DNA of 64,000 nucleotides from Candidatus Dormiibacterota bacterium. Lineage in GTDB: Archaea > Thermoproteota > Bathyarchaeia > 40CM-2-53-6. Numbering within the stretch: the first letter of the stretch is position 1; every line of letters starts with the position of its first letter. The notes beneath the pieces are model-generated. The model did not search any database, was not told the origin of the DNA, and saw only the letters and a list, made by a program, of their open reading frames with translations. The position numbers were made by a program, and so were the translations under genes. Below are positions 1-64,000 of this stretch, in pieces. The stretch is from positions 42,539 through 106,538 of the forward strand of contig DASPWZ010000049.1 in NCBI GenBank assembly GCA_035637535.1, in the 5' to 3' direction.

Positions 1-308
1 TAGTGAAAGTAATCGAGGGCAACGCTCTCAAAGTTCTACCAACGTTAAAGGAAGAGTTCGACATGATTTTTCTAGACTCCGACAAGGACGTTTATCCTGA
101 CGCGTTCAAAATGTCCCTACCCATGCTCCGGAAGGGAGGATTGTTCGTAGCGGACAACGCTCTGTGGGGTGGAGACGTGGCTAAGGGTGGCAAGTCGAAG
201 GACACTCAGTCCATGATTAAGTTCAACCGCCTAGTCTCAGAATCTGCCGGAATGTCAACGGTTATTGTTCCCCTCCGGGACGGCGTGCTGGTCAGTCTAA
301 AGGAATAG
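1..308 (+). CDS. C-terminal fragment of a class I SAM-dependent O-methyltransferase (family 3, caffeoyl-CoA OMT-like); the gene continues upstream of the window
   Basis: The ORF is open from the window edge. It carries 'LDSDKDVYPDAF ... KGGLFVADNALWGG', typical of the O-methyltransferase family 3 C-terminal region. Confidence 0.5.
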   Translation, partial: VKVIEGNALKVLPTLKEEFDMIFLDSDKDVYPDAFKMSLPMLRKGGLFVADNALWGGDVAKGGKSKDTQSMIKFNRLVSESAGMSTVIVPLRDGVLVSLKE

Positions 309-385
309 CTGTCTCTGGCTGTCGTGAGAACCATTGCAGTCGTTGACGCATACAACCAAGGTCGGCAGAGAACGGCGCACTCTAC

Positions 386-393
386 ATTTTTAT
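386..393 (+). promoter_or_regulatory. TATA-box-like element (ttttatac) upstream of nrdJ; an SD-like 'ggaagga' sits immediately before the GTG start at 481
   Basis: AT-rich 'acatttttatacgaaac' sits about 90 nt upstream of the RNR start. 'gggaaggagtg' lies at 471-483. Confidence 0.3.
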
Positions 394-480
394 ACGAAAC
401 TGTACAAATCTCTTTAATCCAGTGGCGCGAGGTGTTAGGATACTTCCTCGGTTTTCATCGAGAAAACGGGATGGGAAGGA

Positions 481-3240
481 GTGTCAAATAGAATGGAAAC
501 ACATCAAATACCGAAGGTCCCCGGAGGGGAATTCAGATACCAGAGACGCTACACGAAACTGGGCATCCATCCCTACGATGCTGTAAGATGGGAAACACGG
601 GACGCCGTAATTACCGACGCTAAAGGCCAGGTCATTTTTGAGCAGAAGGGGGTTGAGGTCCCGTCTCTCTGGTCTCAGACTGCAACTAACATTGTTGCTT
701 CGAAATATTTCCGTGGACGTCTCGGGACCCGCGAGAGAGAATCCAGCGTCCGCCAACTACTCGATAGAGTTGCGAAGACGATAACGAAGTGGGGCGTGAA
801 AGGCCAGTACTTCCTAGACGAGGAAGAGGCTCAGATATTCGAGGCCGAGCTTACTCACATTCTTCTCAACCAGATGGCCGCATTCAACAGCCCAGTCTGG
901 TTCAACGTTGGGGTTGAGGATCGTCCCCAGTGCTCAGCGTGTTTCATCAACTCTGTCAAAGACGACATGCGATCGATAATGCAGCTCGCCATGACCGAAG
1001 GAATGCTGTTCAAGTACGGATCCGGAACAGGATCCAACCTCTCAGCACTCCGCTCCTCGAAAGAGCATCTCTCCACCGGTGGAAAGGCGAGCGGCCCCGT
1101 ATCATTCATGAAAGGCTACGACGCCTTCGCGGGCGTTATAAAATCCGGCGGACGAACCCGACGAGCCGCCAAAATGGTCATTCTCAACGCTGATCATCCG
1201 GATGTCGTCGAGTTCATCTGGTCAAAGGCGAACGAGGAGAAGAAAGCTTGGGCGCTCATAGACGCAGGCTACGACGGAGCTGTTGACGGCGAGGCCTATG
1301 GCTCGGTCTTCTTCCAGAACGCGAACCACAGTGTCCGCGTGACCGACGATTTCATGCACGCAGTCACTGACAACAAAGAGTGGCAGACACACTACATCAC
1401 CAACCACAAGGTCGCGGACACGTACAAGGCTCGTGATCTGATGCGGCAGATGGCTGATGCAGCCTACATCTGCGGCGACCCCGGAATACAGTTCGACACA
1501 ACGGTCAACGAATGGAATCCCTGCTCCAACACTGACCGGATCAACGCCTCTAACCCATGCTCAGAGTACATGTTCCTCGACGATTCAGCCTGCAACCTTG
1601 CCTCGTTGAACTTGATGAAATTCCGGACTCCTGAGGGAGAGTTCGATGTTGAATCCTTCAAGCACGCCGTCGAGATAGTCATCACAGCCCAGGAGATTCT
1701 GGTGGATAACGCGAGCTACCCGACTCCAGGGATTGAGAAGAACAGCCACGATTATCGTCCGCTGGGAATGGGCTACGCAAACCTAGGCGCACTGCTCATG
1801 TCGCGCGGCCTAGCCTATGACAGCGATAAGGGCCGAAACCTCTCCGCCGCCATCTCAGCCCTAATGTCCGGACACGCCTACGCAACCTCATCACTCATCG
1901 CTAAGAGGCTGGGACCCTTCAGAGGCTACCCGAGCAACGAGAAACCATTCCTCAACGTTATCGGGATGCATAGATCCCACGCTGGGAAGCTTCCGCGCGA
2001 GGATGTCCCGAAGGATCTCGTTGATGCAGCGGTACGGTCCTGGGACGAGGCCTTGTCCCTTGGGGAGCGGTTCGGTTTCAAGAACGCCCAGATATCCGTG
2101 ATCGCGCCGACGGGGACGATCGCGTTCATGATGGACTGTGACACCACCGGGATCGAGCCGGACATTGCCTTGGTCAAGTACAAGTGGCTAGTAGGCGGCG
2201 GGGTCATCAAGATCGTAAACGGCACTGTCCCAGAGGCCTTGAAGAGACTCGGATACTCAACAAGTCAGACGGATGAGATTCTAAGTTATCTTCAGAACAA
2301 CGACACGATTGAGGGCGCTCCACATCTAAAGCCGGAACATCTCTCTGTCTTCGACTGTGCTTTCAAGCCGTCCAAGGGATCCCGTAGCATCCACTACATG
2401 GGACATGTGAAGATGATGAGCGCTGTCCAGCCGTTCATCTCGGGAGCGATATCGAAGACGGTAAACATGCCGAACAGCGTGACGGTCGACGAGATCATGC
2501 AGACCTATGTGAACTCGTGGAAGATGGGTCTGAAAGCTATCGCGATCTACCGGGACGGGTCCAAGAGGACACAGCCACTGACGACGAGCCTCGACGAGAA
2601 GGAGAAGGGCAAGCCGCTAGAGAAGCTGGCTTACAAGCCTCTACGGAAACGTCTACCTGATCAGCGCGACGCTACGATTCACAAGTTCAGCATCAACGGA
2701 AACGAAGGATACCTAATGGTGGGACTGTACGCTGATGGATCTCCGGGCGAGATCTTTGTCGTGATGTCGAAGGAAGGCAGCACCATCTCGGGACTAATGG
2801 ACGCGTTCGCTACATCAATCTCTATCGCCCTACAATACGGCGTTCCACTAAGGGTCCTGGTCAACAAGTTCATCCACACCCGGTTCGAGCCGGCAGGGAT
2901 GACGAACAATCCAGAGATCAGATTTGCAAAATCCGTGGTCGACTATATCTTCAGATATCTCGGACTGAAGTATCTGTCGGAAGAGGACCAGGACGCGATG
3001 GGCTTGGCGAGGACGATGGTCGAGAACCATGAGACTCAAGCAAAGCTCGTCGAGCCGACCCAGAAGCTGGCAGAACAGAGAATCGTGGAACACGAGTCGG
3101 CCAGTCGCTTAGAGCCGGAGCTGTTGACGTTCGATCCCCAGTCGGACGCGCCCGCATGCGACAACTGCGGCATGATCATGGTCCGAGCAGGCTCCTGCTA
3201 CAAGTGTCTGAACTGCGGAAACACAAGCGGCTGCGGCTAG
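481..3240 (+). CDS. nrdJ: Ribonucleoside-diphosphate/triphosphate reductase, class II (adenosylcobalamin-dependent), with a C-terminal Cys4 zinc ribbon
   Basis: 919 aa. Class II RNR core motifs are present ('NPCSEYMFLDDSACNLASLNL', 'IAPTGTIAFMMDCDTTGIEPD'). A C-terminal CxxC...CxxC is present. GTG start with an SD-like sequence. Confidence 0.9.
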   Translation: MSNRMETHQIPKVPGGEFRYQRRYTKLGIHPYDAVRWETRDAVITDAKGQVIFEQKGVEVPSLWSQTATNIVASKYFRGRLGTRERESSVRQLLDRVAKTITKWGVKGQYFLDEEEAQIFEAELTHILLNQMAAFNSPVWFNVGVEDRPQCSACFINSVKDDMRSIMQLAMTEGMLFKYGSGTGSNLSALRSSKEHLSTGGKASGPVSFMKGYDAFAGVIKSGGRTRRAAKMVILNADHPDVVEFIWSKANEEKKAWALIDAGYDGAVDGEAYGSVFFQNANHSVRVTDDFMHAVTDNKEWQTHYITNHKVADTYKARDLMRQMADAAYICGDPGIQFDTTVNEWNPCSNTDRINASNPCSEYMFLDDSACNLASLNLMKFRTPEGEFDVESFKHAVEIVITAQEILVDNASYPTPGIEKNSHDYRPLGMGYANLGALLMSRGLAYDSDKGRNLSAAISALMSGHAYATSSLIAKRLGPFRGYPSNEKPFLNVIGMHRSHAGKLPREDVPKDLVDAAVRSWDEALSLGERFGFKNAQISVIAPTGTIAFMMDCDTTGIEPDIALVKYKWLVGGGVIKIVNGTVPEALKRLGYSTSQTDEILSYLQNNDTIEGAPHLKPEHLSVFDCAFKPSKGSRSIHYMGHVKMMSAVQPFISGAISKTVNMPNSVTVDEIMQTYVNSWKMGLKAIAIYRDGSKRTQPLTTSLDEKEKGKPLEKLAYKPLRKRLPDQRDATIHKFSINGNEGYLMVGLYADGSPGEIFVVMSKEGSTISGLMDAFATSISIALQYGVPLRVLVNKFIHTRFEPAGMTNNPEIRFAKSVVDYIFRYLGLKYLSEEDQDAMGLARTMVENHETQAKLVEPTQKLAEQRIVEHESASRLEPELLTFDPQSDAPACDNCGMIMVRAGSCYKCLNCGNTSGCG

Positions 3241-3837
3241 AAAGCAAGAGATTTCCTCGCCGAGAACTCCTCCAAACAAGACTCTTGTGTCGCGAGACTG
3301 AACTGCTTTCGGCATTTCTCTGCTGGTAACGGATATGTTAACCGTGAATGGTGACAGGGCCTTAACTAGAAAAATCCTAGGCGACAGATAATAACGGGCT
3401 GGGAAGCCACAGTTCTACTACCTCTGCAGGACCCGCATTACGAGAATGTTGCCTTCCTAGTCCTCGCGATCCACACTCTATCTATTCGATAGGGTTCGGG
3501 GAGAAAATCATTAACAGCAACAAGCGTACGGGACGTCAATAGATAGGAGTAGAACGGGCGAATTGTTCAAGGTGACCAGCCGACGGAATGGCTAGACAAG
3601 AAGGGGATAGGTCATCACGTTGCATCATGCCCTTGCTGGAGATGCCACCTTTTCAGACTAATCGGGTTAGCCTCAGCTGGAAGACTAGCGGAGGCCGAGT
3701 CCAGATTTCAACCGCAGAGCGCTAGCCTCTCGACTAGACTGGAGCTGCCCCAGCCGGCGAGAGCCGCTGAAACAGCCGAAGCCCTGGCTCTTCGAAGTCG
3801 CTGGCTGATTCTCGGGGTTGTACTGGTCGGCTCATTC

Positions 3838-5214
3838 ATGGCTGTTCTCGACGTGTTTATAGTGACGCAGGGCCTCCCGTCAATCAAGACTACCCTCGGA
3901 GCTGGAGTATCCGATCTTGAGCTCGTAGTATCAGCATACTCTCTAGTCTATGCCGTCTTCCTGATAACCGGAGGCCGTCTCGGAGACATTCTAGATCGGA
4001 GACGAATTTTTCTGTTTGGCATGACCGTCTTCACAGTCGCCTCAGCACTGGCAGGGTACGCACCCTCGGCCCCATTTCTTGTCGGAGCACGCGCGCTCCA
4101 GGGTCTCGGCGCCGCGTTAATGTATCCACAGGTCTTGTCAATTATTCAGGTCACTTTCAAAGGATCCGAAAGAGCTCTAGCGCTAGGTCTCTTCGCCGCT
4201 ATCAGCGGCATAGGCGCGATCACCGGAAACATCGTCGGTGGCCTTCTCATACAGCTCAACTTGGCAGGTCTCGCCTGGAGACCCATCTTCCTAGTCAACG
4301 TTCCAATCGGCATTTTCGGAGTCTTAGCAGGGTTCCTGGTTCTCCATCCTTCTAGGGCAGAACGAGCACCGAAGCTAGATTTGCCGGGTGTCGGACTGAT
4401 CTCCCTCTTCCTAGTCTCACTGATCCTGCCGCTCGCTGAAGGACAACAGCTGGGATGGCCGACATGGATCATACTACTCCTGTTCGCATCCGTCCCACTG
4501 CTCGGGGTCTTCGTTCTCTACGAAGGCAGAAGAACAGACGCTGGAGCTGACCCTCTGGTCGACATGGACCTGTTCAAACACCGGTCGTTCGCGGTGGGCA
4601 CGCCTCTCGTCATCCTCTACTACGTTGGAGCAAGCGGGCTCTTCTTCACCTTCGTCCTGTTCCTACAATCAGGCCTCGGATTCTCGCCCATAGATTCCGG
4701 ACTCGCATTCGCCGCTATCAACACCGGCTTCATCACAGCATCACTCCTCGGCCCACGACTCATCCCGCGACTCGGCAACCGTCTCCTGAGCCTCGCATAC
4801 GTCTTGCAAGCCGCGGGCTTGATCTGGACAATGTTCACCGTCACCTCCTATGGGACCGGACTCACGCTGTACGAACTAGCGGCCCCGCTCATAGTATTCG
4901 GACTAGGCGCCGGCTTTGCACTCTCACCACTCCTAGGAATTATTCTATCGGGAGTCCCGAGCCAAGACGTGGGAGCAGCCTCAGGCGTAGTCTCGACTTC
5001 TATGCAGATCGGGAACACTGTCGGCATCTCGCTGTTCGGACTACTCTTCTACCGCTTCCTCAGCAGCCAACTATCATCAACCCCCATCTCATACCTAGAC
5101 TCGTTCAAGCTGACTCTCCCCTTCTTGATCATACCATCAATCTCGTCCTTTCTCATAGTCTTCCTCCTCACACAGCATCGTGCAAGGCAGATCATCCACC
5201 GCCTGGAGGCCTGA
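3838..5214 (+). CDS. MFS transporter (DHA2-like drug:H+ antiporter family). The annotated ATG lies inside predicted TM1, and the frame is open upstream to about 3553.
   Basis: Polytopic hydrophobic protein with MFS motifs ('GRLGDILDRRRIF', 'LVGARALQGLGAA'). The upstream in-frame stretch 'LRSRWLILGVVLVGSF' looks like the missing TM1. Confidence 0.7.
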   Translation: MAVLDVFIVTQGLPSIKTTLGAGVSDLELVVSAYSLVYAVFLITGGRLGDILDRRRIFLFGMTVFTVASALAGYAPSAPFLVGARALQGLGAALMYPQVLSIIQVTFKGSERALALGLFAAISGIGAITGNIVGGLLIQLNLAGLAWRPIFLVNVPIGIFGVLAGFLVLHPSRAERAPKLDLPGVGLISLFLVSLILPLAEGQQLGWPTWIILLLFASVPLLGVFVLYEGRRTDAGADPLVDMDLFKHRSFAVGTPLVILYYVGASGLFFTFVLFLQSGLGFSPIDSGLAFAAINTGFITASLLGPRLIPRLGNRLLSLAYVLQAAGLIWTMFTVTSYGTGLTLYELAAPLIVFGLGAGFALSPLLGIILSGVPSQDVGAASGVVSTSMQIGNTVGISLFGLLFYRFLSSQLSSTPISYLDSFKLTLPFLIIPSISSFLIVFLLTQHRARQIIHRLEA

Positions 5215-5401
5215 CCAATAGGGTAAACCCTGACCGAAAGCCATTCAGATATTGCGGCATCTAATCAAAAACAGAAATATGAGTCCCAACCTAGGACCTA
5301 ATCCCTGTCTCAATCATTGATATTCTTAGAAAAATCTGTGGATAGGATTCATCCCTTTTTTATCGAAGAGCTCACGCAATTAGACCTGGTTGCTTGATGC
5401 A

Positions 5402-5830
5402 CTAATCGCTTGATCCGAGATCAAACTTTGTCATTATCTTCAGAATGATCTTTTCTGTGTCTGCCGAACGATCAAGCGAGAGGCCAAGAGACCTTCTTGC
5501 GGATAAAGGAATTGTCACCATTTTCAACCCTTTGTGTGTGATAAGCACGGATTCTGTGCGACCAAACAACTCGTCGGTCTGTCTCGCCATCTCTGTAACA
5601 ATACTTGACCAGAACCCAATCCTCTTGCGAAGGTCAATACTCTGGCTAAGGACGTTCTTTGTCCTCGCGGTTTCTGCGCAGCCTGTAACCTCTGCCCCTT
5701 CGATAAATGCGGCGACCCTAATCGATGGATCTGACTCTATAATCTGTTTGCAGACCGTATTATCATCGCGGTTTTTCTCGGTTGAGAGATTCTCCGACTC
5801 GAAGTTCCGGCCGACATTTTGGGATGGCAA
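5402..5830 (-). CDS. Hypothetical protein (142 aa)
   Basis: ORF with protein-like composition. It overlaps a plus-strand ORF (5445..5837) of lower plausibility. No family recognised. Confidence 0.3.
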   Translation of the reverse strand: MPSQNVGRNFESENLSTEKNRDDNTVCKQIIESDPSIRVAAFIEGAEVTGCAETARTKNVLSQSIDLRKRIGFWSSIVTEMARQTDELFGRTESVLITHKGLKMVTIPLSARRSLGLSLDRSADTEKIILKIMTKFDLGSSD

Positions 5831-6026
5831 GGCCTGAGCTTCGAGGTTCTCCTCTCACTTTGTCTTTCTTGTACCTGCTTTGGATTCAAAGAGTTACGCA
5901 CTAAGGCTGAGACCTCTTCCAAGCGGCGACGCCTTTATGTCCCTAAATCTATCCTGCACCAGTAACGAGATAGTTAATCGCCACTTGAACCGCTTTTCAT
6001 TAACTCGCTAGAGCGCTGAATACTTT

Positions 6027-6371
6027 TTGGACGAGAAATGGTTGGACCCTAAATCGGATTTCTCCAGCATATTTCAAGAGTCGGTTAAGGAAGGTTTGCG
6101 CAATACTCTAGGAGAAACGGTCATGCTAACGGTTGTGCCGCTTCTCAAACAGTCGCTCCAGACCTACGCTGAGAAGCCCAGCGAGTTTCACCGAGAGCTC
6201 CAGTTCTACTTCGGATTCGGAGCCTTGACATTGGAACGGATGATAGTGAAAGAACTCTTCCAGAAGCTGAATCTTCACTACACATCGAGTAGCGAGCTCG
6301 ACTTCGAAACCTCAATCGGACTTGCGAGGAAGGATCTTTTCTTGCTTCAAAGAGGAGTCACAAGAAAATGA
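6027..6371 (+). CDS. Hypothetical small protein (114 aa), immediately upstream of a KaiC-like ATPase and probably co-transcribed with it
   Basis: ORF. About 75-nt gap to the KaiC-like gene on the same strand. Confidence 0.35.
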   Translation: MDEKWLDPKSDFSSIFQESVKEGLRNTLGETVMLTVVPLLKQSLQTYAEKPSEFHRELQFYFGFGALTLERMIVKELFQKLNLHYTSSSELDFETSIGLARKDLFLLQRGVTRK

Positions 6372-6447
6372 CTACCGAAAGCAAACCCTTCGACACGCTA
6401 CTCGTCAACCAGTTGAAGACTCTCAAAACAGGAAAGAAGGACTAGCC

Positions 6448-7233
6448 ATGGCCCGTAACAAGACTGGAATCCTTGAACTCGATGAGATGCTCCGAGGAGG
6501 ATTCATGGACAAGGACGCGGTAATGGTTGCCGGGAGTGCGGGCACCGGAAAGACCACCCTCGCTCTGGAATATCTCGTGAACGGTGCAACCCAGTTCGGC
6601 GAGCCTGGAATATACCTCACCTTCGAACAACTCCCAGACCAGATCTATCGCGACGCAGAAAACTTCGGCTGGGACCTAAGAAAGCTAGAGGCCGAAAACA
6701 AGTTGAGAGTCGTGTGCACCAGCCCCGATCTCCTCCTGGATCCTGAGGGAGAAGAACAGTTACTCGGGGAAACGATCAAAGAATTACAGCCGCGAAGAAT
6801 GGTAATCGACTCTCTCAATCATTTGGAAATGTACGTGCCACGGGGCGATCTTCGCAAGGAAGCCTACCGGATACTAATGTACATCAAGACACGGGGAATC
6901 AGTCCCTTAGTGATCTGGGAAGCCCAACAGGGAACAGAGAGTTCCTATGCGGTTACGCAAACCGGCATGAGTTTTCTCATTGACTGCCTGGTCCTGCTGA
7001 AATTCGTGGAGATCAACTCTTCGATGAAGAAGGCCCTAGCTATAATGAAGATGAGAGGGAGCGACCATGACAAGCACTTGAGAGAATACGAGATAACCGC
7101 TCACGGAGTAAGAGTGGCAGCACCATTTTCTGGATATGAGGGGATCATAACGGGTTCCCCACACAGGTCATTGACACAAGAAGTCGCCGGAGCTTGGGAC
7201 AATGCGTTCACAAAAACGAAACATAAACAATAG
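6448..7233 (+). CDS. KaiC-like single-domain RecA-superfamily ATPase
   Basis: Walker A 'GSAGTGKTTLALEY' and Walker B 'RMVIDSLNHLE'. The start is placed at the internal ATG 6448, which is preceded by 'ggaaagaagg'. The first 42 codons of the ORF have no homology. Confidence 0.75.
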   Translation: MARNKTGILELDEMLRGGFMDKDAVMVAGSAGTGKTTLALEYLVNGATQFGEPGIYLTFEQLPDQIYRDAENFGWDLRKLEAENKLRVVCTSPDLLLDPEGEEQLLGETIKELQPRRMVIDSLNHLEMYVPRGDLRKEAYRILMYIKTRGISPLVIWEAQQGTESSYAVTQTGMSFLIDCLVLLKFVEINSSMKKALAIMKMRGSDHDKHLREYEITAHGVRVAAPFSGYEGIITGSPHRSLTQEVAGAWDNAFTKTKHKQ

Positions 7234-7280
7234 CCATCAAGAGTGTCTAGAAAAACGTCATTCAACCAAATCTCCACCCT

Positions 7281-8135
7281 GTGCCAGCGGTACGGAATGC
7301 AAGTTTGATCTCTCCTCACACGACCAGGCGTATTGGAGTAGTTCCTGTCCCGATTTTTGTCGCGCTGATCGCAATCCTTGACATGGTACTTCCCACCAGC
7401 GTAGCGGCAAGTGTAGCCTTCAACCCACTATTGGTTTTCGCGATGCTACAGACCCTGTTCCTTTTTGGAACTGCGGTCGTGGTCGCCTACATTTCTCTGA
7501 AGAGTTATTTGTCTGGAGGTTCGCGGACCATTCTCTTGCTAGGTAGCGGGACTCTGGCATGGGGTTTCGCAAGCATGGTAGCTGGCTGGTTGCTTGGCCC
7601 TCCAGGCGGGCCGAATGTTGCTGTGACCATTAGTAACTCAGGTGCCCTGTTCGCATCACTGTTCTACAGCGCAAGCGCTACAACCACGACGCGTTCAGGT
7701 TCAACAAGAGACTCGAAGTCGCGCAAATCGAAGTTACTTCTAGCCTACGGTGGTGCAGTCGGCTTCCTCGTGGCGCTGACAGTGTTCGCGCTTCTAGGCG
7801 CGACTCCTGCCTTTTTCGTTCCAGGAGCTGGCTCTACGTTGTTGAGGCAGGTTGTTGTAGCGACGGGGCTCTTCATGTTCTCGGCGTCGTCCATCCTCTT
7901 CATGAGGCTGTATCGTGATTCAAGATCAGGGATCTTGTTCTGGTACTCGATGGCCTTAGCTTCGACGACCATAGGGCTGGCCGCGTTCTACTTCGGTAGA
8001 ACTGTTGGGGATCCAATCGCTTGGACCGGTAGGATAGCCACCTATCTCGGAGGAATATACTCCCTCATTGCAATCTGGTCCGCCAGCCGAGGCTCACACG
8101 TTAGTCCTGCCGGTCCATTCACAGCTTCGGTCTAG
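7281..8135 (+). CDS. Polytopic integral membrane protein, unknown function
   Basis: 284 aa with about 7-8 hydrophobic segments. No recognisable motifs. Confidence 0.5.
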   Translation: MPAVRNASLISPHTTRRIGVVPVPIFVALIAILDMVLPTSVAASVAFNPLLVFAMLQTLFLFGTAVVVAYISLKSYLSGGSRTILLLGSGTLAWGFASMVAGWLLGPPGGPNVAVTISNSGALFASLFYSASATTTTRSGSTRDSKSRKSKLLLAYGGAVGFLVALTVFALLGATPAFFVPGAGSTLLRQVVVATGLFMFSASSILFMRLYRDSRSGILFWYSMALASTTIGLAAFYFGRTVGDPIAWTGRIATYLGGIYSLIAIWSASRGSHVSPAGPFTASV

Positions 8136-8254
8136 GGCCCTCGTAGGTGCCCACTTACCTATTTTCATCAAGTAAATGGGTAGTCTATCGTTGCATTGGG
8201 GAAACAGGCACGAACTAATTCTCTGGATCGTTAGCTAGGAGACGCTGGTTTCAA

Positions 8255-9949
8255 TTAGTCTCGTACTGCCAGATAGCTGTCGATAAGTTGAGGCACGACT
8301 GTTCGTGCCCCAAACCAAAACTCCTTGTTTGCCTGGTCACCGGGAGCAAACAAGTGGTCAAATTTCAAGCGATCTTCCTCAGATGGCATACGTTCTAGGC
8401 ATCTCAAAGCGAACTCTCGCAATTGACGTGCACTGTCTAAGCCAGCATTCTTAGCCACGTAGTACAGTGCCAGTTTTTCCACTTCTGCGACATCGCGTCC
8501 GGTGTCGCGGCCTGCAAGCCTCAGATTTCCGAGAGTAACGAGGATCTTGTCTTCCAAAGACATCGAAGGTATCTCGTACTGGTTATTGTCTGGTATCCGA
8601 GAAATCAGGTCAGAACCTTTTGGCCGTGAAGCAATCAGCGACTTCATCTCGGCCAAGCTATCGCCAGAGCTTCCCGCAAGCACGAAGACTCTCGGGGTCA
8701 CCTTTGAGGAATCAAGGTATGGAAGCAATGTCTCGTAAGGCCATGACTTGCCAGACTTACCGTCGACTTCGTCGATAAAGAAGAGACTTGGCCTTTCCGA
8801 TTTTTCGGTAGCGGATAGGATTGAGCGAGCCTCCGATTCTTCGACTTCAGCTAAGTTCAAGTGTACATATTCGACATTGCCGCGGTTTCGTTCGAGTGAG
8901 CCTTGCATCTTTTCCGTCTTGGGCTTGGGATGAGCAAGTGTTTCGGTTACCTGTTTGACGAAGAATGTTTTGCCGCTTCCGGGACGGGCCCAAATCAGGT
9001 AGTTCTCATGTTTGGATGCGTTTGAAGATTGGAGGCCTGCCACGATTTTCTGTTTGAGATCTTTCAAAACGTTTCGAGTCTTCTCATTGTATCTCGTGTA
9101 GCTTCCTACCACACAATACTTTGACAATTCGATTTCAGAAGTACGCTCGAGAAGAGAAACTAGTTCCTTAGCTTGAGCCATGGATCGATCGTCCTCGCGA
9201 TCGACCCTTGCCAGTTCGGATACTCCGAGAAACCTTCTAGTTTCCACCAGGAACTCTTTCCACGCCTCCTCATCTTCCATGAGAATGTGGTTTCTACTGT
9301 TCAACGGAACAAAGTGAGCATCAGCGATCCTGGTCGCGAGATCCCTGCCATCCTCGAATGGCAGGACAAGATCGCCCCGGGAGTGCAAAATCAGTGTTGG
9401 CACCGTTATTCTTGGTAGCAGATCTTGGACGTTGATCTGGAGAAATTCTTTGATGAATCGCACTGCGTTCTCTGGTGAGGTAGATTTTTTCTGTAACTCA
9501 GTGAACCAGTGTCGTTCCTCGACCTTTCCATCAGGCATGAAGATTGATGTGAACAACTGTTCATACGCGGGGTTACCTGTTCCCCAGCCGACCCTCGTCA
9601 GGGTCAGCATAGCATTCAACTCTTCAAGATCCCTCATCGACGATCGCGCCTTAGCGCGACCTAGCGCGCTTGCCCCATAGAGAATCAGGTGGTTTACACG
9701 TTCAGGATGTCTTGCCGCGTAAGCTATACTTAACGCTCCACCATGAGAAAGTCCGAGTAGCGCGAATTTCTCGAGCCCAAGGCTATCAACGACCGCTTCC
9801 AGATCCTCTACCCAGTTCTCGAACGTGGAGGATGCTACTTCTCGATCGGAGAGGCCGCATCCACGATCGTCGTATCGAGTGTACGAGTGATACCTTGACA
9901 GCTCCCTACTCCAATGCCTCAAAACCGGACTGTCAAAGTCGAACTGCAA
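8255..9949 (-). CDS. Fusion protein: N-terminal alpha/beta-hydrolase domain plus C-terminal P-loop NTPase (AAA-like). The conserved hydrolase N-terminus continues in frame upstream to about 10072 without a canonical start codon.
   Basis: Hydrolase motifs: 'YDDRGCGLSD', nucleophile elbow 'GLSHGG', acid 'SRGDLVLP', His in 'NSRNHILMED'. ATPase motifs: Walker A 'ARPGSGKTF', Walker B 'LFFIDEVDG', sensor-like 'VFVLAGSS'. The upstream in-frame segment 'IAYSTIGSGPPLVKAATWLGH' matches the hydrolase beta1-beta2 region. Confidence 0.7.
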   Translation of the reverse strand: MQFDFDSPVLRHWSRELSRYHSYTRYDDRGCGLSDREVASSTFENWVEDLEAVVDSLGLEKFALLGLSHGGALSIAYAARHPERVNHLILYGASALGRAKARSSMRDLEELNAMLTLTRVGWGTGNPAYEQLFTSIFMPDGKVEERHWFTELQKKSTSPENAVRFIKEFLQINVQDLLPRITVPTLILHSRGDLVLPFEDGRDLATRIADAHFVPLNSRNHILMEDEEAWKEFLVETRRFLGVSELARVDREDDRSMAQAKELVSLLERTSEIELSKYCVVGSYTRYNEKTRNVLKDLKQKIVAGLQSSNASKHENYLIWARPGSGKTFFVKQVTETLAHPKPKTEKMQGSLERNRGNVEYVHLNLAEVEESEARSILSATEKSERPSLFFIDEVDGKSGKSWPYETLLPYLDSSKVTPRVFVLAGSSGDSLAEMKSLIASRPKGSDLISRIPDNNQYEIPSMSLEDKILVTLGNLRLAGRDTGRDVAEVEKLALYYVAKNAGLDSARQLREFALRCLERMPSEEDRLKFDHLFAPGDQANKEFWFGARTVVPQLIDSYLAVRD

Positions 9950-10330
9950 ATGGCCAAGCCAAGTAGCTGCCTTTACCAGCGGAGGACCAGAACCTATGGT
10001 TGAGTACGCAATCCGCGTTCCATCCCTAGAAGTGCAAAATCTGATCCGCTGTTCCAGGACGAACCCTCTCTTGCCAGCAGCAAGTCAGTGCGAAAGCGTG
10101 CTTAAGGCTAGCGGAAAATCCCAGGGTTTTCCATCCGGAAAATTTGTCTGTAATCACTTCTGGTGACTATTCAACGTGCACGGCCGTTATAAGCCGCGAC
10201 GAGACATAGAGCGATCGACGAGAAATGTGTCACGTCAAAATAGACCAAGAGAGAATAGAACAAGCGACCATCAAGAATTGGCTTACAACAAACAACCTAA
10301 GACTGACTACTCGATAGGGGCCTCCAGACG

Positions 10331-11557
10331 ATGGGCGATGTCTCCGTAGACAGAGGCGCGACAGCCAAACTCGGCCAGGTCGAGGGCGACCTAAGAGTCG
10401 GCCAGGCAGCAAGAATAGAACCAGAAGACAAGGTAATCCATGTAACCGGACGAGTATCCTGTGACGGAGACGCCGAGTTCCATGGAAGTCTATCATGCTC
10501 AGAGTTCTCCGCTCGCCACGGGAAAATCAGAATCGAGGGCGATCTTATCGCCAAAAGCGAGGTAAAGGTCGATGACGGACAGCTAGCGATCGATGGGTCC
10601 CTCGAGGCGGCCACGGTTACTGTCGACAAAGCCTTGAGGATAGGCGGAAACGCTCGGGCCGACGATTTTGATGTAGGAGGTGTCCTTGAGGTTAGAGGAA
10701 CCATCTCCGGAAAGAAAGTGGACGTAGGCGGCTCGTTCAAAGTTCAAGGAACCGCCGAAGTCGAAGAGGTTGATGTCGGAGGCACCGTCGACATAGCCAG
10801 CATTGTCAAGTTTGCAAAGCTCGATGTTGGAGGCATGGCCCGGATCGGTGGAGGAGAGGTCTCCAAGGACGTGGATGTCGGCGGCAAGTTCGAATCGACA
10901 AAGCCGCTAAAATTCTCGAAGATCGACGTAGGAGGTCTAGCAACACTAGTGGAAGGCGGCGAAGGCGGAGATGTTGATGTGGGTGGAAAATTCGAGAGCA
11001 GAGCCGACCTCTCGTTCAACTCTCTAGACGTTGGAGGCATGGCGTCGATAGAGGGGAACGGAAAAGGGGTTGAGGTGGACGTTGGAGGACTCTTGCGAGT
11101 ATCCGGAAGCCTCACGCTGGAAAAGGACCTGGACATTGGAGGCAGAGCATACATCGGCGCAGAACTCAGACTCGACTCTCTGGAGGTCGGCGGCTCCATG
11201 GAGGCGGACCTGATTATCGCCCAGAAAAGTATCGAGGTGGGAGGAGACCTCAAGACCATCAAGGGAACAAAAGGAGACACTGTCGAGCTAGGACATGGAT
11301 CACGGGCGAGCGGACCCATTGTCGCACGAGAAGTGAGCGTCGGACACGGTGGCAGAGTCGAGGACGTCTACGCGGACACGTTAGAAATGGAACACGGGTC
11401 AAGAGCGCGGAACCTCTATTTCAGAGAAGGCGTCATTGAAGCAGGCGTCAACGTCGAGGGCGAGGTCCTTTACACAGACACGATCGAAGCCTCACCCGAC
11501 GTAAGATTCGCAAAACCCTCCGCCAAGGTCAACGAGCTACCTAAACCGCCCCTCTGA
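10331..11557 (+). CDS. Bactofilin-like / polymer-forming cytoskeletal-type beta-helix repeat protein with 12 'DVGG' repeats
   Basis: 408 aa with about 12 repeats of an 18-20 aa unit centred on (V/L/I)D(V/I)GG. This resembles bactofilin (DUF583 / CcmA) beta-helix rungs. Confidence 0.6.
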   Translation: MGDVSVDRGATAKLGQVEGDLRVGQAARIEPEDKVIHVTGRVSCDGDAEFHGSLSCSEFSARHGKIRIEGDLIAKSEVKVDDGQLAIDGSLEAATVTVDKALRIGGNARADDFDVGGVLEVRGTISGKKVDVGGSFKVQGTAEVEEVDVGGTVDIASIVKFAKLDVGGMARIGGGEVSKDVDVGGKFESTKPLKFSKIDVGGLATLVEGGEGGDVDVGGKFESRADLSFNSLDVGGMASIEGNGKGVEVDVGGLLRVSGSLTLEKDLDIGGRAYIGAELRLDSLEVGGSMEADLIIAQKSIEVGGDLKTIKGTKGDTVELGHGSRASGPIVAREVSVGHGGRVEDVYADTLEMEHGSRARNLYFREGVIEAGVNVEGEVLYTDTIEASPDVRFAKPSAKVNELPKPPL

Positions 11558-11561
11558 GAAA

Positions 11562-11855
11562 TTGCAGCCCGCCAAACGGTCTCGGATGGACATTTACGCA
11601 GAGATATTAGAAGCTCTGAAACGAAAGGGAGTGACCCGGATAACAAGAGTCTCCTACGCTGTTGGATTACCTGTCGACCGGACAAAAAACTACCTCAAGG
11701 ATCTATCTTCATCAGGGCTCGTTGGCATGCAGACGGGCGAAGACTCCGGTTATTCGATAACACATAGAGGATTAGAATTTCTCGACGCTTACTGGAAGCT
11801 GAAAGGATTCCTAGACTTCATTGGCGGAGAATCTGGCGAGCCGGGCCGCGGCTAA
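11562..11855 (+). CDS. Small winged-helix (wHTH) DNA-binding protein; the start may be the internal Met at about 11586
   Basis: 'MDIYAEILEALKRKGVTRITRVSYAVGLPVDRTKNYLKDLSSSGLV' has an HTH plus wing pattern. It lies 5 nt downstream of the repeat protein. Confidence 0.5.
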   Translation: MQPAKRSRMDIYAEILEALKRKGVTRITRVSYAVGLPVDRTKNYLKDLSSSGLVGMQTGEDSGYSITHRGLEFLDAYWKLKGFLDFIGGESGEPGRG

Positions 11856-12376
11856 GCCACGTAGCTCTTGTATTCTCCCTCAAACTCGCGGACTATCTCG
11901 AACTTGGGAAGTCTCCGAGAGCGAAGCTCTCCGTGGTGTTGGAAAGTGAGTTCTGGAAACATGACCGCTGGCCCATCTATAGCCAGCTTTGTAGCTGGGT
12001 GGTCGGGTCCTAGGACCCGGGCGCATATCTGACGGGTCAACCTTCGCACCTCACCCTCATCAACGTATCCCAGCGTATGCAGGTATTCGTGGAGAAGAGT
12101 GTAGAAGACGTAGGCGTTGAGGGTCTGTCGATCTTTCGCTATGTGTGTGACCTGGTCTAGCAGGCTTCTGTTCATGACGATGAAATTGGAGCCCATCTGG
12201 TGGAAAGCGCCGATGTATTCCGGCAGATCAGCAAGACCCAGCATCAACCCTGTTCGTCTCTTTCCCAGACTACTCTTGACCGATTTCTTTACAAGCTGAA
12301 AGACTTCTGAGAAGTTGAAGCTCCGGTCCAGTCCCTCCGATACACCTATGCTGGTCGGGGGTATGTCAACGTCCAA
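11852..12376 (-). CDS. Putative small zinc metallopeptidase (HExxHxxG motif; archaemetzincin-like size)
   Basis: 174 aa with 'LLHEYLHTLGYVDEGE', i.e. HExxHxxGxxD/E. The Cys-rich tail of bona fide archaemetzincins is absent. Confidence 0.45.
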   Translation of the reverse strand: MDVDIPPTSIGVSEGLDRSFNFSEVFQLVKKSVKSSLGKRRTGLMLGLADLPEYIGAFHQMGSNFIVMNRSLLDQVTHIAKDRQTLNAYVFYTLLHEYLHTLGYVDEGEVRRLTRQICARVLGPDHPATKLAIDGPAVMFPELTFQHHGELRSRRLPKFEIVREFEGEYKSYVA

Positions 12377-12404
12377 AATTCTAACCTCGAAGATGAACTA
12401 GAGT

Positions 12405-13178
12405 TTGCCAAGACTAGTTTTGGCTGACCGCCTATTTAAGGACTGGATTCCACAGAAATCAATCATGGGACACTCTTCGACTCACACCACAGACGAGTGG
12501 AGCGCAGTTGTTAGAGCGATTGAAAGCGCTCTTCCATTCTACGAGTCGATCAGCGAAATAATTTCTTTGGGCTTAGCAGGACCTCTCAGGCGCAGGGCAA
12601 TCCGTCGACTGGAAAAATACAGAACAAATTGGATTCTAGACTCAGGCACTGGCCCTGGTACAAGTAGTAGGATGATGCTTGAAGATGGATTCGAGAAAAT
12701 CGCTGGACTCGACCCATCGCGAATCCTACTGCGATTTGCGAAAGCTACTCTCGGACCCGGCTTCCATCCAGTGCTCGGGGTAGCGGAAAGCCTTCCCTTC
12801 CGTCCCGATGCTTTCTCTGGGGTCCTCACCTGTTTCTCTTACCGAGATGTTCGCGACAAAGCATTGTCCCTGGTAGAGTTTGCCCGAGTGGTGGATCGAG
12901 AGGGTCGGCTGGAGATAGTTGACGTCGGAAAACCTGACGGGCCGTTCCGACAAAAACTGATTGGGCTCTATGTCGCCGTGCTCATGCCCACGATTGCTAG
13001 ATTCTTCATCAGCGGACGAACGAAGGAAAATCCCTTTCAAATGATCGTTCCAACTTTTCATCAGCTAGCAAAAAATCGTAGCGTCACTCGTTTGGCCGAA
13101 CAGAAATTTGGTCCAGCGAGGCTTTACGAGTTCCTGTTGGGCGGGATGGTAATTATTGAGGCTAAACGAACTAGCTGA
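12405..13178 (+). CDS. Class I SAM-dependent methyltransferase
   Basis: Motif I 'ILDSGTGPGTSS'. Rossmann-fold MTase pattern with acidic motif II/III. Confidence 0.6.
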   Translation: MPRLVLADRLFKDWIPQKSIMGHSSTHTTDEWSAVVRAIESALPFYESISEIISLGLAGPLRRRAIRRLEKYRTNWILDSGTGPGTSSRMMLEDGFEKIAGLDPSRILLRFAKATLGPGFHPVLGVAESLPFRPDAFSGVLTCFSYRDVRDKALSLVEFARVVDREGRLEIVDVGKPDGPFRQKLIGLYVAVLMPTIARFFISGRTKENPFQMIVPTFHQLAKNRSVTRLAEQKFGPARLYEFLLGGMVIIEAKRTS

Positions 13179-13193
13179 CTTCTTGAACAGGGA

Positions 13194-14486
13194 TCAATTC
13201 TTGGTTGTACCCGGAGTGATCCCATGTATCGCGACTGAAATCACCCAGGAGGTCACGTACGACAATATGAAGACACTAATCATAACCACTACTACCCCAT
13301 ACGCCTCTATCCCGAGTTGGTTCAGCGCAGAGACTCCGCCCCCAAAGAATAGCCCGTCCGGCAGTGAAGGGGGCACCAAGCTTCCATTCTGGAATGTTAG
13401 GCTTGCTAACCCTGACACGAAAGCCTTCTGAGCAAAGAATGGAATCATCAGGACACCGAATGTTCCTCCTAGCAAGTGTCCTGGGAACAATCCTACTGGA
13501 TCCGTGAACCATTTGAGTTTTCCAAACCACTTCTCCCCCATCAGATAGAGTGGTCCGCCAAGCAGTCCTAAGACGACGGCGCTAAGAGGGCTAACGAATC
13601 CTGCAAGTGGCGTTATGACGATGAGGCCCATCAAGACCCCGTTCGCGGCATAGATGAGGCTCGGCATCTCCTTCGTCATCTGATATCTGAAGAACATCAC
13701 TGAGAGGAAAGCAGAGGCTGCGGCGAGGAAGGTCGTGAGTACAACCACCATGGCTTCATTGTTGAACGCGAGGACACTTCCAGGGTTGAAGCCGAACCAT
13801 CCCACCCAAAGAAGAAGAATCGACAACGTCAGCCAGGGAAGATTGAGCTTGACCACGACCTGAGGACTAGTTGTCAGTCCCTTCTTCTTTTCTTCCCTCC
13901 AGATTTGAAGGAGAATTCCCAGACCTGCGGCTCCAGCGGCTCCGTGAACCACAAGTCCCCCCGCGAAATCCGCCATGCCCATCTGAGCAAGCCAACCTGT
14001 CGGATTCCATATCCACGCCGCGGGAAGGTTCCAGATGATTATGAAATAGACTATCGAGTAGGCGAAGAAGGCTTGCATCTTCATTTTTCGTAAGACGATG
14101 AGTCCGACGAGGGCAAGGGTGACCGAAGCAAAGGCTGTTTCAAAAAGGAAGTACGTCCCAATCGTAAGCCCCGTACTCTGCTGGGACCACCACGCACCAG
14201 TAAGCAGCCCACTGATGTTTGTTGATGAACCTCCGAGAAACAGCCCAGTGTAGAGTGGATTGCCTATCACGCCGTTGATTGTCGGTGCGAACGCGGTGTT
14301 GAATCCGACTAGGGCCATGAAGAAGAGAGCTGATCCTGTGATGAGCATCGTCTTGAGCAGACTGATCTCTAGATCAGATCCAAGCTCTCCTATCTCCAAG
14401 AATCCGACAGAAATCGTCATGGTAAAGACGAGTAGTCCACATATGATGACCCAGAGATTGTTGGCTAGTAGTACAGGGTCCGCCAC
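13194..14486 (-). CDS. amt: Ammonium transporter (Amt/MEP/Rh family)
   Basis: 430 aa with about 11 TMs and the Amt signature 'DFAGGLVVHGAAGAAGLG'. Confidence 0.85.
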   Translation of the reverse strand: MADPVLLANNLWVIICGLLVFTMTISVGFLEIGELGSDLEISLLKTMLITGSALFFMALVGFNTAFAPTINGVIGNPLYTGLFLGGSSTNISGLLTGAWWSQQSTGLTIGTYFLFETAFASVTLALVGLIVLRKMKMQAFFAYSIVYFIIIWNLPAAWIWNPTGWLAQMGMADFAGGLVVHGAAGAAGLGILLQIWREEKKKGLTTSPQVVVKLNLPWLTLSILLLWVGWFGFNPGSVLAFNNEAMVVVLTTFLAAASAFLSVMFFRYQMTKEMPSLIYAANGVLMGLIVITPLAGFVSPLSAVVLGLLGGPLYLMGEKWFGKLKWFTDPVGLFPGHLLGGTFGVLMIPFFAQKAFVSGLASLTFQNGSLVPPSLPDGLFFGGGVSALNQLGIEAYGVVVVMISVFILSYVTSWVISVAIHGITPGTTKN

Positions 14487-14636
14487 TTTCGGTCGGCCGA
14501 CGATTTCAGGAGTGTTCTGGATTTAAGATGTAGGCACGGTGCAGAAAATAATGCCTGGCCAAGCTCAAGGCTTAGCCAGAACGTCGGTAACGGAAAAAAA
14601 GAAAGGGGGTGGACTAGGCCCCTAGTTTAGGGATTC

Positions 14637-14783
14637 CTAGTACCTGCGATGCTTTTGATAACAGTCCCTACAGTAGACTGGTCTTCCCTCTGTGGGCTGG
14701 AAGGGGACTTCCGTCTCCTTGCCACAGTCAGAACAGACTACTTTATGCATCGTCCGAGGACTGCCATACGAACTACGACTCAT
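14637..14783 (-). CDS. Small zinc-ribbon protein (48 aa; zf-trcl-like CxxC...CxxC), absent from the ORF track
   Basis: Manual translation gives MSRSSYGSPRTMHKVVCSDCGKETEVPFQPTEGRPVYCRDCYQKHRRY. ATG start, TAG stop. The CxxC-x17-CxxC spacing and 'VPF..TEGRPVYC' are typical of probable-zinc-ribbon domain proteins. Confidence 0.55.
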   Translation of the reverse strand: MSRSSYGSPRTMHKVVCSDCGKETEVPFQPTEGRPVYCRDCYQKHRRY

Positions 14784-14981
14784 CGGCCTAGTACACCTCC
14801 TATCAGCGTGCACTAGGATAGGAATGGCACTAGCCTATAGACCTTAGGGACCCAGACCCCTCAATTCATAGTGATTGGACATCCATCTGGAGACCGCCCG
14901 ACTTTTTTCTCAACAAATCTGGAGTGGAGACAATTGAACTGTCGAGCAACGACTAAATTGGACTAGAAGGAATGATCTCTC

Positions 14982-15338
14982 ATGAACAGCTCAGAGATTC
15001 AGAAAGCGCTCGATTCTTCGGTGGAGCTGCAGATCACGGTTACGGGAAGAAAATCGGGACGAGAATTCTCGACACCCGTATGGTTCGTCCGAGAAGGAAA
15101 TACCCTCCTTCTAATGCCCGTCAGGGGCTCGAAGAATCAATGGTACAAGAATGTCTTGAAATCGAAACGAATCGGCATATCATCGGGCAACGTATCGCTC
15201 GAGCTTTCTGCGAAGCCGATTAACGATGCGAAGAGGGTTGCATCCGTGGCGGACAAGTTCAGGAAGAAGCACGGAGTAGCGGATGTGAAGAAGTATTACA
15301 CGCGATTTGACGCGGCCGTAGAGTTGAGCCTTCCCTAG
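14982..15338 (+). CDS. Deazaflavin-dependent nitroreductase family / PNPOx-like split-barrel protein (DUF385-like)
   Basis: 118 aa with 'ITVTGRKSGREFSTPVWFVREGNTLLLMP...GSKNQWYKN', which matches the DDN/DUF385 pattern. Confidence 0.55.
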   Translation: MNSSEIQKALDSSVELQITVTGRKSGREFSTPVWFVREGNTLLLMPVRGSKNQWYKNVLKSKRIGISSGNVSLELSAKPINDAKRVASVADKFRKKHGVADVKKYYTRFDAAVELSLP

Positions 15339-15371
15339 CCAAAGTGCGTTGCTGGAAGGACACCGCTGCGT

Positions 15372-15824
15372 CTAGATCAAGGATTTCAGCACAGCCAATG
15401 CTTCGCTCACATGTGCTGTTGCTCTCGATTGGGATGAGAAAACATGCCTGACGATCCCGTTCTTGTCAATTACGAAACTCACTCTACCTGGGACCAGTCC
15501 GAAAGTCTTCTTGACTCCGTAGGATTTTCTCGCTGACCCGTCCGGGTCGCTAAGGAGGATAAAGGGTAGTTTGTGTTCCGAGGCGAAGGCCTCATGAGAC
15601 TTTTGGTTATCGTTGCTTATTCCGATGACCTCTGCGCCGAGGTTCTTGAATTCCTCATATGAGTCCCTGAACTCGCAGGCCTCCGCTGTGCATCCTTTCG
15701 TGAAGTCTTTCGGATAGAAGTAGACGACGACGTTCTTCTTTCCGTGAAAGTCTTCGAGGCTAACGTACTCGCCAGCACTGGTCTGCAGTCGGAATCTAGG
15801 TGCCGGGCTTCCTGTCTCTACCAT
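15372..15824 (-). CDS. bcp: Peroxiredoxin (Bcp / thiol peroxidase type)
   Basis: 'FYPKDFTKGCTAEACEFRD' peroxidatic-Cys motif. 150 aa. Confidence 0.8.
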   Translation of the reverse strand: MVETGSPAPRFRLQTSAGEYVSLEDFHGKKNVVVYFYPKDFTKGCTAEACEFRDSYEEFKNLGAEVIGISNDNQKSHEAFASEHKLPFILLSDPDGSARKSYGVKKTFGLVPGRVSFVIDKNGIVRHVFSSQSRATAHVSEALAVLKSLI

Positions 15825-16199
15825 CGCTTACACCCCTTCAAAGTCTTCCTTCTATCGCCGAAAACGGATCGGAATACACGGAGACAAAACGACTTCTGAT
15901 CCGCGTGGCTTACCCGAAGATGTTGATCTCGTAGTTTTATCCTGAACTGTCAGCTGAATCCCGTTTTGTCGGCAGGGTGAGGATGTCGCCGGGCGACCTC
16001 AATTTCTTCAGAGTATATCTTCTCGAGGTTCGACTGCCCACTTCGGTTCTTTTTCCCGCGATGGATGAACGAGCGATAATTTTTGGGAAATTCCTTCGCT
16101 ACTACGACTTGCAATGATCTCGGTTCCGAATGTTGAGTCATGCTATTATTGATTAGCTCTGAATATATAAACACATTGATGAACGTCTATATATTTTTC

Positions 16200-16514
16200 T
16201 CAGCGTGCGTGCGGTGCTGCTAGAACCGCGTTCAAGCCCAGTCGACGCTGGAGTTCGAAGACGTATGCGGAGAGGACCTCATTGTTGACGTGATAGAAGC
16301 AGAACTGGCCTTGCTTCTCCTTCTCGACGACGTGAGCCGTGGCAAGTTCTTTCAGATGATGCGAGACAGTGGGTTGCGAGACGTCGAAAAAAGCACCGAC
16401 ATCCGAGCAATTTAGCTTTCCTGTCATTGCCAGCTTCTGAAGTATTGCACGGCGTTGCGGATCAGCTAGAGCCTTGCTGATACGATCAAAGTCCTCAGTC
16501 GCGAGCTTCATCAA
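16200..16514 (-). CDS. ArsR/SmtB-family transcriptional regulator
   Basis: HTH 'CSDVGAFFDVSQPTVSHHLKELATAHVV'. 104 aa. Divergent from the thioredoxin gene. Confidence 0.8.
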   Translation of the reverse strand: MMKLATEDFDRISKALADPQRRAILQKLAMTGKLNCSDVGAFFDVSQPTVSHHLKELATAHVVEKEKQGQFCFYHVNNEVLSAYVFELQRRLGLNAVLAAPHAR

Positions 16515-16627
16515 AGATCAACTCCGTTCAACCAAACTATTAACATTTCGATATGCATCTATTCGTTGTCCGCTGCCCCCTCAAACCGGGAGTGCTCCGA
16601 TCGATAATATAGATATTCATCAATATG

Positions 16628-16634
16628 TTTATAT
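16628..16634 (+). promoter_or_regulatory. TATA-box-like element (tttatat) about 24-30 nt upstream of the thioredoxin ATG at 16658
   Basis: 'atatgtttatatcctgttcgcc' lies inside the ArsR/trx divergent intergenic region. This placement argues for the internal ATG as the real start, with a leaderless or short-leader mRNA. Confidence 0.35.
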
Positions 16635-16657
16635 CCTGTTCGCCCCACCTTTTCAGC

Positions 16658-17014
16658 ATGATGAGCAAACAGAAGACAGACAGCAAAGTAATCCACCTTA
16701 ACAACGGTGAGTTCGAGACCCAGGTTCTCAAATCCAACGTACCGGTTCTCGTAGATTTCTACGCAGACTGGTGTGGACCATGTCATGCGATTGCGCCGAC
16801 AATTGAAGCCCTATCGAACGAGTTCGAGGGCAAGGTAAAATTCGTCAAGGTCGATGTCGATGCCAACCAGGAAGTAGCGTCGAGATACGAGATCATGAGC
16901 ATACCCACGATAATGTTGTTCGAGAACGGCAGAGTCGAAGACAGCATCGTGGGGGCATACCCAGCGTCCGTCTACAAACAACACATCGAACGTGCCCTGA
17001 GTCGCAGAAGCTGA
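16658..17014 (+). CDS. trxA: Thioredoxin
   Basis: 'WCGPC' active site in a standard thioredoxin fold. The start is moved to the internal ATG because the ORF-track start overlaps the TATA element. Confidence 0.85.
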   Translation: MMSKQKTDSKVIHLNNGEFETQVLKSNVPVLVDFYADWCGPCHAIAPTIEALSNEFEGKVKFVKVDVDANQEVASRYEIMSIPTIMLFENGRVEDSIVGAYPASVYKQHIERALSRRS

Positions 17015-17047
17015 CCTCAGACAAGTCACACGTTGGAGCTTTGCGAC

Positions 17048-17188
17048 ATGGATCATATCTGCCCAATCTGTGGAGGACTAAGTCCGTGCATCTATCTGCA
17101 GTCTGAGTCCCGGAAGTTGTTCAGGTATCACGATTGTCGTTACTGCGGGTCTACCTGGAAGGAAGCTTCGAGCACAGAGTCTCCTTAG
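17048..17188 (+). CDS. Small zinc-ribbon protein (46 aa; CPxCG...CxxC), absent from the ORF track
   Basis: Manual translation gives MDHICPICGGLSPCIYLQSESRKLFRYHDCRYCGSTWKEASSTESP. It lies 34 nt downstream of trxA on the same strand. Confidence 0.4.
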   Translation: MDHICPICGGLSPCIYLQSESRKLFRYHDCRYCGSTWKEASSTESP

Positions 17189-17205
17189 GTCGGGACTCAC
17201 AAGGT

Positions 17206-19134
17206 CTAACGGACTAATCTCCAAAGGATCAGGATTGTTCCAATGATCCCGATGAGCATCGAGCCGAGATAGTTTCCTAGAAGATAGCCTAGGGGCCATG
17301 CGTAGCTAGTGAACCAGTCCCGCATGTACGGGTTCGATTGGTACTCTGACGAGAGAGCCGCGGACAGACCCAGTATTGTGAGGAATTGGCTGATCACAAT
17401 TGCGCCAAGGGTTCTTCCAATTGCATGAGGTTCCCGAACGATTAATTTTGGAGCGACTTTGATCTTTTTCGGCCTTGGGTCGGGAATTAGGAGAGAGCTC
17501 AAAGCTCCGAGGGAGACGAAGATGCCGGCTGTAAACGCAGCCCACCGGGTCCCCTGAGTAAGCGCATCAAAGATGATGCCTCTCGCGGCAGGCCAATTTG
17601 CACCAAAGCTGGCGATGAGCGATGGGTCGATTCCTCCCGATAATCCCGAATTGAAGGCGGCCTTCAAGATAGCGATTCCCGTCTGGCCAAAATTGACCGT
17701 ACTGGCTGCGAGCTCAGCCTGTCCCACGGTGGATATCTGAGCTACTAGTATAGCCCCAATTACAGCGATTCCGAAGGCTGACCCGATCTGTCTAACGGTA
17801 TTGTTGGCCCCAGATCCTAAACCAGCTTTCTGCCAGGGTATGCTCATCAAGACCGTGCTTGTAACCTGGCTGATCGCCAGCCCAACCCCAGCGCCATAGA
17901 CGACAAGGACGGGATAGAGGTAGTAGACGGGGTTGGAGATGCTGATGATCTGAGACATACTGAAGAGCGCAGCAGCCTCCAGAACCATGCCCGTTGTGAT
18001 AATCCACTTGGGTCCGAAGCGAGTAGCTAGAACGCCGGCGATGGGGGCGAATATGAACACTGAGATAGCCATCGGTAGGAATGTGAGACCTGCGCTGATC
18101 GCGGACAATCCCTTGACCGTCTGCAGGAATATTGAGATGATGAAGACCGCCCCAAACTCGCCCATCGCAACGATTGTAACCGTGAATAGCCCATAGCGGA
18201 AGCCCTTGTACTTGAGTAGACTGAAATCAAACAGAGGCACTCTTCCCTTCCTTGCACGGCGAATCTCGTAGAAAGTGAACACGCCAAGTAGAACGATTCC
18301 GGAGATTATCGAGACCAGAGGGAGCGATAGTGGGTTTGAGTTCGACCATGAGAAAGCTCCGGCAGAGAACTCCTGGTTAGGAACCAGCCAACCATAAGTT
18401 TGGGCCTCGATGAGGCCGAACAAGACACTCGCCAAACCGACGGTGATCAAGACTAGCCCAGGATAGTCAGTCGTGTATTTTGGATCTTTGAAGCGAGTCT
18501 CTCTGATAACTAACGCGGCCCCGACTAGGGCGGCGATCCCAATTGGAATATTGATGAAGAACGCCCATCGCCACGAAACGTATGTTGTAAAGTACCCGCC
18601 TAGGACTGGACCTAGAACCGCTGCCGCTCCTGCCGTCGCGCCCCATATGCCAAAAGCTACGTTTCGCGATTTGCCAGTGAACGTCGTGGTTAAGATCGAG
18701 AGAGTGGAGGGAGAGGCCATAGCTGCCCCGAATCCTTGGATGACTCGGCCCACAAGCATCTGGGATAGATTGAGTGAGAATCCGTCGATAATAGATCCGA
18801 CGATGAACGTGGCGATTCCGGCCATGAAGATCAGTTTTCTGCCGAATTCATCGCTCAGTTTCCCCCAAGAGAGGAGGAACGAGCCGAAGATGAGTGCGTA
18901 GAGGGATGTGATCCATTCTAGATCCTTGAGGCTGATGCTGAAGTCTTTCTGGATTTGAGGCAGAGCGACAATCACTATCGTTGCGTCAATGACGATGATC
19001 GCGAGGGAGAGGCTCAGAACGAGTAGAATGAGGAGCTGCTTAGGCTGGATCTTTCCTGATTCTGATTGTGCGGACTGGGCCGCCGATCCTTCCCAGTTCT
19101 GGCCAGACTCCTTGCCTTGATACTCCCGCGACAT
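17206..19134 (-). CDS. MFS transporter, DHA2 (14-TMS drug:H+ antiporter) family, with an N-terminal hydrophilic extension
   Basis: 642 aa. About 14 TM segments. Motifs 'GKLSDEFGRK' and 'LVGRVIQGFGAA'. Confidence 0.8.
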   Translation of the reverse strand: MSREYQGKESGQNWEGSAAQSAQSESGKIQPKQLLILLVLSLSLAIIVIDATIVIVALPQIQKDFSISLKDLEWITSLYALIFGSFLLSWGKLSDEFGRKLIFMAGIATFIVGSIIDGFSLNLSQMLVGRVIQGFGAAMASPSTLSILTTTFTGKSRNVAFGIWGATAGAAAVLGPVLGGYFTTYVSWRWAFFINIPIGIAALVGAALVIRETRFKDPKYTTDYPGLVLITVGLASVLFGLIEAQTYGWLVPNQEFSAGAFSWSNSNPLSLPLVSIISGIVLLGVFTFYEIRRARKGRVPLFDFSLLKYKGFRYGLFTVTIVAMGEFGAVFIISIFLQTVKGLSAISAGLTFLPMAISVFIFAPIAGVLATRFGPKWIITTGMVLEAAALFSMSQIISISNPVYYLYPVLVVYGAGVGLAISQVTSTVLMSIPWQKAGLGSGANNTVRQIGSAFGIAVIGAILVAQISTVGQAELAASTVNFGQTGIAILKAAFNSGLSGGIDPSLIASFGANWPAARGIIFDALTQGTRWAAFTAGIFVSLGALSSLLIPDPRPKKIKVAPKLIVREPHAIGRTLGAIVISQFLTILGLSAALSSEYQSNPYMRDWFTSYAWPLGYLLGNYLGSMLIGIIGTILILWRLVR

Positions 19135-19253
19135 AGGAACACGCCGCTCTGATGGGGGTAATCAACCTCTCTTTTCGCAACTCCTTCGGGAGTCTGAATA
19201 GGATCTCAGACTCCAACATTTTATGTGCCTCATGACTCTCCGGGAGTTCTATC

Positions 19254-20042
19254 ATGACGAATGAGGTCACTGTGATTACTGGTGGGAGCAGCGGAATAGG
19301 AGCGGCCTTAGCCAAGCAACTCGGGTCCAAGGGTCATCAACTCGTACTCGCAGCAAGACGCGAGAAGGAACTGAAGGAGGTTGCGAAACAAGCCGGGACG
19401 AGAGCGTTGGTCGTGCGAACAGATGTCACGCGTAGAGCCGACGTTGAAGATCTTCGGAGCCAAGCACTAAAAGAGTACGGACATGTAGATGTCTGGGTAA
19501 ACAACGCTGGCCGGGGAATCACGAAGTCAGTGCTCGACCTAACAGACCAGGATGTCGACGAGATAACTTCTGTTGTTCTTAAATCGGTTCTCTACGGGAT
19601 GCAAGCTATCATTCCTCACTTTCAAGAACGCGGCCGAGGACATTTGATCAACGTCTCTTCCCTTCTCGGAAGAGTTCCACTCGTGAGCCACCGGTCGATC
19701 TACAGTGCAGCAAAGAGCGGGGTCAACGTACTCACCGCGAACGCGCGCATGGACCTCAAAGCCAAGTATGCTGGAATTCACGTCTCGCTGGTCATGCCTG
19801 GAATGGTCGAGACAGATTTTTACAGAGTTGCCAACACGCCCCAAGTACCAAGAGCAGGCAGTCAAGTCGGCCCGATGATCGTCCAGTCAGCGGAGGAAGT
19901 CGCGGCACAGATTGTACGACTAATCGAGAATCCTGTGGCGGAGCTCTACACGAATCCAGCCTCGGCCGGTCTGGTGTCGCAATACTATCAGGATGTCAGC
20001 AAGTTCGAGGAGAACATGGCTCGGCGAACACCGTCCAGCTAG
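19254..20042 (+). CDS. Short-chain dehydrogenase/reductase (SDR) family oxidoreductase
   Basis: 'TGGSSGIGAA' cofactor motif. Catalytic 'YSAAK' and 'NAG'. Confidence 0.8.
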   Translation: MTNEVTVITGGSSGIGAALAKQLGSKGHQLVLAARREKELKEVAKQAGTRALVVRTDVTRRADVEDLRSQALKEYGHVDVWVNNAGRGITKSVLDLTDQDVDEITSVVLKSVLYGMQAIIPHFQERGRGHLINVSSLLGRVPLVSHRSIYSAAKSGVNVLTANARMDLKAKYAGIHVSLVMPGMVETDFYRVANTPQVPRAGSQVGPMIVQSAEEVAAQIVRLIENPVAELYTNPASAGLVSQYYQDVSKFEENMARRTPSS

Positions 20043-20217
20043 CCCTGCCCAGAAAAGCTGATACTAGTCTCCATCCAGGCTCCGGGGAAAAGTTGTAGAG
20101 CTTCGACGAAGTGGGAGTAGCGTTCCAGGCCAGGGTGTCATGTGCTGAACATTCTAAACTCTGTTTCACCCCACCCCGCACCGACTTCAAATTCCGACTC
20201 ACACTTTGATAGGGATC

Positions 20218-20580
20218 TTATCCAAGTTTCATTTGGCTTCTTCTAGCACTGTGGGCTTCCATGCTGGTCCTTGCGTTTTCATATGCGAGCCGGATGAGTC
20301 TCTTGGCAGCTTCAAGATCTTCCGGCTTCTCGATCCTGAAGCTTACCCATCCGGCCTGAGGAGCAAATCTGTGGGGGAGAGCCGTCCCATTCTTCAGCTC
20401 TTTTTCCTGGTCGCTCTTTGAGAGGCGTATGTCGAGAAAAGACGGTCCGTGGTGGTGCATGAATTCGAGACCTTCAACTTGGAATTCTGTTCCTCCGAAG
20501 CGGTGAGCCTCTTGGGTCACGCCTGGAAGTTGCAATATCCAGGCCTTCAAGCTCTCTAAGAGTTCGTTCCGATCTACCAT
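20218..20580 (-). CDS. Hypothetical protein, possibly MmcQ/YjbR-like
   Basis: 120 aa. Weak pattern resemblance to YjbR-family proteins: 'HRFGGTEFQVEGLEFMHH ... GWVSFRIEKPEDLE ... LAYENA'. Confidence 0.3.
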   Translation of the reverse strand: MVDRNELLESLKAWILQLPGVTQEAHRFGGTEFQVEGLEFMHHHGPSFLDIRLSKSDQEKELKNGTALPHRFAPQAGWVSFRIEKPEDLEAAKRLIRLAYENARTSMEAHSARRSQMKLG

Positions 20581-20709
20581 GACTAGCCCTCACCACTCGT
20601 CAACTGGACGCATGTATTTGTTGACCAGCATCCGCCTTCGGCTCGTTATTTCATAGAGGTTGTATAGAACTAGATAACCACTCAAAAGTCAACAGGAAAG
20701 AGTGACAAT

Positions 20710-21273
20710 ATGGCGCAATCCTCGAAACTTGCGATCCTCGGAATATCTGGCAGCGGGCGAAAAAGATCCTTTAACACTGCTCTACTGGAAGCAGCGAAAC
20801 AGCTTCTCCCACAGAACGCAACTCTTGAAGTCGTTGATGTCTCAAGACTACCACTGTACAATCAGGATCTTGAACATGGAATGCCCGTGGATGTCAAGGA
20901 ACTCAAGAAGAAGATTCGTGACGCTGACGCAATTCTGATCGCCACCCCCGAACACAACTATTCCATCACAGCGATTCTCAAGAACGCGATCGAATGGGGC
21001 AACAGGCCGCCGAAAGACGCCTCGTGGAGCGGCAAACCCGCTGCTATCGTCAGCGCCTCAACGTCGCTGCGAGGAGGAGCCAGAGCTCAACTCCACCTTC
21101 GACAGATCATGATCGACCTAAACATGTACCCGATCAATAGGCCTCAGCTATTGGTCGCGAATGCTCGAGAGAAATTCAATGAAAATCTGCAACTGGCTGA
21201 CGAGGAGACTCTCCAGACCCTACGAGATGTTCTCTCAAGCCTCGTAGAGTGGACGCACAGACTTCAGCGATAA
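20710..21273 (+). CDS. NAD(P)H-dependent FMN reductase (flavodoxin-like fold)
   Basis: 'LAILGISGSGRKRSFNTALLEAA ... ADAILIATPEHNYSITAILKNAIEWG' matches the NADPH-dependent FMN reductase family. Confidence 0.75.
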   Translation: MAQSSKLAILGISGSGRKRSFNTALLEAAKQLLPQNATLEVVDVSRLPLYNQDLEHGMPVDVKELKKKIRDADAILIATPEHNYSITAILKNAIEWGNRPPKDASWSGKPAAIVSASTSLRGGARAQLHLRQIMIDLNMYPINRPQLLVANAREKFNENLQLADEETLQTLRDVLSSLVEWTHRLQR

Positions 21274-21308
21274 CGCCGAATGTCTCGTGAAATCCACATT
21301 CCTACTAC

Positions 21309-21980
21309 TTGAATAAGACTAATGAACCCTATAAAATCGACACGGTCCTCGAAAGAAAAATGCGAAATATCAAACGATGGGCAACAACAACCGTGCTAGC
21401 AGCCGTTATCTTGTTGGTAGTAATCCCCTCAACCACACCCCACGTCTATGGGGCCGCCATTCCCTGCCTCTCCACTTCAAAGTGTAGCATCTCAATCCTA
21501 TCTCCAGGGTCAGGTGCAATTCTAAACAAGGGTCAGACTGTCAACTCATCTTTTCTGGTGTCATTCCTAGTCAACAATTTCACCTTGGTACAACCCGGGA
21601 GGGGGACGCCCTTCGATGTCAACACAACCACAGTGGCTGCTGGTGCCACTAATCCTGCTCACAACGAGGGCCACATACACGTTTTCGTCGACAACGTATA
21701 CGTCACCATCTGGACTAGCACAAACGGCATACCCTTGACACTGGTCCCTGGGACTCATACTATCCGGCTGGACTTAGTAAATGATTTTCACAACGAGTTC
21801 AATCCAGGAATCAACGCAACGACCACGGTAAACGTCGTTGATCCACTTCATTCGGCTGCCAACAGTGCCCAAAGCAATGCTGGTAATGCGATGTACTATA
21901 GTCTCGGTGCCCTAGTAGCCTCTGTCGTAAGCGTCATACTCGTGGCGTACGTTGCGTTCAAACCAAAACCAAAGCCGTAG
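21309..21980 (+). CDS. Secreted, C-terminally membrane-anchored protein with an HxH motif (possibly DUF4399-like)
   Basis: N-terminal TM/signal segment, 'HNEGHIHVFVD', and a C-terminal TM plus 'KPKPKP' tail. Confidence 0.45.
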   Translation: MNKTNEPYKIDTVLERKMRNIKRWATTTVLAAVILLVVIPSTTPHVYGAAIPCLSTSKCSISILSPGSGAILNKGQTVNSSFLVSFLVNNFTLVQPGRGTPFDVNTTTVAAGATNPAHNEGHIHVFVDNVYVTIWTSTNGIPLTLVPGTHTIRLDLVNDFHNEFNPGINATTTVNVVDPLHSAANSAQSNAGNAMYYSLGALVASVVSVILVAYVAFKPKPKP

Positions 21981-21996
21981 TTAGGGGTCGCCTGAT

Positions 21997-22566
21997 TTGG
22001 GGACCCTGCCCCATTTTTTCCAATTCCCACTTCTAAGAATGGGTCTCTCACTGATTCTTGCGAGCCTATGCATTTTTCCTATGCTCCACTCTTCCACACT
22101 GTTTGTTCGAGCCAGCACTCCCACATATTCGGCATCCATAGTTGACTATGCTTACCAACCAAAGGTCATCAACATTACCACGGGAACAGAGGTAATCTGG
22201 ACCTATGTCAGCAGCGGACGGGACAGGCACACCGTCTCCTCAACGCCACAGACGAATATTACCCAGGGAGGGACGCCTCTAATCAGCAGCGGAACTTTGA
22301 ACCCCGGCCAAAGCTTTTCTTACATTTTCTACAAACATGGTTTCTATCCGATTCAATGCGGCTTCCATCCAACGATGAACGGTTTGGTTAATGTAACCGG
22401 GTCTGACATCCAACCGCCTCAGTCACCCGTACAAACCTCCTTTGATTATACTCTGTATGCTGTCGTTGGAGGAGTTGCAGCGATTATCGTTGTAATATCA
22501 ATCGCCGTGCTTATGAAGCGTCGAGCCGGAAAGCAGACTGCCGTACCTGGCCAATCCAGATCCTAA
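21997..22566 (+). CDS. Cupredoxin (plastocyanin/azurin-like blue copper protein), C-terminally membrane anchored
   Basis: Type-1 copper ligand pattern 'H...C..H....M' ('IQCGFHPTMNG'). Signal peptide and C-terminal TM present. Confidence 0.7.
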   Translation: MGTLPHFFQFPLLRMGLSLILASLCIFPMLHSSTLFVRASTPTYSASIVDYAYQPKVINITTGTEVIWTYVSSGRDRHTVSSTPQTNITQGGTPLISSGTLNPGQSFSYIFYKHGFYPIQCGFHPTMNGLVNVTGSDIQPPQSPVQTSFDYTLYAVVGGVAAIIVVISIAVLMKRRAGKQTAVPGQSRS

Positions 22567-22801
22567 ACAGTTGAATCGAAACACCACCTAGCGGGATTTT
22601 CGAGAGAGCCGAAAATGCTCCTTCTGTTTCGTTTCTATGTTGTACCACGGAAGCCAGAGAAGGAGTCCTCAACCTGTAAGTTCCTGCCACCATCGCTGGG
22701 TCCTAGACCTACATTGCATCCAGAACACGTCCTTCGTTAAGCACGTCTCCCACCGTTTCTCTCTTAAGTACATCTCACACGCTTTTCCAAGTGCGACATT
22801 C

Positions 22802-25201
22802 ATGCAGGTAGCGACAACTCAGCCCGAGAAGAACGTTCAGCATGTCAGAGAATACGATCTGCTCCTCGATGTAGATTTTGCTGGTCTCAAATATAGCGGC
22901 AAAGTGACAGTAGATCTAGAATCCCTCGGGGACATATCCCTCAATGCTGTGGGCCAAGAGATCGACAGTGTGAAGTCCCGCGGGAGCAAAGTCCCATTCA
23001 AACATGCAGGGAAGATTCTAGAGATTCAGACGGGCAAGTTCTCGGGTCCGTTAGAAATAGAGTTCAATAGTAAAGTCTCCGACAACTTCACCGGGTTCTA
23101 CAAGGCATCCTTTGGAGAAGGCTACATCCTCACCACTCACCTCGAAGCCGTCCAGGCCCGCAAGGTCTTCCCTTGCCTGGACCATCCCGCTTTCAAGGCA
23201 GTGTTCAAGGTTAGTATCCGGACGGACGCGAATCTCTCCGTCATCTCGAACATGCCCATCGAATCCGAGACAACGCAGGGAGACAAGAAGACTGTCACCT
23301 TCAAGAAGACCCCGAAAATGTCCACATACCTCCTCTACTTGGGCGTTGGAAAATTCGTACAGGAGAAGAGCCGGCACGGCGGGACAGAGCTCTACGCGGC
23401 CTACGCAGACCGGCCGACGGGAAAGATCAATACAGAATTCTCATTCGACGCCACACGAAAAGTCTTAGACTTCTACGAGTCATACTTCGGCATCCCCTAC
23501 CAGCTGCCCAAGCTACACAATGTAGCTGTCCCAGAATTTGCGTACGGTGCCATGGAAAACTGGGGAGCCATAACCTATCGAGAAATTCTTCTACACGTTG
23601 ACAAGGACACGAGCATCCGGGCGAGAAAGTCGGTAGCTCATGTGATCGCGCATGAGATTGCTCATATGTGGTTCGGAGATCTGGTCACGATGAAATGGTG
23701 GGATGACCTCTGGCTGAACGAGAGCTTCGCGACATTCATGGACTTCAAATCCACTGACCGAGCTTATCCAGAATGGAAGGTCTGGCAAGATTTTGTCCGA
23801 ACATCCACATCCGGCGCGATGGGCCGTGACGCTCTGACCAAGACCCATCCAATAATGGCGAAGGTCCATGACCCCGAGGAGATAGAGGAATTATTCGACG
23901 AGATAAGCTACGGAAAGGGCGCAAGCATTCTGCGCATGATCGAAGCATATATTGGCTCAGAGAATTTCAAGAAAGGCGTCGCTCGGTATTTGCAGAAATT
24001 CCGCTACAGCAACGCCTCGGGTCACGATCTCTGGTCGAGCCTCCAAGAAGCATCCGGGACGGATGTTAGCCGAATCATGGAAGGCTGGATTAGCCAAGAA
24101 GGCTTTCCGGTCGTAAAAGCCTCGTTGGCCGACGGTAGACTGGTGCTTGAACAGGAGAGGTTTCTCCTGACCGGTGGGACGTCCAAGCAAACCTGGCCGA
24201 TCCCTGTTACAATGAATGTTGACGGCAAGACGCAATCGTTATTGCTCGACAAGAAAAAGGGCGAGGTAAACCTCCCAACAACACCACGATCTCTCAAATT
24301 AAACGTTGACCAGACGGGATTCTACGTCGTCCAGTACAATGGAAAGGAACTGCTAGACCTTGTCTGGAAGAGCGGGCTCTCTCCGCTCGACCGTTGGGGA
24401 TTGATCAGCGACGCCAAAGCCTTTCTCCTGTCCGGACGGACGTCTTTCAAAGAATACATCAAACTAGTCGAGAAGTATCAGAACGAGGAGGAGTATCTTC
24501 CCGCGGTCGAAGTCTCCGACCAGCTCTCATTCCTATACCAGATCGCACCCTCAAAACTAATCGAGACTTCCCGCAAATTCCATAATGCTGGCCTCAGAAT
24601 CTTCGAGGGCAAGAAGGACGACAATAGCACCACCCTGAAGGGCATCATCGCCGTCCGCCTGACTCTGCTAGACGATGTCTATGCGAAGAAGGCCGGTTCT
24701 AAGCTCAATGACCTAGCCAATGTAGAGCCGGACATGAAACGATCAGTTGTTATGGGATACGCTAGATTATCAAACGACTATGACGGCCTCATCAGCAGAT
24801 ATACAGAGAGCACGACGGACGAAGAACGACTAAGATACTTGGAAGGATTAGCCAGCTTCAAGAAGCCCGAACTAGTAGCAAAAACACTGGACTTCGCATT
24901 GAGCAGCAAGGTAAAGAGACAAGACGTCCGCAACGTGATCCTCTACGCCACCGCCAACCCAGATGCGAAAACATCCCTCTGGGAATGGTTCAAGAAGAAC
25001 ATGGCAAAGTTAGAGGAGATGTACGCTGGAACGGCCCAGTTCTCCATCATATTACGAGAATACTTCTCGATTGTCGGCGTCGGCCGCGCGGCTGAGGTCG
25101 AGAAATTCTTCAGCGAGCACAAGGTTATCGGAGCCGACATCGCTTTGGAAAGATTGAGAATCTACGACCAGCTCGCAAAGAAGATCGGTGCAACCACTTA
25201 G
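22802..25201 (+). CDS. M1-family aminopeptidase (aminopeptidase N / tricorn-interacting factor F3-like)
   Basis: 'GAMENWG', 'HEIAHMWFGDLVT' (HExxH) and 'WLNESFA'. The start is placed at ATG 22802; the ORF-track N-extension has no homology. Confidence 0.85.
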   Translation: MQVATTQPEKNVQHVREYDLLLDVDFAGLKYSGKVTVDLESLGDISLNAVGQEIDSVKSRGSKVPFKHAGKILEIQTGKFSGPLEIEFNSKVSDNFTGFYKASFGEGYILTTHLEAVQARKVFPCLDHPAFKAVFKVSIRTDANLSVISNMPIESETTQGDKKTVTFKKTPKMSTYLLYLGVGKFVQEKSRHGGTELYAAYADRPTGKINTEFSFDATRKVLDFYESYFGIPYQLPKLHNVAVPEFAYGAMENWGAITYREILLHVDKDTSIRARKSVAHVIAHEIAHMWFGDLVTMKWWDDLWLNESFATFMDFKSTDRAYPEWKVWQDFVRTSTSGAMGRDALTKTHPIMAKVHDPEEIEELFDEISYGKGASILRMIEAYIGSENFKKGVARYLQKFRYSNASGHDLWSSLQEASGTDVSRIMEGWISQEGFPVVKASLADGRLVLEQERFLLTGGTSKQTWPIPVTMNVDGKTQSLLLDKKKGEVNLPTTPRSLKLNVDQTGFYVVQYNGKELLDLVWKSGLSPLDRWGLISDAKAFLLSGRTSFKEYIKLVEKYQNEEEYLPAVEVSDQLSFLYQIAPSKLIETSRKFHNAGLRIFEGKKDDNSTTLKGIIAVRLTLLDDVYAKKAGSKLNDLANVEPDMKRSVVMGYARLSNDYDGLISRYTESTTDEERLRYLEGLASFKKPELVAKTLDFALSSKVKRQDVRNVILYATANPDAKTSLWEWFKKNMAKLEEMYAGTAQFSIILREYFSIVGVGRAAEVEKFFSEHKVIGADIALERLRIYDQLAKKIGATT

Positions 25202-25292
25202 GATTCAATTGTTAATTCTTGGTGTGGCTTGGCCGCTCTTTCGTTGTTCGTGAGACGAGGCAGTGGGAGCTGTTCAGTTAATTGGGAAAATG

Positions 25293-25314
25293 TGGGGAGG
25301 ATTTGAACCCACGT
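25293..25314 (-). repeat. tRNA 3'-end-like fragment: T-arm plus partial acceptor, a decayed copy of the tRNA-Leu 3' end
   Basis: The minus-strand sequence 'GTGGGTTCAAATCCTCCCCACA' shares 'GTGGGTTCAAATCC' with the tRNA-Leu T-arm at 28202-28325. No complete cloverleaf could be folded around it. Confidence 0.35.
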
Positions 25315-25456
25315 CGCGCTCAGCCGAGCCCTCCGTGGACGTTTCTTCATTTGAATTTCTATTTTCGTCGGACATGTTGGTCACCCATGTAATTGTGCTT
25401 GGCTAGCTAAGAACATTCCGGCCGATTTACCAAGTAAGCGACGACGATAGCGGTAC

Positions 25457-25675
25457 ATGAAGTACATGGCCGATGCCAGTCTAGCGCACATTGCTCCGAA
25501 ACTCCGAGACAGAGGCTCAGATTGCGATGCGGTTCAGTTGTTGATGAGGAAGAATGAACACTCTCAAGAGCACATTTCGGATGGCGAGATTGCAAGCATC
25601 CCCAAGAAGGACAAGGTCGCCATCACAATGATCGACTCCGGTATCACCTTCGAAAAGGTAGCCTTGTCTCTCTAA
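25457..25675 (+). CDS. Short PIN-like (Mut7-C / DUF5615-like) protein, possibly truncated
   Basis: N-terminus 'MKYMADASLAHIAPKLRDRG' resembles the DUF5615 start. It is only 72 aa, and no DUF433 partner was found. Confidence 0.25.
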   Translation: MKYMADASLAHIAPKLRDRGSDCDAVQLLMRKNEHSQEHISDGEIASIPKKDKVAITMIDSGITFEKVALSL

Positions 25676-25725
25676 AGATTGCCTAGTCTTAAATACGAAG
25701 AGTCCAGAGTTGGCAATGAAAATCA

Positions 25726-26259
25726 TTGCGCAAACCAAAGATAATGATTCAAATCGGATCGTGTTGTGCCATCCTTGCGGCTCTATCGGTCCTGTCGATT
25801 GGCGTTCCCGTTGTTCACGCGTATGGTAACGCTGCACTTTGGCAGATCGCGCTATCGCAGAACTGCAATAATCCATCCTTCTGCACTCCATTCCAAGGCG
25901 GTTTCTGGCTCTGGGCAGAGTTTGACAGCGACGGTACAGGAGACGCCACCGGTACCGGTTGTGCCCACCTTGTTGCTGGAGGCTCACCAGGAGCGGGCGC
26001 GGACCACTTCAACGCGGATATTCAAGGTTGGACCGTAATGCCCGGCAGCGCAGGACCTCTAACCTTCTTCGTGTTAGGCGGAACCATGACTCTTACTAGC
26101 CATACTGGCGGACCCCCCGTAACAGTCCCAATAGCTCCCCTACCACTTGACACCGGCATTCCCGCCGTAGCTGGTCACTTTTCCACATCAATGATTCTAG
26201 GGTTCACACCGCCGCCTGGCGTGACTTTCGTCATACAAGTAGTGCATTTGACTCATTAG
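25726..26259 (+). CDS. Secreted hypothetical protein (signal peptide; Gly/Thr-rich)
   Basis: N-terminal 'MRKPKIMIQIGSCCAILAALSVLSIGVPVVHA' signal peptide. No known motif. Confidence 0.45.
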   Translation: MRKPKIMIQIGSCCAILAALSVLSIGVPVVHAYGNAALWQIALSQNCNNPSFCTPFQGGFWLWAEFDSDGTGDATGTGCAHLVAGGSPGAGADHFNADIQGWTVMPGSAGPLTFFVLGGTMTLTSHTGGPPVTVPIAPLPLDTGIPAVAGHFSTSMILGFTPPPGVTFVIQVVHLTH

Positions 26260-26572
26260 ATCAGATCAATCCTTCCTCTCCTTTTTCTTCTAATTATTAC
26301 TACTTTGGGACCCCATACAGGGTCCGGTCGTGCGCATACGGGTGTGAGAGGGGACGGTCAACATTATGCGTCAAGATTTGCGCGACTCCGATTTGTTCGT
26401 TCGGGTCCGATTCGGAAATAATAAACAAGCATATAGTCAATTACTAAGCAGGTCAGTGAGCCACCGAGACCTCGTTGACAAAGGCCTAGGCTCCTTGTGA
26501 TTGGAGGCTGGATTCTGTACCGAGATACAACTATTCAAATAGAAGCCTCTCCGGCATTCAAACGCGAACAGC

Positions 26573-26992
26573 ATGCAATCTCAGCAGCAAACTAAAGGCG
26601 AGGTAATCGCCGAGCTACGGGGGAAGACCGACAGCTTCAGCATCAAAGACATCAGTTCTAGCGGTGTCAAGATGGAGAACAACGACGTTGGCCAGATCAC
26701 AGGCAAGTACCAGGCCAGTTTCATGGAAACGATCAGTATCCACGTGAAAACTGACGGTACAAGCGACTGGGAAGGCAAAGGCATCCAAATGGCAGGGCAG
26801 GACATGGTCGTCACCACGAGTAAAGGTCATGGTCATCAAGCCGGTCCAGGAACAATCGCATTCGAGGGAGACGTTCACTTCATGACCCAATCACCGCGCC
26901 TATCATGGCTCAACAACACAAAGGGATGGGTCGAAGGATCAGCCAACCAGGCTGATCAGACGTTCACCGCAAAAGTCTACGCCAAACAGTGA
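26573..26992 (+). CDS. Hypothetical protein (139 aa)
   Basis: ORF with balanced composition. No family recognised. Confidence 0.4.
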   Translation: MQSQQQTKGEVIAELRGKTDSFSIKDISSSGVKMENNDVGQITGKYQASFMETISIHVKTDGTSDWEGKGIQMAGQDMVVTTSKGHGHQAGPGTIAFEGDVHFMTQSPRLSWLNNTKGWVEGSANQADQTFTAKVYAKQ

Positions 26993-27713
26993 CAACACAA
27001 CCGCTCTAACATCCAACTTCTCCTTTTTTTTCGCGGCCTAGAAGAGGTCTGTCATGACGTCCGGCCAATGAACAATCCAGAATTTACGTGGGGCTGTACA
27101 CGTTGTTGTTGAGAATATTTCCCGGGTACCCCATTCTATCAATAGCTGACTCTCCTAGGCACTACCACTTCAAAATGCCACCGCGTGCATTCATAGGTTT
27201 GACTCGGGAGGGGCATTCGTTTCGGTGGAGAAGGATCTCCATGGGATGCGACAATTCGCCGAGATAAGCAAACGTCCCAATGCTTCACGTATGCACCGCT
27301 AAAGGCGTAACCCGGACAACGGCTTCCGATTACTATTGTAACGTGGACAAAAACGTCACTGTTTGATTACCGAAAAAATCTGGTGATAAACAACCCAATT
27401 GGTCCCCACCAACTCCACAATCCTCAGTGATGTTCGCTTTCCTATTGTCTTGAGAGGGACCGCGAACGCATTTGCCTATGCGGTGGTGCTGTTGAGTAAG
27501 TAGAAAAGTCCGCAAACAAATGACAACGGCATGCGGACCTGATTGCTGACGGCGCTCTCTTCCCCTTCGGCTAATACGGTCATGAGGGGAAGAGAAGTTA
27601 GCCAACCCGTCAATTATGACAACCGCGGTCGTCTTTCTCTGTTCCTCCTCTTAGTTTTGTGCACACATACTTATCAGCGCGCTCCCCGCTGGGGATGAAA
27701 AGGGAGGGATACC

Positions 27714-28133
27714 GTGGGCGACAAACGCGATATCGATAGGGCGCGGGCCGAACTCGAACGAGTCGATGCGATGTGGGCCGCAGCCGCAGCCGAGCGTGAC
27801 GTTGAGCGAATTGTTTCGTTTTGGGCTGACGATGCGATCGTTATTCCGCCGGGACAACTTGCTATTATCGGCAAAGATGCAATTCGGGACTACGTGACTG
27901 CGAGCCTAAAGATCCCGGATTTCAGCATTCAATGGAAGACGACTCGGTTTACGATCGCCCGAGCTTGCGACCTCGCGTACGGCGTCGGGACGAACCAAGT
28001 TTCATTCAACGACGAGAGTGGTAATCGATTCATGTTGCGAGGAAAGGCCGTGACTATTTGGCGGACGGAGAGCGGGGGTGCTTGGAAGTGTGTCGTCGAC
28101 ATCTGGAACGACGACCCGCCGCCCGATAAATAG
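27714..28133 (+). CDS. SnoaL-like / NTF2-fold protein (DUF4440-like)
   Basis: 'VSFWADDAIVIPPGQ ... AVTIWRTESGGAWKCVVDIWN' is NTF2-like. Local GC is visibly higher than in the surroundings. Confidence 0.6.
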   Translation: MGDKRDIDRARAELERVDAMWAAAAAERDVERIVSFWADDAIVIPPGQLAIIGKDAIRDYVTASLKIPDFSIQWKTTRFTIARACDLAYGVGTNQVSFNDESGNRFMLRGKAVTIWRTESGGAWKCVVDIWNDDPPPDK

Positions 28134-28201
28134 TGTGACTGTCGAGGGACAATGGAGTCGAGCGAGTGTTCAATGACCAAACCCGGAGCGGAGGGTTTGT
28201 T

Positions 28202-28325
28202 ATTGGTGCGGGGGGTGGGATTTGAACCCACGAACCCCTACGGGACGAGGTCCTGAGCTTCGCGTTCCTCAACCATTCTTGGCAGGGTTGAGTTCTCGCG
28301 CCTTTGACCTGGCTTGGCAACCCCC
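28202..28325 (-). tRNA. tRNA-Leu (anticodon CAG) with a ~36-nt intron at a non-canonical position in the anticodon stem; CCA encoded
   Basis: Manual fold: acceptor GCGGGGG/CCCCCGC. Leu-type D-arm 'GCCAAGCCAGGTCAAAGGC'. Exon junction CGAG|G-CTCAGGA-CCTCG gives anticodon CAG. Long variable arm 'TCCCGTAGGGGTTC'. T-arm GTGGG-TTCAAAT-CCCAC. Discriminator A plus CCA. The intron forms a CTCAACC/GGTTGAG hairpin. Confidence 0.8.
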
Positions 28326-28403
28326 GCGCTGAGTCGAGAGAATTCTGAACTAGTCTGATAAAGCCTTCAAGCCGCGCAGGGATGCAAGCGATATTCTCCC
28401 AGT

Positions 28404-28661
28404 CTATATTCTTGGTCTGATGTGTCTGTATTCTTCGATCTCTTTGAGCCGTTTCTCCCAGTCTCTCATCTGTCTGTCGCGGAGGACCGTGTTGAGTATT
28501 TGGCTTGTGTTCATGTGGAGTTGGGTCCAGCGTTCCCGTGTCTTCAGATCCTTGTCATGGTCAAGCATGATCTTCCTAGACTCTACCAGGCTTTCGAGTA
28601 GCTCTGTTATGATCTGGGTTCGGACCGCGTCTTCTTCTACTGGGTCGTTGTTCTCTGTCAA
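28404..28661 (-). CDS. Hypothetical small helical protein (85 aa)
   Basis: ORF. There is a 2-nt gap to the upstream small ORF on the same strand. Confidence 0.35.
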   Translation of the reverse strand: MTENNDPVEEDAVRTQIITELLESLVESRKIMLDHDKDLKTRERWTQLHMNTSQILNTVLRDRQMRDWEKRLKEIEEYRHIRPRI

Positions 28662-28663
28662 TG

Positions 28664-28936
28664 CTAGGACATTACGCTCCCGTCCGGCTCCTCTGACGCG
28701 AGGGTCATCTTTCGGGCCTGAGCCGCTACCTGGCTGATCGCATCATCCTTCAGAGTACTTCTCCATAGCCGCAGCAGTCTGGAACCTGTGCTGCTGAGCA
28801 GCTGCTTCTGCCCCTGGTCGAGAGTCTTGTCCCTGGACCCTTCCTCGAGATTGTCTAGGACCGCAATGGTTAGCCTGCGAATGTTCACCAGCAACTCCTT
28901 ACGACCAGACTCTCCTCCAGAATCCTCTTCCACCAT
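28664..28936 (-). CDS. Hypothetical small helical protein (90 aa)
   Basis: ORF. First gene of a two-gene unit that ends next to tRNA-Leu. Confidence 0.35.
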   Translation of the reverse strand: MVEEDSGGESGRKELLVNIRRLTIAVLDNLEEGSRDKTLDQGQKQLLSSTGSRLLRLWRSTLKDDAISQVAAQARKMTLASEEPDGSVMS

Positions 28937-29370
28937 TCTCTATCTCCTCTAACGCCTCTTTCATCGGGCGTCACGTCTTGTAGACACGGCAAGACCCGGA
29001 AAACGCGTCAAGACCAGTCTACGAGACGCTACTTCCCAATGATTCTAAGGCACTAGGACGAGAGCCGTTCCTCCCAATAAACGATGTCGTCGAAGACCCT
29101 AGCAGCATACGGAACAGCTAACCGAAGGATACGAAACCGCCCCCAGACACTGAACGTATTCCAACGTCCGAGACAGACGGAAAAATACGTTTTCCAGCAG
29201 AGAAAAAAATTCTTAACAACCCCCCAGGGGCCCATCAAATCTTCCCACAGACTCAAGAAGAACTCTGTACCGCCGACCCAGAAGGGCCGCCTTTCCGCAT
29301 CGGACCCATGAGATAAGGAAGGTGTTAGAAAAAGGGGGTTTGTGTCCCAGGTGGGTCTCGAGAGATATTT

Positions 29371-29658
29371 CTATTTCAACCGTTCAAGTATTATCTCTAT
29401 GGTGGAGACGTTCCGTGCATCCTGGCCATCACCGACAATCTCCGTGCCCAAGTTCACATGCTTCGACAAGCCGCCCTGGAAGAAGCGGTTATTCACCACC
29501 TCAGCCACGTCAACGGCAGTGCTGATGGCTCTTCCACGAGCCTTTAGGGTCAGCTTCTTGGCGCCCGTGTTATAGTGCATCATGACAGCCGTAGCATAAG
29601 CCATGATCGGCTTCTTACCGATCAGTATAGTGTCCGGTGGAATATCAGTTCTACGCAC
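29371..29658 (-). CDS. albA: Alba (Sso10b-type DNA/RNA-binding chromatin protein)
   Basis: 'ILIGKKPIMAYATAVMMHYNTGAKKLTLKARGRAISTAVDVAEVV ... NVSTIEIILE' is the Alba fold signature. The start is placed at an in-frame GTG (MRRTDIPPDTILIGKK...). The ORF-track N-extension to 29847 is low-complexity and unlikely to be real. Confidence 0.75.
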   Translation of the reverse strand: MRRTDIPPDTILIGKKPIMAYATAVMMHYNTGAKKLTLKARGRAISTAVDVAEVVNNRFFQGGLSKHVNLGTEIVGDGQDARNVSTIEIILERLK

Positions 29659-30076
29659 AGGGGCAGGAGCCCTCTCAGTCTTCCTTGGTTCTTCTGACAA
29701 GCAATTCACCTCCGACAGCGCGAGTACGATGTCCGGCAAAACGCCACTAAGACGGAAGACCCCTAAATAGCTATCTGAAACCCGAGATCCCAACGCACCT
29801 CGACCAGACCTCTGAAGCCCCCGGCTCAACCCAGCAGCACTAGACACTCGCTCATTCTCAATCTAGCCGAAACAACCTCGGGAAGACGTCTCGATACCAG
29901 AGCTCAGGAATCCGAGATCCAAACTTCCCGCTAGAAAATGTCTCCTGATTCTGTAATCAAATCCCAGAAAAACTCTTCGCGACTCGTTCAAATTAGCTGA
30001 ACAGGCTACGAATTGTTCCTTCCTTCTTGTTCAAATTCCAACGTTTATCTCCAACGGAAGCATAAGATATCCTTCT

Positions 30077-30334
30077 ATGCCCAAATTCATGCAGTCACTC
30101 GGAGAAGAAAACTACCACAGACTCCTCGCGGAGGCAAAAGCAAGAGACGTCACCGTACAAGCACTAATCCGCACCATCGTCATTCCAGACTGGCTCAAAG
30201 CGGTCCCAACGGGACAGACAAACATCCAGAACACCCTGGCACAACCCACGCGCCTCCTACCCCGCACAGGCATACTCACGGAGCAGGCCCGCAGGCCTCT
30301 CCTAAACGCCACAATCGGGCGGGCTAGAACCTAG
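30077..30334 (+). CDS. Putative ribbon-helix-helix (CopG/Arc-like) small protein
   Basis: Predicted N-terminal beta strand plus two helices: 'KFMQSL..EENYHRLLAEAKARDVTVQALIRTIV'. Confidence 0.3.
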   Translation: MPKFMQSLGEENYHRLLAEAKARDVTVQALIRTIVIPDWLKAVPTGQTNIQNTLAQPTRLLPRTGILTEQARRPLLNATIGRART

Positions 30335-30434
30335 CCCCGCTCCCTTTTTTTCCTGCGATACGCATCTCCACTAAGAACGTAAGATTCTAGGCCTCAATTC
30401 TCAGAGACGCTACTGGCCATCTGCCTTCTGTGCA

Positions 30435-32654
30435 TCAAGCCACGGGAGTCGTCCGCAACTTGGGCCGTGCCGAGTCGGAAAACTGTTCCGAGAACCGCTC
30501 GTACATCTTCAACTCCTCAGTAGACATAGGCTTGATCTTCTGCAAAGCCTCATCAAAGTGTCGCTTAGCCACCTTCAGACCCTTAGCCCGCTTCTTCGCA
30601 TCCTCCGGATCCTTAGCCTTGGAAATATGCTCCCGCAAAGCCAGCATCACACCCGTATTAGCCAAAGACGCGATATCCGCGCCAGTATAGCCATCAGTCT
30701 TCCGAGCCAGCTCATCCAAGTTCACATCCTCTGCCAAGGGAGTCTTACGAGTATGAATCTTGAAGATCTGCTTCCTCGCCTCCAAGTCTGGAGGAGGAAC
30801 GAACAGCAACCGGTCAAACCTACCCGGTCTCAATAGGGCGGAGTCAATAATGTCCGGTCTATTCGTAGCCGCGATGATGATGACGTTTCGAAGCTCCTCA
30901 AGACCATCCATCTCGGTCAAGAACTGGCTAATCACCCTCTCAGTCACGTGCGAGTCACCACCGCCACTTCCGCGGGTGGGTGCAACCGAGTCAATCTCAT
31001 CGAAAAATATTATACAAGGTGAGGCTTGCCGTGCCTTCCGGAAGACCTCCCGGACCGCCTTCTCAGACTCTCCCACGAACTTGTTCAGCAGCTCCGGACC
31101 CTTCACGCTAATGAAGTTAGACTCGCTCTCGTGAGCCACCGCCTTCGCTAACAAAGTCTTACCCGTCCCCGGCGGACCATACAAAAGTAGGCCTTTCGGC
31201 GGAGTAGCATTCAACTGTGCAAACAAGTCTGGATACTTCAGCGGCCATTCAACAGCTTCTCGCAATTCCTCTTTCACGTCCTCTAATCCGCCAACCTGGT
31301 CCCAGGTCACGTCTGGAATCTCAACTAGCACCTCCCGCATTGCTGAGGGCTCTATCTCCTTCAGGGCGTCCTGAAAATCCGCCATCTTCACGATAATCTT
31401 GTTCAGGATATCACCTGGGATGCTCTGGGCCTCAAGGTTGATCTCCGGCAGAATCCTCCGCAGCGCCCGAATGGCCGCCTCCTTCGCCAGCGACTCGAGA
31501 TCCGCGCCGACAAAACCATGCGTCACATCCGCGAGCTTCTTCAAGTCGACATCCTCAGCCAACGGCATCCCACGGGTGTGAATCTCCAACACTTCCAGCC
31601 GGCCATCACGATCAGGTACGCCAATCTCGATCTCACGGTCAAACCGGCCCGGCCGACGCAACGCTGGATCTATCGCATTCGGACGATTCGTCGCCCCGAT
31701 CACCACCACCTTCCCCCGTGACTGGAGACCATCCATCAAGGACAAGAGTTGCGACGTAACTCGTTTCTCTACCTCTCCAGTGACCTCTTCTCTCTTCGGT
31801 GCGATCGAGTCAATTTCGTCGATGAAGATGATCGAAGGGGCATTCTCCTGTGCTTCCTTGAAAACGTCCCGTAGCCTCTCCTCGCTCTCACCGTAATACT
31901 TGCTCATGATCTCCGGCCCACCAATGCTGAGAAAGTTCGCGTTCGTCTCACTCGCAACCGCTCTAGCTAGCAAAGTCTTCCCCGTGCCTGGAGGTCCATG
32001 AAGCAAGACACCCTTCGGCGCCTCGACTCCCAATCTCTCAAACAACTCCGGATGTCTCAACGGGAGCTCAATCATCTCCCGGACCTTCTGGATCACGGGT
32101 CGCAGACCGCCAATGTCCTCGTAACTGATCTTAGGAATCGCACGAATTGGTTCCTTGACCTGTTCACCGACAAGAACCTCCGTTCCCTCAGTAACAATCA
32201 CGGCTTCAGCGGGAGGACTCGTATTAGTCACAACCAGATTGACAGTCCGTCCCATGATATTGATCGGAACGAAGTCTCCCCGCGACAGAACCCGCCCCTC
32301 CAGGAGTTGGCTAAGATACTCTTCCCCGCCGACGATACGGAGCGGCTCTGTCGGGGCCAACGTCAAACGTTCCGCGATCTTCGCGTCTATCTTCCGAATA
32401 GTGACCTTATCATCAATGGAGACTCCCGCGTTGTTCCTAAGATAGCCATCGATCCGGACAATCCCCTTTCCATAATCCTGCTCGTGAGCAGGCCAGCACA
32501 GCGCGTTCGTCTTCCTCTTCCCAACAATCTGGACGACATCACCAGAGGTAAGTCCGAGTTCTTGGACAACTTTCGGGTCTATTCGAGCTATCCCTCGCCC
32601 CACGTCCCGCTGGAGAGCATCTGCGACTCGTAGAGTTGCCGTCTTCTCTGGCAA
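30435..32654 (-). CDS. cdc48: CDC48/VCP-like AAA+ ATPase (two AAA domains plus N-domain)
   Basis: 739 aa. Two Walker A motifs 'GPPGTGKT'. SRH regions and N-terminal double-psi barrel region. Confidence 0.92.
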
Positions 32655-32893
32655 ATTCGGTCCCTAGAACATTCGTCGAATCTTGCTGGGGGCGCTAATA
32701 AGTTCTACCAAAGTACGCTTGTAAATTAGCTCTCACACAAAGACCGCACCGTTGACGTGTCAAAGGAAGTTGAATCAGCCCACTCTTCATCCCGCTCCGA
32801 CTGCTATCCGTGACCGCGCATCTCGGGTTATCGTGTGATTTATACGCCGCCAGCCACCTAGGGCGTAGGAACGTCAAGGAGAGCAGTTAGAGA

Positions 32894-33250
32894 TTGTCTG
32901 AAGACGTGAAACGAATGGCCGACCTTCTAAAATCAGGGGCGACCATGCTCTCCGACGTCTGTCCGGAATGCGGAAACCCCCTCTTCAGAGTCAAGGGAGA
33001 CATCTTTTGCGCAAAGTGTAACAAGCCAGTCGTCTATGCGCGCGCGACGGGTCCCCAAGCCACCGTATCGCAGAGCGTCCTCTTGGAGACAGTAGAACAG
33101 ACGATTGTGGGAAAGATTAGCGAGACAAATGCATTACTCAAGCTTGAGAAGGACCCTGAGAAGATGTCAGTCTACAGCAACCTAGTATTCGGCTGGCTCT
33201 CAATGCTCGAAAAGCTTCGCAGCCTGAGAGGTTCCGATAGCGAGTCATAG
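32894..33250 (+). CDS. Zn-ribbon protein of the Sjogren's-syndrome/scleroderma autoantigen-1 (p27-like, UPF0148) family
   Basis: 'LLKSGATMLSDVCPECGNPLFRVKGDIFCAKC' matches the conserved p27-family core. Confidence 0.6.
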   Translation: MSEDVKRMADLLKSGATMLSDVCPECGNPLFRVKGDIFCAKCNKPVVYARATGPQATVSQSVLLETVEQTIVGKISETNALLKLEKDPEKMSVYSNLVFGWLSMLEKLRSLRGSDSES

Positions 33251-33559
33251 GTCCAGCAGGTTCTCGGGCTTCAACAAGCGCCCACTCTCCAGGTCAGTCA
33301 ACTCGACTATTCGCCGCTTCCTTCTCGCCAGTACAACAGTTGCGCCAGCTTGCTTAGCCAAAGCCAAGAGTTCTCCCTTTCTCTCTTTTCCAAGAAAGGA
33401 TCTTCCTGCCTTACACTCGACCAATACAGAGCGGCCATTGCGTAAGCACACCAAGTCTATTGGTTTCGACTGAGCCGCACGGACGACAAAGTAGCCATTC
33501 CTTCTGAACAGATCCCTGATCCGATACTCCAACCTACGTCCGATCTCATAGTTGGACAA
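33245..33559 (-). CDS. hjc: Hjc-like Holliday-junction resolvase (PD-(D/E)xK nuclease)
   Basis: 'E..(R)..GYFVVRAAQSKPIDLVCLRNGRSVLVECKAG' gives the E...PID...ECK catalytic arrangement. At 104 aa it is shorter than typical Hjc. Confidence 0.5.
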   Translation of the reverse strand: MSNYEIGRRLEYRIRDLFRRNGYFVVRAAQSKPIDLVCLRNGRSVLVECKAGRSFLGKERKGELLALAKQAGATVVLARRKRRIVELTDLESGRLLKPENLLDL

Positions 33560-33610
33560 TGCATCGCATTGGAAATCATTCGAGTCTTAAGAACTATGAG
33601 AGGGCAGAAA

Positions 33611-34081
33611 CTATTCCACGGATCGCCTCCGTTCTTCAGGCTCCCGTCTATACGTGAGAAGGACGAAAATCGCGACAACCGCTGCCAATACTAGAACTCC
33701 GCTGAAAGCTATCTGGTTGAAAGATATACTGACAAGACTGCCGAGGATCAACAACCCGAGAGATAGTACAAAAGAAGCTACCGTCAGCTTCCCAAGATTG
33801 AAAAGCTGGACTCGCTCCCACCTCATCGCCCGCATTCTCGCGGATTCCGAAAGAGCATCGTTCTTACCCACTAACGGTTTGATAGCAGAATCAACAGTCA
33901 AGGCGGTGGTTGATGCTTCCATAAGGAAGATGACGAGCATGAATTGCAACAGAAGTACAGCGCTGTCCGGCCCAGGAAGCCCATAGAGGTCGGCGGTCAC
34001 TTTGCCCCATACTATGAGGACCAATAAGCTCCCGGACGCTGCTAAAACCGCAGTCTTGTTCCGTAGCAGCATGCCTGACAA
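33611..34081 (-). CDS. Small integral membrane protein
   Basis: 3-4 hydrophobic segments. Last gene of the MoxR-type unit. Confidence 0.4.
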   Translation of the reverse strand: MSGMLLRNKTAVLAASGSLLVLIVWGKVTADLYGLPGPDSAVLLLQFMLVIFLMEASTTALTVDSAIKPLVGKNDALSESARMRAMRWERVQLFNLGKLTVASFVLSLGLLILGSLVSISFNQIAFSGVLVLAAVVAIFVLLTYRREPEERRRSVE

Positions 34082-34218
34082 TCCGACGATTGCAACCGTT
34101 GCTGTAACGAGAATTGATTCCCGCCCAAGGGCCGATGTAGGAAGACTCAGAATAATCCATGGGGCGAGAATGACATAGTTGATCTTTAGAAATGGCGTGA
34201 TAATTGGGGAAATGAAAT

Positions 34219-35490
34219 CTAAGCGGCGGGGATGGGTCGAGTGCTCCTCACCTTCGACATCAATACTGACAATGGAACGCCTCTCTGCCAGTCAACGACG
34301 GTTGCTGATCTCTCCAGCGCAAGAAGACTAATGGATCTTTCGAGCATGACCAGTTTGAAAGCTATTTCCTCGGTTTGGTCTTGGAATGACGCAGGTGGCG
34401 TGGGCGAGGGAGACAGGACAAGCATGCTATACCCAGCAACAGTAAGTTGTTTGACTCCTTCTTTCATCTCGGGGTCCAGTAGAGGCGAGATTATCACGAT
34501 CTGTGATCGGGAGGGAAGCATTCGTCGGGCAAGCAGATTCATCACATAGCTGGTTGAGACCGTCGCTCTACCAGGTTTTGCCGCTGCCAGCAGGTAGAGT
34601 ATTCTTCTCTCATGTCTCTTTCCAAAGCCTGCAGGTATGGATCCTCTTTCCCCTCCTTGGAGGACGAGTCCGACACGGTTGCCCTGTCTTAACAACAGAC
34701 GAGTGAAGGACGCGGCAGCTTGAATTCCGCGTTCGAAAAGCTCACCTTCGCTCGGTTCGAAGAAGGTAACGTCCGTATCGAGGACAATCATCACATCGGT
34801 CACTCTCTCTGCTTCGGTTTCGTTAACGATCAGTTCGCCGTGGCGCGCCGAGGCTTTCCAGTTGATTCTCTTTGGATCGTCACCCGGAATGTAGTCGCGC
34901 ATGCTGTAGAACTCTGTTCCGAGTCCTAGTATCTTTGATGGGATAACTCCGGGCCAGGGCCCTACGTGTCGAGGACGGAGCCGGGTGTCTCTGAGGCGAT
35001 CGGGTCTCGGCATTACGGAGAGAGTTTCGGGTCCAAGCTTCTTCTCAGTTAGATAGAATCCAAACGGATCTCTCACTCTAGCTATTAGAGGGCCAATCTC
35101 ATAGTTCGCTCGGGGGGGACTGGGAAACTCGAAAATTAGGCGTAACTCCTCGGAGGGTACTACCGAAGCAGGCGTATAGCTTGCTCCTCTTCCTGGAATG
35201 ATCCTGCCGTCGAGGATTTCCTGAATCTCTATGTTTCCGAGAGTCGCGCCTGTCATGTTTCGAAGGCGCGATTCTACTCGGACGTCTTCGTCTCCGAACG
35301 TCTCGTCTGGGACAATGTCTCTCTCGAGTCTGATGTGAATCTTCTCAGGGAGGCCCCAGACGTTCGAGAAAAAGAAGAGAGAAGATAATCCGAGGATGAG
35401 CACTCCGATCTCAAGATCGTTCAGAAGTAGTGCAAGAACTAACAGGGCTGCCGTCATTAGAAAGTAGAGGATGGCCTTTGGGGTGAACAA
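34219..35490 (-). CDS. DUF58-domain protein (MoxR-associated, vWA-like)
   Basis: 423 aa. N-terminal TM pair plus the DUF58 core 'YSMRDYIPGDDPKRINWKASAR'. Confidence 0.7.
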   Translation of the reverse strand: MFTPKAILYFLMTAALLVLALLLNDLEIGVLILGLSSLFFFSNVWGLPEKIHIRLERDIVPDETFGDEDVRVESRLRNMTGATLGNIEIQEILDGRIIPGRGASYTPASVVPSEELRLIFEFPSPPRANYEIGPLIARVRDPFGFYLTEKKLGPETLSVMPRPDRLRDTRLRPRHVGPWPGVIPSKILGLGTEFYSMRDYIPGDDPKRINWKASARHGELIVNETEAERVTDVMIVLDTDVTFFEPSEGELFERGIQAAASFTRLLLRQGNRVGLVLQGGERGSIPAGFGKRHERRILYLLAAAKPGRATVSTSYVMNLLARRMLPSRSQIVIISPLLDPEMKEGVKQLTVAGYSMLVLSPSPTPPASFQDQTEEIAFKLVMLERSISLLALERSATVVDWQRGVPLSVLMSKVRSTRPIPAA

Positions 35491-35499
35491 GAATCTGCC

Positions 35500-36360
35500 C
35501 TAAGACTTTAGTCTGGGCACAGGGATCGTCCTGACAATATCCTCGATTACCTGGTTCGGATTGGTTCCCTTAACCCAAGATTCTGCTTTCATGATCAGCC
35601 GATGAACGAGTGCCGGGACCACAGCTTCCTTGACATCATCAGGGATGACGTAGTCTCTCCCGTGAAAGACGGCTCTTGCCCTGCTAAGCTTGAAAATTGC
35701 TAGAGATCCTCTTGGGCTGGCACCTATCTCAATCTGGCGCTGATTTCTAGTTGCTTGGACGATGTCCGCAATGTATCCTAAAACGTCGTCATCCACATGG
35801 ATCCCTTCAACAGTCTTCTGAAGCTCGAGAATCGTCTTCGAATCCGTAGCGGGATCTAAGACTATGTCCTCCTGACCTCGAGACATACGGCGTCGCATTA
35901 TCTCTACTTCCTCTGTTCGTGAAGGGTATCCGAGCTGGAGTCTCACTAGGAACCGGTCTAGCTGTGCCTCTGGAAGCGGATAGACTCCTTCGTACTCGAT
36001 CGGATTTTGAGTCGCAATGACGATAAAGGGGTTTTGGAGCGAATGTGTCTTTCCGTCCAGTGTAGTCTGCCTTTCCTGCATTGCCTCCAAGAGAGCAGCC
36101 TGTGTCTTCGGTGGGGCTCTATTGATCTCGTCTGCAAGTAGAATATTGGTGAACACGGGCCCTTTGCGTAGCTCGAAATCCCCCGTTTTTACGTTGTAGA
36201 CGTAGGTCCCGGTAATGTCGGCAGGAAGTAGGTCCGGGGTAAACTGAATCCTGGAAAAGTTGCATCCTATCGCCATGGCGAAGCTCCTCGCCAACAGTGT
36301 CTTGGCAAGCCCTGGATAGTCTTCGAAGAGAATGTGTGAATTTGCTAGGATAGCAAGCAT
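35500..36360 (-). CDS. moxR: MoxR-family AAA+ ATPase. The true N-terminus extends about 25 codons upstream (conserved 'TIIGQVKKAIVGKDPVLEK') with no canonical start codon in frame.
   Basis: 'EDYPGLAKTLLARSFA' Walker A region and 'ILLADEINRAPPKTQAALLEAMQE' Walker B/sensor region. The upstream in-frame translation contains the MoxR N-terminal 'IIGQ' motif. Confidence 0.8.
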   Translation of the reverse strand: MLAILANSHILFEDYPGLAKTLLARSFAMAIGCNFSRIQFTPDLLPADITGTYVYNVKTGDFELRKGPVFTNILLADEINRAPPKTQAALLEAMQERQTTLDGKTHSLQNPFIVIATQNPIEYEGVYPLPEAQLDRFLVRLQLGYPSRTEEVEIMRRRMSRGQEDIVLDPATDSKTILELQKTVEGIHVDDDVLGYIADIVQATRNQRQIEIGASPRGSLAIFKLSRARAVFHGRDYVIPDDVKEAVVPALVHRLIMKAESWVKGTNPNQVIEDIVRTIPVPRLKS

Positions 36361-36449
36361 GACCTTTTCGAGAACAGGATCCTTCCCAACGATTGCCTTC
36401 TTTACTTGGCCAATAATCGTCTGGCAGGTCTGCCCCGCATCTTCTATCC

Positions 36450-36962
36450 TCAGCCCTTCCAGGCTCCAATCAGATCGATGGCATCGCCAATCAAGCTTAT
36501 CCTCGCCAACCCGCTGGGAGGAGTGGGCCCATATAGGATATGGTAGAGAGACTCTTGTTGAAGAAGGCGTGGACCCTCCCTGGGGTCCAGCAATATTCGG
36601 CGCACTGTTTCGGTCTCTAGGCCTGTTTCGAGGGCAACCTTGGTGGTCAAGAGTTCTCTGAGCCTCGCGCGGACGACGTTTTCAAAGTATGAACTGCTTG
36701 CGCTGGCCGCCACCTTGAATTGGCCACTTAGGAAGTGTACCCGGCTTCCTCGAAGGCTCGCAGTCGATGCTATAGTTCTTCGAAGCGCGGGGCTTGTCGA
36801 CTTTCTTGCAAGGTCGCGGACAATCACTACAACTATGACGATCAGCGGAATCCCAGTCAAGGAAATAGTTGGTGTCGATTCTGAAGGGAAAATTCCCCTA
36901 ATCAGGACCAGCAGAATGGCATACGCAATCGCGGACCAAAAGAGTAGCCTGACTGTTTTCAA
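36450..36962 (-). CDS. Membrane protein (DUF4350-like position in the MoxR operon)
   Basis: 170 aa. N-terminal TM segments. Gene order DUF4129-like, this gene, MoxR, DUF58. Confidence 0.4.
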   Translation of the reverse strand: MKTVRLLFWSAIAYAILLVLIRGIFPSESTPTISLTGIPLIVIVVVIVRDLARKSTSPALRRTIASTASLRGSRVHFLSGQFKVAASASSSYFENVVRARLRELLTTKVALETGLETETVRRILLDPREGPRLLQQESLYHILYGPTPPSGLARISLIGDAIDLIGAWKG

Positions 36963-36965
36963 TTC

Positions 36966-37877
36966 TCAGTTTGAAGTTGAATCTTGGAGTTCTTCTGCAA
37001 CGGATTCGAGATACTCGTGCGCCTTGTCCGCGTCCTCATCGTTGATCTCATGAAGACTGTATCGAGCCTCCTCAAAGAGTCGGGTTAGGTCGGTGGTCGC
37101 TGGTCCCTTTAGAGCAAAGGTCGACCGCACCGCCCTGTCAAGCTCCCGTGCAGTTAAGTCCGACGAGACAGGTGCTCCAAGCCTCGAGACAGTTGTAATT
37201 AGGCGCTCGTAGCAGGCAATTATCCTGCTTCTCGGGTCTGATGCTGACTCCACGACTATCTTGATCGCCTCCTGAACGGCTTTTAATCTCTCTTCTTGAT
37301 TTCCCTGCAATTCTTGGACTGTCGCATCGTGTGTTCCCCTTAACGCGACTCTGACGCTTTGGATGACGACCACTCCTCCAACAATAAGAAGGCTCAGAAA
37401 CGCTAGGCTGAACCACGAGTTCTGCACAAGATTGGAAAGCGCTGGAAGAATACCGCCTGTCTGGAGTATGTTGGGAGTCGTCGCATCTTCTCCTGTGATG
37501 CTTTTCGCGATGGTAGCGTTTGTTGCCTGTGTAGGGTTGAAAATGCTACCTTTGGTTTCGATGAGTACTCCAATGGCGAGGGCCCAGAAGAACCCCTGGA
37601 GAAAGATTGCGTAGCGGGAACGACGCTTTCGCATTTGTCTTCGCTTAGCTATCCCGTAACCGATTGCGGCTCCTATGTCTCGATAGTTTAGCCCGATTAT
37701 GACGACCACGGCGACCATTGCGCCAAGAATCACCACGGGTCCGAGATAGACGAGATAGAGTAACCAGTATGATCGGAAGAGAAGATTTCCTCCGGGAGTC
37801 CCGTGTGAAAGAGAGGCTAGTGCGAACGCGAGTACGATCAAACCCACTATGTACGGTAAGATCCGGGGAATCTTCAA
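36966..37877 (-). CDS. DUF4129-like transmembrane protein (first gene of the MoxR operon)
   Basis: 303 aa with multiple TMs and a C-terminal soluble region. Conserved synteny with MoxR/DUF58. Confidence 0.5.
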   Translation of the reverse strand: MKIPRILPYIVGLIVLAFALASLSHGTPGGNLLFRSYWLLYLVYLGPVVILGAMVAVVVIIGLNYRDIGAAIGYGIAKRRQMRKRRSRYAIFLQGFFWALAIGVLIETKGSIFNPTQATNATIAKSITGEDATTPNILQTGGILPALSNLVQNSWFSLAFLSLLIVGGVVVIQSVRVALRGTHDATVQELQGNQEERLKAVQEAIKIVVESASDPRSRIIACYERLITTVSRLGAPVSSDLTARELDRAVRSTFALKGPATTDLTRLFEEARYSLHEINDEDADKAHEYLESVAEELQDSTSN

Positions 37878-37953
37878 GACGAAGGGTCCGAAGGATGACT
37901 GCTGCTATTAGCGATAAATAGTTGTCCTAAGATTGGGAGACTTCTGCAGAAAC

Positions 37954-38232
37954 CTAGTCTTTTACTGCTTCGAGGATGCTTGCAACATTCCAGAGCTTTA
38001 CGCGCGTGTAGGGTGGCATGTTGGGGTCTTGTCCGATCTCGTCCAGTAGTGATATTGCGTTTGACGCTCTTACGCCGATCGTGTTTGACAGTGCTTGTAG
38101 AGCGTCCATTGCGTCTTTTGCGGCTCTACGAATGTTGCGTGGAGTAGTGTTATCGTTTGAGACTTCGTTCAGAACGCCAAGGGCCTGTTTGATTCTGGCC
38201 TCGTATTCCTCTTTCCGTTTTGCCTTTTGCAA
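37954..38232 (-). CDS. UPF0147-family small archaeal protein
   Basis: 92 aa. 'NIRRAAKDAMDAL ... LDEIGQDPNMP' matches the UPF0147 pattern. Confidence 0.5.
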   Translation of the reverse strand: MQKAKRKEEYEARIKQALGVLNEVSNDNTTPRNIRRAAKDAMDALQALSNTIGVRASNAISLLDEIGQDPNMPPYTRVKLWNVASILEAVKD

Positions 38233-38585
38233 GCCATCTCACCAAACTCTTGAAAGGGCCCTGTGGTCCTAGACGCATCCTAGCCCGACAGGTGGCTATC
38301 GGTCTTCTTAATTAAAAGATTTCCATACGGGGAGATCCTCGTCGCGGCCTTAGTGGGCAGTCTTCTGAGGTTGGTGAATGGTATGGGTTCCTTGGCAGCA
38401 GTCCAGGCATTGGCTGCAAGTGATGCAGAAGTGATCTTCGGAGAAGAGTTCTCTCTGGCAGGAAGGACATTTTCGCCAGAGTTGAGCCGCGTTCTTGCGG
38501 TGCATGGTTGGTATAGAAATTGTTCGTCGACAAATATGAACATTCCAATCCCCAGAAGAGTTATGCTTTGGGGGAAGGAATATAG

Positions 38586-39176
38586 TTGCCCGAAGCGAAG
38601 AGCGGAATGCAGTCTCTCTTGCCAACTTCTCTTGAGGAAGATCCGTCGCTGGGTACCCTAGACAAATTCCCGACTGTACTGCACGCTCGGGCCTCGTTTT
38701 TGTTTGACATCAATCCTAAATCGTTGCAGAAGGCTCTCGTTTCCGCGTTAGCATCCCTTCGAACAAATCCAAAGTCTCGGGAAATTACAGTGGCTGATCA
38801 GGATGGTTACTCGAAAGGACAAGTAGCCTTCAAGCTAGGAATCGGTAACAGTGATGGGTTCGACATTCTAGATTCCAAGGAAGAGGAGCGAGTCTTGCAC
38901 AGAATCGAAAACCAGGGTTCGCTGGATATTCTAGACCTGGCTTTCCAACTTCACTATTCGCTGAGTGATGGTAGGAGACATAGGGTCCACGAGGATCACT
39001 ACATCTTGCGGCTGGTCTTCCAGCCTGGGAGAGTCGAGGTCTTGGTCCATCACTTGAAAGGTGTCAGAAGAGTCGAGCCCGACGAGCTGATCAGGCTCAT
39101 AGTACAAGAGCTCAACGTTGAGTTGACCCGCGACCGGTACGCTCAGGTCGAGCTAGAGGCAGTAGAGATTACCTAA
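38586..39176 (+). CDS. Hypothetical protein (196 aa); it overlaps the end of another plus-strand ORF (38353..38661), so a frameshift is possible
   Basis: ORF with protein-like composition. No family recognised. Confidence 0.35.
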   Translation: MPEAKSGMQSLLPTSLEEDPSLGTLDKFPTVLHARASFLFDINPKSLQKALVSALASLRTNPKSREITVADQDGYSKGQVAFKLGIGNSDGFDILDSKEEERVLHRIENQGSLDILDLAFQLHYSLSDGRRHRVHEDHYILRLVFQPGRVEVLVHHLKGVRRVEPDELIRLIVQELNVELTRDRYAQVELEAVEIT

Positions 39177-39191
39177 CCGTTGATCTGATTC

Positions 39192-39788
39192 TCAAGATGA
39201 GAATCTGAACCTTTTTCTGACGATACTCCAGACGACCTCGTGCACTTCTTCAACGGGCCGGTTTGCGTCAACCATCTTCCAACCCAACTTCTTTGCTAAT
39301 CTTCGGTAGGTCAGTCCGACTCTCAATAGCAACTTCTTGTCTCTCTCGTGAACATCTCTCCCGCTCGATTTTCGGCCGAAGGATGAGAGCACGGGAACGT
39401 CGAGAACAATGACGAGGCTCGCTGTAGGCAGCCCTCGGTCCAAGCCCTGCAGCCATTCCAGGCCTAAGCCTCTCGAGACTCCGTACGCCAGATTTGACGG
39501 GTAGTACCTGTCGGCAATTACAAAATCTGATTTCTCGGTTAGATTGGTTATGAGTTCTTGATTCTCCCATCTGTTTAGAGAGTAGAGCATGTGGAGTGCT
39601 GTCGCCGGATATTCTTGCTTGCCAGCGAGGAATCGTTGTATCTGTCTGCCTGATGGTGATCTGTAGATGGGGAAGCTGATGGTGCCGACTCTTGCGCCCT
39701 TTCTCTCGAGCTCTTCTGCGAGGAGTCGTGTCTGGGTTCTCTTGCCCGACTGGTCTATTCCTTCTAAAGCTATGATCTTGCCTCGCAT
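39192..39788 (-). CDS. tmk: Thymidylate kinase
   Basis: P-loop 'LEGIDQSGKRTQ', DRY-like region, and a lid. 198 aa. Confidence 0.8.
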   Translation of the reverse strand: MRGKIIALEGIDQSGKRTQTRLLAEELERKGARVGTISFPIYRSPSGRQIQRFLAGKQEYPATALHMLYSLNRWENQELITNLTEKSDFVIADRYYPSNLAYGVSRGLGLEWLQGLDRGLPTASLVIVLDVPVLSSFGRKSSGRDVHERDKKLLLRVGLTYRRLAKKLGWKMVDANRPVEEVHEVVWSIVRKRFRFSS

Positions 39789-39900
39789 TGCTCTGAGATT
39801 GCCTGAGTCTCGTTGTGGATAATAACGATTAGAAGTTAGACGATCAATCTTGACCGGGCTCGTCTTCGTCTGAGGCTGACGTGTTTTTCAGGTGTTGATA

Positions 39901-40019
39901 TGGTGGACCGGGCGGGATTTGAACCCGCGGCCTTCCGGAGGCTTGGCTTCGATGTCTGCTTGCAAACCGGACGTTCTTTGGCCTGATGTTGTCAGTATAC
40001 CAGGCTGAACTACCGGCCC
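39901..40019 (-). tRNA. tRNA-Ala (anticodon UGC) with two introns of about 21 nt each, one in the D-loop and one near position 38/39; CCA encoded
   Basis: Manual fold: acceptor GGGCCGG/CCGGTCC carrying the G3:U70 Ala identity pair. D-stem GTTC/GAAC interrupted by 'TACTGACAACATCAGGCCAAA'. Anticodon arm TCCGG-TTTGCAA-[intron]-CCGGA. T-arm GCGGG-TTCAAAT-CCCGC. ACCA at the 3' end. Confidence 0.8.
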
Positions 40020-40063
40020 ACGGGTCGCGTGGTTTCTCTGGTTTGTTTGTTAAGTCTTGTTTG

Positions 40064-40185
40064 TGGGGCCGCCGCCGGGACGTTCACACCGTGTTGGGGT
40101 GGTTTGAACCCGGCCTCCAGGCTCCACTGGCCAAGGCTTTCTATGCCTTTCAGGCCTGTACGCTACCAAGCTACGTTACGGCGGC
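40064..40185 (-). tRNA. tRNA-Phe (anticodon GAA) with two introns, one after position 38 (~24 nt) and one in the T-loop region (~21 nt); CCA encoded
   Basis: Manual fold: acceptor GCCGCCG/CGGCGGC. Anticodon arm CAGGC-CTGAAAG-[intron]-GCCTG. T-arm CCGGG-TTCAAAC-[intron]-CCCGG. Discriminator C plus CCA. 54 nt from tRNA-Ala, same strand. Confidence 0.7.
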
Positions 40186-40472
40186 CACGAGTGGAGTCGC
40201 TGTGTCTCGCGGAATATCTAAGTTTCCAACGGGACCGGACCGCGAAGAACTAGTAAGAATTCGTTTCAGAGGCGTTTTTCACGCCTTTCCGGTCTCTTTT
40301 GTAACATCGATCTATCCATTTTTACAGAATACGGTAGGGCCTATTTCCATGAACATGATTGAGAGACCGGTGATTGAGTCTCGATTTTTCGTCTGAACGT
40401 GCTCAAGTCATAGGGGGATTTCTGCAAAAGCGCTATGAAAGGCCTACCCATTACGGGCGGTTCCGACTAGAG

Positions 40473-40730
40473 ATGGCAAGTCCCAAGAAAGAACTCATGA
40501 TGTTACGGGTCTTCCGCCTGACCCTTCCGGCGGCCCTGCTCGTATCTTTAACGTGGATGACGCTGTTCACGGATTCCGCGCGCCAAGCTGTGATCAATTC
40601 TCTAGGAGCCAACGCTAACATCATCATATTCATCCTCGGACTATTCCTAGTCCTCGGACTCTACTGGGTCATGGGCGTCTACGAACGCAAAATACTCTAT
40701 GAGAACCACCGCACCAGGCCAGCCTTCTAG
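40473..40730 (+). CDS. Small membrane protein (start at the internal ATG)
   Basis: 'MASPKKELMMLRVFRLTLPAALLVSL...' has two TM segments. Confidence 0.35.
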   Translation: MASPKKELMMLRVFRLTLPAALLVSLTWMTLFTDSARQAVINSLGANANIIIFILGLFLVLGLYWVMGVYERKILYENHRTRPAF

Positions 40731-41098
40731 GAACCACTCTGACGTCACAGAACTCTCGTGACTTTCTCCTTTTTCGGTCGGTGGGCTCTCTCCTTCAGGG
40801 AGGAGAATTCCTCTCGAAGGGCAGTTTTGTGTCGCGGGAAATATTTTTTTCTAAATTCTAGCAAGGGTCCACTCTCCGTCTGAAACGTTTCTTGGCGAGA
40901 TTATCGTTTTTTCGCGCAAAACATGCGAGTCAGCGATTTTTCAACAAGTGTTCATCTGTATCGATGCAAGCGTGAACTGGGCATCATATGAAATGCTCCT
41001 CCCAGACCCCAATTCAGGGTTCATTCTGCGCGAATTTGTGCGCCTGCTAGGTCTTGCATCTGAACAGCTAAGAGTATCAAGATTCCGAAGACGAGATA

Positions 41099-41479
41099 AT
41101 GAGACTGAGAAATCTTTCCTATGTTACGCTCTGGGCTGTCAATTTCGACCAGGAGAAGCATTTGTACAAAGAAATTCTGGGACTACCCGTCGCGCAGGAG
41201 AATGATAACTTCATCATGTTTGACTCCAAAGGATCAAGGCTAGCATTTCACCTGCTAAAGAAAGGAAGCCGACTGGATCGGCAAACGGTCGAGTTGCACT
41301 TCGAAGTGGACGATGTAGACGAAGTCTACTCGGCGTTGCAGCGTAAGGGAGTCAAGTTTGCTGTCAAGCCCGCTAATCGGCCATGGGGGAATCGCATGGC
41401 GAGCTTTCGCGATGCTGAAGGATACGTAGTCGAGATTGTCGGCCCGCAGAAGGCGGACGAACCAGTGAAAGGAGATTAG
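41099..41479 (+). CDS. VOC-family protein (glyoxalase / bleomycin-resistance fold)
   Basis: 'LSYVTLWAVNFDQEKHLYKEILGL ... VELHFEVDDVDEVY ... WGNRMASFRDAEGYVVEIV' matches the VOC fold. Confidence 0.7.
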   Translation: MRLRNLSYVTLWAVNFDQEKHLYKEILGLPVAQENDNFIMFDSKGSRLAFHLLKKGSRLDRQTVELHFEVDDVDEVYSALQRKGVKFAVKPANRPWGNRMASFRDAEGYVVEIVGPQKADEPVKGD

Positions 41480-41829
41480 GACTTCTTCCTACGTCTCTTG
41501 TCGGTAGACACTGGTGCAGGCGCGCCAGGGAAGAAGTAGGGCATAGTTGCCGCGGCTGGCGGCGGCGTAGCCGCCGCATCTTGTTTAGTATGCGTCACTA
41601 GGTGGGGAGGAACGATTTCCAATATTCCAGATTGGCTCAGTACCCGGTGATCGTCGAGGCCGTTGTGGCGTAGAAACTTGTGCAAGAGCAGTTTGACTTC
41701 CTTGTGCTTGAGGCCTTCAACTTGAATCTGGTTTCCCTTGGTCGAAACGCGGCCGTTGAGGCTCTTGACATGTTCTCCAAGAAAGTCTACAGCCGATCCA
41801 ATTTTTCCAGGCAGTCTTGCGAGGTTCAC
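41476..41829 (-). CDS. Hypothetical protein with a basic, Pro/Ala-rich C-terminal tail
   Basis: 117 aa ORF. No family recognised. Confidence 0.3.
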   Translation of the reverse strand: MNLARLPGKIGSAVDFLGEHVKSLNGRVSTKGNQIQVEGLKHKEVKLLLHKFLRHNGLDDHRVLSQSGILEIVPPHLVTHTKQDAAATPPPAAATMPYFFPGAPAPVSTDKRRRKKS

Positions 41830-41940
41830 CGTCTGCTGCTGTTTTTTCTCTCTTCCAACGGGTTTTGAACCGTTCTTCGGTTTGAAGTTGATAGCCCCCG
41901 AATCTCTCGACAGGTTCCTCTTTAAGAATCTGAGTCGAAT

Positions 41941-42456
41941 TTAGAGCTCGCCAGTTCTTGATCTGGCTGCAGTTTCGGCCTCGACTTTGTAGAACTCGGC
42001 GAGTTCGAATGATTCCTTAATCTGTTTCTCCAGTTCCTCCATCGGAGGATAAACGGATCTATAGATCTCAAGAGGACCCACGTGAGACTTTACGTGGATG
42101 ATGTAGGTCGGGTAGGCGGCGTGGCCGAATATTCGCTTACTGTTCCAGGATTCGCCCTTGTTGCCGTCTTGGTAGTTTACGTGATAACTTCGGAATCGAA
42201 TCTTCTCGGGGTTTTCTCGGCTCATCTTTTCCGCGAGCGTCCTGAAGAGGGGCTTCTGGGTCTCGCATCCTGAGCAACCCTGACGGGTTAGTGCGGTGAC
42301 ATAGACGATACCGAGTTCACTTACGAGCTCTGCTAGCGCTTCTTCTGCTGTTCGACTCTTCAACTTGTTGAATTCGACGATTTCCGGGAGTTCTCTCCTT
42401 ACGACCTCTGCTGAGAGGGTCAATAGTGTTCGTACAAGCTGTTGAGAGGCCGCCAA
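41941..42456 (-). CDS. Thioredoxin-fold protein with a CSGC motif
   Basis: 'YVTALTRQGCSGCETQKPLF' is a CxxC in a thioredoxin-like context. Confidence 0.5.
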   Translation of the reverse strand: MAASQQLVRTLLTLSAEVVRRELPEIVEFNKLKSRTAEEALAELVSELGIVYVTALTRQGCSGCETQKPLFRTLAEKMSRENPEKIRFRSYHVNYQDGNKGESWNSKRIFGHAAYPTYIIHVKSHVGPLEIYRSVYPPMEELEKQIKESFELAEFYKVEAETAARSRTGEL

Positions 42457-42541
42457 TATAATTCTGTAGTTTGCTGCCGTCCGAGCCTTTGAGATTGGAA
42501 CCTGTGATCTAGGCAGAATAAAGAAAGGGGGAAGGGTCCAG

Positions 42542-43315
42542 TTAAGGACCCGAGCTTTTCCAGGTCACTGAGAAGCTGTCGCCGCTGCTGGATAGCGATG
42601 ATGGCTGGGCTTTGACGGCTCCGGAGTTGGAAACCATCGTGATCACTTGGACCGAGGAGCCGAACGATCCGATAGTTCCTGGGGTCCCATTCACCGTGGT
42701 GGTGCACGACGAGTATGAGACTGTTCCAAAGTCAGCTAGGGGTAGAATGCCTCCGCTGGAAGATGGTGCTTCAGCAATCCATTCCGCTGAAGATCGCTGA
42801 GCAGAGCGTACTCTCGCTGATGTGCTGAAGGAAACGCCTGTTGACGTGTCTGTAATGGTCACAGTGAACGATCTTCCGTTGAAACTGGCTTCGGCGGTCA
42901 TGTGGTCTCCAGGTCTAACCGTGAGTCCATTGATGAGGAACGAGGGGTGTGGGTAGAACTCGTACCATGCATAGTAGGTTGGTACGCCATTTTGGCAGTC
43001 TGAGTCCGTGCCTGTCTGTTCGACTGTCCCTGAACTGAACCCGTCTATGCCTACCCAGAAAGACGAGTACTGGTTGGTGCTCGGACATGTTCCTTGTATT
43101 GTGGGGACTGTCCATGATCCTTTGGCATCGCTGACCGAGCCAGCGGCTCCGGTTACTGCATAGCCGCTCCAGTTCGTGCTGGTGAAGCTACCGTCACGCG
43201 CGCGCGGCGCAAGGGTCAATTGTGGAACCGGGAGTGCCGAAGCGATCATGAGGAACGAGAGAACGATGAACGCTGTTGCAATGGCAGATGAAGCAGATAT
43301 TGTCTGCACTTTCAT
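42542..43315 (-). CDS. Secreted G1-family (eqolisin-like) glutamic peptidase
   Basis: Signal peptide 'MKVQTISASSAIATAFIVLSFLMIASA'. 'TSTNWSGYAV' and 'SAEWIAE' match the scytalidoglutamic-peptidase catalytic Gln/Glu motifs. The start is placed at the internal ATG. Confidence 0.6.
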   Translation of the reverse strand: MKVQTISASSAIATAFIVLSFLMIASALPVPQLTLAPRARDGSFTSTNWSGYAVTGAAGSVSDAKGSWTVPTIQGTCPSTNQYSSFWVGIDGFSSGTVEQTGTDSDCQNGVPTYYAWYEFYPHPSFLINGLTVRPGDHMTAEASFNGRSFTVTITDTSTGVSFSTSARVRSAQRSSAEWIAEAPSSSGGILPLADFGTVSYSSCTTTVNGTPGTIGSFGSSVQVITMVSNSGAVKAQPSSLSSSGDSFSVTWKSSGP

Positions 43316-43521
43316 TTTCAAGAACTGCTGCGCGGTGGATAATCTAGATAAGATTTGTGGACAGCATTCATCACAACTGAGTGCAATAGGTGTTCGAACT
43401 AGACGATCTGGGAAGGACAAATGCAACTTTCATTTGGTACAATGTGACAATGAGCCCAAAGGTTTCCGAAAGATTCAGAAGGCCCACTCTCTAAACTTCC
43501 GCCCGTAGATCGCGTGAAGCG

Positions 43522-44538
43522 TTGCTCTCGCCCAAGGTATCCTTGTTGGCATACGTGATACTAGCTATTTCCATGTCCTTTGCCATCGATCACGCTGCAT
43601 TGATAGAGCAACAACTGAACAGTCAGATTCTTCCGGCCCTAAGGTCCAACGTTGATGCCAATCGACCAATTAGCATGTGTGGGCGATCAGGCAGCGTTCT
43701 CACAGGGCATCGTGGAGATAGCAATTGTCCGCTCAACTTTACCCTATCCCTGAGCCAGAAGAGTCTCGTCCAAGCTCGCGGTTCAAACAGTTCAGTTCAA
43801 CTGTCAGTGACCTTCATCTCAGGCGTCTCGGCACCCGTAACTCTGTCTGCTCAAGGAGCGCCTGCTGACACGGAGATTCTGTTTGCTCCCGCATCGGCAA
43901 GGCCTTCGTTCTCGTCGACCATGACGATTTCGACGAACGAGGCAACTCCTCTGGGTCAGTTCAACATCACCATTCTCGCAGCGGGCAGTGGCGTTGAGAA
44001 ATCAATAGTCCTGTCTCTGCTAGTCGTCCTCATTGTTCACGACATAGCCATAGTCTCAGCCGCGATCCAGGGGACCGCTGCTGTCGGCAACATTGTCGTT
44101 ATCAATGCGACTGTCGCAAATTATGGGTCAGTGTCCGAGGCGTTCGAGCTACGAGCCTACGCGAACACCACCTTGGTCGCTGATCGATCTGTGCCAGGTC
44201 TTGCTTCTGAAGGAGTCTATGCGAGTCAGCTGATGTGGAACACATCTGGATTTTCCCCTGGAACGTATAGGGTACTGGTAGCTGTTCCTCCAGTTCCAGG
44301 CGAGCTCAACTTGCTCAACAATAGTCGAGAAGCGGGCCAAATGATTCTGACTCAAAGCCCAGGTTCTGGACCAAGTCCTTCACCTGCCGCGTCTGGAAGT
44401 GCGCAGGGTTTGAATTACGGACGTCAGCTGGCCATTGTCGCGGCGATTGCGGAAGCTGCTATCGTTTTCTTACTCGTTGTTCGTAGCAAACGTAGAGCTT
44501 CAACTGGAAACGCCTCAGCAGGAACCCGGAAGATCTAG
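43522..44538 (+). CDS. Surface-exposed CARDB-domain protein (signal peptide plus C-terminal TM anchor)
   Basis: 'NIVVINATVANYGSVSEAFELRAYAN ... PGTYRVLVAVPPVPGELNLLNNS' is the CARDB pattern. C-terminal 'LAIVAAIAEAAIVFLLVVRSKRR'. Confidence 0.6.
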   Translation: MLSPKVSLLAYVILAISMSFAIDHAALIEQQLNSQILPALRSNVDANRPISMCGRSGSVLTGHRGDSNCPLNFTLSLSQKSLVQARGSNSSVQLSVTFISGVSAPVTLSAQGAPADTEILFAPASARPSFSSTMTISTNEATPLGQFNITILAAGSGVEKSIVLSLLVVLIVHDIAIVSAAIQGTAAVGNIVVINATVANYGSVSEAFELRAYANTTLVADRSVPGLASEGVYASQLMWNTSGFSPGTYRVLVAVPPVPGELNLLNNSREAGQMILTQSPGSGPSPSPAASGSAQGLNYGRQLAIVAAIAEAAIVFLLVVRSKRRASTGNASAGTRKI

Positions 44539-44570
44539 CGGGCTCCACTACTCCCCGAATTCGCCTCACC

Positions 44571-44948
44571 CTAGCGGGGCAGATACGCTATTCCCTGAAT
44601 CTCCACCTTCATTCCAAACAGAAGATCAGCTCGTACCGTGGCCCGAGCAGGCTTAGGATCCGGGAAGAACGTCGAGTAAGCCTCGTTCATTTCAGAATAA
44701 TCATTTAGGTCACTGAGGTAAACCGTGGTCTGAAGCACGTATTCAAAGCCAGAATGCGCTGCTACCAGCACCCTCCGAAAGTTTTCCAGAGTCGTCTTAG
44801 TCTGGGACTTGACGTCTCCTGGCACTACTTTACCGTTCTGATCAATGGGTCCCTGACCTGAAACAAAGACTAGATCTCCAAACTTTATTCCTGGCGAAAA
44901 CGGCAGATTCATTGGCGCAGGCCCCGTTCTGACAAGTTCCTTTCTCAT
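44571..44948 (-). CDS. ridA: RidA (YjgF/TdcF) family reactive-intermediate deaminase
   Basis: 125 aa with the full RidA pattern including the C-terminal 'RATVRADLLFGMKVEI'. Confidence 0.85.
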   Translation of the reverse strand: MRKELVRTGPAPMNLPFSPGIKFGDLVFVSGQGPIDQNGKVVPGDVKSQTKTTLENFRRVLVAAHSGFEYVLQTTVYLSDLNDYSEMNEAYSTFFPDPKPARATVRADLLFGMKVEIQGIAYLPR

Positions 44949-45027
44949 AGTGCGTCGATATTGGATTTGGCATGTTGGGGTTTAAGAGTTAAGGGACTAA
45001 TCAAGAATTCCCCGAGTTAGAGCGGAT

Positions 45028-46002
45028 ATGTTAACCAGCGAGCACATCCTTGAGCCGATTACTACTACTCAGATAGAACAAGCTAGCGCGAGAATCCGGG
45101 GATCAGTGTTGCGGACCCCCATTGTCAGATTGAACATTGACTCTGACATGGAGATCTATCTGAAGCTTGAAAACTTGCAACCCACCGGCTCATTCAAAGT
45201 CCGGGGAGCCTGCAACGCTATCGCATTGGCAGGACCAGCAGCAAAGTCTCGCGGCGTATACACTTGTAGCGCCGGAAACATGGCGCAAGCCCTAGCCTGG
45301 CAGTCAAGGCAAAACGGGATCCCTTGTTCAGCTATCGTTCCAGACAATGCCCCTGAAACTAAGTTGCATGCCATCAAACGGTATGGAGCCAAGATCGTCC
45401 AGGTCTCCTTCGACGAGGTCTGGAAGGTGGTCACCACCCACAGATATGGCCCATTGGAGAGTTCGATTTTCATTCACCCTTTCAGTGACGAAAGGATGAT
45501 CGCTGGAAACGGAACTATAGGATTGGAAATTCTTGAAGACATTCCAGATGTGGATTCAGTAGTGATTCCTTTCGGAGGCGGGGGTCTTACTGCAGGAATC
45601 GCTACCGCGATTCATGAGAGAAAACCGACGACGCGAGTCTACGCAGTTGAACCAGAAACTGCTGCTCCACTTGCGGCTTCGTTCAGTTCAGGAAGGGCGA
45701 TGGAAGTAAAGCGGATTCCCAGCTTCGTGGACGGCATCGGCGGAAAGAGTGTTCTTCCTGAAATGTGGGAGATGGTCAGGCCATTGATTCAAGGTAGTAT
45801 TGTCTGCTCTTTGAGTGAGGTCGCCTCGGGCATCCGTCTGCTGGTCGAACGGAACCGAGTAGTGGCGGAGGGCGCTGGTGCTGCATCCGTAGCTGCGGCT
45901 CTTACGGGCAAGGCGGGCAAGGGGAAGATTGTCTGCGTGGTGTCGGGAGGAAACATTGACACTACCAAGCTCGAAACCATCCTATCCGGCAAAGTTCCCT
46001 GA
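45028..46002 (+). CDS. PLP-dependent threonine/serine dehydratase (fold-type II; IlvA/serine-racemase-like)
   Basis: 'SFKVRGACNAIA' PLP-lysine motif and the glycine-rich 'GGGGL' loop. 324 aa. Confidence 0.8.
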   Translation: MLTSEHILEPITTTQIEQASARIRGSVLRTPIVRLNIDSDMEIYLKLENLQPTGSFKVRGACNAIALAGPAAKSRGVYTCSAGNMAQALAWQSRQNGIPCSAIVPDNAPETKLHAIKRYGAKIVQVSFDEVWKVVTTHRYGPLESSIFIHPFSDERMIAGNGTIGLEILEDIPDVDSVVIPFGGGGLTAGIATAIHERKPTTRVYAVEPETAAPLAASFSSGRAMEVKRIPSFVDGIGGKSVLPEMWEMVRPLIQGSIVCSLSEVASGIRLLVERNRVVAEGAGAASVAAALTGKAGKGKIVCVVSGGNIDTTKLETILSGKVP

Positions 46003-46052
46003 GATGGGATTGGATTGATAGCGGAGATCGACTCGACCCAACAAACGAAGAG

Positions 46053-48287
46053 TCACCTTAGGGTTGCGGTTAATGATTTGACATCGTAGCCGAAGGGTTG
46101 CAAGAGGTTCGATGTTGACGAAACGAGTAGGTCAACGTATCTTTCAGGATCGTAGACGGTATCGTCGTCCGCCAGTTCTGGGGGCAAGGCTTGACCTTCA
46201 GGAATTGTTGACATATTAATCGTCAGAACGTAACTTACCTGCTGTCCTGCGTGAACTGTTCCTCCTTCGTCGATAAGATACTGGGCTGCGATCGCTTGGG
46301 GTACGCGGTGAGTATACTCGTTAGGCATCTTGCTCAAATTCTTCGTAATTATCAGCTCGTCGATAGGAACCGTGCCGCTTCGCAGTTTTGAAGCATATTC
46401 TCTGAGTGTGTTGAGAACTTGAGGAATAAGTGCTTGGAACTCCCGTGAATTATCTGCTTCCTTTAGGATTGCCAACATTTGTGTCTGGCATTTCTCAACT
46501 ATCTTGGGAGTGTCGTGGCGTCGGACATCGATACCCCGAACCTTGAGGGTCCGGTCTTGGTCTTGAAAGGTGCCATAGTACCGGTTGAGGACTGGCGCCT
46601 GCGGGTCTGTTTTGGAATTGAGGAAAACTATCCACCTGTATTGGCCCTCAAAACTAAGGGGGAGTTTCAGATCCTCTCTGATCACTGCACATAGTTCTTC
46701 ATAATCAGCCGCTGTCGCATCAGCTTTTGTAAGCCACATAGAGTCAACGATTCCATGCACGAGTTTGAAGCCTCTAGCTTGGGCTATTGCCACAGCACGG
46801 TGGAGGAAGATTCGTGAGAAGGCGCATGTCGCTATGTGCGCGTCTATCTTTCCGAACCGGGCGTTCTTAAATCCAAGATAGCCGAATGAACAGACCAGAA
46901 TCCACTTTAGTGCTGACTGACGTGCATCATACTTCTGCCTCTTCAGCTCATCTTTTTCGTCTTTCTTGAGTTGCTTGTACTTCGATCTTCTATCGAGGAG
47001 AATCTCAAGAGATTGTGGGACGATGCCTCGCCATCGGTCGCAGATATTGTAGTCTAGCTCTGGAACCCGACGGGGCGAGTTGGGGCAGCATTTGCATTTG
47101 ACGGTTTCTCCGCTTAGGTTCTGGTCCATCATTATAGTTGGGTAGAGGCTGGTGAAGTCCAGTTCTCCCACTTGATCATAGATCCCGGTCTCGGGTTCGT
47201 GGATGAAGCCTCCTCTGTCGGCGATGACTAGTTCGTTACTATCTTTCCATTCTTCGGGCTGGTTCTTGTTCCATGGGATTAGCACGTTTTCTTTGACCGC
47301 ATGGTAGAATTGTAGACTAGTCATGTTGGTGCCTATGGTCGCCCGGCTGGCTCGCTGAATCGGAATAATACACGTCCGAGCGATTTCGAATAGTCCTTCG
47401 AGTCCACAGTCAGCGCTGATGAAGGCGTTGTGGTCGTCAATATGCAGTCGACCTAGTAGGCGAGCGGCGGTCTCTCTGTACAGAATTTTTCCGTAGGAGA
47501 AATAGGAGTGGCCTTGAACCTCGTAGATTCTTAGTGGTGAGGGGTCTCTGCCGAGAACTAGTCTGTTGAGCATCCCGTTTTTGTGGGCGCGTCTCGCTAA
47601 GTACGGGAAGATGAACGAGTCTCCACCTTCTGTAATGACAATGTCCGGATCTATTCCGTTGAAGGTTTCAACGAGGCTGAGGAGTTTCTCCTCTTCACTG
47701 CCTGAATCGAGAACGAGTATCTCTTCCCGATCGGTTATTATTCTAAGGGAGTCTAGCTCGTCCTCGAAGGTTCGAATTCTCTTTTTCTTTCGGGTCTTAA
47801 TTTCTAGTCTGGTCTTTCGAAGCGGGGGTAGTTTGTAGTCTATTGTTTTTCTGGAATCTTTCAGGGTCCATTCAATTTTCTCGTCCCTTTCCTCTGCCTC
47901 GACGAAGGCTAGCGGGAACAGGTCTTTCTGGTAGAGGTAGACTTGGGGAGAGGGAACGTCTACATCGTAGAGGCGGAAATTGGAATAGCTGCTTTCCCGC
48001 TGTATCCTCCGCGCAAGCCTTGTAGCCTCCTCATCATTCTCTACTACGACCTCAAGGACTCGGGATTTTTCTATGTCGCCAGCCCTTTCAAATTTGTCGA
48101 CAAAAATCGAGTTTTCAACGTAGGATTTGCACGCGAGATCAACTAGCTTTCGGTAGTCGCCTCCCACGTGTATTCTCGGCTTCCATCTGTCTGTGAGCCT
48201 TACGCACTTTCCGTCGGGTTTTTTCAGCCATACTACCATCTGGCCTGGTTTCTGGTAGAGGTCGAGAATCCAGCCTAGATGCTTCAC
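46053..48287 (-). CDS. Family-B DNA polymerase with degenerate exonuclease and polymerase motifs (PolB2/Dpo2-like 'inactivated' PolB)
   Basis: Motif A 'DFTSLYPTIMM' is intact. Motif B reads 'KWILVCSFGYLGF', lacking the N and Y of KxxxNSxYG. Motif C reads 'HGIVDSMW', with the first Asp of DTDS lost. Exo I aligns to 'LEIK' and Exo II to 'FIFPYL' instead of FDxPY. GTG start. Confidence 0.8.
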   Translation of the reverse strand: MKHLGWILDLYQKPGQMVVWLKKPDGKCVRLTDRWKPRIHVGGDYRKLVDLACKSYVENSIFVDKFERAGDIEKSRVLEVVVENDEEATRLARRIQRESSYSNFRLYDVDVPSPQVYLYQKDLFPLAFVEAEERDEKIEWTLKDSRKTIDYKLPPLRKTRLEIKTRKKKRIRTFEDELDSLRIITDREEILVLDSGSEEEKLLSLVETFNGIDPDIVITEGGDSFIFPYLARRAHKNGMLNRLVLGRDPSPLRIYEVQGHSYFSYGKILYRETAARLLGRLHIDDHNAFISADCGLEGLFEIARTCIIPIQRASRATIGTNMTSLQFYHAVKENVLIPWNKNQPEEWKDSNELVIADRGGFIHEPETGIYDQVGELDFTSLYPTIMMDQNLSGETVKCKCCPNSPRRVPELDYNICDRWRGIVPQSLEILLDRRSKYKQLKKDEKDELKRQKYDARQSALKWILVCSFGYLGFKNARFGKIDAHIATCAFSRIFLHRAVAIAQARGFKLVHGIVDSMWLTKADATAADYEELCAVIREDLKLPLSFEGQYRWIVFLNSKTDPQAPVLNRYYGTFQDQDRTLKVRGIDVRRHDTPKIVEKCQTQMLAILKEADNSREFQALIPQVLNTLREYASKLRSGTVPIDELIITKNLSKMPNEYTHRVPQAIAAQYLIDEGGTVHAGQQVSYVLTINMSTIPEGQALPPELADDDTVYDPERYVDLLVSSTSNLLQPFGYDVKSLTATLR

Positions 48288-48348
48288 GAAGAATCAAGAT
48301 GCGCTTCTCTATTCTGGGACTAATTCGGAAGAGCGGGACGAAGAGCGA

Positions 48349-48368
48349 ATGTGAAACAGATGTGAAAC
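48349..48368 (-). promoter_or_regulatory. Tandem direct repeat (2 x 9 nt 'atgtgaaac' on the plus strand, 'GTTTCACAT' on the gene strand, 11-nt period) about 60-80 nt upstream of the PolB2-like start
   Basis: Exact 9-nt repeat with a 2-nt spacer. An AT-rich TATA-like 'aataga' lies about 25 nt upstream of the GTG. Confidence 0.3.
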
Positions 48369-48390
48369 TGTAGGAAAGTAAACGGAGGGG

Positions 48391-49389
48391 CTACTGATAA
48401 CCAAGTAGCGTTTTGTCCAGCGTAATAACCTCGTCTTCCTTCTGAGGGGTGAAGGGGTGACGGGCTATGATGAGCTGTGTATAGGCTCCTCTGTCCTTCA
48501 GTCTCGCAGAAACATGGGCAGTATGCATCAAAGCGTCTGTCATGGTCTTGTTTCTTGCCTTCTGATTCGTGGCTATAATTATCATGTTTCTCTGCTCAGC
48601 CGTTTTTCCCAGAAATTGTACGCTTTGGCGGAAGATGTCCAGTGCTTCTTGCTTTTCTCGTACGTCAGGATCGCAGAAGAGGGCCGTGATGTCAGAGACG
48701 ACAGCGAGTCTAGCTCCATACTCATCTAATGCTGCGGTTAGTTTTTCCACAATGAGGCTGTGAACTTGGTGATGCGTGAAGGCTCTGCTTAGATGAATAC
48801 GTTGCTGCACTCGGCCAGATTCCAGTCCGAGATTGACGATGTGCTGAGAGATGGTGTATGTGTCGAAGACGTTACCTGCATCTATGAAAACAACATCGCT
48901 ACCCAAGCCTTGGGAGAGTGTTGCTCGGACGCAGAGGAGGAGAGAAAGAGCATGCGATGGTTCACCCTCGAGGAAGACAAACTGGCCCGTTTTGAGAATC
49001 AATGCCTTGTCTAGAGACTCTATCCCGGTGGTTATGCCCGGTTGGAGGTCTCGGGGGAGGTTGCTTCCCCGACGTGTTTGGTATTCGATCTGGTCGTCTG
49101 GCTCTCTCAGGAGTTCTGGGTCTCTACATTTCAGGCTGGTGAGGAGGCGTCTTCCCGGAGGAAGAGGGGAGGCTCGGCAGCCTAAGACCCTGTCCAGTTC
49201 GAAGCCGCAGCTGGGACAGGTTCCGTCGAAGACTAGTTTGATTTTTCTAGGATTGACTTGTTGTTTTGATAGGACTAGGGCTTCGTCGCAGAGGATACAA
49301 TGGTACAGGTAGCCCTCGCTGCCTTTCTCTATCTGGTCTATCTGCCATGTCTTGGGTTGTAGAGAGTCGATGGTATGGCGTGTTTCCAT
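48391..49389 (-). CDS. RadA/RecA-superfamily paralog with an N-terminal Cys4 zinc ribbon and a degenerate Walker A
   Basis: 'CILCDE...CPSCGF' zinc ribbon. RecA-like core 'GITTGIESLDKAL..GQFVFLEGEPSHALS' in which GxxGxGKT is replaced. Walker-B-like 'VVFIDAG'. 20-nt gap after radA. Confidence 0.65.
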   Translation of the reverse strand: METRHTIDSLQPKTWQIDQIEKGSEGYLYHCILCDEALVLSKQQVNPRKIKLVFDGTCPSCGFELDRVLGCRASPLPPGRRLLTSLKCRDPELLREPDDQIEYQTRRGSNLPRDLQPGITTGIESLDKALILKTGQFVFLEGEPSHALSLLLCVRATLSQGLGSDVVFIDAGNVFDTYTISQHIVNLGLESGRVQQRIHLSRAFTHHQVHSLIVEKLTAALDEYGARLAVVSDITALFCDPDVREKQEALDIFRQSVQFLGKTAEQRNMIIIATNQKARNKTMTDALMHTAHVSARLKDRGAYTQLIIARHPFTPQKEDEVITLDKTLLGYQ

Positions 49390-49409
49390 CGCAGACCCTT
49401 AGGGTTGTT

Positions 49410-50381
49410 CTATTCGTCGCGTCTGCTCTTTGGAGCGGCGTCTTCCACGCCTTTCGCGGTGATCTGGAAGTAGGTCTCAGACTCTGGCAAGTATGGTGAG
49501 TCGATGATTTTGGCAACTCGTAGCCCCTGGCTGGCTTTCTTCAGCATGACTCTATGTGTGGAGGCGTGAGCTAGAATGTTTCCGCCCGCGGGACGCATGG
49601 GGTCACCGAAAAACGCTTGAGGGTTAGCTTGAACTTGGTTTGTTATGACGACTGCTAGGTTAAGGGCTTGAGCTATTCGGAGGAGTTTGTGGAGGTGGCT
49701 GTTTAGGCGTTGTTGTCGTTCGCTTAGGGATTCGCGTCCGATGTATTCGCCTCTGAAGTGGGAGAGGATTGAGTCAACGACTAGGAGTTTGATGTTTTCT
49801 TCTTGGCAGATTTTGAATGCGTGGTCGACCGTGAGGATCTGGTGGTCACTGTTATAGACGCGGCTGTAGATGATGCCGTCGAGTATCTTGTCCGCGTCGA
49901 GTCCCATTGCCTGGGCCATCTGGTAGACTCTTTGGGCTGCGAATGTTCCTTCAGTGTCGATGAAGAGGGCTTTGCCTTCGAGGCCGCCGTCTTTGGTTGG
50001 TAGCTGGACGTTGACGCTGAGCTTCATACAAATCTGTGATTTGCCTGCTCCGAATTCTCCGACAAACTCTGTAATGGCCTGGGTTTCAAGCCCGTTTCCC
50101 AGCAGCTTGTCAAGATTAGTGGATGCAAAGCTGAGCCTCTGGAGGCTCAATCTCCTCTCATAGAGCTGTTTAGCGGTGACAAAGTCTGTCTGTATCGTTT
50201 CCCGAGCAGCTCGGGAGATTTTGAGGGCGACGCTGTTCTCTAGGCCTGCTTTTTCGACTAGCTCTCGTATTGGTGCGATGGCTAGGGATGCGATGGAGTC
50301 GTAGCCTGCATCGCGGAGCTTGCCGGCGGTTACTGGTCCAACGCCGTTAAGATCTTGAATATTCACTATCTCTTCAGCCAA
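49410..50381 (-). CDS. radA: DNA repair and recombination protein RadA
   Basis: N-terminal HhH 'DLNGVGPVTAGKLRDAGY'. Walker A 'GEFGAGKSQ'. 'LLVVDS' Walker B. 323 aa. TTG start ('MAEEI'). Confidence 0.92.
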   Translation of the reverse strand: MAEEIVNIQDLNGVGPVTAGKLRDAGYDSIASLAIAPIRELVEKAGLENSVALKISRAARETIQTDFVTAKQLYERRLSLQRLSFASTNLDKLLGNGLETQAITEFVGEFGAGKSQICMKLSVNVQLPTKDGGLEGKALFIDTEGTFAAQRVYQMAQAMGLDADKILDGIIYSRVYNSDHQILTVDHAFKICQEENIKLLVVDSILSHFRGEYIGRESLSERQQRLNSHLHKLLRIAQALNLAVVITNQVQANPQAFFGDPMRPAGGNILAHASTHRVMLKKASQGLRVAKIIDSPYLPESETYFQITAKGVEDAAPKSRRDE

Positions 50382-50532
50382 AGACTATCGGAGCGAGGAT
50401 AGTCTGGTCATGGCTTATCTCCCAGAGTGAGGACCGTAAGTAACAAGATCTAGGCTAGGAATCTGTTCTGGTCGTGTTCAATTTGAGGCCTTTAGAGAGT
50501 AAATGCCCCTAGAGGAGTGAAAGTATTCGACC

Positions 50533-51078
50533 CTAATCGGGGCGTCTGGTTGAGGCTCTTAGATAGTATCCTACGGAACGGTCAGCCGTAATGTGACCTG
50601 CCCAGCCGAGAAGTGGCCATTGGATTGCTCCAGACGACATGCTCCAGATGGCAAAGACGGGAATCCAGACGAGAAGTGTGTGGAAGAAATTGTAGAGCCC
50701 AGGTCCCCAATGAGGCCATTCCTTGGCTCCGCGCATCGCGAGGCCGATAGGGATGAAAGACGCGAGGTCGGGAAAGGTCACCCAGAAAACCGTTTCCAAC
50801 AGGTTCAGATCTTTGACAACGAATAGCCGCCAGTAGAAGAGAACGATGAGTAGAATGATGGTAATCAGTAGCATTTCAAGTCGATAGGCGATGGAGTTTA
50901 GCCGGAGAAAGCCAGGGCCGGTTCGTGGAGGTTTAGCGTCCTCAGAGACCTCCTGACGGGAGGGTTTAGAGAGAGAATGTTCAGATATCCCCTGAGCCCT
51001 ACTAGGTATAGGGTGTAGTAAACTCATGGCGCAGAAACCCGAGCAAGCCAGTATTTCAAAAGCTCTAGAGGTAGCCAC
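50533..51078 (-). CDS. Integral membrane protein of unknown function. The real start is probably an internal Met near 50874, because the ORF-track start overlaps msrA.
   Basis: C-terminal 110 aa with 4 hydrophobic segments. The N-terminal 60 aa overlap msrA coding sequence on the other strand. Confidence 0.4.
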   Translation of the reverse strand: MATSRAFEILACSGFCAMSLLHPIPSRAQGISEHSLSKPSRQEVSEDAKPPRTGPGFLRLNSIAYRLEMLLITIILLIVLFYWRLFVVKDLNLLETVFWVTFPDLASFIPIGLAMRGAKEWPHWGPGLYNFFHTLLVWIPVFAIWSMSSGAIQWPLLGWAGHITADRSVGYYLRASTRRPD

Positions 51079-51595
51079 GCTGGCGGCAGGGTGCTTCTGG
51101 TGTACGGAGGCTGTCTTCGACCAGTTGAAGGGTATTGTAAAAGTGGAATCAGGCTATTCGGGCGGGAACGTTCCCAATCCTTCGTATGAAGAGGTGTGCA
51201 CAGGGGACACGGGACACGCTGAATCGATCGAGATAACGTTCGACCCTAGCATCATATCGTTCAAGGATCTTCTACAGATATTCTTCACAACCCACGACCC
51301 TACAACATACAACCGCCAGGGAGGCGATGTGGGAACCCAGTACCGCTCGGCTGTATTTTATCACAACCCAGAACAAGAAAAGATTGCCCGTCAGGTTATC
51401 CAGGAGTTCAACGAGTCGAAAGTCTGGAAGAAACCGATCGTCACCGAGGTAGTATCTTATCGCGACTTCTACAAAGCGGAGGATTATCACCAGGATTATT
51501 ACGCCAAGAATTCCCGACAACCCTATTGCAGGGTAGTGATCGAGCCGAAAATTGCGAAGCTGCGAGAGCACTACCGCGAGAAACTGAAGCAATAA
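51026..51595 (+). CDS. msrA: Peptide methionine sulfoxide reductase A
   Basis: 'GCFWCTEAVF' active site. 189 aa. Confidence 0.9.
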   Translation: MAQKPEQASISKALEVATLAAGCFWCTEAVFDQLKGIVKVESGYSGGNVPNPSYEEVCTGDTGHAESIEITFDPSIISFKDLLQIFFTTHDPTTYNRQGGDVGTQYRSAVFYHNPEQEKIARQVIQEFNESKVWKKPIVTEVVSYRDFYKAEDYHQDYYAKNSRQPYCRVVIEPKIAKLREHYREKLKQ

Positions 51596-51714
51596 TCGTC
51601 CGTTGCGGAAACTTGCGCTATTCGAGTCCAACCCAGTCTGCCAGCTCCTGCTATATTCAGTCTGCAGGCGCAACATGTTTGATATTGTAAGAGTGGAAGG
51701 AGTGGTCCCGCATC

Positions 51715-51969
51715 ATGTCCGAAACTCTTGAACGACAGGAGCGTTGGAAGCAGCAGAAGGAGGAGGCTGACCGTCAACGAATGGGGGGCGCCTACATCCA
51801 AGGTTTCATTGAAACAGCCGCGGCGCTTGTCGGCGAGGAGCCCTTGTTCAGTAAGGGTTACTGGAAATGTGCGAGTGGATGCAAACCCTTTGGCTTTGGA
51901 CTTGCAAGGACCCCGAGAGAGTGTCCCAGCTGCCACAAGCAGCTGATACTCTGGGTCCCAGGACCATAG
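51715..51969 (+). CDS. Small Cys-rich (zinc-finger-like) protein
   Basis: 'CASGCKPFGFGLARTPRECPSCHK' has two CxxC-like pairs. 84 aa. Confidence 0.35.
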   Translation: MSETLERQERWKQQKEEADRQRMGGAYIQGFIETAAALVGEEPLFSKGYWKCASGCKPFGFGLARTPRECPSCHKQLILWVPGP

Positions 51970-52029
51970 AGTATCGCGTCGGTTCAAGGTAGAAATAGTC
52001 GTTTTCAGACCCGCATCCTTCGAACGGGA

Positions 52030-52977
52030 TTGACGCTCGAGACTAGACGCCTTGGCAAGAGCGATCTTAAGATTACCAAAGTCGGAGTAGGAACTGCTCC
52101 GATAGGCTCAACCCCGGAGTGGAGAGTCTGGTGGGGACCCCAAGACGAAAAATCGGCCATTCGAGCGATCCAGACCGCCTTGGATGAGGGAGTGAACTGG
52201 ATCGATACCGCTCCATTCTATGGATGGGGAAAGGCGGAGGAGATCGTAGGCAAGGCGATCAAAGGTCGAAGAGGCGATGTCTATGTCTTTACGAAATGCG
52301 GGACGTTGCCCGATGGCAAAGGTGGTTCCATTGAGAATCATAAGCCAGAGACCATCAAGAGAGAGGTCGAAGCGAGTCTAAAACGTCTTCAGACCGACCA
52401 CATTGACCTTTTACAGTTTCACGATATGGACGCGACAACTCCGATCGAGGAGTCCTGGAAGGTGCTCCAGGATCTTATTGGTCAGGGAAAGGTCAGGAAC
52501 GGTGGATTATCAAACCATACCGTAGATCTCATCGGGAGGGCTGAGCGAATAGGCCCCGTCACGGCTAATCAGGTTCAGTATAACCCCCTCCAGAGAAAGA
52601 TCGAGAAGGACATCCTGCCTTTTTCACTGAGCCATCAGGTGGGCGTCCTCGGCTGGGGGTCCTTAGCTGAGGGCTTTCTCGCCGACAACTTCAGTTTAGC
52701 ATCCCTGGACCCGAAGGATTTCCGCAGAAACCACTGGTACGGCCAACCAGAGAACCAGGCCAAACTGGAGAGGGTCAGAGGAGCCTTGTCAAAGATAGCT
52801 CGAGCTCATGGCAAGAAAATGGTGGATGTTGTCATCGCATGGGAGTTGATGCACCCTGCTCTAACGGGAGCAATCATCGGAATACGTAACGAGAAGGAGG
52901 CTCGAGAAATGAAGGATGGAACGGAACTCATTCTCTCAGGTGACGAGATGCAAGAGATCGAGCGAGCGACAGCATAA
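52030..52977 (+). CDS. Aldo/keto reductase
   Basis: AKR catalytic-tetrad context 'IDTAPFYGWGKAEEIVG', 'LQTDHIDLLQFH'. 315 aa. Confidence 0.85.
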   Translation: MTLETRRLGKSDLKITKVGVGTAPIGSTPEWRVWWGPQDEKSAIRAIQTALDEGVNWIDTAPFYGWGKAEEIVGKAIKGRRGDVYVFTKCGTLPDGKGGSIENHKPETIKREVEASLKRLQTDHIDLLQFHDMDATTPIEESWKVLQDLIGQGKVRNGGLSNHTVDLIGRAERIGPVTANQVQYNPLQRKIEKDILPFSLSHQVGVLGWGSLAEGFLADNFSLASLDPKDFRRNHWYGQPENQAKLERVRGALSKIARAHGKKMVDVVIAWELMHPALTGAIIGIRNEKEAREMKDGTELILSGDEMQEIERATA

Positions 52978-52994
52978 AGGCTCAGCGAATAGAA

Positions 52995-53867
52995 TTGGCA
53001 GGGCCGTTCGCGACCGGAACCACGCTAGGCACAACGATAGCTCGCCCGATACCGGAAAAGACAAGTTTCAACCGATGGGTAATCGCTATCGTAATCCTTG
53101 TTATAGTGGTTGTTGGCGTTTTGTTCACACTCATCTATCAATCGTCTGCAATCGTTTCTACCAAGAACTTTAGCTACAGCACGGTCGCCGACCAGTCAAG
53201 CAACTACACACTCGAAGTCACAAACATCAACGGTGCGGTGACACTCGCACCGTGGGGACAAACCAGCTTCCTGATCAATGGCACCGTAACGGCGAAGGGT
53301 CTGGGATCGTCCCCCGCACAGGTAAATCTTGTCAACTCAAGCATGAATGGTAACATCATATTCCAGGCCCAATTTCCCAACAATGCTTTCTTTCTAGTCT
53401 CGCAAACATATTCTGTCAAAATCGACGTGTTCATACCACTTTCAGTGCACATTAGCAAGATCGTCGTAGACAACGTAAATGGACGGGTTCAAGCAACCGG
53501 TCTCAATGTCACCGGCGCAAGCATCTCCTCATCCAACGGCGACATAGACTTCAGCTGCTCAATTTGTGCAAGCGGCGGCTTTTCAGCGCAGACCACCAAC
53601 GGTAACATCGTAGGCACTTTTACGACACCGATCATGGCAGGGAACTATACAATGTCGTCTCAAAACGGCAACGTGCAAATGGCCGTTCCATCATCATCCT
53701 CATTCAAGTTGACCGCATCTCTCGTCAACGGAAGTATTCAGACAGAGAATCTTGTACTGAGTAATCAGACAAAGACCAGTACCCAGGTTACGGCCACAGT
53801 CGGAACCGGAGCAGCCGACGTAAAACTGCTAACAGTAAACGGTCAGATTACGATCATAGGAGCCTAG
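52995..53867 (+). CDS. Membrane-anchored beta-strand repeat protein (DUF4097-like putative adhesin)
   Basis: N-terminal TM. Repeated 'xNGx(I/V)' rungs: TNINGAVTL, DNVNGRVQA, SSSNGDIDF, TTNGNIVG, SQNGNVQM, LVNGSIQT, TVNGQITI. Confidence 0.6.
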   Translation: MAGPFATGTTLGTTIARPIPEKTSFNRWVIAIVILVIVVVGVLFTLIYQSSAIVSTKNFSYSTVADQSSNYTLEVTNINGAVTLAPWGQTSFLINGTVTAKGLGSSPAQVNLVNSSMNGNIIFQAQFPNNAFFLVSQTYSVKIDVFIPLSVHISKIVVDNVNGRVQATGLNVTGASISSSNGDIDFSCSICASGGFSAQTTNGNIVGTFTTPIMAGNYTMSSQNGNVQMAVPSSSSFKLTASLVNGSIQTENLVLSNQTKTSTQVTATVGTGAADVKLLTVNGQITIIGA

Positions 53868-54206
53868 CGACCAAAAGAGCCTGCATGGTTCTCCACCGTT
53901 CGTGTTGCGAGGAGTGGCTCGTTCGTCAACTTCGGTTACTATCAGGTTTTCTACATCGGACCCCTTTTTCCGAGTCCGAGTATCATTCCACAGTGACTGC
54001 TGATTGGGGTCCACTCTTGCGGCTTTCACGTCCGCGTTCCCAGCAGTAGCTTTACTTTTCGGATTCCTTCTCGTCCTCGTCGGAACAACTGATGGAACCC
54101 GAGAGTTGATTCAAGGCGGCTGGGGATTCATAACGGTAGGAATAATCGTGGAATTCGTCCTGCCGATTTCTAGACGGTTGAGATAGCGGACGATGAGGAT
54201 TAAGTT

Positions 54207-54950
54207 ATGAAAGCATTCATCGCGAGCTTCGTCAAAGGGCAGGTATTGCTTCTCGCTCTCCAGCCGATCCTTTTGCTGCTCATCATCTTCAACAAAGTCT
54301 CCCTCTACTACTGCGCTCCCGTCATCGTCTCCTTAGCAGTCCTATGGGGCTGGTTCGATTACTCAGGCAAAGTCCAGCGCAGAGGTGCTTCTGTTCTGAA
54401 GAAGCTAGAGCGTCTAGTCGACGATTTCGGTTGGTTGAACTTCCAGGAGGGAGGCGGAGCTGGCAACGAAATGGTTGTCTCCCTACTAGACAAGGCGAGC
54501 TTCGGGTCAAGCACTTTGACCACACCGCAACTCGCTACAGCGACGACTGAGAAGATCAAAGAAGTCTACTTCACGCTTGAGCTCTGGTACTTCTCAATGC
54601 GCCAGAAAGTCCGATTGCTCCTTCGAAAGGCAGCGTCGATGATCGAGTACGATTTGCTCGAGGTCGTTAACGAGTTCATCGAGTTCTACGGTGAGTTTGT
54701 CGAAAAGGTGGCGGAGGAAACTCTTCGACTGGTTGCAAAAGGAGATCTGACTAGCCTAGAGAGCGAACGAGAGGGCTTCTCGACTTTCAAAACACGTTTG
54801 TCGGAGCTAAGGGGTCGAGCTAACGCATTTCTCCAGAGCCTACGTGACGACGGTCTTCCCGTTTCTGAGACGAAGGTTAGAGCTTTAGAAGTGGATCCTT
54901 GGTTCAAAACGGGAACCGAGATTTCGGAAACTAAACGGTCGCCACAGTGA
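54207..54950 (+). CDS. Membrane-anchored hypothetical protein
   Basis: Two N-terminal TMs then a helical soluble region. 247 aa. Confidence 0.4.
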   Translation: MKAFIASFVKGQVLLLALQPILLLLIIFNKVSLYYCAPVIVSLAVLWGWFDYSGKVQRRGASVLKKLERLVDDFGWLNFQEGGGAGNEMVVSLLDKASFGSSTLTTPQLATATTEKIKEVYFTLELWYFSMRQKVRLLLRKAASMIEYDLLEVVNEFIEFYGEFVEKVAEETLRLVAKGDLTSLESEREGFSTFKTRLSELRGRANAFLQSLRDDGLPVSETKVRALEVDPWFKTGTEISETKRSPQ

Positions 54951-54961
54951 TGGCATAAGTT

Positions 54962-55366
54962 CTAGAAATCATGTTTATCCAGCTCTCCAAGAACCTGGTC
55001 AGGCGTCTCCCTCGCCACCTCGACGATTGTCGTTCGTGTAGCGTGGTTGGGAAGTAGGTCAGAACTCTGCGCCAAGGAAGAGGGCCGGCCGAGTGTCGCA
55101 GTTGTTCTTTCAGCGATACTCGCCTCGTTCTTCACCCGCTGAATCAGCAGTATTGTGCCGCCGAGAGCCATCCCGATCAGAAGAGCGTCAACTTGTCCAG
55201 TCAACAGCAGACCCAATTGGGGAAAGTTGCCGTCTACCCAGATTCGAAAGTAGATGTTGGAGAGATACTCGTTGCTGAACCCCGCCAGTAAGGTGGCGAT
55301 GACTATGAACTGCGCCATGATTATGCCGTAGAGCAGTTTTACGAATCTTTCAGGATATCCTGGCAT
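54962..55366 (-). CDS. Small membrane protein
   Basis: 134 aa with 3 TM segments. Confidence 0.4.
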   Translation of the reverse strand: MPGYPERFVKLLYGIIMAQFIVIATLLAGFSNEYLSNIYFRIWVDGNFPQLGLLLTGQVDALLIGMALGGTILLIQRVKNEASIAERTTATLGRPSSLAQSSDLLPNHATRTTIVEVARETPDQVLGELDKHDF

Positions 55367-55416
55367 AACTAGGGCTTGCGAAGAATACTGTCAATCTCTC
55401 TCATTAACAGTGCGGC

Positions 55417-56493
55417 TTGTGTATGACAAACGCGTGGACGGTCGCGTGCAAAGAGTTTAACATCGGCGTCGGAAGAATCGACACTATCTTGGCCCAGCGC
55501 ACTCTCTCTCTTGAGATTAGAGGATTCGAAGATTCTGATTACCGGAGGTTGGCGGAAATCTATGATGCGATCTTTCCTGAGCGAGCGAGGAGCGTTGAGG
55601 AGTGGCGATTTTACGATGATAGTCTCGACAAGACAAAGTACTATTTCAAACGTTATGCCTGCATAAACTCCTCAACCGGTGTAGCTCTGGGTTTTGGAGA
55701 GATGTGGAATCCTCCGTGGATGTTTCATCCCAAAAAATTCTGGTTCGACGGCTGGGTCGATCCGAAGCACCACGGCCAGGGCATTGGTAGTGCGATCTAC
55801 GATAGGCTCAAGGATGACTTTGATGAGCGTAGTGCGACTGCCGCCTGGATGGGGATTCGAGAGAATATGACACGATCCATCGCCTTCGCGCAAAAGCGGG
55901 GATTCAACGAAAAAATGCGGGGCTGGGAGTCAACCATCGACCCATACCAAGTAAACACTTCAGAGTTCCAAAAATATTCGACTAAGGCTTCTCAGGCTGG
56001 AATCGAGTTCTCGACCCTTGAGCAGGAACTACGGGAGGATCCAAGGTGTTACACTAAGCTGTACCAGCTTGTGCAGACCGCGTTCAGAGATGTGCCGATA
56101 GCTGACACCCCTACAGACACTCCTTATGATCAGTGGCTTGCCTTTGAGATGAAGAACCCTAACCTCATTCCTCAAGCGTATATGATAGCGAAAGATGGGG
56201 ACAAGTACGTCGGGACCAGTGTCGTTTGGCGGTTGAAGAAGGAGCCCAGAAGCCTCTACCAAGGCCTAACGGGAGTTCTACGGGAGTATCGAGGAAAAGG
56301 AATTGCCGTAGCCTTGAAGTTGAGGGTCCTAGATTTTGCCCGGAAGAACGGATTTGATAATATCCGAACCTTCAACGCATCCACCAACGAAGGCATGCTC
56401 AGCATCAACATGAAACTGGGATTCAAGCGAGATCTCGCCTGGATTACTTTCGAGAAGAAGCGGGAGCAGGAAAGATCTTCGAAAGATCAATGA
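55417..56493 (+). CDS. Tandem GNAT-family N-acetyltransferase
   Basis: Two acetyl-CoA-binding motifs: 'HHGQGIGSAIY' and 'YRGKGIAVALK'. Confidence 0.65.
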   Translation: MCMTNAWTVACKEFNIGVGRIDTILAQRTLSLEIRGFEDSDYRRLAEIYDAIFPERARSVEEWRFYDDSLDKTKYYFKRYACINSSTGVALGFGEMWNPPWMFHPKKFWFDGWVDPKHHGQGIGSAIYDRLKDDFDERSATAAWMGIRENMTRSIAFAQKRGFNEKMRGWESTIDPYQVNTSEFQKYSTKASQAGIEFSTLEQELREDPRCYTKLYQLVQTAFRDVPIADTPTDTPYDQWLAFEMKNPNLIPQAYMIAKDGDKYVGTSVVWRLKKEPRSLYQGLTGVLREYRGKGIAVALKLRVLDFARKNGFDNIRTFNASTNEGMLSINMKLGFKRDLAWITFEKKREQERSSKDQ

Positions 56494-57605
56494 CACTACC
56501 CGTTCTAAGGCTGAAAGGCTCGCCGTACGAGATAGGATACCGACACGGACAATTTGCCCGAGACAGGATTGAACGCAATCTCGAGGTCTACTTCCGCCGT
56601 TTCAAGAATGAAACTGCGCTCTCAAGAGACGAGGCGCTTAGGCGCGCTGAAAAGTACTTGCAGGTCATCCGACGCGGCAGTCCCGGCTACGCTCGCGCGA
56701 TGGAGGGAGTCGCCTTAGGCTCGAAGACAAAATTGTTAGAGATTACTGCATTGAACGTTCGATACGAACTGATGTACAGCCAGTTCGCCAAGATCGGATT
56801 GAAACCTATACCACGAGTAGATGGCTGTACGGCGTTCGGGGCGATGCCCGAGGTAACTGTGAATCGTCACCTGCTGATGGCCCAGAACTGGGACTGGATT
56901 CCCCAGATAGAAGGACTCTTTCTCAAGATTCGACCCACTACCGGTCCCAACGTCCTCTGCTTCACCGAGGCAGGGGTAGTTGGGGGAAAGATAGGCTTGA
57001 ACTCTGAAGGAATAGGACTAGCGATTAATGGACTGATCTCGAACAAGGATGACTGGGAGAGACTGCGAAAACCGTTCCACGTGAGATGCTCGGAAATTCT
57101 CGGATCGAAGACTCTCTCACAAGCAGTCTCAAGAATAACCCGAGGAGAGAGATCCTGTTCTGCAAACTTTCTGATTGGGCAACAAACGAAGTTGGGGGCC
57201 GGAAAGATTGTAGATGTTGAATCCGCTCCCGAAGCGACCGGAGCGTTCTCTCCAGAGGAGGGGATCTTGGCCCATACGAATCATTTCCAGAACCCAGAAC
57301 GGTTAGGAGTCAAGCAGGTTCTGGATGAGGAACGAAGATCCACGTTGCATCGCTTCGCTAGGATAACCCAGCTTCTCAGGCAGATGAGAAATGGAAACAG
57401 GAAGATGAGCATGACGAGAGCTGAAGATATGTTGAGGGACCATGATGGCAAGCCAGAGTCTGTCTGCCGCCACGAAAACAATTCATTTCCCGCGGACCAG
57501 AGATATCGCACGGTCGTCTCTGTAGTTATGGACCTTTACACGGGACAGCTCCAGACCACTCTAGGCTCACCATGCGAGAGAGAGTATCAGACACTTCGAC
57601 TCTGA
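56490..57605 (+). CDS. Peptidase C45 family / acyl-CoA:6-aminopenicillanic-acid acyltransferase-like Ntn hydrolase
   Basis: 'GSPYEIGYRHGQ' and the nucleophile context 'VDGCTAFGA', both typical of the C45/AAT family. The start overlaps the GNAT stop by 4 nt. Confidence 0.65.
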   Translation: MTLPVLRLKGSPYEIGYRHGQFARDRIERNLEVYFRRFKNETALSRDEALRRAEKYLQVIRRGSPGYARAMEGVALGSKTKLLEITALNVRYELMYSQFAKIGLKPIPRVDGCTAFGAMPEVTVNRHLLMAQNWDWIPQIEGLFLKIRPTTGPNVLCFTEAGVVGGKIGLNSEGIGLAINGLISNKDDWERLRKPFHVRCSEILGSKTLSQAVSRITRGERSCSANFLIGQQTKLGAGKIVDVESAPEATGAFSPEEGILAHTNHFQNPERLGVKQVLDEERRSTLHRFARITQLLRQMRNGNRKMSMTRAEDMLRDHDGKPESVCRHENNSFPADQRYRTVVSVVMDLYTGQLQTTLGSPCEREYQTLRL

Positions 57606-57704
57606 CAACTGAGTTTGGACTAAATTGGCTGAGACCAAAATGTCTCAGCACTCGAGTGAGTGCGACAATTGAAAGAAAGGGGGTAACCGTTCTTAGGAGA
57701 ACGG

Positions 57705-58469
57705 TTAGTCGTCGCTTTGTACGGCCTGGTCATTCTGCTCGTCCTGTTCGTGCACTAGTTGACCTCTAATCTCTCCACCTGTGTGGGCAGTGGTGTGCAC
57801 GTTAACGTAAGTATTCCCGGCAATTAGGGCGTTGATGAAGTCGGTCCACGTGTTGATTCCTACGTCGGGGCGAGCTACGAGGTTGCCTGACGTTCGAGTG
57901 CCCTCGGCGAGAGTGTCGCATCCTCTTGTGCTATTGAATGGAGTCGGAGAGCCAAAGAAGGGTAGAACGACTGGTCCGTTGGTACCCGCGGCGCCGACGT
58001 GGATGTGCGAAGCTATGACGTTAACGATGTTGCAAACTACTACTTCGAATGATAGAGTGGTGTTGTCTTCGCTGAGTTGGACTTCGGCAAATCCGAACGC
58101 CATAGTGTTGACTGCTGGCACCTGCTGGTCGCCCGTTAGGCGAATGTGGAATCGTATCGTAAGCCCTTCATGACTGGTCTCTTGGGCAGTCTGGTGGTGG
58201 GCGCCTTCGTTTTGGCCATTATCGTCAGCATTTGCAAGATGAGGCAGTGCTGCTAGCACTCCAAGCGTGACGAGAAGAAGCAAGGGTAGAAGTATTTTCA
58301 AACCAAAACCCTCGTGTGCAGCCTCATTCTTTGCAAATTTAACGCTTTCCAACGCGGCGTTTGAGAGCATGCTATATCTGTGCGCCCCTGCCTCGGGATA
58401 TCCAGAGACAGAAAAGATGGTCTGATAGCTTGGAGCGACAACCTTCGAGACGGTACGGTCGAATCGCAA
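57705..58469 (-). CDS. Secreted CHRD-domain protein (the start is probably an internal Met; the signal/TM segment begins near aa 55)
   Basis: 'NIVNVIASHIHVGAAGTNGPVV' and 'AGNTYVNVHTTAHTGGEIRGQL' are CHRD signatures. Confidence 0.65.
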   Translation of the reverse strand: MRFDRTVSKVVAPSYQTIFSVSGYPEAGAHRYSMLSNAALESVKFAKNEAAHEGFGLKILLPLLLLVTLGVLAALPHLANADDNGQNEGAHHQTAQETSHEGLTIRFHIRLTGDQQVPAVNTMAFGFAEVQLSEDNTTLSFEVVVCNIVNVIASHIHVGAAGTNGPVVLPFFGSPTPFNSTRGCDTLAEGTRTSGNLVARPDVGINTWTDFINALIAGNTYVNVHTTAHTGGEIRGQLVHEQDEQNDQAVQSDD

Positions 58470-58522
58470 GGCAGTTTCTCAAGTCTACGGCTTATTAGCG
58501 AAGGTTCGGCACCGCACTACCA

Positions 58523-59425
58523 GTGGTCTCTCTGTCATTGCTCCAAGCAGTCGAAGGTACACAGCTTAGCGTAGACACTAGCAAGCAGCACCTTGCACCA
58601 TTCGTCAAATGGGCCGGAGGAAAAACAAGTCTTCTACCTGATCTATTGCCACATGTCCGACACCGTCTAACAAGTTACTATGAGCCATTTCTGGGCGGGG
58701 GAGCGCTCTTTTTTGGAATATGCGCGCGGACCACAAGCTTCAGCGCACACCTGTCTGACACTAACCAGGAACTCATCGCAGCATACAGAGTTATCAAAGA
58801 ATCCCCGGAGGAACTGATACGCGTCCTTTCGAGATTGCAGGGAGAGTACGAATCAGCAGTAGACAAGGGCGCTTATTTCTACCAGAAGAGAGATTGGCGA
58901 CCCCTTGATCGCATCGAGTCAGCCGCCCGACTAATCTTTCTGAACAAGACCTGCTACAACGGTCTTTACAGAGTGAACTCGAAGGGCGAGTTCAACGCGC
59001 CCTTCGGCAGGTACAAGAACCCTAGGATACTCAATTCTGACGTCATTCGCGCGGCCAGTCACGTACTCAAAAACACGAAAGCTGAGTTGCGTAGCATTGA
59101 TTACAAGGATGCACTTGCCCCATGTGGCAAGGCCGATTTCATCTATCTAGATCCTCCTTATCAACCGCCAACCAAGACTTCCTCCTTCACGGACTACACT
59201 CCGGGCGGTTTTTCCGAGAACGACCAAAAAGAATTGGCTGAAGAATTCGGGAAATTGGTTGACAGAGGCTGCACAGTTGTTTTGTCAAATTCCGAGACAT
59301 CATTGACCAGGCATCTATACGATGATTTTGACATAAGGAAGGTCACTGTAAATCGGCCAATCAACTCTGTTGGAGCGGGAAGGACTGGCTACAAAGAATT
59401 AATTGTTCTTGGGCGTCCACGATGA
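58523..59425 (+). CDS. dam: DNA adenine methyltransferase (Dam / D12-class N6-adenine MTase); no cognate restriction gene is adjacent
   Basis: 'FVKWAGGKTSLLPDL' (motif I/X) and 'IYLDPPYQPP' (DPPY motif IV). Confidence 0.8.
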   Translation: MVSLSLLQAVEGTQLSVDTSKQHLAPFVKWAGGKTSLLPDLLPHVRHRLTSYYEPFLGGGALFFGICARTTSFSAHLSDTNQELIAAYRVIKESPEELIRVLSRLQGEYESAVDKGAYFYQKRDWRPLDRIESAARLIFLNKTCYNGLYRVNSKGEFNAPFGRYKNPRILNSDVIRAASHVLKNTKAELRSIDYKDALAPCGKADFIYLDPPYQPPTKTSSFTDYTPGGFSENDQKELAEEFGKLVDRGCTVVLSNSETSLTRHLYDDFDIRKVTVNRPINSVGAGRTGYKELIVLGRPR

Positions 59426-59557
59426 ATTGGGACTGGGTTGTTAAGGCAACCTTGGTTTAGGACATGTCAGACCCCTTCTTCCGAGATGCTTTTCTTCAGA
59501 AGAGATAGTCCGAGATTTGACTTTCTTCGAACGTTTTTATCGCTCACTTCTTGAGTT

Positions 59558-60514
59558 TTGCATTCATCTTTGTTTGCAGTGGAGACTCTCAGCCTTTCGA
59601 AGAGATATGGAAAGACGGATGCTCTTCGAGAGCTGAACTTTACCGTCGACGAGGGCGAGATAATGGTAATTCTAGGCCCTAACGGGTCTGGGAAGACCAC
59701 TCTCCTGATGATCCTCTGCACCATTCTCAAGCCAACATCTGGCACCGCGAAAGTGATGGGGATCGATGTTGTCGAGGAGGGCACGAAGGTTCGCGAGGTT
59801 ATGGGAATAGCCTTCCAGGAAGCCCGAGGGTTCTGGCGTCACAAGCCTTCCTCAATATTGAGATTTCATGCTTCCATGTTCGACATCGACCCTATGAAGC
59901 GTCAGGACCTCATTGAACAGACGATGAAGGACTTGGAATTGTGGGAATCTCGTGACAAGAAGTTCATGCATCTCTCTGGAGGCCAAGCTAAGAGGCTAGA
60001 GACGGCTAAGGTGCTGGTCCAGAGACCCAAGCTGGCAATTTTCGATGAGCCAACCAGCCAGGTGGATTTGAGAGGCAAACGGAAGATATGGGACAAGATT
60101 AGAGAGCTGAGAGATCAAGGGTCCACGGTGATCGTTGCTACAAATGAAGTGAGGGAGGCAGAGTATCTCGCAGACAGAGTAACGATTCTCCACCAGGGCC
60201 ACCTAGTGGTGCGTGACTCAATTCCAAAGTTGAAGGACGCGATCGCCGGTGGAGATGTGGTCGAGGTAGGCTTCGAAGACCCTGTTACAGACAACCTCGT
60301 GGCTGAGCTCAAAGGCCTTGGTGGGGCGCTTGCTTTGTCTCCAGAAGGTAACGAGTTGCGGGCAAAGGTTTCGAGGGCGGAGGACTGGGTTCCGAAAATG
60401 ACCTCTGCCAGTTACAACTTGGGCGCGAAAATCTCGTCGATCAAAATAACAGAGCCGTCTCTCGATGACGTCTTCATTCACTTCACAGGCAAAGCCCTGA
60501 TTGACCAACAATGA
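59558..60514 (+). CDS. ABC transporter ATP-binding protein (ABC-2 / DrrA-like)
   Basis: Walker A 'GPNGSGKTTLL'. Signature 'LSGGQAKRLETAKVL'. Walker B 'LAIFDEPT'. Confidence 0.85.
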   Translation: MHSSLFAVETLSLSKRYGKTDALRELNFTVDEGEIMVILGPNGSGKTTLLMILCTILKPTSGTAKVMGIDVVEEGTKVREVMGIAFQEARGFWRHKPSSILRFHASMFDIDPMKRQDLIEQTMKDLELWESRDKKFMHLSGGQAKRLETAKVLVQRPKLAIFDEPTSQVDLRGKRKIWDKIRELRDQGSTVIVATNEVREAEYLADRVTILHQGHLVVRDSIPKLKDAIAGGDVVEVGFEDPVTDNLVAELKGLGGALALSPEGNELRAKVSRAEDWVPKMTSASYNLGAKISSIKITEPSLDDVFIHFTGKALIDQQ

Positions 60515-61275
60515 ATCGAGTACTGAATCTCGCAGCGTTCAACATCAGAGTTCTTCTGGGGGATCCAACTTGGTTCATTCTTTCTTGGGCTCTCTTCGCA
60601 TTACAACTAGCAATCTACGGGTCCCTCATATCCCGACTTGTAGGCTCGAACCTACCGAACTATTTCTTCTTCTACAGCATCGGACTAATGATAATTGTCG
60701 TCTTCGAATCGGCAGAAGACGTAGGTCGACACTTCGTCGAACACGCCCACGAAGGAGAACTACCATACTTCCTATCTCTCCCCGTCTCAAGGAGTGGATT
60801 CCTGGTCGCCCAGGCAATTTACGGAGTGGTGAACACGCTGGTGAAAGTAGCGCCGCCGCTGCTAGCAGTCCTTTTCATCTGGGGAAATCTGACAGTCTCG
60901 GGCGCTCTCTTCGCCCTAGCAGCGCTGTTTCTTCTGGGATTGGGTATCACCGGGACGATGGTATCTCTGTCTTTCATCGCTTTCAAAGCGGTGGACATCT
61001 ACATGGCGGTCTTGGCGGGACTCTCTGCTCTTCTGATCAGATTCAGCACCGTCTTCTACCCTCTTGCCATAATGCCCAATTATTACTCTCCGGTCTCCGT
61101 TCTCAGTCCACTAACATATGGAGCCGACCTGACCAGGTGGGTTCTAGGCTTCGATCCAAAATACTTGCTCAATCCGGTGCTGGCTGCAGTTGTAGTCACG
61201 GCAATAGCGGTTAGTACTCTGTCTCTCAGCGCGAGGATCGTGGACAAGATCATAGAAGGAGTCAAGGCAGCTTGA
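60511..61275 (+). CDS. ABC-2 type transporter permease
   Basis: 254 aa with 6 TMs. Overlaps the ATPase stop by 4 nt. Confidence 0.65.
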   Translation: MNRVLNLAAFNIRVLLGDPTWFILSWALFALQLAIYGSLISRLVGSNLPNYFFFYSIGLMIIVVFESAEDVGRHFVEHAHEGELPYFLSLPVSRSGFLVAQAIYGVVNTLVKVAPPLLAVLFIWGNLTVSGALFALAALFLLGLGITGTMVSLSFIAFKAVDIYMAVLAGLSALLIRFSTVFYPLAIMPNYYSPVSVLSPLTYGADLTRWVLGFDPKYLLNPVLAAVVVTAIAVSTLSLSARIVDKIIEGVKAA

Positions 61276-62045
61276 GCGAGTTCTCTCGCCTCCTCTTGGT
61301 CGCCCGGACTGATTTTTCATACTTCTTCAGAACCAAGTGGCTGATGGCCGTGTTGATTAGCCTCAGCCTATCCGACATGCTCGTAACTGCCCTAGTTATG
61401 GGGAGGATGATCAGCCCCGGATATTTCTCATTCTTAGTTCCGGGTATAGTGACCGTGGGATTGTTCACCGCGGCCACGGACACCGGACGGAGAATCTGGT
61501 TGGCCTTGCGTGAGGGAGTGGTCCAATACTACATGACTCTGCCAATCAGAACATCGGGACTGGTTGTCGCCTACATCATTTCCGGAGGCCTTGGAGGAGT
61601 GGTCTACTCATCAGTGCTTCTGATAATCGCCTCTTTCGCAGTTCATCCTCAGAATATCCTAAACGCTATCCTTCTGCTTCCTTTCATGTTCGTACTCGCA
61701 ACGGGAATCGCCGGTCTGGCAGCCTTCTTCGCCAGCATCTCGAGAAGGGGCGAAATATACTGGGTATATGCCCAGGCCCTCCAAGTGTCTCTCGTCACTA
61801 TAAGCACGATCTTCTACTCAGCCCAGACGATTTCCCGATACCTTCCAGGTCCAATCGCAACGATTGCCGACTATAACCCCCTCAGTCTAGCGGCTACTGC
61901 GCTTAGAGATTCTGTCTTTAGCGGCGAGTTGCTGAACACGACCTTGCTCTCTAATCTGCTTGCTACATCGCTCCCCCTCGCCGCGCTAGGTGCGTTGGCC
62001 TACTGGGTCATTCTCAGAACCCTGAGACTGAGAGGCAAGCCGTAG
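61272..62045 (+). CDS. ABC-2 type transporter permease (second subunit)
   Basis: 257 aa with 6 TMs. 4-nt overlap with the preceding permease. Confidence 0.6.
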   Translation: MSEFSRLLLVARTDFSYFFRTKWLMAVLISLSLSDMLVTALVMGRMISPGYFSFLVPGIVTVGLFTAATDTGRRIWLALREGVVQYYMTLPIRTSGLVVAYIISGGLGGVVYSSVLLIIASFAVHPQNILNAILLLPFMFVLATGIAGLAAFFASISRRGEIYWVYAQALQVSLVTISTIFYSAQTISRYLPGPIATIADYNPLSLAATALRDSVFSGELLNTTLLSNLLATSLPLAALGALAYWVILRTLRLRGKP

Positions 62046-62070
62046 GCTGTCGCTAATTCGTGCATAGGTC

Positions 62071-63660
62071 TCAGGAATAATCCACTGGGACATCAATAAC
62101 ACTCGGCTTACGCGAGTCGAGAGCATTATCGAGGATCGATGCCAGTTCGGAAGCTCTGCTCGGACGATAGCCCTGAGCGTTGAACGACTGGGCCAATTGG
62201 ACAAAGTCTGGATTTCCAAAATCCACTCCCGAAGCGCGACCGAAACGAGCCAATTGTTTTCTCTTGATCGATCCGTACGCGTTGTCGCGGAACACGACCA
62301 CGGTAACACCCACTCGCAACCGGACAGCAGTTTCTAGTTCGTGGGCTGTCATGAGGAATCCTCCATCTCCACACACAGCAACGACTCTCCGATCAGGATG
62401 GACTAGCTTGGCGGCTATGGCTCCGGGCAGTCCGATGCCCATGCTCGCGTATCCATTGGAGATGAGTACCGTGTTCGGCTCGTATGTCGGGAATAGTCGT
62501 GAGATCCAGAGCTTATGATCTCCCACATCGCTGACGAGAATATCATCCCGCTTCAAAGCCTCTCGTAGGTCATGCAGAATCCGTTGCGGTTTCAGCGGAT
62601 ACGAGTCGTCTTGCGATTTGGCTGTGGCTTCTGCGAGAATACTGTCCCTAACAGATTTTGCGAAATTGCTGGGTCGAGGTTTGACTTGGCCCGTTAGAAT
62701 TGATAGTGTCTGGCCGATATGTCCGACTAGCTGTATGCTTGGCTGATAGTTAGTGTCAATCTCCGCGCTCGTGCTGTCCACGTGAATTATTGTCTTATCA
62801 TTCCGAGGGTTCCAGAGTGATGGAGCGTATTCGACAAGGTCGTAGCCTACGGCGAGGATCAGGTCTGCGAGCTCGAAGGCCTTGCTTACTAGTTCTTGGG
62901 AGGGCAGTCCTATCGCATAGAGACTCAGAGGGTCATCGTCAGGCAACGCTCCCTTGCCCATGAAAGTGTGGGCCACTGGAATCTTGGCCTCCGCTAGAAA
63001 CTCTCGGAAGGGCGCCGTTGACCGTGCCCTGATGATTCCGTTGCCCGCTAGGATCAGAGGTGTCTTGGCTTTGTTGATGAGTTGGGCGGCCTGTTGTATC
63101 TGACTGGTTGTCGGACGGGCCTGTTCCGGACCAGCAATCTGAGGAATCGGCGTAGTATGGGCAGTTTCGTCACCGATATCCTCCGGGACTTCTAAGTGGC
63201 ACGATCCTGGCTTCTCGGCCTCGGCGGTCCTGAAAGCCTTCCTAACAGCTTCGGGAATCGTGTCCGCCTTGAAAATCCGAGTGTTCCACTTCGTGATGGG
63301 ACGCAGAATATTCACTACGTCAACGTATTGATGGTATTCCTTGTGAAAATGCTCAAGGGCCGCCTGTCCTGTAACGGCGATTAGAGGAGCCCTGTCTACG
63401 TTAGCATCTGCGATTCCGGTCGCCAAGTTTGTGGCGCCGGGACCCAGGGTTGCTACGCAGATCCCCGGCTGACCCGTGAGACGGCCGTAGACGCCGGCCA
63501 TGAAAGCGGCGGCCTGCTCGTGCCGAACTGTGATGAGTTTGATCTTTTTCGACTGTCCTAGAGAGTCTGTGATCGCAAGGGTCTCTTCGCCGGGCACTTG
63601 GAAGACGAATTCTGTTTCTTCATTCTCAAGGCATCGGACCAACAAGTCTGATCCTTTCAA
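62071..63660 (-). CDS. Thiamine-pyrophosphate-dependent enzyme of the acetolactate-synthase large-subunit family
   Basis: Three-domain TPP enzyme pattern with 'GDGGFLMTAHELETA' (TPP-binding GDG...N motif region). 529 aa. Confidence 0.8.
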   Translation of the reverse strand: MKGSDLLVRCLENEETEFVFQVPGEETLAITDSLGQSKKIKLITVRHEQAAAFMAGVYGRLTGQPGICVATLGPGATNLATGIADANVDRAPLIAVTGQAALEHFHKEYHQYVDVVNILRPITKWNTRIFKADTIPEAVRKAFRTAEAEKPGSCHLEVPEDIGDETAHTTPIPQIAGPEQARPTTSQIQQAAQLINKAKTPLILAGNGIIRARSTAPFREFLAEAKIPVAHTFMGKGALPDDDPLSLYAIGLPSQELVSKAFELADLILAVGYDLVEYAPSLWNPRNDKTIIHVDSTSAEIDTNYQPSIQLVGHIGQTLSILTGQVKPRPSNFAKSVRDSILAEATAKSQDDSYPLKPQRILHDLREALKRDDILVSDVGDHKLWISRLFPTYEPNTVLISNGYASMGIGLPGAIAAKLVHPDRRVVAVCGDGGFLMTAHELETAVRLRVGVTVVVFRDNAYGSIKRKQLARFGRASGVDFGNPDFVQLAQSFNAQGYRPSRASELASILDNALDSRKPSVIDVPVDYS

Positions 63661-63771
63661 GGGATTACGAGCTCCAGGTAGTTGCTCGATGACGTCGTAT
63701 TTAGAGGAAAGAAAGGAGAGAAGACCTGAATTCAGATCTCGCAGGTCAAATGGGCTGATAGTAGTTCGTGG

Positions 63772-64000
63772 TTGGAACTTAATTATGCTTCAAGCTCTAG
63801 GGACAAGATCGAATTGTCTTCCAACATAGAACATCTTCTCGTGAAGAGCGTCGATGATCTGTACGAGGAATTGGGCAGGTCGCTCATCACGCCGGATTAC
63901 CCCTTGGCTGGAACAGTCACAAGGCAGAACGCAGTTCAGAGAGGCAAGTCTTTCATCTCTGGATCCTTGGAGAAGTTGAGAGCCAAGATCTGTGTCGATT
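63772..64000 (+). CDS. Possible 5' part of a gene running off the window end (TTG start; '...IEHLLVKSVDDLYEELGRSLITPDYPLAGTVTRQ...')
   Basis: In-frame open reading from 63730 to the window end with protein-like composition. Not in the ORF track. Weakly supported. Confidence 0.2.
   Translation, partial: MELNYASSSRDKIELSSNIEHLLVKSVDDLYEELGRSLITPDYPLAGTVTRQNAVQRGKSFISGSLEKLRAKICVD

Follow-up and report, generated by a model that had tools for sequence, protein, structure and literature searches.

The question raised by this locus is what a long archaeal repeat protein does beside a small gene for a winged-helix (wHTH) protein, and whether the two genes form one functional unit. The locus lies within the window, the whole analysed stretch of 64,000 nucleotides of DNA from a soil archaeon. 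Positions 10145-11855 of the window are best explained as a self-contained two-gene operon, conserved across archaeal phyla and uncharacterised. A non-coding control region is followed in it by the gene of the repeat protein, referred to here as the rod, and by the gene of the wHTH protein, referred to as the partner.

The rod gene (10331-11557, forward strand) encodes an acidic beta-helical protein of 408 residues and 42 kDa, assigned to the bactofilin superfamily with about 22 rungs on the basis of the open reading frame, Pfam, the homologues and an AlphaFold2 model. Its pI is 4.7 (family median 5.0), and glycine and valine make up 16% and 12% of the chain. The 408-residue repeat protein described in an earlier note on this DNA is present as an open reading frame with exactly twelve (D/E)(V/I)GG motifs, located between residues 114 and 305. 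The motif spacing is 17 residues in eleven cases and 18 in one, which replaces the rung period of 18-20 residues proposed in that note. The motif-bearing rungs form a regular array of twelve, each of 17 residues, which covers residues 114-318 (10670-11284, forward strand). Degenerate copies of the motif (LGHG, VGHG and MEHG) keep the same phase, and the whole protein contains about 22-23 rungs, the exact motif occurring in 12 of them. The repeat exists at the protein level only, as TRF detected no tandem repeat in the DNA of the gene, and the repeat units differ in codon usage. The repeats are therefore old and maintained by selection rather than the outcome of recent duplication or chance.

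Two open reading frames on the reverse strand (10297-10740 and 10744-11319, within 10297-11319) are spurious. Both are the DVGG codons read in reverse complement, as had been proposed earlier, and 11 copies of PPTS fall in one antisense frame opposite the rod. The forward frame is identified as the real gene by 143 homologues of the rod, by the Pfam match and by an AlphaFold2 pLDDT of 96.3. The protein has neither a signal peptide nor a membrane segment, which makes it probably cytoplasmic; its longest hydrophobic run is 4 residues.

The rod is predicted to fold as a single uninterrupted beta-helix with about 22 rungs, each 17 residues long. The full-length AlphaFold2 model, a check on the fold that the earlier note had proposed, is confident and all-beta and describes one continuous protein of ~22 rungs. 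The pLDDT is at least 88 in each block of 10 residues, with no segment below 50, and a separate model of a 7-rung fragment reached 91.4. Order extends to both ends of the model; the conserved C-terminal tail, in which Y381 and K399 are nearly invariant, has short beta-bridges. The DSSP pattern per rung in the models is E8-2-E4-3. In a profile of 264 rungs from the family, hydrophobic positions 17/2, 6/8 and 12/14 define three h-x-h sides, a GG pair stands at positions 3-4, and position 10 is glycine in 58%. Position 1 is acidic in 81% of these rungs. The Asp or Glu at this position is flanked by two inward-facing hydrophobic residues and should therefore face outward, so that an acidic ladder is expected down one face of the rod.

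In Foldseek searches of the PDB, the full model had no match with E below 0.2, and the 7-rung fragment had no significant match. The fragment aligned with the bactofilin TtBac (6RIA) at TMt 0.49, rmsd 6.9 Å and E 2.0 and with BacA (2N3D) at E 1.9, and its best geometric match was 8axg, a right-handed autotransporter helix (TMq 0.57). A search of PDB sequences with the rod as a single-protein query returned nothing useful. The calcium-responsive fibrils of AbpX were also considered as a relative of the rod and set aside, AbpX being a jelly roll of the TasA type whose polymers form by donor-strand exchange.

On its sequence, the assignment of the rod to the bactofilin (PF04519) superfamily, as a divergent, extra-long member and not a canonical bactofilin, is supported. 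The top Pfam match of the rod is PF04519, with 33.3 bits against a gathering score of 27.9 (E 5.8e-8), a score that is the sum of three stretches, each below threshold. When quarters of the rod were scanned apart, PF04519 scored 19.9, 13.7 and 21.0 bits and was the sole Pfam family matched by each of the first three. Of the 39 family members examined, 38 also match PF04519 (best E 2.8e-16). The bactofilin reading of the earlier note is supported. The same profile scores ~124 bits on giant repeat proteins of 2,100-2,400 residues, from which it follows that PF04519 recognises the rung type and not the filament function. The C-terminal rungs and conserved tail of the rod (residues 325-408; 11303-11554, forward strand) align with the bactofilin domain of BacA over its C-terminal half. 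This alignment was obtained with hhalign (probability 80.4%, E 1.3e-5) against a BacA-type profile that is shallow, with 5 sequences, because the homologue search with the BacA fragment gave 6 close relatives only; the tail is also conserved within the family. The family profile matched the PDB sequence 2n3d_A with E 0.053; both comparisons favour homology with a canonical bactofilin but do not decide it.

Canonical bactofilins, such as BacA of C. crescentus (2N3D) and TtBac of T. thermophilus (6RIA), share with the rod the PF04519 match, windings of ~17 residues, glycine corners and inward hydrophobic pairs. The windings of BacA and TtBac are triangular, with a hydrophobic core and glycines at the corners (10.1101/617639), and the 17-residue period and the 264-rung profile of the rod agree with such winding at the level of sequence and secondary structure. 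The main difference lies in length, as the rod has ~22 rungs per chain, whereas a canonical bactofilin has ~6 windings (about 3 nm). Unlike the canonical proteins, the rod has a conserved DVGG corner, which should form the acidic ladder. Canonical bactofilins also carry disordered N- and C-terminal tails and an N-terminal membrane-targeting motif, in which a hydrophobic doublet is followed by a basic residue (10.1101/617639). The rod has no disordered tails, as judged from the model pLDDT, and its N-terminus (MGDVSVDRGATAKLG; family consensus MxxxxVxxGxTxxLG) contains no such doublet, the first strand starting at residue 4.

The earlier remark that proteins of this type are barely characterised in archaea is partly outdated, since work published in 2024 characterised the Haloferax halofilins HalA and HalB (PMC11459167). 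These H. volcanii proteins resemble the rod in being archaeal members of the bactofilin superfamily that PF04519 brought to light and that deviate from the canonical single 6-winding domain (PMC11459167). HalA consists of two 6-winding subdomains placed head-to-head with an alpha-helical hairpin between them, and HalB is membrane-anchored (PMC11459167); the rod, in contrast, is uninterrupted over ~22 rungs and contains no helices or membrane segments. The lineages also differ, the rod occurring in Bathyarchaeia, Asgard, Thermoplasmata and Nitrososphaerales, and the halofilins have no reported wHTH partner. A 13-winding cluster that joins BacE/F and a Methanobacterium protein (PMC11459167) is much shorter than the rod.

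The partner gene (11562-11855, forward strand) encodes a basic winged-helix protein of 97 residues (HTH_45, Sso10a-like), recognised by PF14947, by profile search and by its conserved adjacency to the rod. A downstream wHTH gene had been noted earlier at a distance of 5 nt; the gene is present, and the gap is 4 nt (GAAA) between the TGA stop codon of the rod at 11555-11557 and the TTG start codon at 11562. The partner scored 58.9 bits against PF14947 (cut-off 25.5, E 5e-16, residues 5-81). Its profile matched Sso10a-2 (4hw0, 6.5e-10), Sso10a (1r7j, 9.5e-6) and AspA (1.4e-3) in the PDB, and the score against NCBIfam Sso10a_fam (NF053610), 54.5 bits, lies below the cut-off of 60. By these sequence comparisons, the partner is a relative of Sso10a outside the narrow Sso10a subfamily. 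Like Sso10a (1R7J), Sso10a-2 (4HW0) and AspA (5K5O), which are archaeal winged-helix proteins of ~95-105 residues, it is basic (pI 9.3, and above 9 in most partners of the family) and has an HTH_45-type winged helix followed by a C-terminal helix, which in those three proteins is the dimerisation helix. The invariant residues of the partner lie in the recognition-helix region and the wing, and the partners form an orthologous group of their own with invariant PxDR and Y-x2-T-x-R motifs.

The pairing of the two genes is strongly conserved. Of 14 independent loci, which come from Bathyarchaeia, Asgard, Thermoplasmata and others, 13 contain the pair, and in 12 of them the partner directly adjoins the rod, one of these being a fusion of the wHTH to a nucleotide cyclase (L013). 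In a further locus (L009) the wHTH is fused to a KaiC-like ATPase two genes from the rod, and one locus (L015) has no adjacent partner. The genes that flank the pair are unrelated between independent loci. The partner HMM matched exactly one ORF per locus of 250 kb, and the reciprocal linkage test was positive in 3/3. In the soil population the pair is kept in 62 of 64 loci, which came from a metagenome scan that gave close relatives only (82-99% identity) and thus added population depth rather than breadth. The absence of a conserved partner, which the earlier note had named as an objection to its reading, was not observed, the wHTH gene being conserved across phyla.

Several other candidates at the locus were examined and rejected. 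A UbiE-type methyltransferase and a 174-residue zincin-like gene were considered as a third conserved neighbour, but their synteny is confined to the close relatives (L001-L007). One rod-wHTH fusion (P0015) was read as a deletion or an assembly chimera, with an EDxYAE microhomology at the junction and ~60 C-terminal residues of the rod missing. In PADLOC and PHROG no family was found for the rod, and the partner gave only weak generic wHTH matches; a defence-system or phage origin of the pair was set aside on the lack of a rod match in these collections.

The non-coding control region (10145-10330, forward strand), which contains the promoter, the candidate operators and the leader, has a mean column identity of 84% among 7 relatives, in which the sequence farther upstream has diverged. 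The palindrome TCAC-TTCTG-GTGA (10154-10166, strand-neutral) is a candidate distal operator, identified from its recurrence across loci. It is followed by an invariant perfect palindrome, CGTGCACG (10175-10182, strand-neutral), present in 7/7 relatives and in 55 of 61 soil-population loci, whose proximal GTGCA half-site (10176-10180) lies 6 nt upstream of a TATA-like box. This box, TTATAA (10187-10192, forward strand), is nearly invariant in the 7 relatives and is a putative archaeal TATA box, from which transcription would start near 10215-10220. At or just past the predicted start lies the near-invariant element GACGAGAAATGTGTCACGTC (10217-10236, forward strand), which includes a further AAATGTG-type half-site, and AAATGTGTCA (about 10223-10232) was found in 56 of 61 soil-population loci.

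The distal palindrome recurs far beyond the close relatives. Of 11 independent loci, drawn from several phyla, 6 have an exact TCAC-N5-GTGA in the 200 nt that precede the rod gene, against an expectation of ~0.04 and at a density ~52x that of the rest of the loci; the pattern was defined post hoc from the sequences and survives correction for ~3,300 alternative patterns. In 3 loci that were inspected once the pattern had been fixed, copies with one mismatch occupy the corresponding position; one locus (L020) has no palindrome. In sequences read by eye, most distant loci have a TATA-like box preceded at 5-7 nt by a GTG(A/C)N half-site. Taken together, the specific palindrome, the tie to the rod gene and the separate orthologous group suggest that the partner is a dedicated local regulator and not a general chromatin protein. 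One or two extra sites occur elsewhere in the loci; a second exact palindrome in the window (34494) was rejected as an operator, since it is intragenic and fits a chance occurrence. The ~190-nt upstream block was also considered as a riboswitch, an sRNA or a small ORF, and these were discarded on the lack of an Rfam match and of a conserved reading frame: the consensus fold has -5 kcal/mol and no real covariation, and some relatives have stop codons in all frames. A bacterial-type scan for promoters and terminators is uninformative for an archaeon.

The preferred reading, to which a probability of roughly 0.55 is given, is an autoregulated module of a scaffold and its regulator, for which we infer a polymerising rod, contact between rod and partner, and operator binding. 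The wHTH protein would bind the palindrome and half-sites as a dimer and in this way autoregulate the operon. The rod would serve as a structural scaffold that self-associates through the ends of its beta-helix, as bactofilins do. Binding of the partner by the rod would then allow the amount or the assembly state of the scaffold to feed back on transcription. This feedback logic is modelled on BacE/BacF and BacR of Bacillus subtilis. BacR is encoded with bacE and bacF (yhbDEF), binds DNA and regulates the operon, and BacE and BacF bind BacR and lower its DNA binding (PMC13649987). The system is the best functional analogy, in that it too combines a gene of the bactofilin type with that of a small regulator that is dimeric and binds DNA. 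It differs in that BacR belongs to DUF4004 and is not homologous to HTH_45, the regulator gene comes first in the B. subtilis order, and BacE and BacF have ~13 windings and are membrane-associated, unlike the rod.

The same contact between rod and partner could also work in the absence of polymerisation. In such a case the rod would be an acidic, DNA-sized decoy or anti-transcription factor, whose ladder on a ~10-nm rod titrates the wHTH protein off its operator. The pentapeptide-repeat proteins MfpA and Qnr are DNA mimics of this kind, with a different fold. The outward acidic position of the rungs and the low pI of the rod, set against the pI of most partners, would suit this role, but acidic surfaces are common among soluble archaeal proteins. 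The model is ordered to both ends, and the beta-bridges of the C-terminal tail could cap the helix; however, this end of the rod aligns with the polymer-interface half of BacA, which suggests an open, stackable end. The lack of disordered tails and of a membrane-targeting motif, the strict conservation and tight coupling of the gene pair, and the effect of BacE and BacF on BacR also fit a decoy. Like the preferred reading, the account presupposes that rod and partner would touch, and it overlaps with that reading, as sequestration and polymerisation can coexist. A rod that acts purely as a decoy is considered unlikely.

Equally improbable is a system for DNA anchoring or chromosome organisation, in which the rod is cytoskeletal and an Sso10a/AspA-like adaptor tethers specific DNA sites to it. 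Its analogues are the Myxococcus bactofilins, mentioned in 10.1101/617639 as aiding chromosome segregation in M. xanthus, and AspA, the centromere-binding protein of the archaeal plasmid pNOB8. The partner profile does match two chromatin proteins, Sso10a-2 and Sso10a, as well as AspA, which acts in plasmid partition, and the module is kept across phyla despite differing gene contexts. However, the palindromes stand at the promoter of the operon itself, beside the TATA-like box, an arrangement that marks a local regulator and not a centromere array, and the loci hold few extra sites, the second one in the window being intragenic. No ParA-type ATPase is linked to the pair, and the fusions to a cyclase (L013) and to a KaiC-like protein (L009) look like signalling or regulatory use.

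A different class of beta-helix, either a left-handed hexapeptide acyltransferase or a DUF342/FapA enzyme or accessory protein, is very improbable for the rod. FapA/DUF342 (PF03961) is a beta-solenoid as well, and some pipelines name homologues of the rod after it (JGI has 'predicted acyltransferase (DUF342 family)'). Weak matches to FapA and to LbH_EIF2B were each found in 7 of 39 members, and the family profile matched the LbH region of eIF2B-epsilon (residues 316-378) weakly, with E 0.14, but bactofilin is the consistent match (38/39), and the window rod itself matches neither PF03961 nor any hexapeptide family. Hexapeptide families are absent from the top 11 families of the 39 members, and no pentapeptide family in Pfam matches the rod or these members, so that the reassignment which the earlier note had set as a refutation was not seen in the profile searches. 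The rod period of 17 differs from the 18-residue hexapeptide turn (three [LIV]-G-x4 units) and from the 20-residue quadrilateral turn of pentapeptides. The protein is moreover a beta-helix from end to end, with no catalytic or nucleotide-binding domain, no FapA N-terminal region and no flagellar context. A secreted or viral fibre or adhesin, to which Foldseek matches with viral models of long fibre and tail proteins (E ~4e-9), a profile match to a 'putative tail fiber protein' (9cuy_g, 1.4e-8) and a rung type common to giant repeat proteins might point, is the least probable reading, as the viral matches have low TM-scores (0.2-0.5), the 9cuy match is highly biased in composition, and the rod is a chromosomal gene with no signal peptide, membrane segment or PHROG or PADLOC family, with housekeeping neighbours that differ per lineage and with a DNA-binding partner.

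Bactofilins are a widespread and poorly understood class of cytoskeletal proteins, whose archaeal study has so far been confined to the halofilins of Haloferax. The rod indicates that bactofilin rungs can make up one rod ~4x the length of the canonical domain, with neither the typical tails nor a membrane anchor. Annotations as 'CcmA/bactofilin' span several architectures, perhaps not all of them filament-forming. What is new here is the pairing of rod and wHTH across phyla, including Asgard, together with the common promoter palindrome, and the pair opens three hypotheses: autoregulation, sequestration of the regulator by the scaffold, and DNA anchoring. A bolder and doubtful proposal is that the pair represents an unrecognised pan-archaeal module (Asgard, Bathyarchaeia, Thermoplasmata, Nitrososphaerales) that couples the cytoskeleton to DNA, in which a polymer of the acidic rod would bind the Sso10a-like protein directly and its assembly would steer either how genes are expressed or where chromosomal sites are positioned. 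If true, bactofilins would function in a way that is new for them, and archaea, including the lineages most closely related to eukaryotes, would possess a new cytoskeletal element.

The rod gene (10331..11557, + strand) encodes a beta-helix protein of 408 aa, and the partner gene (11562..11855, + strand) encodes a winged-helix (wHTH) protein of 97 aa with a TTG start. The earlier note had described such a repeat protein with a small downstream gene; its observation is borne out with minor corrections, and both open reading frames were recovered, together with 12 exact [DE][VI]GG motifs at rod residues 114–305. The motif spacing is 17 residues in 11 cases and 18 in one, which corrects the proposed repeat length of 18–20 residues to a period of 17. 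The degenerate copies LGHG, VGHG and MEHG follow further along the chain in the same phase, and the register extended across the full chain gives ~22–23 rungs, each being one turn of the beta-helix. No DNA tandem repeat was detected in the rod gene by TRF and codon usage differs among the 12 repeat units, which argues that the rungs are old and retained by protein-level selection rather than recent duplications. The rod stop codon TGA (11555–11557) is followed by GAAA and the TTG of the partner, so that the gap is 4 nt, one less than first counted. The basic K/R-R-x-R segment ahead of the DIYA motif is kept in partner homologues; therefore, the upstream TTG is favoured over the internal ATG at 11586 as the start. 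The antisense ORFs 10297..10740 and 10744..11319 (− strand), already suspected to be spurious, are mirror images of the DVGG frame, with 11 'PPTS' copies in one antisense frame.

The small wHTH gene expected downstream encodes a protein which matches HTH_45 (PF14947, E 5e-16) and scores 54.5 bits against NCBIfam Sso10a_fam, just below the 60-bit cut-off. A profile of seven partner sequences retrieved from the PDB Sso10a-2 (4hw0, E 6.5e-10), Sso10a (1r7j, E 9.5e-6) and the plasmid centromere-binding protein AspA (5k5o, E 1.4e-3). The invariant residues are concentrated in a PxDR segment, at the predicted recognition helix and in a Y-x2-T-x-R wing. The partner is thus classed, by sequence, as an Sso10a-like predicted DNA-binding protein tightly coupled to the rod gene.

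The partner accompanies the rod gene across lineages in which the neighbouring genes are unlike. It lies directly 3′ of the rod gene in the bathyarchaeial window, and downstream in a Thermoplasmata locus (L008, 22-nt gap), an Asgard locus (L011, 2-nt gap) and the loci L016, L018, L019 and L020 (rod homologues P0113, P0052, P0105 and P0079, respectively). In L017 (P0096) it is located upstream on the same strand, and in the Promethearchaeota locus L015 it is absent. A partner-specific HMM found a single ORF per locus, always in the pair position, in 250 kb that included the entire window. Reciprocally, a rod-family gene was found directly upstream of three out of three partner homologues (E <= 1e-153 with A1-HMM, the profile from the rod-family alignment), and the pair is kept in 62 of the 64 loci with enough sequence in a soil-population sample. 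Fusions also occur adjoining or near the rod gene: the HTH_45 domain is joined to an adenylate/guanylate cyclase catalytic domain downstream of the rod gene in L013 (5225–6031; P0089) and to a KaiC-like ATPase two genes off in the Bathyarchaeota locus L009 (1659–2984). Such fusions hint at signalling inputs into the module. The homologue P0015 (433 aa) is an apparent in-frame rod-wHTH fusion, with the rod part reaching ~residue 345, ~60 last rod residues missing and the two parts joined where they share an EDxYAE microhomology. It could be a genuine deletion variant or a chimera produced during assembly.

Several other genes surround the pair. Divergent from the rod gene, 8255–9949 (−) encodes a 564-aa protein with an N-terminal alpha/beta-hydrolase and a C-terminal AAA-type ATPase (Pfam), weakly matching the 'TAP-like protein' model of PADLOC, and 7281–8135 (+) encodes a 284-aa membrane protein with a MASE3 sensor domain (33.0 bits, cut-off 31) without an attached output domain. 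On the opposite strand, a gene at 11852–12376 (−) overlaps the partner gene end by 4 nt; its 174-aa product has a weak zincin-like Pfam match (E 0.017) and is unusually well conserved, with 88–99% identity where the rod protein of the same relatives shows 76–98%. In the close relative L003, ~1.2 kb extra (~7510–8706, tblastn coordinates) separates the wHTH and zincin-like genes compared with the window and L001. No tRNA genes or Rfam families at the gathering threshold were found across window 1–64000.

Beyond the scope of the earlier note, the ~190 nt ahead of the rod ATG (10145–10330) are 84% conserved, and the sequence further upstream has diverged among the same relatives. This block is not coding by comparison across relatives, matches no Rfam family and gave no sign of RNA structure or covariation. 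It contains the candidate operator TCAC-TTCTG-GTGA (10154–10166), the invariant palindrome CGTGCACG (10175–10182) ending 4 nt before the near-invariant TTATAA (10187–10192), a putative TATA box, and the element GACGAGAAATGTGTCACGTC (10217–10236). In 6 out of 11 independent loci, the 200 nt preceding the rod gene contain an exact TCAC-N5-GTGA, at −177 in the window, −49 in L008, −89 in L009, −52 in L016, −51 in L019 and −96 in L017, where it lies between the partner and rod genes. Variants with one mismatch or GCAC/GTGC are present in L013, L018, L015 and L011. The chance rate of 1.06 per 64 kb predicts ~0.04 exact sites in 11 x 200 nt, and the density is ~52x that in the rest of the loci; the pattern was picked post hoc, and the excess survives correction for ~3,300 alternative 4+4 palindromes. 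L021–L023, examined after the pattern choice, carry a one-mismatch site at the same promoter position, and in most loci, read by eye, a GTG(A/C)N half-site lies 5–7 nt upstream of a TATA-like box. The palindrome is thus a sequence feature of rod promoters shared across phyla. L015, without an adjacent partner, has a perfect GTCAC-ATTTT-GTGAC 60 nt before the co-directional gene preceding the rod gene. Extra exact sites are found in L015 (3272–3284 and 850–862), with a co-directional TrmO_N-domain gene downstream and ahead of the rod gene, and in L016 (2040–2052), upstream of co-directional ABC-transporter genes preceding the rod gene. In some lineages, the regulon or operon may therefore exceed the pair.

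In the proposed mechanism, a partner dimer would bind the palindrome and autoregulate the operon, and the rod, which may also bind the partner, would act as a scaffold self-associating via its ends. The self-association is suggested by the resemblance of the rod C-terminal end to that of BacA: hhalign against a shallow BacA-type profile aligned rod residues 325–408 with the C-terminal half of the BacA domain (80% probability, E 1.3e-5). The closest worked example, by analogy, is Bacillus subtilis, where bacE and bacF are co-encoded with the regulator BacR, which affects expression of that operon and is bound by BacE and BacF, lowering its DNA binding (PMC13649987). The rod is acidic (pI 4.7; rod-family median 5.0) and the partner basic (pI 9.3). 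A rival reading, of the rod as an acidic, non-polymerising decoy of the partner, is considered unlikely. A scaffold for DNA anchoring or segregation is held to be just as improbable. The bactofilin reading is supported for the superfamily and the gene pair, with filament formation and regulation put forward as hypotheses.

PF04519 (Bactofilin), the Pfam check proposed at the outset, is the best Pfam match of the rod (33.3 bits, gathering score 27.9) and matches 38 of 39 diverse rod-family members (best E 2.8e-16). It was also the sole Pfam family, each time below cut-off, when residues 1–110, 100–215 and 200–320 were scanned separately. Hexapeptide and pentapeptide families, the alternative assignment, were never matched among the 39 members in Pfam; FapA, LbH_EIF2B, DUF5649 and pAdhesive_15 gave weak matches in 7–10 of the 39 each. 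In the profile of 264 rod-family rungs, position 1 is 81% Asp/Glu, position 2 is 93% Val, positions 3–4 are Gly-Gly, 6 and 8 are hydrophobic, 10 is 58% Gly, 12 and 14 are hydrophobic or small, and 17 is Ile/Val/Leu in 94%. Each 17-residue rung thereby has three h-x-h sides and three corners, in agreement with the published bactofilin winding, which is triangular, of ~17 residues and with corner glycines (10.1101/617639). The AlphaFold2 model from a 39-sequence alignment (pLDDT 96.3, pTM 0.87) gives an all-beta fold, predicted from residue 4 to ~399 without a disordered segment. The longest hydrophobic run is 4 residues, which indicates that there is no signal peptide or membrane segment. The rod is probably an acidic, cytoplasmic beta-helix with bactofilin-type rungs; a beta-helix enzyme of another class and a secreted or viral fibre are both disfavoured.

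The bactofilin-like claim of the earlier note stands at the superfamily level and fails for a canonical bactofilin. In canonical bactofilins, a domain of 6 windings is flanked by disordered tails, and a membrane-targeting motif lies at the N-terminus (10.1101/617639), whereas the rod has ~22 rungs and lacks both tails and motif. Foldseek against the PDB returned no significant match for the full model or a 7-rung fragment (pLDDT 91.4), including TtBac 6RIA (TMt 0.49, rmsd 6.9 A, E 2.0), BacA 2N3D (E 1.9) and the best geometric fit, the right-handed autotransporter helix 8axg (TMq 0.57). The rod is accordingly placed in the bactofilin superfamily, as a divergent member of unusual length. Archaeal members are already characterised as halofilins (PMC11459167), archaeal PF04519 matches were counted previously (10.1101/617639), and the 'CcmA/bactofilin' label is already given to the rod family by annotation pipelines. 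Full-text literature searches found no description of the ~22-rung single-chain architecture, the conserved wHTH partner or the shared candidate operator.

A locus in a Candidatus Bathyarchaeia MAG from soil shares 98% protein identity with the window. The 143 word-indexed rod homologues, mostly of 380–450 aa, carry the source labels Bathyarchaeia, Nitrososphaerales, Promethearchaeota/Asgardarchaeia and Thermoplasmata; they are named hypothetical by NCBI and 'cytoskeletal protein CcmA (bactofilin family)' or 'predicted acyltransferase (DUF342 family)' by JGI. When 1.84 billion cluster representatives were searched exhaustively with the family profile, 196 matched at E <= 1e-30, 1,736 at E <= 1e-10 and 5,122 at E <= 1e-3. 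The search also yielded giants of 2,100–4,500 aa (P0198, P0221, P0232, P0238, P0241, P0243, P0246, P0249, P0253 and P0256), matching at 1e-38 to 1e-59 over 7–23 separate stretches each, and P0232 and P0243 match PF04519 at ~124 bits. The 17-residue bactofilin-type rung therefore builds giant repeat proteins as well, and a PF04519 match denotes a bactofilin-type rung rather than a filament former.

Follow-up and report, generated by a model that had tools for sequence, protein, structure and literature searches.

We analysed a 64-kb stretch of DNA (the window) from a soil Bathyarchaeia archaeon, in which an M1 aminopeptidase gene and a tRNA-Leu(CAG) gene are separated by an island of inserted DNA. 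Coordinates are positions within the window (Table 1), and all comparators were metagenome assemblies.

Table 1. Features of the island and its borders in the 64-kb window.
Feature	Position	Strand	Evidence
Ancestral spacer, aminopeptidase stop to original tRNA 3' end	25202..25292		Length and homology in relatives
Displaced, decayed tRNA 3'-end copy (attR remnant)	25293..25313	-	15-mer, position, flank homology
Inserted DNA (island), 2,890 bp	25314..28203		Absent at empty sites; unrelated DNA in other relatives
72-aa ORF, doubtful gene	25457..25675	+	No Pfam match at E<0.01; partly deleted in L099
Gly/Thr/Pro-rich 177-aa cargo protein, putatively secreted	25726..26259	+	No Pfam match; 93% identical in L099 mosaic island
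Island-specific intergenic repeat, ~110 nt (…AAGCATATAGTCAATTA)	26300..26460	+	Copies in other islands
Hypothetical 139-aa cargo gene	26573..26992	+	No Pfam match
Conserved non-coding block	27335..27599	+	Conserved in L099 and L192
DUF4440/SnoaL-like cargo gene, 139 aa	27714..28133	+	Pfam PF14534, E=8e-11
Probable junction of 3.85-kb deletion (integrase, wHTH-like and PolB genes removed)	28144..28165		Alignment to L192
Leader, tRNA to start of the presumably lost integrase gene, 38 nt	28166..28203	-	Homologous to L192 12284-12321
tRNA-Leu(CAG) gene with encoded CCA, intact target, attL side	28204..28327	-	Rfam, ARAGORN -i, intronless alleles
Att core, last ~31 nt of tRNA (TTCGTGGGTTCAAATCCCACCCCCCGCACCA), recombination within	28204..28234	-	Duplications, crossover, direct repeats in relatives
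Non-canonical 36-nt intron in anticodon stem, between positions 30 and 31	28259..28294	-	Spliced form and intronless alleles

The initial annotation had correctly recognised a tRNA-Leu(CAG) on the minus strand, with coordinates (28202-28325) that were off by 2 nt. Default ARAGORN reported no tRNA in the window, and Rfam at its gathering threshold gave no match when the whole window was searched. With the Rfam search limited to the region, RF00005 scored 35.7 bits, above its gathering score of 29, and ARAGORN -i reported c[28204,28327], although it typed the gene as Ala. Because the default tools were blind to the window tRNAs, intron-aware and region-limited searches were required. Taking out the intron gave an 88-nt tRNA that was typed as Leu(cag) and had a perfect anticodon stem (CGAGG/CCTCG), and the identical 88-nt allele occurs without an intron in L082, L084 and L150. 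Both genuine tRNAs of the window carry introns, and both were missed by default tools.

As the initial annotation had also described, a fragment resembling a T-arm and acceptor end lies in tRNA orientation at a distance of 2,890 bp from the 3' end of the tRNA, and no tRNA could be built around it. The fragment and tRNA-Leu have an exact 15-mer in common (CGTGGGTTCAAATCC). The comparison with the tRNA 3' half that had been proposed as a check fell short, since this 15-mer is not significant alone: the T-arm of an unrelated tRNA at 39.9 kb scored 31 versus 30 for the fragment, and 10.9 versus 9.4 bits with a profile (E=0.34). By sequence alone, the fragment is weak and statistically inseparable from any T-arm. 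It could instead be part of a functional RNA gene, such as a multi-intron or split tRNA or another T-loop RNA, in keeping with the overlooked introns of both window tRNAs and with the "tRNA-Leu(caa)" with a 114-nt intron that ARAGORN built over the segment at a relaxed threshold. We rejected that model, in which the acceptor, D and T stems are mismatched. The Rfam tRNA model gave no match over the segment at E<=10, and the segment lacks 6 nt that are present in the copy in L107. L081 has lost most of the segment and L001 all of it, so it is not under selection, and a functional RNA gene is scarcely conceivable here.

Relatives of the window strain clarified the history of the locus. The aminopeptidase-tRNA interval ranges from about 0.09 kb to >10 kb between strains. 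L082 and L084 have empty sites, with the M1 aminopeptidase gene 85-92 nt from tRNA-Leu; a search for this arrangement in relatives had been suggested together with the initial annotation. Other relatives carry unrelated DNA of 1.3 to >10 kb at the island position, and the arrangement of the window island recurs on four independent contigs. L107, L101 and L150 carry a less decayed partial copy of the tRNA 3' end, which lies ~90 nt from the aminopeptidase stop and is followed by the ancestral flank. The spacer from the aminopeptidase stop measures 91 nt in the window and 85-92 nt in all relatives; the window spacer is homologous to that of L081 (84% identity), and the blastn alignment to L107 reaches window position 25260. 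In our reading, this comparative evidence of position and flank homology settles the identity of the fragment as a tRNA copy. A profile search found no further att copies in the window island.

The junctions were also informative. After the CCA, the ancestral flank is present at the displaced copies and the empty sites, and unrelated element DNA is present at every occupied tRNA; this is the attL/attR asymmetry expected from site-specific integration. The tRNA end is duplicated over 26-27 nt in L107 and over 19 nt in L150, where comparison with L082 reveals a cleanly inserted stretch of ~1.5 kb. The sister strain L166 is 99.8% identical to the window up to 28227 and then continues into new DNA within the tRNA, which places the crossover at 28227/28228, inside the T-loop; the new DNA has displaced the former tRNA end together with a flank of the window type. 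A homology search with the 62-aa C-terminal fragment encoded in this new unit found no homologue. Strain comparison thus indicates that tRNA-Leu is a still active insertion hotspot and that L166 received a later unit. The geometry of integration into a tRNA 3' end, which the initial annotation had put forward, is supported by the empty sites, the preserved copies and the flank asymmetry.

The same comparisons bear on a different origin, a "replacement" flexible genomic island, in which homologous recombination in the conserved aminopeptidase flank and in the opposite tRNA/Alba/CDC48 flank would swap gene sets and the fragment would be incidental. Such exchange would fit flanks that are 88-96% identical between strains around an unrelated interval, and islands that are mosaics with common modules and the ~110-nt repeat. 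It leaves unexplained why four lineages have a displaced tRNA 3' copy at the ancestral site, why the flanks are asymmetric beyond the CCA, why L150 has the 19-nt duplication, why the breakpoint in L166 falls in the T-loop and why an integrase gene adjoins the tRNA in L192 (see below). The junction structures largely refute a replacement island, which we consider very unlikely; homologous exchange probably reshuffles content after integration and is not the primary mechanism.

The island has a GC content of 51.6%, compared with 51.7% for the window, and thus gave no island-scale signal of foreign base composition. The SnoaL-like gene singled out in the initial annotation indeed matched DUF4440, and it is GC-richer as stated, but only mildly so: its 56.4% GC is the 97th percentile of 420-nt windows, and its GC3 is within the host range. 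By contrast, the short ORF described as PIN-like had no Pfam support (E<0.01). The 177-aa protein has an N-terminal hydrophobic leader, as judged by eye. Copies of the ~110-nt repeat are confined to islands (two each in L001 and L099 and one in L101), with none elsewhere in the window. The hypothetical 139-aa protein has a 54%-identical homologue encoded 3' of the aminopeptidase in a distant relative, L090; when considered as a diverged DUF3224 protein, it showed no similarity. The 720-nt ORF-free stretch reported earlier (26993-27713) is real and contains a conserved non-coding block of 265 nt. This block is 81% identical in L099, where the lengths of its indels are not multiples of three, and its folding z-score is -3.25 on the plus strand and -1.28 on the minus strand. 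The searches that had been suggested for this region and for integrase fragments returned no Rfam match to the block and no integrase signal. Among the ORFs of about 12 island variants, Pfam identified no recombinase, only cargo; in L081, an integrase N-terminal remnant lies next to a mid-island att copy.

An element homologous to part of the island was found in L192. This relative, about 86% identical, carries both the DUF4440 gene and the non-coding block of the window. Window positions 27362-28143 and 28166-29783 match L192 at 86% and flank an extra 3.85-kb segment there (the aligned pairs at its edges are window 28143/L192 8433 and window 28166/L192 12284, and the 22 window nt in between are unaligned). 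The segment adjoins the tRNA and holds three genes: one for a tyrosine recombinase, one for a wHTH-like protein and one, adjoining a 93%-identical DUF4440 homologue, for a family-B DNA polymerase (PolB) of the protein-primed type. The integrase matched PF00589 (E=3e-17) and phrog_1 (7e-25), and its gene starts 48 nt from the tRNA. The PolB is full-length; as a single sequence it had no match in Pfam, PHROGs or PDB and was identified only via a family profile and a structure model. The model had a pLDDT of 91.7, and its best fold matches were the polymerases of phi29, His1, ABV2 and tectiviruses (TM 0.55-0.61). Throughout the L192-type polymerase family (alignment A2), D452-T453-D454-S455 and K497-x-Y499 do not vary.

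Homologous elements of 9-10 kb with integrase and PolB genes occur at other class II tRNAs, namely at tRNA-Ser in L200, with 31-nt direct repeats 9.6 kb apart, and at tRNA-Leu(TAG) in L202, with 32-nt direct repeats 9 kb apart; in a further homologous element, in L198, the integrase gene adjoins the tRNA. The integrases of these elements are 45-57% identical, and the exact direct repeats of L200 and L202 have the same left boundary as the tRNA-Leu att core. In L192 itself, nhmmer found no second att copy at E<=1; the distal end was not found, and the far flank is not the aminopeptidase. Because L192 is only about 86% identical to the window, we regard it as carrying a homologous element and not the direct ancestor.

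Taking these results together, we consider it highly probable (roughly 85%) that positions 25314-28203 are the remnant of an integrative element that recombined site-specifically into the last ~20-31 nt of tRNA-Leu(CAG). The ancestral order was aminopeptidase, a ~90-nt spacer and the tRNA. On insertion, the element's own copy restored the tRNA, and the old 3' end was displaced outward, where it is decaying. The tRNA-proximal part of the island (27255-28203; block, DUF4440 gene and integrase leader) is, as the alignment showed, homologous to the L192 element. The integrase, wHTH-like and PolB genes were probably lost from the window lineage by one 3.85-kb deletion, which would start a few nucleotides ahead of the integrase start codon and would thereby have immobilised the cargo. 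Parsimony favours a deletion in the window over a gain in L192, because the leader is shared and the distal end of the segment bears no att copy. No integrase gene or remnant lies beside the att sites of the window, where there is the 38-nt leader only. The initial annotation had suggested an old, decayed element without an integrase, and this is directly supported by the integrase found by the tRNA in L192 and the leader alone in the window. The distal half (25314-27254) may be cargo of the same element, or it may consist of older units pushed outward and reshuffled by inter-strain recombination. With no homology to L192 and a mosaic make-up in common with L099 and L001, this half is compatible with one element as well as with several.

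An element of another kind was suggested by the viral contig L163, where the ORF of a PF16795 integrase (E=1e-54) holds the exact 26-nt tRNA-Leu 3' end. In an SSV-type ("suicidal") integrase element, attP lies inside int and the gene is split on integration. However, tblastn with the L163 integrase matched the tRNA-encoded stretch only, in the window and in all related islands, and revealed no int(N) or int(C) debris. A six-frame Pfam scan likewise found no SSV-type integrase trace, and neither search detected integrase debris in any frame of the island. The integrase at the tRNA site in the relative is a classical PF00589 protein encoded beside the att site, not across it. An SSV-type origin is therefore extremely improbable.

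We also weighed whether the island, or its distal half, is made up of several integrase-less units of 1.5-1.7 kb (one or two genes each) mobilised in trans, in an integron-like manner. Each unit would have an attP-like site, the recombinase would be encoded elsewhere, and internal att copies would since have been lost. Recombinase-less units bounded by tRNA-derived copies do occur in L150 (1.5 kb), L081 (1.55 kb, with a NosD-like gene) and L002 (1.45 and 1.7 kb). A ~20-nt arm, TTATATG-N4-5-GTAAAC, is common to six copies in four genomes with unrelated cargo, and it contains a compensated palindrome (TACCGGTA / TACTAGTA) that directly adjoins the core. Such conserved arm-plus-core units (1.45-1.7 kb) were found in L002, L081, L150 and L166, the unit in the last, a sister strain of the window, being recent. 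The distal modules of the window, moreover, are found piecemeal in L099. However, the window island has neither the arm motif nor an internal att copy, and its tRNA-proximal part clearly comes from an integrase-bearing element. The L166 insertion is known for 470 nt only, up to the contig end, and may carry an integrase. Viral contigs contained no donor form of the arm-bearing units: the arm-plus-core pattern had no matches in them, and the 24 matches to the arm alone were all chance occurrences without a following core. No recombinase for these units was identified among the ORFs of the 64-kb window, inspected by eye and searched by tblastn with the SSV integrase. We consider an origin of the window island, or of its distal half, from trans-mobilised units unlikely.

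By itself, the feature in the window is an ordinary genome scar: an island of immobilised cargo beside a tRNA gene. Its interest lies in what it leads to. In uncultured soil Bathyarchaeia, this one tRNA-Leu gene is a long-lived hotspot that gives rise to strain-level variation, mostly in secreted proteins. The scar also leads to intact, little-described parents at class II tRNAs, in which a tyrosine recombinase goes together with a PolB of the protein-primed type, a pairing known from bacterial pipolins and barely documented in archaea. Since both tRNAs of the window bear introns and are invisible to default scans, tRNA-anchored islands in such genomes would be systematically missed. Tentatively, and at somewhat less than even chances, the scar reflects two kinds of mobile DNA in soil Bathyarchaeia that have yet to be described, a family of integrase-plus-PolB elements and a set of recombinase-less units. 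The elements may be self-replicating entities of ~9-10 kb that encode a tyrosine recombinase and, according to the structure model, a phi29/His1-like PolB with KxY and DTDS motifs, and they may target class II tRNAs (Leu, Ser) via 31-32-nt att sites. If so, they would be functional equivalents, in archaea, of the bacterial pipolins without being piPolB elements. The units, as their sequences suggest, may be 1.5-kb single-gene units with a palindromic arm and a tRNA-derived core that are inserted in trans, which would make tRNA-Leu an integron-like cassette platform for secreted-protein genes.

Several known systems resemble the locus in part. As in the cryptic integrated elements of Thaumarchaeota, which use classical tyrosine recombinases (PMC6563490, PMC8371274), integration occurs at a tRNA 3' end and the tRNA is reconstituted; short attL/attR direct repeats, tandem re-use of the site, integrase-less remnants and intron-containing tRNA targets are further likenesses. 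The differences are the Bathyarchaeia host, a parent with its own protein-primed-type PolB and a window copy without any mobility gene. SSV-type elements (PMC7253208, PMC8371274) also target archaeal tRNA 3' ends, and the L163 int ORF contains the same tRNA-Leu 3' end, but the locus has no split-integrase remnants and its integrase belongs to PF00589, not PF16795. Family 1 casposons, which are self-synthesizing and encode pPolB and Cas1 (PMC6563490), are likewise archaeal integrated elements with a protein-primed-type PolB; they have Cas1, terminal inverted repeats and target-site duplications, whereas the elements here have a tyrosine recombinase and tRNA-derived direct repeats. Tycheposon-type islands of Prochlorococcus (10.1101/2020.12.28.424599) share the tRNA-anchored hotspot in which newer arrivals displace older ones inward, with partial tRNAs and degenerate elements across a strain-variable accessory island. 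They belong to another domain of life and involve unrelated elements, and most of the cargo here consists of secreted proteins of unknown function.

Bacterial pipolins (PMC5695915, PMC11551731) combine a piPolB with a tyrosine recombinase at tRNA genes. The hallmark of piPolB is KTRG in place of KxY, together with an altered first Asp in the PolC motif YxDTDS (PMC5695915). By contrast, the L192-family polymerase keeps canonical KxY and DTDS, and the window has no polymerase. The host here is also archaeal, and in a 2024 survey piPolBs were negligible in archaea. The pipolin trait of a tyrosine recombinase with tRNA 3' integration and direct repeats was found in L200 and L202, and an integrase lies by the tRNA in L192 and L198. 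The intact relatives of the window island are similar to pipolins in architecture: the tRNA is followed by a tyrosine recombinase, a family-B polymerase that may belong to the phi29-like, TPR1/TPR2-bearing structural class, variable cargo and a partial tRNA repeat.

We gathered relatives of the window by scanning metagenome contigs with its M1 aminopeptidase (22799–25201), and many were 82–94% identical to it. The aminopeptidase is 91% identical to the protein of 'Candidatus Bathyarchaeia archaeon SMAG_U11553' (contig L001) and 64–68% identical to those of several Bathyarchaeota MAGs; the window's source is a soil Bathyarchaeia archaeon. The initial annotation had read the island between aminopeptidase and tRNA-Leu(CAG) (25314–28203) as an element integrated at the tRNA 3' end, and had proposed looking for relatives in which the two genes abut. 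Such empty sites were found in L082 and L084, where 92 and 85 nt, respectively, separate the tRNA from the aminopeptidase stop. At the occupied sites of other relatives, the interval was 1.3, 1.6, 3.0, 3.5, 4.4 or >10 kb. Both flanks of the island are ~94% identical to L001; homology ends at the aminopeptidase stop and restarts 3 nt past the tRNA CCA, and the flanks enclose 2,995 bp in the window versus 3,544 bp, with unrelated genes, in L001. Three relatives (L107, L101 and L150) carry a partial tRNA 3' end 87–90 nt from the aminopeptidase stop, and the window's tRNA-like fragment (25293–25313) lies at 91 nt. A common ancestral flank (TTT…CCARTTAACTG) follows directly on the CCA at the empty sites and at every displaced copy, whereas the sequence after every occupied-site tRNA differs from it. 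Relative to L082, L150 has a clean ~1.5-kb insertion with the tRNA end duplicated over 19 nt. L101 has the same island as L001 and retains the spacer and tRNA copy; L001 has no fragment because a ~150-nt deletion took out both. The empty sites, displaced copies, flank asymmetry and L150 duplication bear out the integration reading; they establish the ancestral arrangement and show that the insertion went into the tRNA 3' end and duplicated it.

The fragment by itself was less telling. As annotated, a tRNA-3'-end-like segment is present on the same strand as tRNA-Leu and shares an exact 15-mer with it (CGTGGGTTCAAATCC), but the motif is not significant alone. Its match to tRNA-Leu was no better than that of the T-arm of an unrelated tRNA at 39.9 kb (31 versus 30), and in an att-copy profile search it scored 9.4 bits (E=0.34), with the unrelated tRNA at 10.9 bits. 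Taken alone, the sequence match proves little. That the fragment is instead part of a tRNA was rejected, since neither ARAGORN nor Rfam gave a credible fold around it. The partial copy in L107 has 27 exact tRNA nt preceded by non-tRNA sequence; the window fragment aligns to it with a 6-nt deletion, followed by a homologous spacer. The window's spacer matches that of L081 (another relative) at an identity of 0.84 and that of L107 at 0.64; the shuffle null was 0.52 ± 0.04.

On the 64-kb window, default ARAGORN reported no tRNA and Rfam, run at gathering thresholds, gave no match. With introns allowed, ARAGORN returned the tRNA-Leu gene, wrongly typed as Ala, and the Rfam tRNA model scored 35.7 bits (gathering threshold, 29) in a search confined to the region. 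Taking out the 36-nt intron left an 88-nt tRNA-Leu(CAG) whose anticodon stem pairs perfectly, and exactly this intronless gene occurs in L082, L084 and L150. Therefore, the complete tRNA-Leu(CAG) annotated initially is real, its coordinates being 2 nt off. The intron is polymorphic in close relatives: the window, L001, L081, L085 and L102/L103 have it, and L082, L084 and L150 do not. Changes in its hairpin are compensated, and the two alleles have different anticodon stems (CGAGG versus CAGGG). A second genuine tRNA, Ala(UGC), was missed by default ARAGORN and by Rfam at the gathering threshold, and was picked up only through a partial tmRNA-model match (27 bits). A further tRNA-like stretch may lie just upstream of it (~40100–40190).

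The window's island arrangement was identical on four independent contigs. One of these, the sister-strain contig L166, follows the window at 99.8% identity over 24103–28227, ending inside the T-loop; past this point comes new DNA, …TTTATATGTACTAGTAAACCGGTGTCC|AAATCCCACCCCCCGCACCA, and then the window's own post-tRNA flank. This junction shows that the sister strain gained a further insertion at tRNA-Leu, displacing the window-type island outward; judging by the breakpoint, crossover occurred within the final ~20 nt of the tRNA. The site is therefore still active.

In L002 (three copies), L081, L150 and L166, a conserved arm (TTATATG-N4-5-GTAAAC) precedes the displaced tRNA copy, and its 8-bp palindrome shows a compensated change, TACCGGTA versus TACTAGTA. 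Successive arm copies are spaced 1.45–1.7 kb apart; each stretch between them encloses one or two unrelated genes but lacks a recombinase, and may represent a small unit that is mobilised in trans. In two arm-bearing copies the universally conserved U55 is replaced by C. The arm is absent from the window. The sole recent arm-bearing insertion, that in L166, is known only up to the contig end; a search with the protein fragment it encodes yielded no homologue, and no donor form of these units was found in viral contigs. Exact tRNA-Leu 3' ends occur in viral contig L163 (12231–13472), within an SSV-type integrase ORF (PF16795, E=1e-54), and in L162 (5176–5207), a head-tailed-virus contig, as a 32-nt attP-like copy adjoining a terminase gene.

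Coordinates of RNA genes, repeats and mobile elements at the locus and in relatives
Feature	Contig and positions	Strand	Remarks
tRNA-Leu(CAG)	window 28204–28327	-	ARAGORN with introns allowed; Rfam tRNA model on region
Non-canonical intron of tRNA-Leu(CAG), 36 nt	window 28259–28294	-	in anticodon stem, between positions 30 and 31
tRNA-Ala(UGC)	window 39901–40019	-	hand fold; insertions in D-loop and after anticodon loop
Intergenic repeat, ~110 nt	window 26300–26460; L001 13240–13390, 14810–14935; L099 14389–14538, 16237–16299; L101 3728–3878		seen only inside islands; ends …AAGCATATAGTCAATTA
Conserved non-coding block, ~265 nt	window 27335–27599; L099 21728–21993; L192 ~7648–8000	+ (window)	
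Arm + tRNA-Leu 3' core copies	L002 18083–18117, 19538–19572, 21249–21283; L081 13671–13705; L150 934–967; L166 4114–4148	-	
Integrase+PolB element	L192 8517–12274		at tRNA-Leu(CAG)
Integrase+PolB element	L198 5340–9947		at intron-containing tRNA-Ser(CGA)
Integrase+PolB element	L200 2016–11665		at tRNA-Ser(GCT); 31-nt exact repeats, 9.6 kb apart
Integrase+PolB element	L202 2477–11650		at intron-containing tRNA-Leu(TAG); 32-nt exact repeats, 9 kb apart

A search for homologues of the DUF4440 gene led to three contigs (L192–L194) in which this gene, 93% identical, adjoins the same tRNA-Leu/Alba/CDC48 flank. The window and L192 are 86% identical across 27362–28143 and 28166–29783; between these stretches L192 carries 3.85 kb missing from the window, encoding a tyrosine recombinase that begins 48 nt from the tRNA 3' end (PF00589, E=3e-17; phrog_1, 7e-25), a 222-aa wHTH-like protein and an intact 648-aa protein. 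The 648-aa family (46 homologues) has invariant DxxSLYP, Kx3Nx3G, DTDS and KxY motifs; a search with its profile reached family-B polymerase structures (1TGO, E=1.3e-6), and Pfam DNA_pol_B_2 was detected in 7 of 34 members. An AlphaFold model (pLDDT 91.7) was closest to viral polymerases (phi29, His1 virus, Acidianus bottle-shaped virus 2, tectiviruses), and the protein is a family-B polymerase predicted to belong to the protein-primed structural class. The window keeps a 38-nt leader ending a few nt short of the integrase ATG, and the tRNA-proximal third of its island is homologous to the integrase+PolB element. By parsimony, one 3.85-kb deletion in the window's lineage would have taken out the integrase, wHTH-like and PolB genes, because the leader is common to both and no att copy stands at the segment's far end. 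In L081, what remains of an integrase N terminus (aa 20–70, E=1e-6) comes after the mid-island att copy. Four integrases (L192, L198, L200 and L202) are 45–57% identical, and the family comprises ~9–10-kb elements with a PF00589 integrase and phi29/His1-like family-B polymerase at class II tRNAs. The L200 and L202 repeats begin 3–4 nt ahead of the T-stem, the point where identity of the window fragment starts. A recombinase of the L192 type probably catalysed the original insertion. The distal tRNA copies in L200 and L202 have an 18-nt palindrome (TTGACTTCGCGAAGTCAA) between the variable-arm-like part and the T-arm.

No recombinase was found in the window's island by SSV-type integrase tblastn or six-frame Pfam scan, consistent with the annotation that no integrase remains, nor in ~12 island variants in relatives; the negative tblastn and Pfam scan exclude SSV-type integration at this locus. 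Cargo of these variants is chiefly secreted proteins (PQQ-type propeller, NosD/beta-helix, phosphoesterase), with DUF3224, oxidoreductase, RHH, PIN and ATPase_2 proteins. The sole nuclease-like gene seen is a 155-aa ORF with a GIY-YIG domain (E=7e-7) in L099 (17695–18162), the largest variant. The window shares 25347–25516, 25642–26443 and 27335–27599 with L099. The distal half of the window's island (25314–27254) has no counterpart in L192 and is either same-element cargo or older units. The ~110-nt repeat stands on both sides of the beta-propeller gene in L001 and L099 and may be a junction for module shuffling. The non-coding block is 81% identical to that of L099, the indels having lengths that are not multiples of three, and lies ~100 nt upstream of a plus-strand gene in each genome, those genes being unrelated. 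Its plus strand folds better than shuffles (z=-3.25, 0/200) and its minus strand does not; it had no Rfam match. Outside the island, a stretch with secreted cupredoxin-like genes directly upstream of the aminopeptidase (21297–22418) reaches only ~70% identity with L001 8381–9474, amid DNA at ~94%; it is a second segment either fast-diverging or replaced.

Taken together, the probable loss of the integrase+PolB segment and the surviving leader support the view of an old, decayed element: an immobilised, gutted tRNA-integrated element of a known kind. Its importance stems from the active hotspot and the integrase/PolB parent family, not from the scar. Integration at tRNA 3' ends, tandem site re-use and short att sites are well described for archaeal elements (PMC8371274, PMC6563490), and in tycheposon islands newer arrivals drive older ones inward, leaving partial tRNAs (10.1101/2020.12.28.424599). 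The parent element has the same architecture as pipolins (PMC5695915, PMC11551731), but piPolB is recognised by KTRG replacing KxY and by an altered PolC motif, and the parent-element polymerase has neither; in a 2024 survey, ~13,000 archaeal assemblies yielded only 9 piPolB hits. The parent element would thus be pipolin-like in its working, but it falls outside the pipolin family.

Follow-up and report, generated by a model that had tools for sequence, protein, structure and literature searches.

The association of the archaeal polymerase PolB2 with an inactivated RadA (iRadA) was described in 2013-2014 (Makarova, Krupovic & Koonin 2014, PMC4104785), and the set PolB2-iRadA-PPB2 has been modelled as a 'mutasome' (Timinskas et al. 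2025, PMC11791011). PPB2 (arCOG07300; Pfam PF26485, DUF8156), a helical protein of ~85 aa with an N-terminal MGRT, is a key element of the PolB2 complex in the published model, and clamp-binding motifs have been reported at iRadA C-termini (PMC11791011). The first Asp of the motif C DxD is replaced in most PolB2 members, not all, and PolB2 enzymes in which this motif reads I-x-D are active translesion polymerases (PMC4104785, PMC11791011). The Sulfolobus enzyme, PolB2/Dpo2, is a translesion extender induced by damage. The PolB2 genes of S. islandicus are damage-induced and Orc1-2-dependent, and the Sulfolobus damage element ANTTTC (consensus AATAGTTTCR) is bound by Orc1-2 (PMC6061795).

Here, we analyzed a 64-kb stretch of DNA (the window) from a soil Bathyarchaeia genome, which carries a lineage-specific version of the published PolB2-iRadA damage-tolerance module. 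It differs from the published picture in the position of radA directly 5' of iRadA, the zinc ribbon of iRadA, the absence of PPB2, and a shared damage-element-like 10-mer. An earlier reading of the window, made from the sequence only, had taken the cluster to be undescribed. This does not hold for the pairing of PolB2 with an inactivated RadA, which is published (PMC4104785, PMC11791011), but no mention of the upstream radA, of the iRadA zinc ribbon or of a missing PPB2 was found in the papers that could be searched. The damage-tolerance role proposed in that reading is still the best one. We consider it likely that the cluster represents the archaeal PolB2 translesion-synthesis module in its Bathyarchaeia form, placed directly 3' of an ordinary recombinase gene.

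Three genes on the minus strand

The minus strand carries three ORFs, at 49410-50381 (323 aa), 48391-49389 (332 aa) and 46053-48287 (744 aa), in the order canonical radA, iRadA, PolB2. The gaps are of 20 nt (49390-49409) and 103 nt (48288-48390), in agreement with the three co-directional genes and the 20-nt and ~100-nt gaps first reported for this DNA. The features are as follows.

50518-50527, minus strand: AATACTTTCA, exact damage-element-like 10-mer 146 nt 5' of radA, the sole exact match in the 64-kb window
50434-50443, minus strand: TTACTTACGG, degenerate element copy at the usual radA position (matched to the element of relatives)
49410-50381, minus strand: radA, canonical, presumably the housekeeping recombinase (NCBIfam RadA equivalogs above cutoff, HhH, Walker A/B, FVTA)
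49390-49409, minus strand: radA-iRadA spacer, 20 nt (19-24 nt in most pair-carrying loci), with no upstream element
48391-49389, minus strand: iRadA, predicted ATPase-dead protein of Rad51/RadA fold (48% core identity to the L012 iRadA)
49207-49299, minus strand: Cys4 zinc-ribbon motif in the iRadA N-terminal domain (4 Cys invariant in 25 homologues)
48943-48972, minus strand: degenerate Walker A, LEGEPSHALS, iRadA residues 140-149 (alignment to RadA)
48394-48414, minus strand: iRadA C-terminal tail KTLLGYQ, PCNA-binding-like (C-termini compared with relatives)
48288-48390, minus strand: iRadA-PolB2 spacer, 103 nt, presumed PolB2 promoter region, conserved among close relatives
48351-48369, minus strand: damage-element-like AGTTTCACATCTGTTTCAC, ~70-82 nt 5' of the PolB2 start, resembling ANTTTC
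46053-48287, minus strand: PolB2-type family-B polymerase (48% identity to published PolB2, NCBIfam, motifs)
47598-47627, minus strand: PolB2 Exo II remnant, GGDSFIFPYL, with I226 for the catalytic Asp (motif alignment)
47136-47162, minus strand: PolB2 motif A, LDFTSLYPT (D377), intact (motif alignment)
46878-46907, minus strand: PolB2 motif B, KWILVCSFGY, intact here and an insertion hot spot in relatives
46740-46757, minus strand: PolB2 motif C, HGIVDS (DTD to IVD), the same motif as in the PMC11791011 supplement

Gene 1 clears the cutoffs of NCBIfam NF003301 (437 bits; cutoff 259) and of TIGR02236 (413 bits; cutoff 361), and matches both Pfam Rad51 and HHH_5. Its product has a Walker A (GEFGAGKS, 108-115), a Walker B (LLVVDS, 199-204) and a polymerisation motif (FVTA, 67-70). 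With a dN/dS of 0.01-0.03 against close relatives, RadA is predicted to be an intact, strongly constrained recombinase, and its earlier description as canonical stands.

For the second gene, residues 120-282 match Pfam Rad51 (32 bits), and the best Foldseek matches of the AlphaFold2 model (mean pLDDT 67.8) are Dmc1, RAD51 and RadA (E ~1e-10, probability 1.00). Neither an HHH_5 match nor an FxxA ahead of the core was found; in that place lies the zinc-ribbon domain, modelled as small and beta-rich (residues 20-96, pLDDT 70-84), for which a search of Pfam gave no significant match. Its cysteines C31, C34, C58 and C61 (C-x2-C ... C-x2-C) are found without exception in 25 family members with identities as low as 56%. 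The RadA GEFGAGKS aligns to FLEGEPSH, with S145 for the Walker A Lys and H146 for the Ser, leaving no intact GxxGxGK[ST], and this degenerate Walker A is itself conserved across the iRadA family. These results bear out the earlier claim that the second gene encodes a RecA-fold paralog with a Cys4 ribbon and a dead ATPase site. Over its core, the protein shares 48% identity (E 4e-66) with the iRadA from the canonical iRadA-PPB2-PolB2 operon of L012, and 25% with the neighbouring RadA. By these comparisons the paralog is an orthologue of iRadA, the predicted ATPase-dead, Rad51-fold partner of PolB2, and the N-terminal Cys4 zinc ribbon is a gain of iRadA in this lineage. A RadB identity was rejected (TIGR02237, 26 bits; cutoff 172). 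A QTLxxYL C-terminal tail is common to the iRadA family, and the KTLLGYQ found here repeats, in weakened form, the PCNA-binding-like motif that relatives carry (NQTLxxYL, KQTLESYI).

The third gene matches Pfam DNA_pol_B (118 bits) and archaeal PolB structures (E 1e-46 with the single sequence, 1e-86 with a profile). Its best NCBIfam matches are NF004418 (374 bits) and NF004416 (361 bits), versus at most 222 bits for the DNA polymerase I models. It is 48% identical over 399 aa to a Bathyarchaeota PolB2 from the PMC11791011 supplement, and 30-32% identical over its full length to haloarchaeal PolB2, including that of Haloarcula mannanilytica, a species in the same supplement; the block from motif B to motif C (ALKWILV...HGIVDS) is common to the window and haloarchaeal proteins. 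Identities, motifs and profile scores all place it with PolB2 and not with PolB1 or PolB3, as its assignment to the PolB2/Dpo2 type had anticipated.

No change is seen in motif A (LDFTSLYPT), which retains D377. Motif B, KxxxNSxYG, reads K461-WIL-V-C-S-F-G, and motif C, YxDTDS, reads HGIVDS (residues 511-516), the first Asp being I513 and the metal-binding second Asp, D515, being retained. The Exo II NGDNFD has become GGDSFI, with I226 replacing the Asp. At the probable Exo I site, placed by motif pattern and MAFFT register, LEIKT stands for FDIET; HMMER prefers another register (DSRK, 144-147), and the DxE is broken in both. Finally, the ~65 residues that hold Exo III in PolB3 have been lost from the stretch that runs from GRLHID (279-284) to residue 302. 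The sequence-only reading was right about the altered Exo I and II, the altered motifs B and C and the intact motif A, but 'catalytically degenerate' was an overstatement, since D377 and D515 are kept. The enzyme is predicted to be exonuclease-dead with both polymerase metal ligands retained. The invariant ADRGGF block (D357-R358), beside the region of the RadA-like oligomerisation motif, is also retained.

Gene order in related loci and the small subunit PPB2

The arrangement is not unique to this genome. A radA-iRadA pair is found in ~25 Bathyarchaeia loci, with a spacing of 19-24 nt (~98 nt in L018), and PolB2 is adjacent in all of them except L005. The orientation of PolB2 varies. All three genes point the same way, separated by short gaps, in the window, L001, L006, L019-L024, L129 and L131, PolB2 is convergent to radA-iRadA in eight loci (L007-L010, L021, L028, L035, L038), and an opposite-strand TPR gene separates it from the pair in L003, L130 and L132.

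This pattern bears on whether the zinc-ribbon paralog is mainly a RadA mediator, like Rad51 paralogs, RadB and aRadC, with a historical or secondary link to PolB2. No link in the cluster is tighter than that of radA to the paralog (~20 nt in most loci), and it persists both in L005, which no longer has PolB2 and retains PPB2 as a pseudogene, and in the eight loci with PolB2 on the opposite strand. Moreover, a paralog that has no FxxA but keeps the RecA core could accept the FVTA of RadA, and RAD51D is among its best matches in a sequence search of solved structures. Yet the orthology of the paralog to the iRadA of PolB2 operons is clear, PPB2 comes next after it in L129, L006, L013 and L017, PolB2 neighbours the pair everywhere but in L005, and the RadB score is far below cutoff. 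We regard a mainly mediator function as unlikely and retain the PolB2 module as the preferred reading. A RadA-mediator role and a PolB2-partner role of iRadA are compatible with each other.

In the four loci just named, the PPB2 gene lies directly 3' of the zinc-ribbon iRadA; L129, whose flanking genes match those of the window, has the order radA-iRadA-PPB2-PolB2. In the window, iRadA adjoins PolB2 and PPB2 is absent, whereas the syntenic L129 and L006 have it. The 103-nt spacer is too short for PPB2, a six-frame search of the 64-kb window with filters off gave no match at E <=10 to an HMM made from 8 PPB2 sequences of related loci, and no window ORF begins with MGRT-like residues. Nor did the same HMM find PPB2 in close relatives, searched over ~150 kb of sequence that overlaps in part. 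Synteny points to the four-gene radA-iRadA-PPB2-PolB2 as the ancestral state, with PPB2 removed from the locus in the lineage of the window. The absence of PPB2 and the weakened PIP-like tail of iRadA (KTLLGYQ) count against reading the cluster as a PolB2 module.

Could iRadA and PolB2 then be functionless remnants, decaying in this sublineage after the loss of PPB2? The eroded tail, the degenerate proximal radA element (see below) and a 1-nt insertion in PolB2 motif B of the closest relatives (L019, L020 and L022) would all fit. However, neither ORF is broken in the window, and the catalytic Asp residues of PolB2 and D357-R358 are kept. The dN/dS values against close relatives are 0.10-0.19 for iRadA and 0.07-0.15 for PolB2, and between the L019 and L020 PolB2 genes dN/dS is 0.10 even downstream of the frameshift. 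All three genes, radA included, are under purifying selection, and decay is a very improbable explanation.

Upstream elements and transcription units

Relatives carry AATAGTTTCA[CT] 59-80 nt 5' of PolB2 (in L018 the ORF call puts it at 20 nt), and the element is also kept where PolB2 is convergent to radA. Across 812 kb of loci, 23 copies of the 10-mer AATA[CG]TTTCA are present where ~3 would be expected, and 21 of the 23 lie either at these distances 5' of PolB2 or 5' of radA, at ~62 nt (146 nt in the sublineage of the window). In the window, ANTTTC elements are found upstream of radA (AATACTTTCA) and of PolB2 (AGTTTCAC, which differs from the 10-mer at 2 positions), the positional enrichment across loci being strong. 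The radA element lies ~60 nt upstream in relatives and 146 nt upstream in the sublineage of the window, where only the degenerate copy TTACTTACGG occupies the usual -60 position. No element of this type is present in the radA-iRadA spacer. Also counting against the preferred reading are the degenerate -60 element of radA, the 2 mismatches in the PolB2 element, and the lack of an Orc1/Cdc6 gene among the annotated window ORFs (the scan covered all but 12 of the 42 ORFs that reach 180 aa).

The radA and iRadA genes are probably co-transcribed. PolB2 is preceded by its own conserved element and therefore probably has its own promoter, which makes two co-regulated units of the locus and not one three-gene operon. 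The operon of the sequence-only reading, an undescribed recombination-repair cluster on a single transcript, is accordingly doubtful: co-directional genes with short gaps in the window and in the related loci listed above speak for it, but two of its three components are the published PolB2-iRadA pair, the element precedes PolB2 itself, PolB2 is convergent to the pair in eight related loci, and the TPR gene intervenes in three others. We hold it to be most improbable.

Under the preferred reading, a PolB2 module beside radA, the motif positions suggest that radA-iRadA and PolB2 form two separate transcription units, and that each is preceded by an element with the same core as the damage-response element bound by Orc1-2 in Sulfolobales. 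With such an element before each unit, recombinase, adaptor and polymerase would therefore switch on together. By analogy with the published work on Sulfolobus Dpo2, PolB2 would be induced after DNA damage and would extend primer ends past lesions without proofreading. As in the published AlphaFold models, it may bind iRadA via the RadA-like oligomerisation motif, and the C-terminal tail of iRadA may bring it to PCNA. More speculatively, iRadA made together with active RadA might dock on or cap RadA filaments, which could couple lesion bypass or D-loop extension to recombination, in a way that recalls RecA as a component of E. coli Pol V. A wider reading is that, in one soil Bathyarchaeia lineage, the PolB2 module is coupled to homologous recombination, with RadA and the dead adaptor made from one transcript, a two-subunit enzyme of PolB2 and zinc-ribbon iRadA working without PPB2, and both units under an ANTTTC-type damage element. 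This we put forward tentatively, as possible but rather doubtful. If true, an Orc1-2-style damage regulon, known only from Sulfolobales, would be common to TACK archaea.

Comparison with known systems

Bacterial RadA/Sms, an active ATPase/helicase, places a C4 zinc finger at its N terminus ahead of a RecA-like domain and has a Lon-like domain at its C terminus. The likeness to the window paralog is one of layout only: the NCBIfam sms model does not match iRadA, and matches the window RadA weakly (20 bits; cutoff 403).

The E. coli Pol V mutasome (UmuD'2C-RecA-ATP) also combines a translesion polymerase, a RecA-family protein and a small subunit, an analogy drawn in PMC11791011, and in the window the gene of an active recombinase is physically linked. 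In contrast, Pol V is a Y-family enzyme that uses active RecA itself, whereas the window has a dedicated dead paralog, and a role of active RadA is suggested here by gene adjacency only.

With the Sulfolobales damage regulon (Sun et al. 2018, PMC6061795) the Bathyarchaeia loci share AATA[GC]TTTCA at a fixed distance 5' of PolB2 and radA. The phylum is another one, the distance between element and start codon is 60-80 nt in Bathyarchaeia and not 23-55 nt, and the window copies are partly degenerate.

The closest system is the PolB2-iRadA-PPB2 operon. The window locus departs from it in that neither the locus nor any other part of the window encodes PPB2, an additional Cys4 zinc ribbon of ~95 residues, plus a linker, stands at the N terminus of iRadA, active radA is joined to the front of the cluster, and PolB2 appears to have its own promoter. 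What the two have in common is a polymerase of the same clade with a dead exonuclease and an I-x-D motif C, a Rad51-fold partner with destroyed ATPase motifs, no HhH domain and a clamp-binding-like C-terminal tail, and an order in which iRadA precedes PolB2, with PPB2 between them in the syntenic L129.

The three genes and their products

The window has a G+C content of about 51% and is an ordinary chromosomal stretch, whose genes include those for a class II ribonucleotide reductase, CDC48, a KaiC-like ATPase, MoxR/DUF58 proteins and thymidylate kinase. All close matches to it are soil Bathyarchaeia MAGs or soil metagenome contigs. The three genes under study are separated by spacers of 20 nt (radA to iRadA) and 103 nt (iRadA to PolB2):

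49410-50381, minus strand: gene 1, radA, ORF of 323 aa
48391-49389, minus strand: gene 2, iRadA (inactivated RadA paralog), ORF of 332 aa
46053-48287, minus strand: gene 3, PolB2 (family-B DNA polymerase), ORF of 744 aa

The flanking genes have no relation to DNA metabolism: MsrA, an aldo-keto reductase, DUF4097 and a small membrane protein lie upstream, and a convergent PLP-dependent enzyme and RidA lie downstream. Rfam and tRNA scans of the 64-kb window gave no matches, and a bacterial promoter/terminator scan was uninformative, since the host is an archaeon. In a segment of about 5.2 kb elsewhere in the window (25202-30434), neither strand has an ORF of at least 180 aa, and the tRNA and Rfam scans were negative there too.

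Gene 1 encodes a canonical RadA, as the sequence-only reading had stated. It scores far above cutoff with both NCBIfam RadA equivalog models, and all the motifs are present: the HhH domain, Walker A (GEFGAGKS), Walker B (LLVVDS) and the polymerisation motif (FVTA).

Gene 2 encodes a Rad51/RadA core matched by Pfam Rad51. The best Foldseek matches of its AlphaFold2 model (mean pLDDT 67.8, with the termini worse than the core) are Dmc1, RAD51 and RadA filaments. The RadA P-loop GEFGAGKS aligns with FLEGEPSH, with loss of the Lys and Ser, and this degenerate P-loop is conserved within the iRadA family; both the HhH domain and the FxxA motif are absent. The N-terminal ~96 residues are modelled as a small beta-rich domain with a CxxC-23-CxxC pattern, whose cysteines are invariant (4/4) among 25 iRadA homologues, down to 56% identity. 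The Cys4 ribbon and the lost Walker A Lys proposed from sequence were therefore both confirmed by alignment. A Pfam search with the isolated N-terminal domain returned sub-threshold zinc-ribbon matches only, none of them significant. The family C-terminus, (N/K)QTLxxY(L/I), weakened to KTLLGYQ in the window, looks like a PCNA-interacting tail. Over the core, identity is 48% (E 4e-66) with the iRadA of L012, a locus with the canonical iRadA-PPB2-PolB2 operon, vs 25% with the adjacent RadA. Gene 2 is assigned as an iRadA orthologue on this comparison, and a recent duplication of the neighbouring radA was rejected on the same values.

The motifs of gene 3, a family-B polymerase, were compared with those of Pyrococcus and Thermococcus PolB. 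Of the polymerase motifs, A is preserved (LDFTSLYPT, D377), B reads KWILVCSFG in place of KxxxNSxYG, and C reads IVD in place of DTD, with D515 retained. The exonuclease sites are lost: the Exo II Asp is replaced by I226, no DxE is found at Exo I in either plausible register, and the segment bearing Exo III in PolB3 is absent. The earlier motif-by-motif description (altered Exo sites and motifs B and C, intact motif A) thus holds on alignment. The accompanying label of a catalytically degenerate polymerase is right in that the centre is altered, but the centre is not dead, as the metal ligands D377 and D515 are kept. The two best-scoring NCBIfam models are both named "type B DNA-directed DNA polymerase"; the DNA polymerase I models score lower. 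Gene 3 is 48% identical over 399 aa to a Bathyarchaeota PolB2 printed in the supplement of PMC11791011, and it has the block ALKWILV...HGIVDS in common with haloarchaeal PolB2 from the same list. These sequence features place gene 3 in the PolB2 group.

Locus layouts and the fate of PPB2

PPB2 (arCOG07300, Pfam PF26485, DUF8156) is the small third subunit of the published PolB2 module. We compared 43 loci from GTDB species genomes, obtained with a PolB2 query, and nine from contigs encoding zinc-ribbon iRadA homologues. RadA, iRadA and PolB2 were mapped with phmmer across the fetched loci; for PPB2 we used an HMM trained on the small ORFs that separate iRadA from PolB2 in canonical loci. The adjacency of radA and iRadA is conserved, and four layouts were found: canonical, radA-linked co-directional, convergent and that of L005.

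Layouts of the fetched loci
Canonical (iRadA without zinc ribbon, PPB2 starting MGRT, PolB2): L012, L015, L025, L026, L030-L032, L034, L037, L047 and haloarchaeal loci
Co-directional (radA, 19-24 nt, or ~98 nt in L018, zinc-ribbon iRadA, PolB2), intact PPB2 between iRadA and PolB2: L129
Co-directional, PPB2 without MGRT: L006
Co-directional, no PPB2: window, L001, L018-L020, L022, L024, L131
Co-directional, opposite-strand TPR-repeat gene (~303 aa) where PPB2 would be: L003:9011-9925, L130:10006-10917, L132:8401-9312
Convergent (radA-iRadA pair facing an opposite-strand PolB2): L007-L010, L021, L028, L035, L038
L005: radA-iRadA, then a frameshifted PPB2 remnant at 8926-9254; no PolB2 within 8 kb

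The flanking genes of L129 are those of the window on both sides. From these layouts, including the PPB2 of L129, it follows that the locus in the window descends from an ancestor with four genes and has since lost PPB2 from this position. The PPB2 HMM, run in six frames with filters off, had no match in the 64-kb window at E <=10, and a start-motif scan of the window found none. As weak evidence against a PPB2 elsewhere in the genome of this lineage, protein-database searches for PPB2 gave no match on the 1.28-Mb L001 contig among the top 120 listed; a 154-aa ORF after the L001 PolB2 was rejected as PPB2, its translation looking non-coding. All three convergent loci that extend far enough (L008, L009, L035) have an intact solitary PPB2 at a distance of about 7.5 kb. 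Soil metagenomes contain this solitary type (MGRTIPSWRLVVNDE...) in great abundance, with 455 relatives, of which the best 80 (L049-L128) are all at least 86% identical. All of these best 80 loci in the metagenome scan with the PPB2 alignment were of the solitary type, again a weak negative. The zinc ribbon as a simple replacement for PPB2 was rejected, both being present in L129, L006, L013 and L017.

Loss of PPB2 could have left iRadA and PolB2 to decay. This is contradicted by their dN/dS values of 0.10-0.19 and 0.07-0.15, respectively (0.01-0.03 for RadA against close relatives), and because of these values we conclude that the two genes are not decaying.

The radA-iRadA pair of L005 lacks PolB2, and the pair therefore outlives polymerase loss at that site. 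Together with the convergent loci, this supports the less likely reading of gene 2 as mainly a RadA mediator, a role that may coexist with one alongside PolB2. L005 and the complete four-gene locus L129 are found in one NCBI assembly (GCA_030157145.1), which is therefore probably a mixed bin or a metagenome.

Other variants were observed. L132 has the same TPR arrangement as L003 and L130, without radA upstream of iRadA; its iRadA is extended by 30 residues at the C-terminus and lacks a PIP-like tail, and a Y-family polymerase gene (Pfam IMS, L132:1942-3024) lies 4.4 kb upstream of it. A second, divergent PolB2 system is located between radA and the zinc-ribbon iRadA in L017:600-12250 and L036:1200-12250. 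One of its two components is a RadA-like protein whose C-terminus is a fused PPB2-like part (MGRLTIPF...); the other is a PolB2-like gene of 679 aa. Next in order come the zinc-ribbon iRadA, then PPB2 and finally the main PolB2.

Insertions at PolB2 motif B

The motif B codons of PolB2 are an insertion hot spot in relatives of the window, where the homologous site (46861-46907) is uninterrupted.

Insertion sites in PolB2 motif B
GC-hairpin insert: L011:1823-1893; L012:11372-11442; L013:4811-4878; L017:11382-11448; L018:11372-11442; L023:989-1059; L025:8874-8944; L031:6980-7052; L032:11372-11441; L033:2970-3036; L036:11381-11447
1-nt insertion (TCC TTT C GGC): L019:6500-6547; L020:6891-6938; L022:2780-2827
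LAGLIDADG intein: L001:10475-12114; L028:8552-10191; L035:12494-14133; L038:1629-3268; L130:11074-14934

The GC-hairpin insert, present inside the motif B codons of 11 loci, has the pattern TGCTCAT[AGCCGC..loop..GCGGCGRGCAA]TYGG and an in-frame TAG. Its lengths are 20, 21, 23, 24 and 26 nt, most of them not multiples of three. With the insert excised, C-S-F-G-Y is restored exactly, and 10 of the 11 loci regain a full-length ORF. In the RNA fold, an exon helix is followed by a helix of 4-5 bp (UGCUC with GRGCA), a bulge of 3 nt (AU|A) and a GC hairpin with a variable loop; L032 shows one compensatory change (C:G to U:A). By this fold, the insert looks like a relaxed bulge-helix-bulge mRNA intron; in archaeal protein genes such introns have so far been described essentially only in cbf5 (PMC2738675).

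The 1-nt insertion is found in the species genomes closest to the window (L019, L020 and L022, with PolB2 89-94% identical) and divides PolB2 into two frames at the same motif B codon, with no further disruption. Purifying selection acts downstream of the shift, where dN/dS between L019 and L020 is 0.10. A programmed +1 frameshift at UUU-CGG and a recently shared lesion are both possible readings of the sequence.

Finally, a LAGLIDADG intein of about 1.6 kb interrupts motif B immediately behind ILVC, at a distance of one codon from the site of the GC-hairpin insert. With 1653 aa, the PolB2 ORF of L035 may contain a further intein. The presence of an intein in a polymerase assumed to be inactive is consistent with a functional PolB2.

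Upstream elements and comparison with known systems

The 103-nt spacer before PolB2 in the window contains AGTTTCACATCTGTTTCAC, and relatives carry AATAGTTTCA(C/T) 59-80 nt before PolB2 (20 nt in L018, by ORF call). This element is also kept in the convergent loci, whose PolB2 cannot be reached by read-through from radA-iRadA. Upstream of radA, relatives carry (A/T)ATACTTTCAC at about 60 nt. Over 812 kb of loci we counted 23 exact copies of the 10-mer AATA[CG]TTTCA vs ~3 expected, 21/23 of them at the PolB2- and radA-upstream positions; the 10-mer is absent from the best 80 of the 455 metagenome relatives (L049-L128). The window has a single exact 10-mer, 146 nt upstream of radA. A search for tandem TTTCAC-N6-TTTCAC missed the PolB2 site, since its spacing is actually 5 nt. 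The promoter-proximal block is doubled upstream of radA in the window, L020 and L024, with copies about 84 nt apart; in the window these are:

50518-50527, minus strand: distal copy, exact AATACTTTCA
50434-50443, minus strand: proximal copy at the usual -60 position, degenerate TTACTTACGG

The core of the radA/PolB2 upstream element equals that of the Sulfolobales damage-response element (ANTTTC, 20-bp consensus AATAGTTTCRGWDTACTCWS), which is bound by Orc1-2 and needed for induction (PMC6061795). We infer from these motifs two units, radA-iRadA and PolB2, that would be under common damage-responsive control. The occurrence of a Sulfolobus-type element in Bathyarchaeia appears to be new. The single dedicated three-gene operon of the sequence-only reading is contradicted by PolB2 retaining its own conserved upstream element, and its novelty by the literature, in which the combination is already found. 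Makarova, Krupovic and Koonin (2014) predicted operons joining PolB2, inactivated RadA-family ATPases and the ~90-aa arCOG07300 protein across archaea and in some bacteria (PMC4104785). The names iRadA and PPB2 come from Timinskas et al. (2025), who also modelled these partners with PolB2 as a PolB2-iRadA-PPB2(x3) complex and reported clamp-binding motifs at iRadA C-termini and replacement of the first Asp of DxD in most PolB2, for example IID in S. islandicus (PMC11791011). The core of the finding is thus already known and adds no new category.

PMC4104785 and PMC11791011, the two papers on this system in the literature searched, do not mention radA linkage, zinc-ribbon iRadA or PPB2-less loci under selection, and the covered part of the PMC11791011 supplement mentions neither zinc nor a neighbouring RadA. 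Within this literature, these three features appear new. Lineages that keep PolB2 and iRadA under purifying selection with no nearby PPB2 offer a natural experiment on the proposed PolB2 mutasome, in which the indispensability of PPB2 can be judged. The Sulfolobus-type element before radA and PolB2 gives a testable handle on damage regulation in an uncultured archaeal class.

In S. islandicus, Dpo2 (PolB2) is damage-induced in an Orc1-2-dependent manner (PMC6061795) and is described as a translesion extender (PMC8764526). On the evidence of the cited papers, PolB2 would bind iRadA via a RadA-like oligomerisation motif, the iRadA tail would recruit PCNA, and the enzyme would extend past lesions. 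More speculatively, iRadA, having kept the acceptor core and no donor FxxA motif, might be co-translated with active RadA and dock on RadA filaments. In the literature searched, the fixed radA-iRadA pairing is the first gene-level hint that the dead paralog may also interact with the active recombinase. Such docking could couple bypass to recombination, comparable to the link between RecA and Pol V, an analogy that the pairing sharpens.
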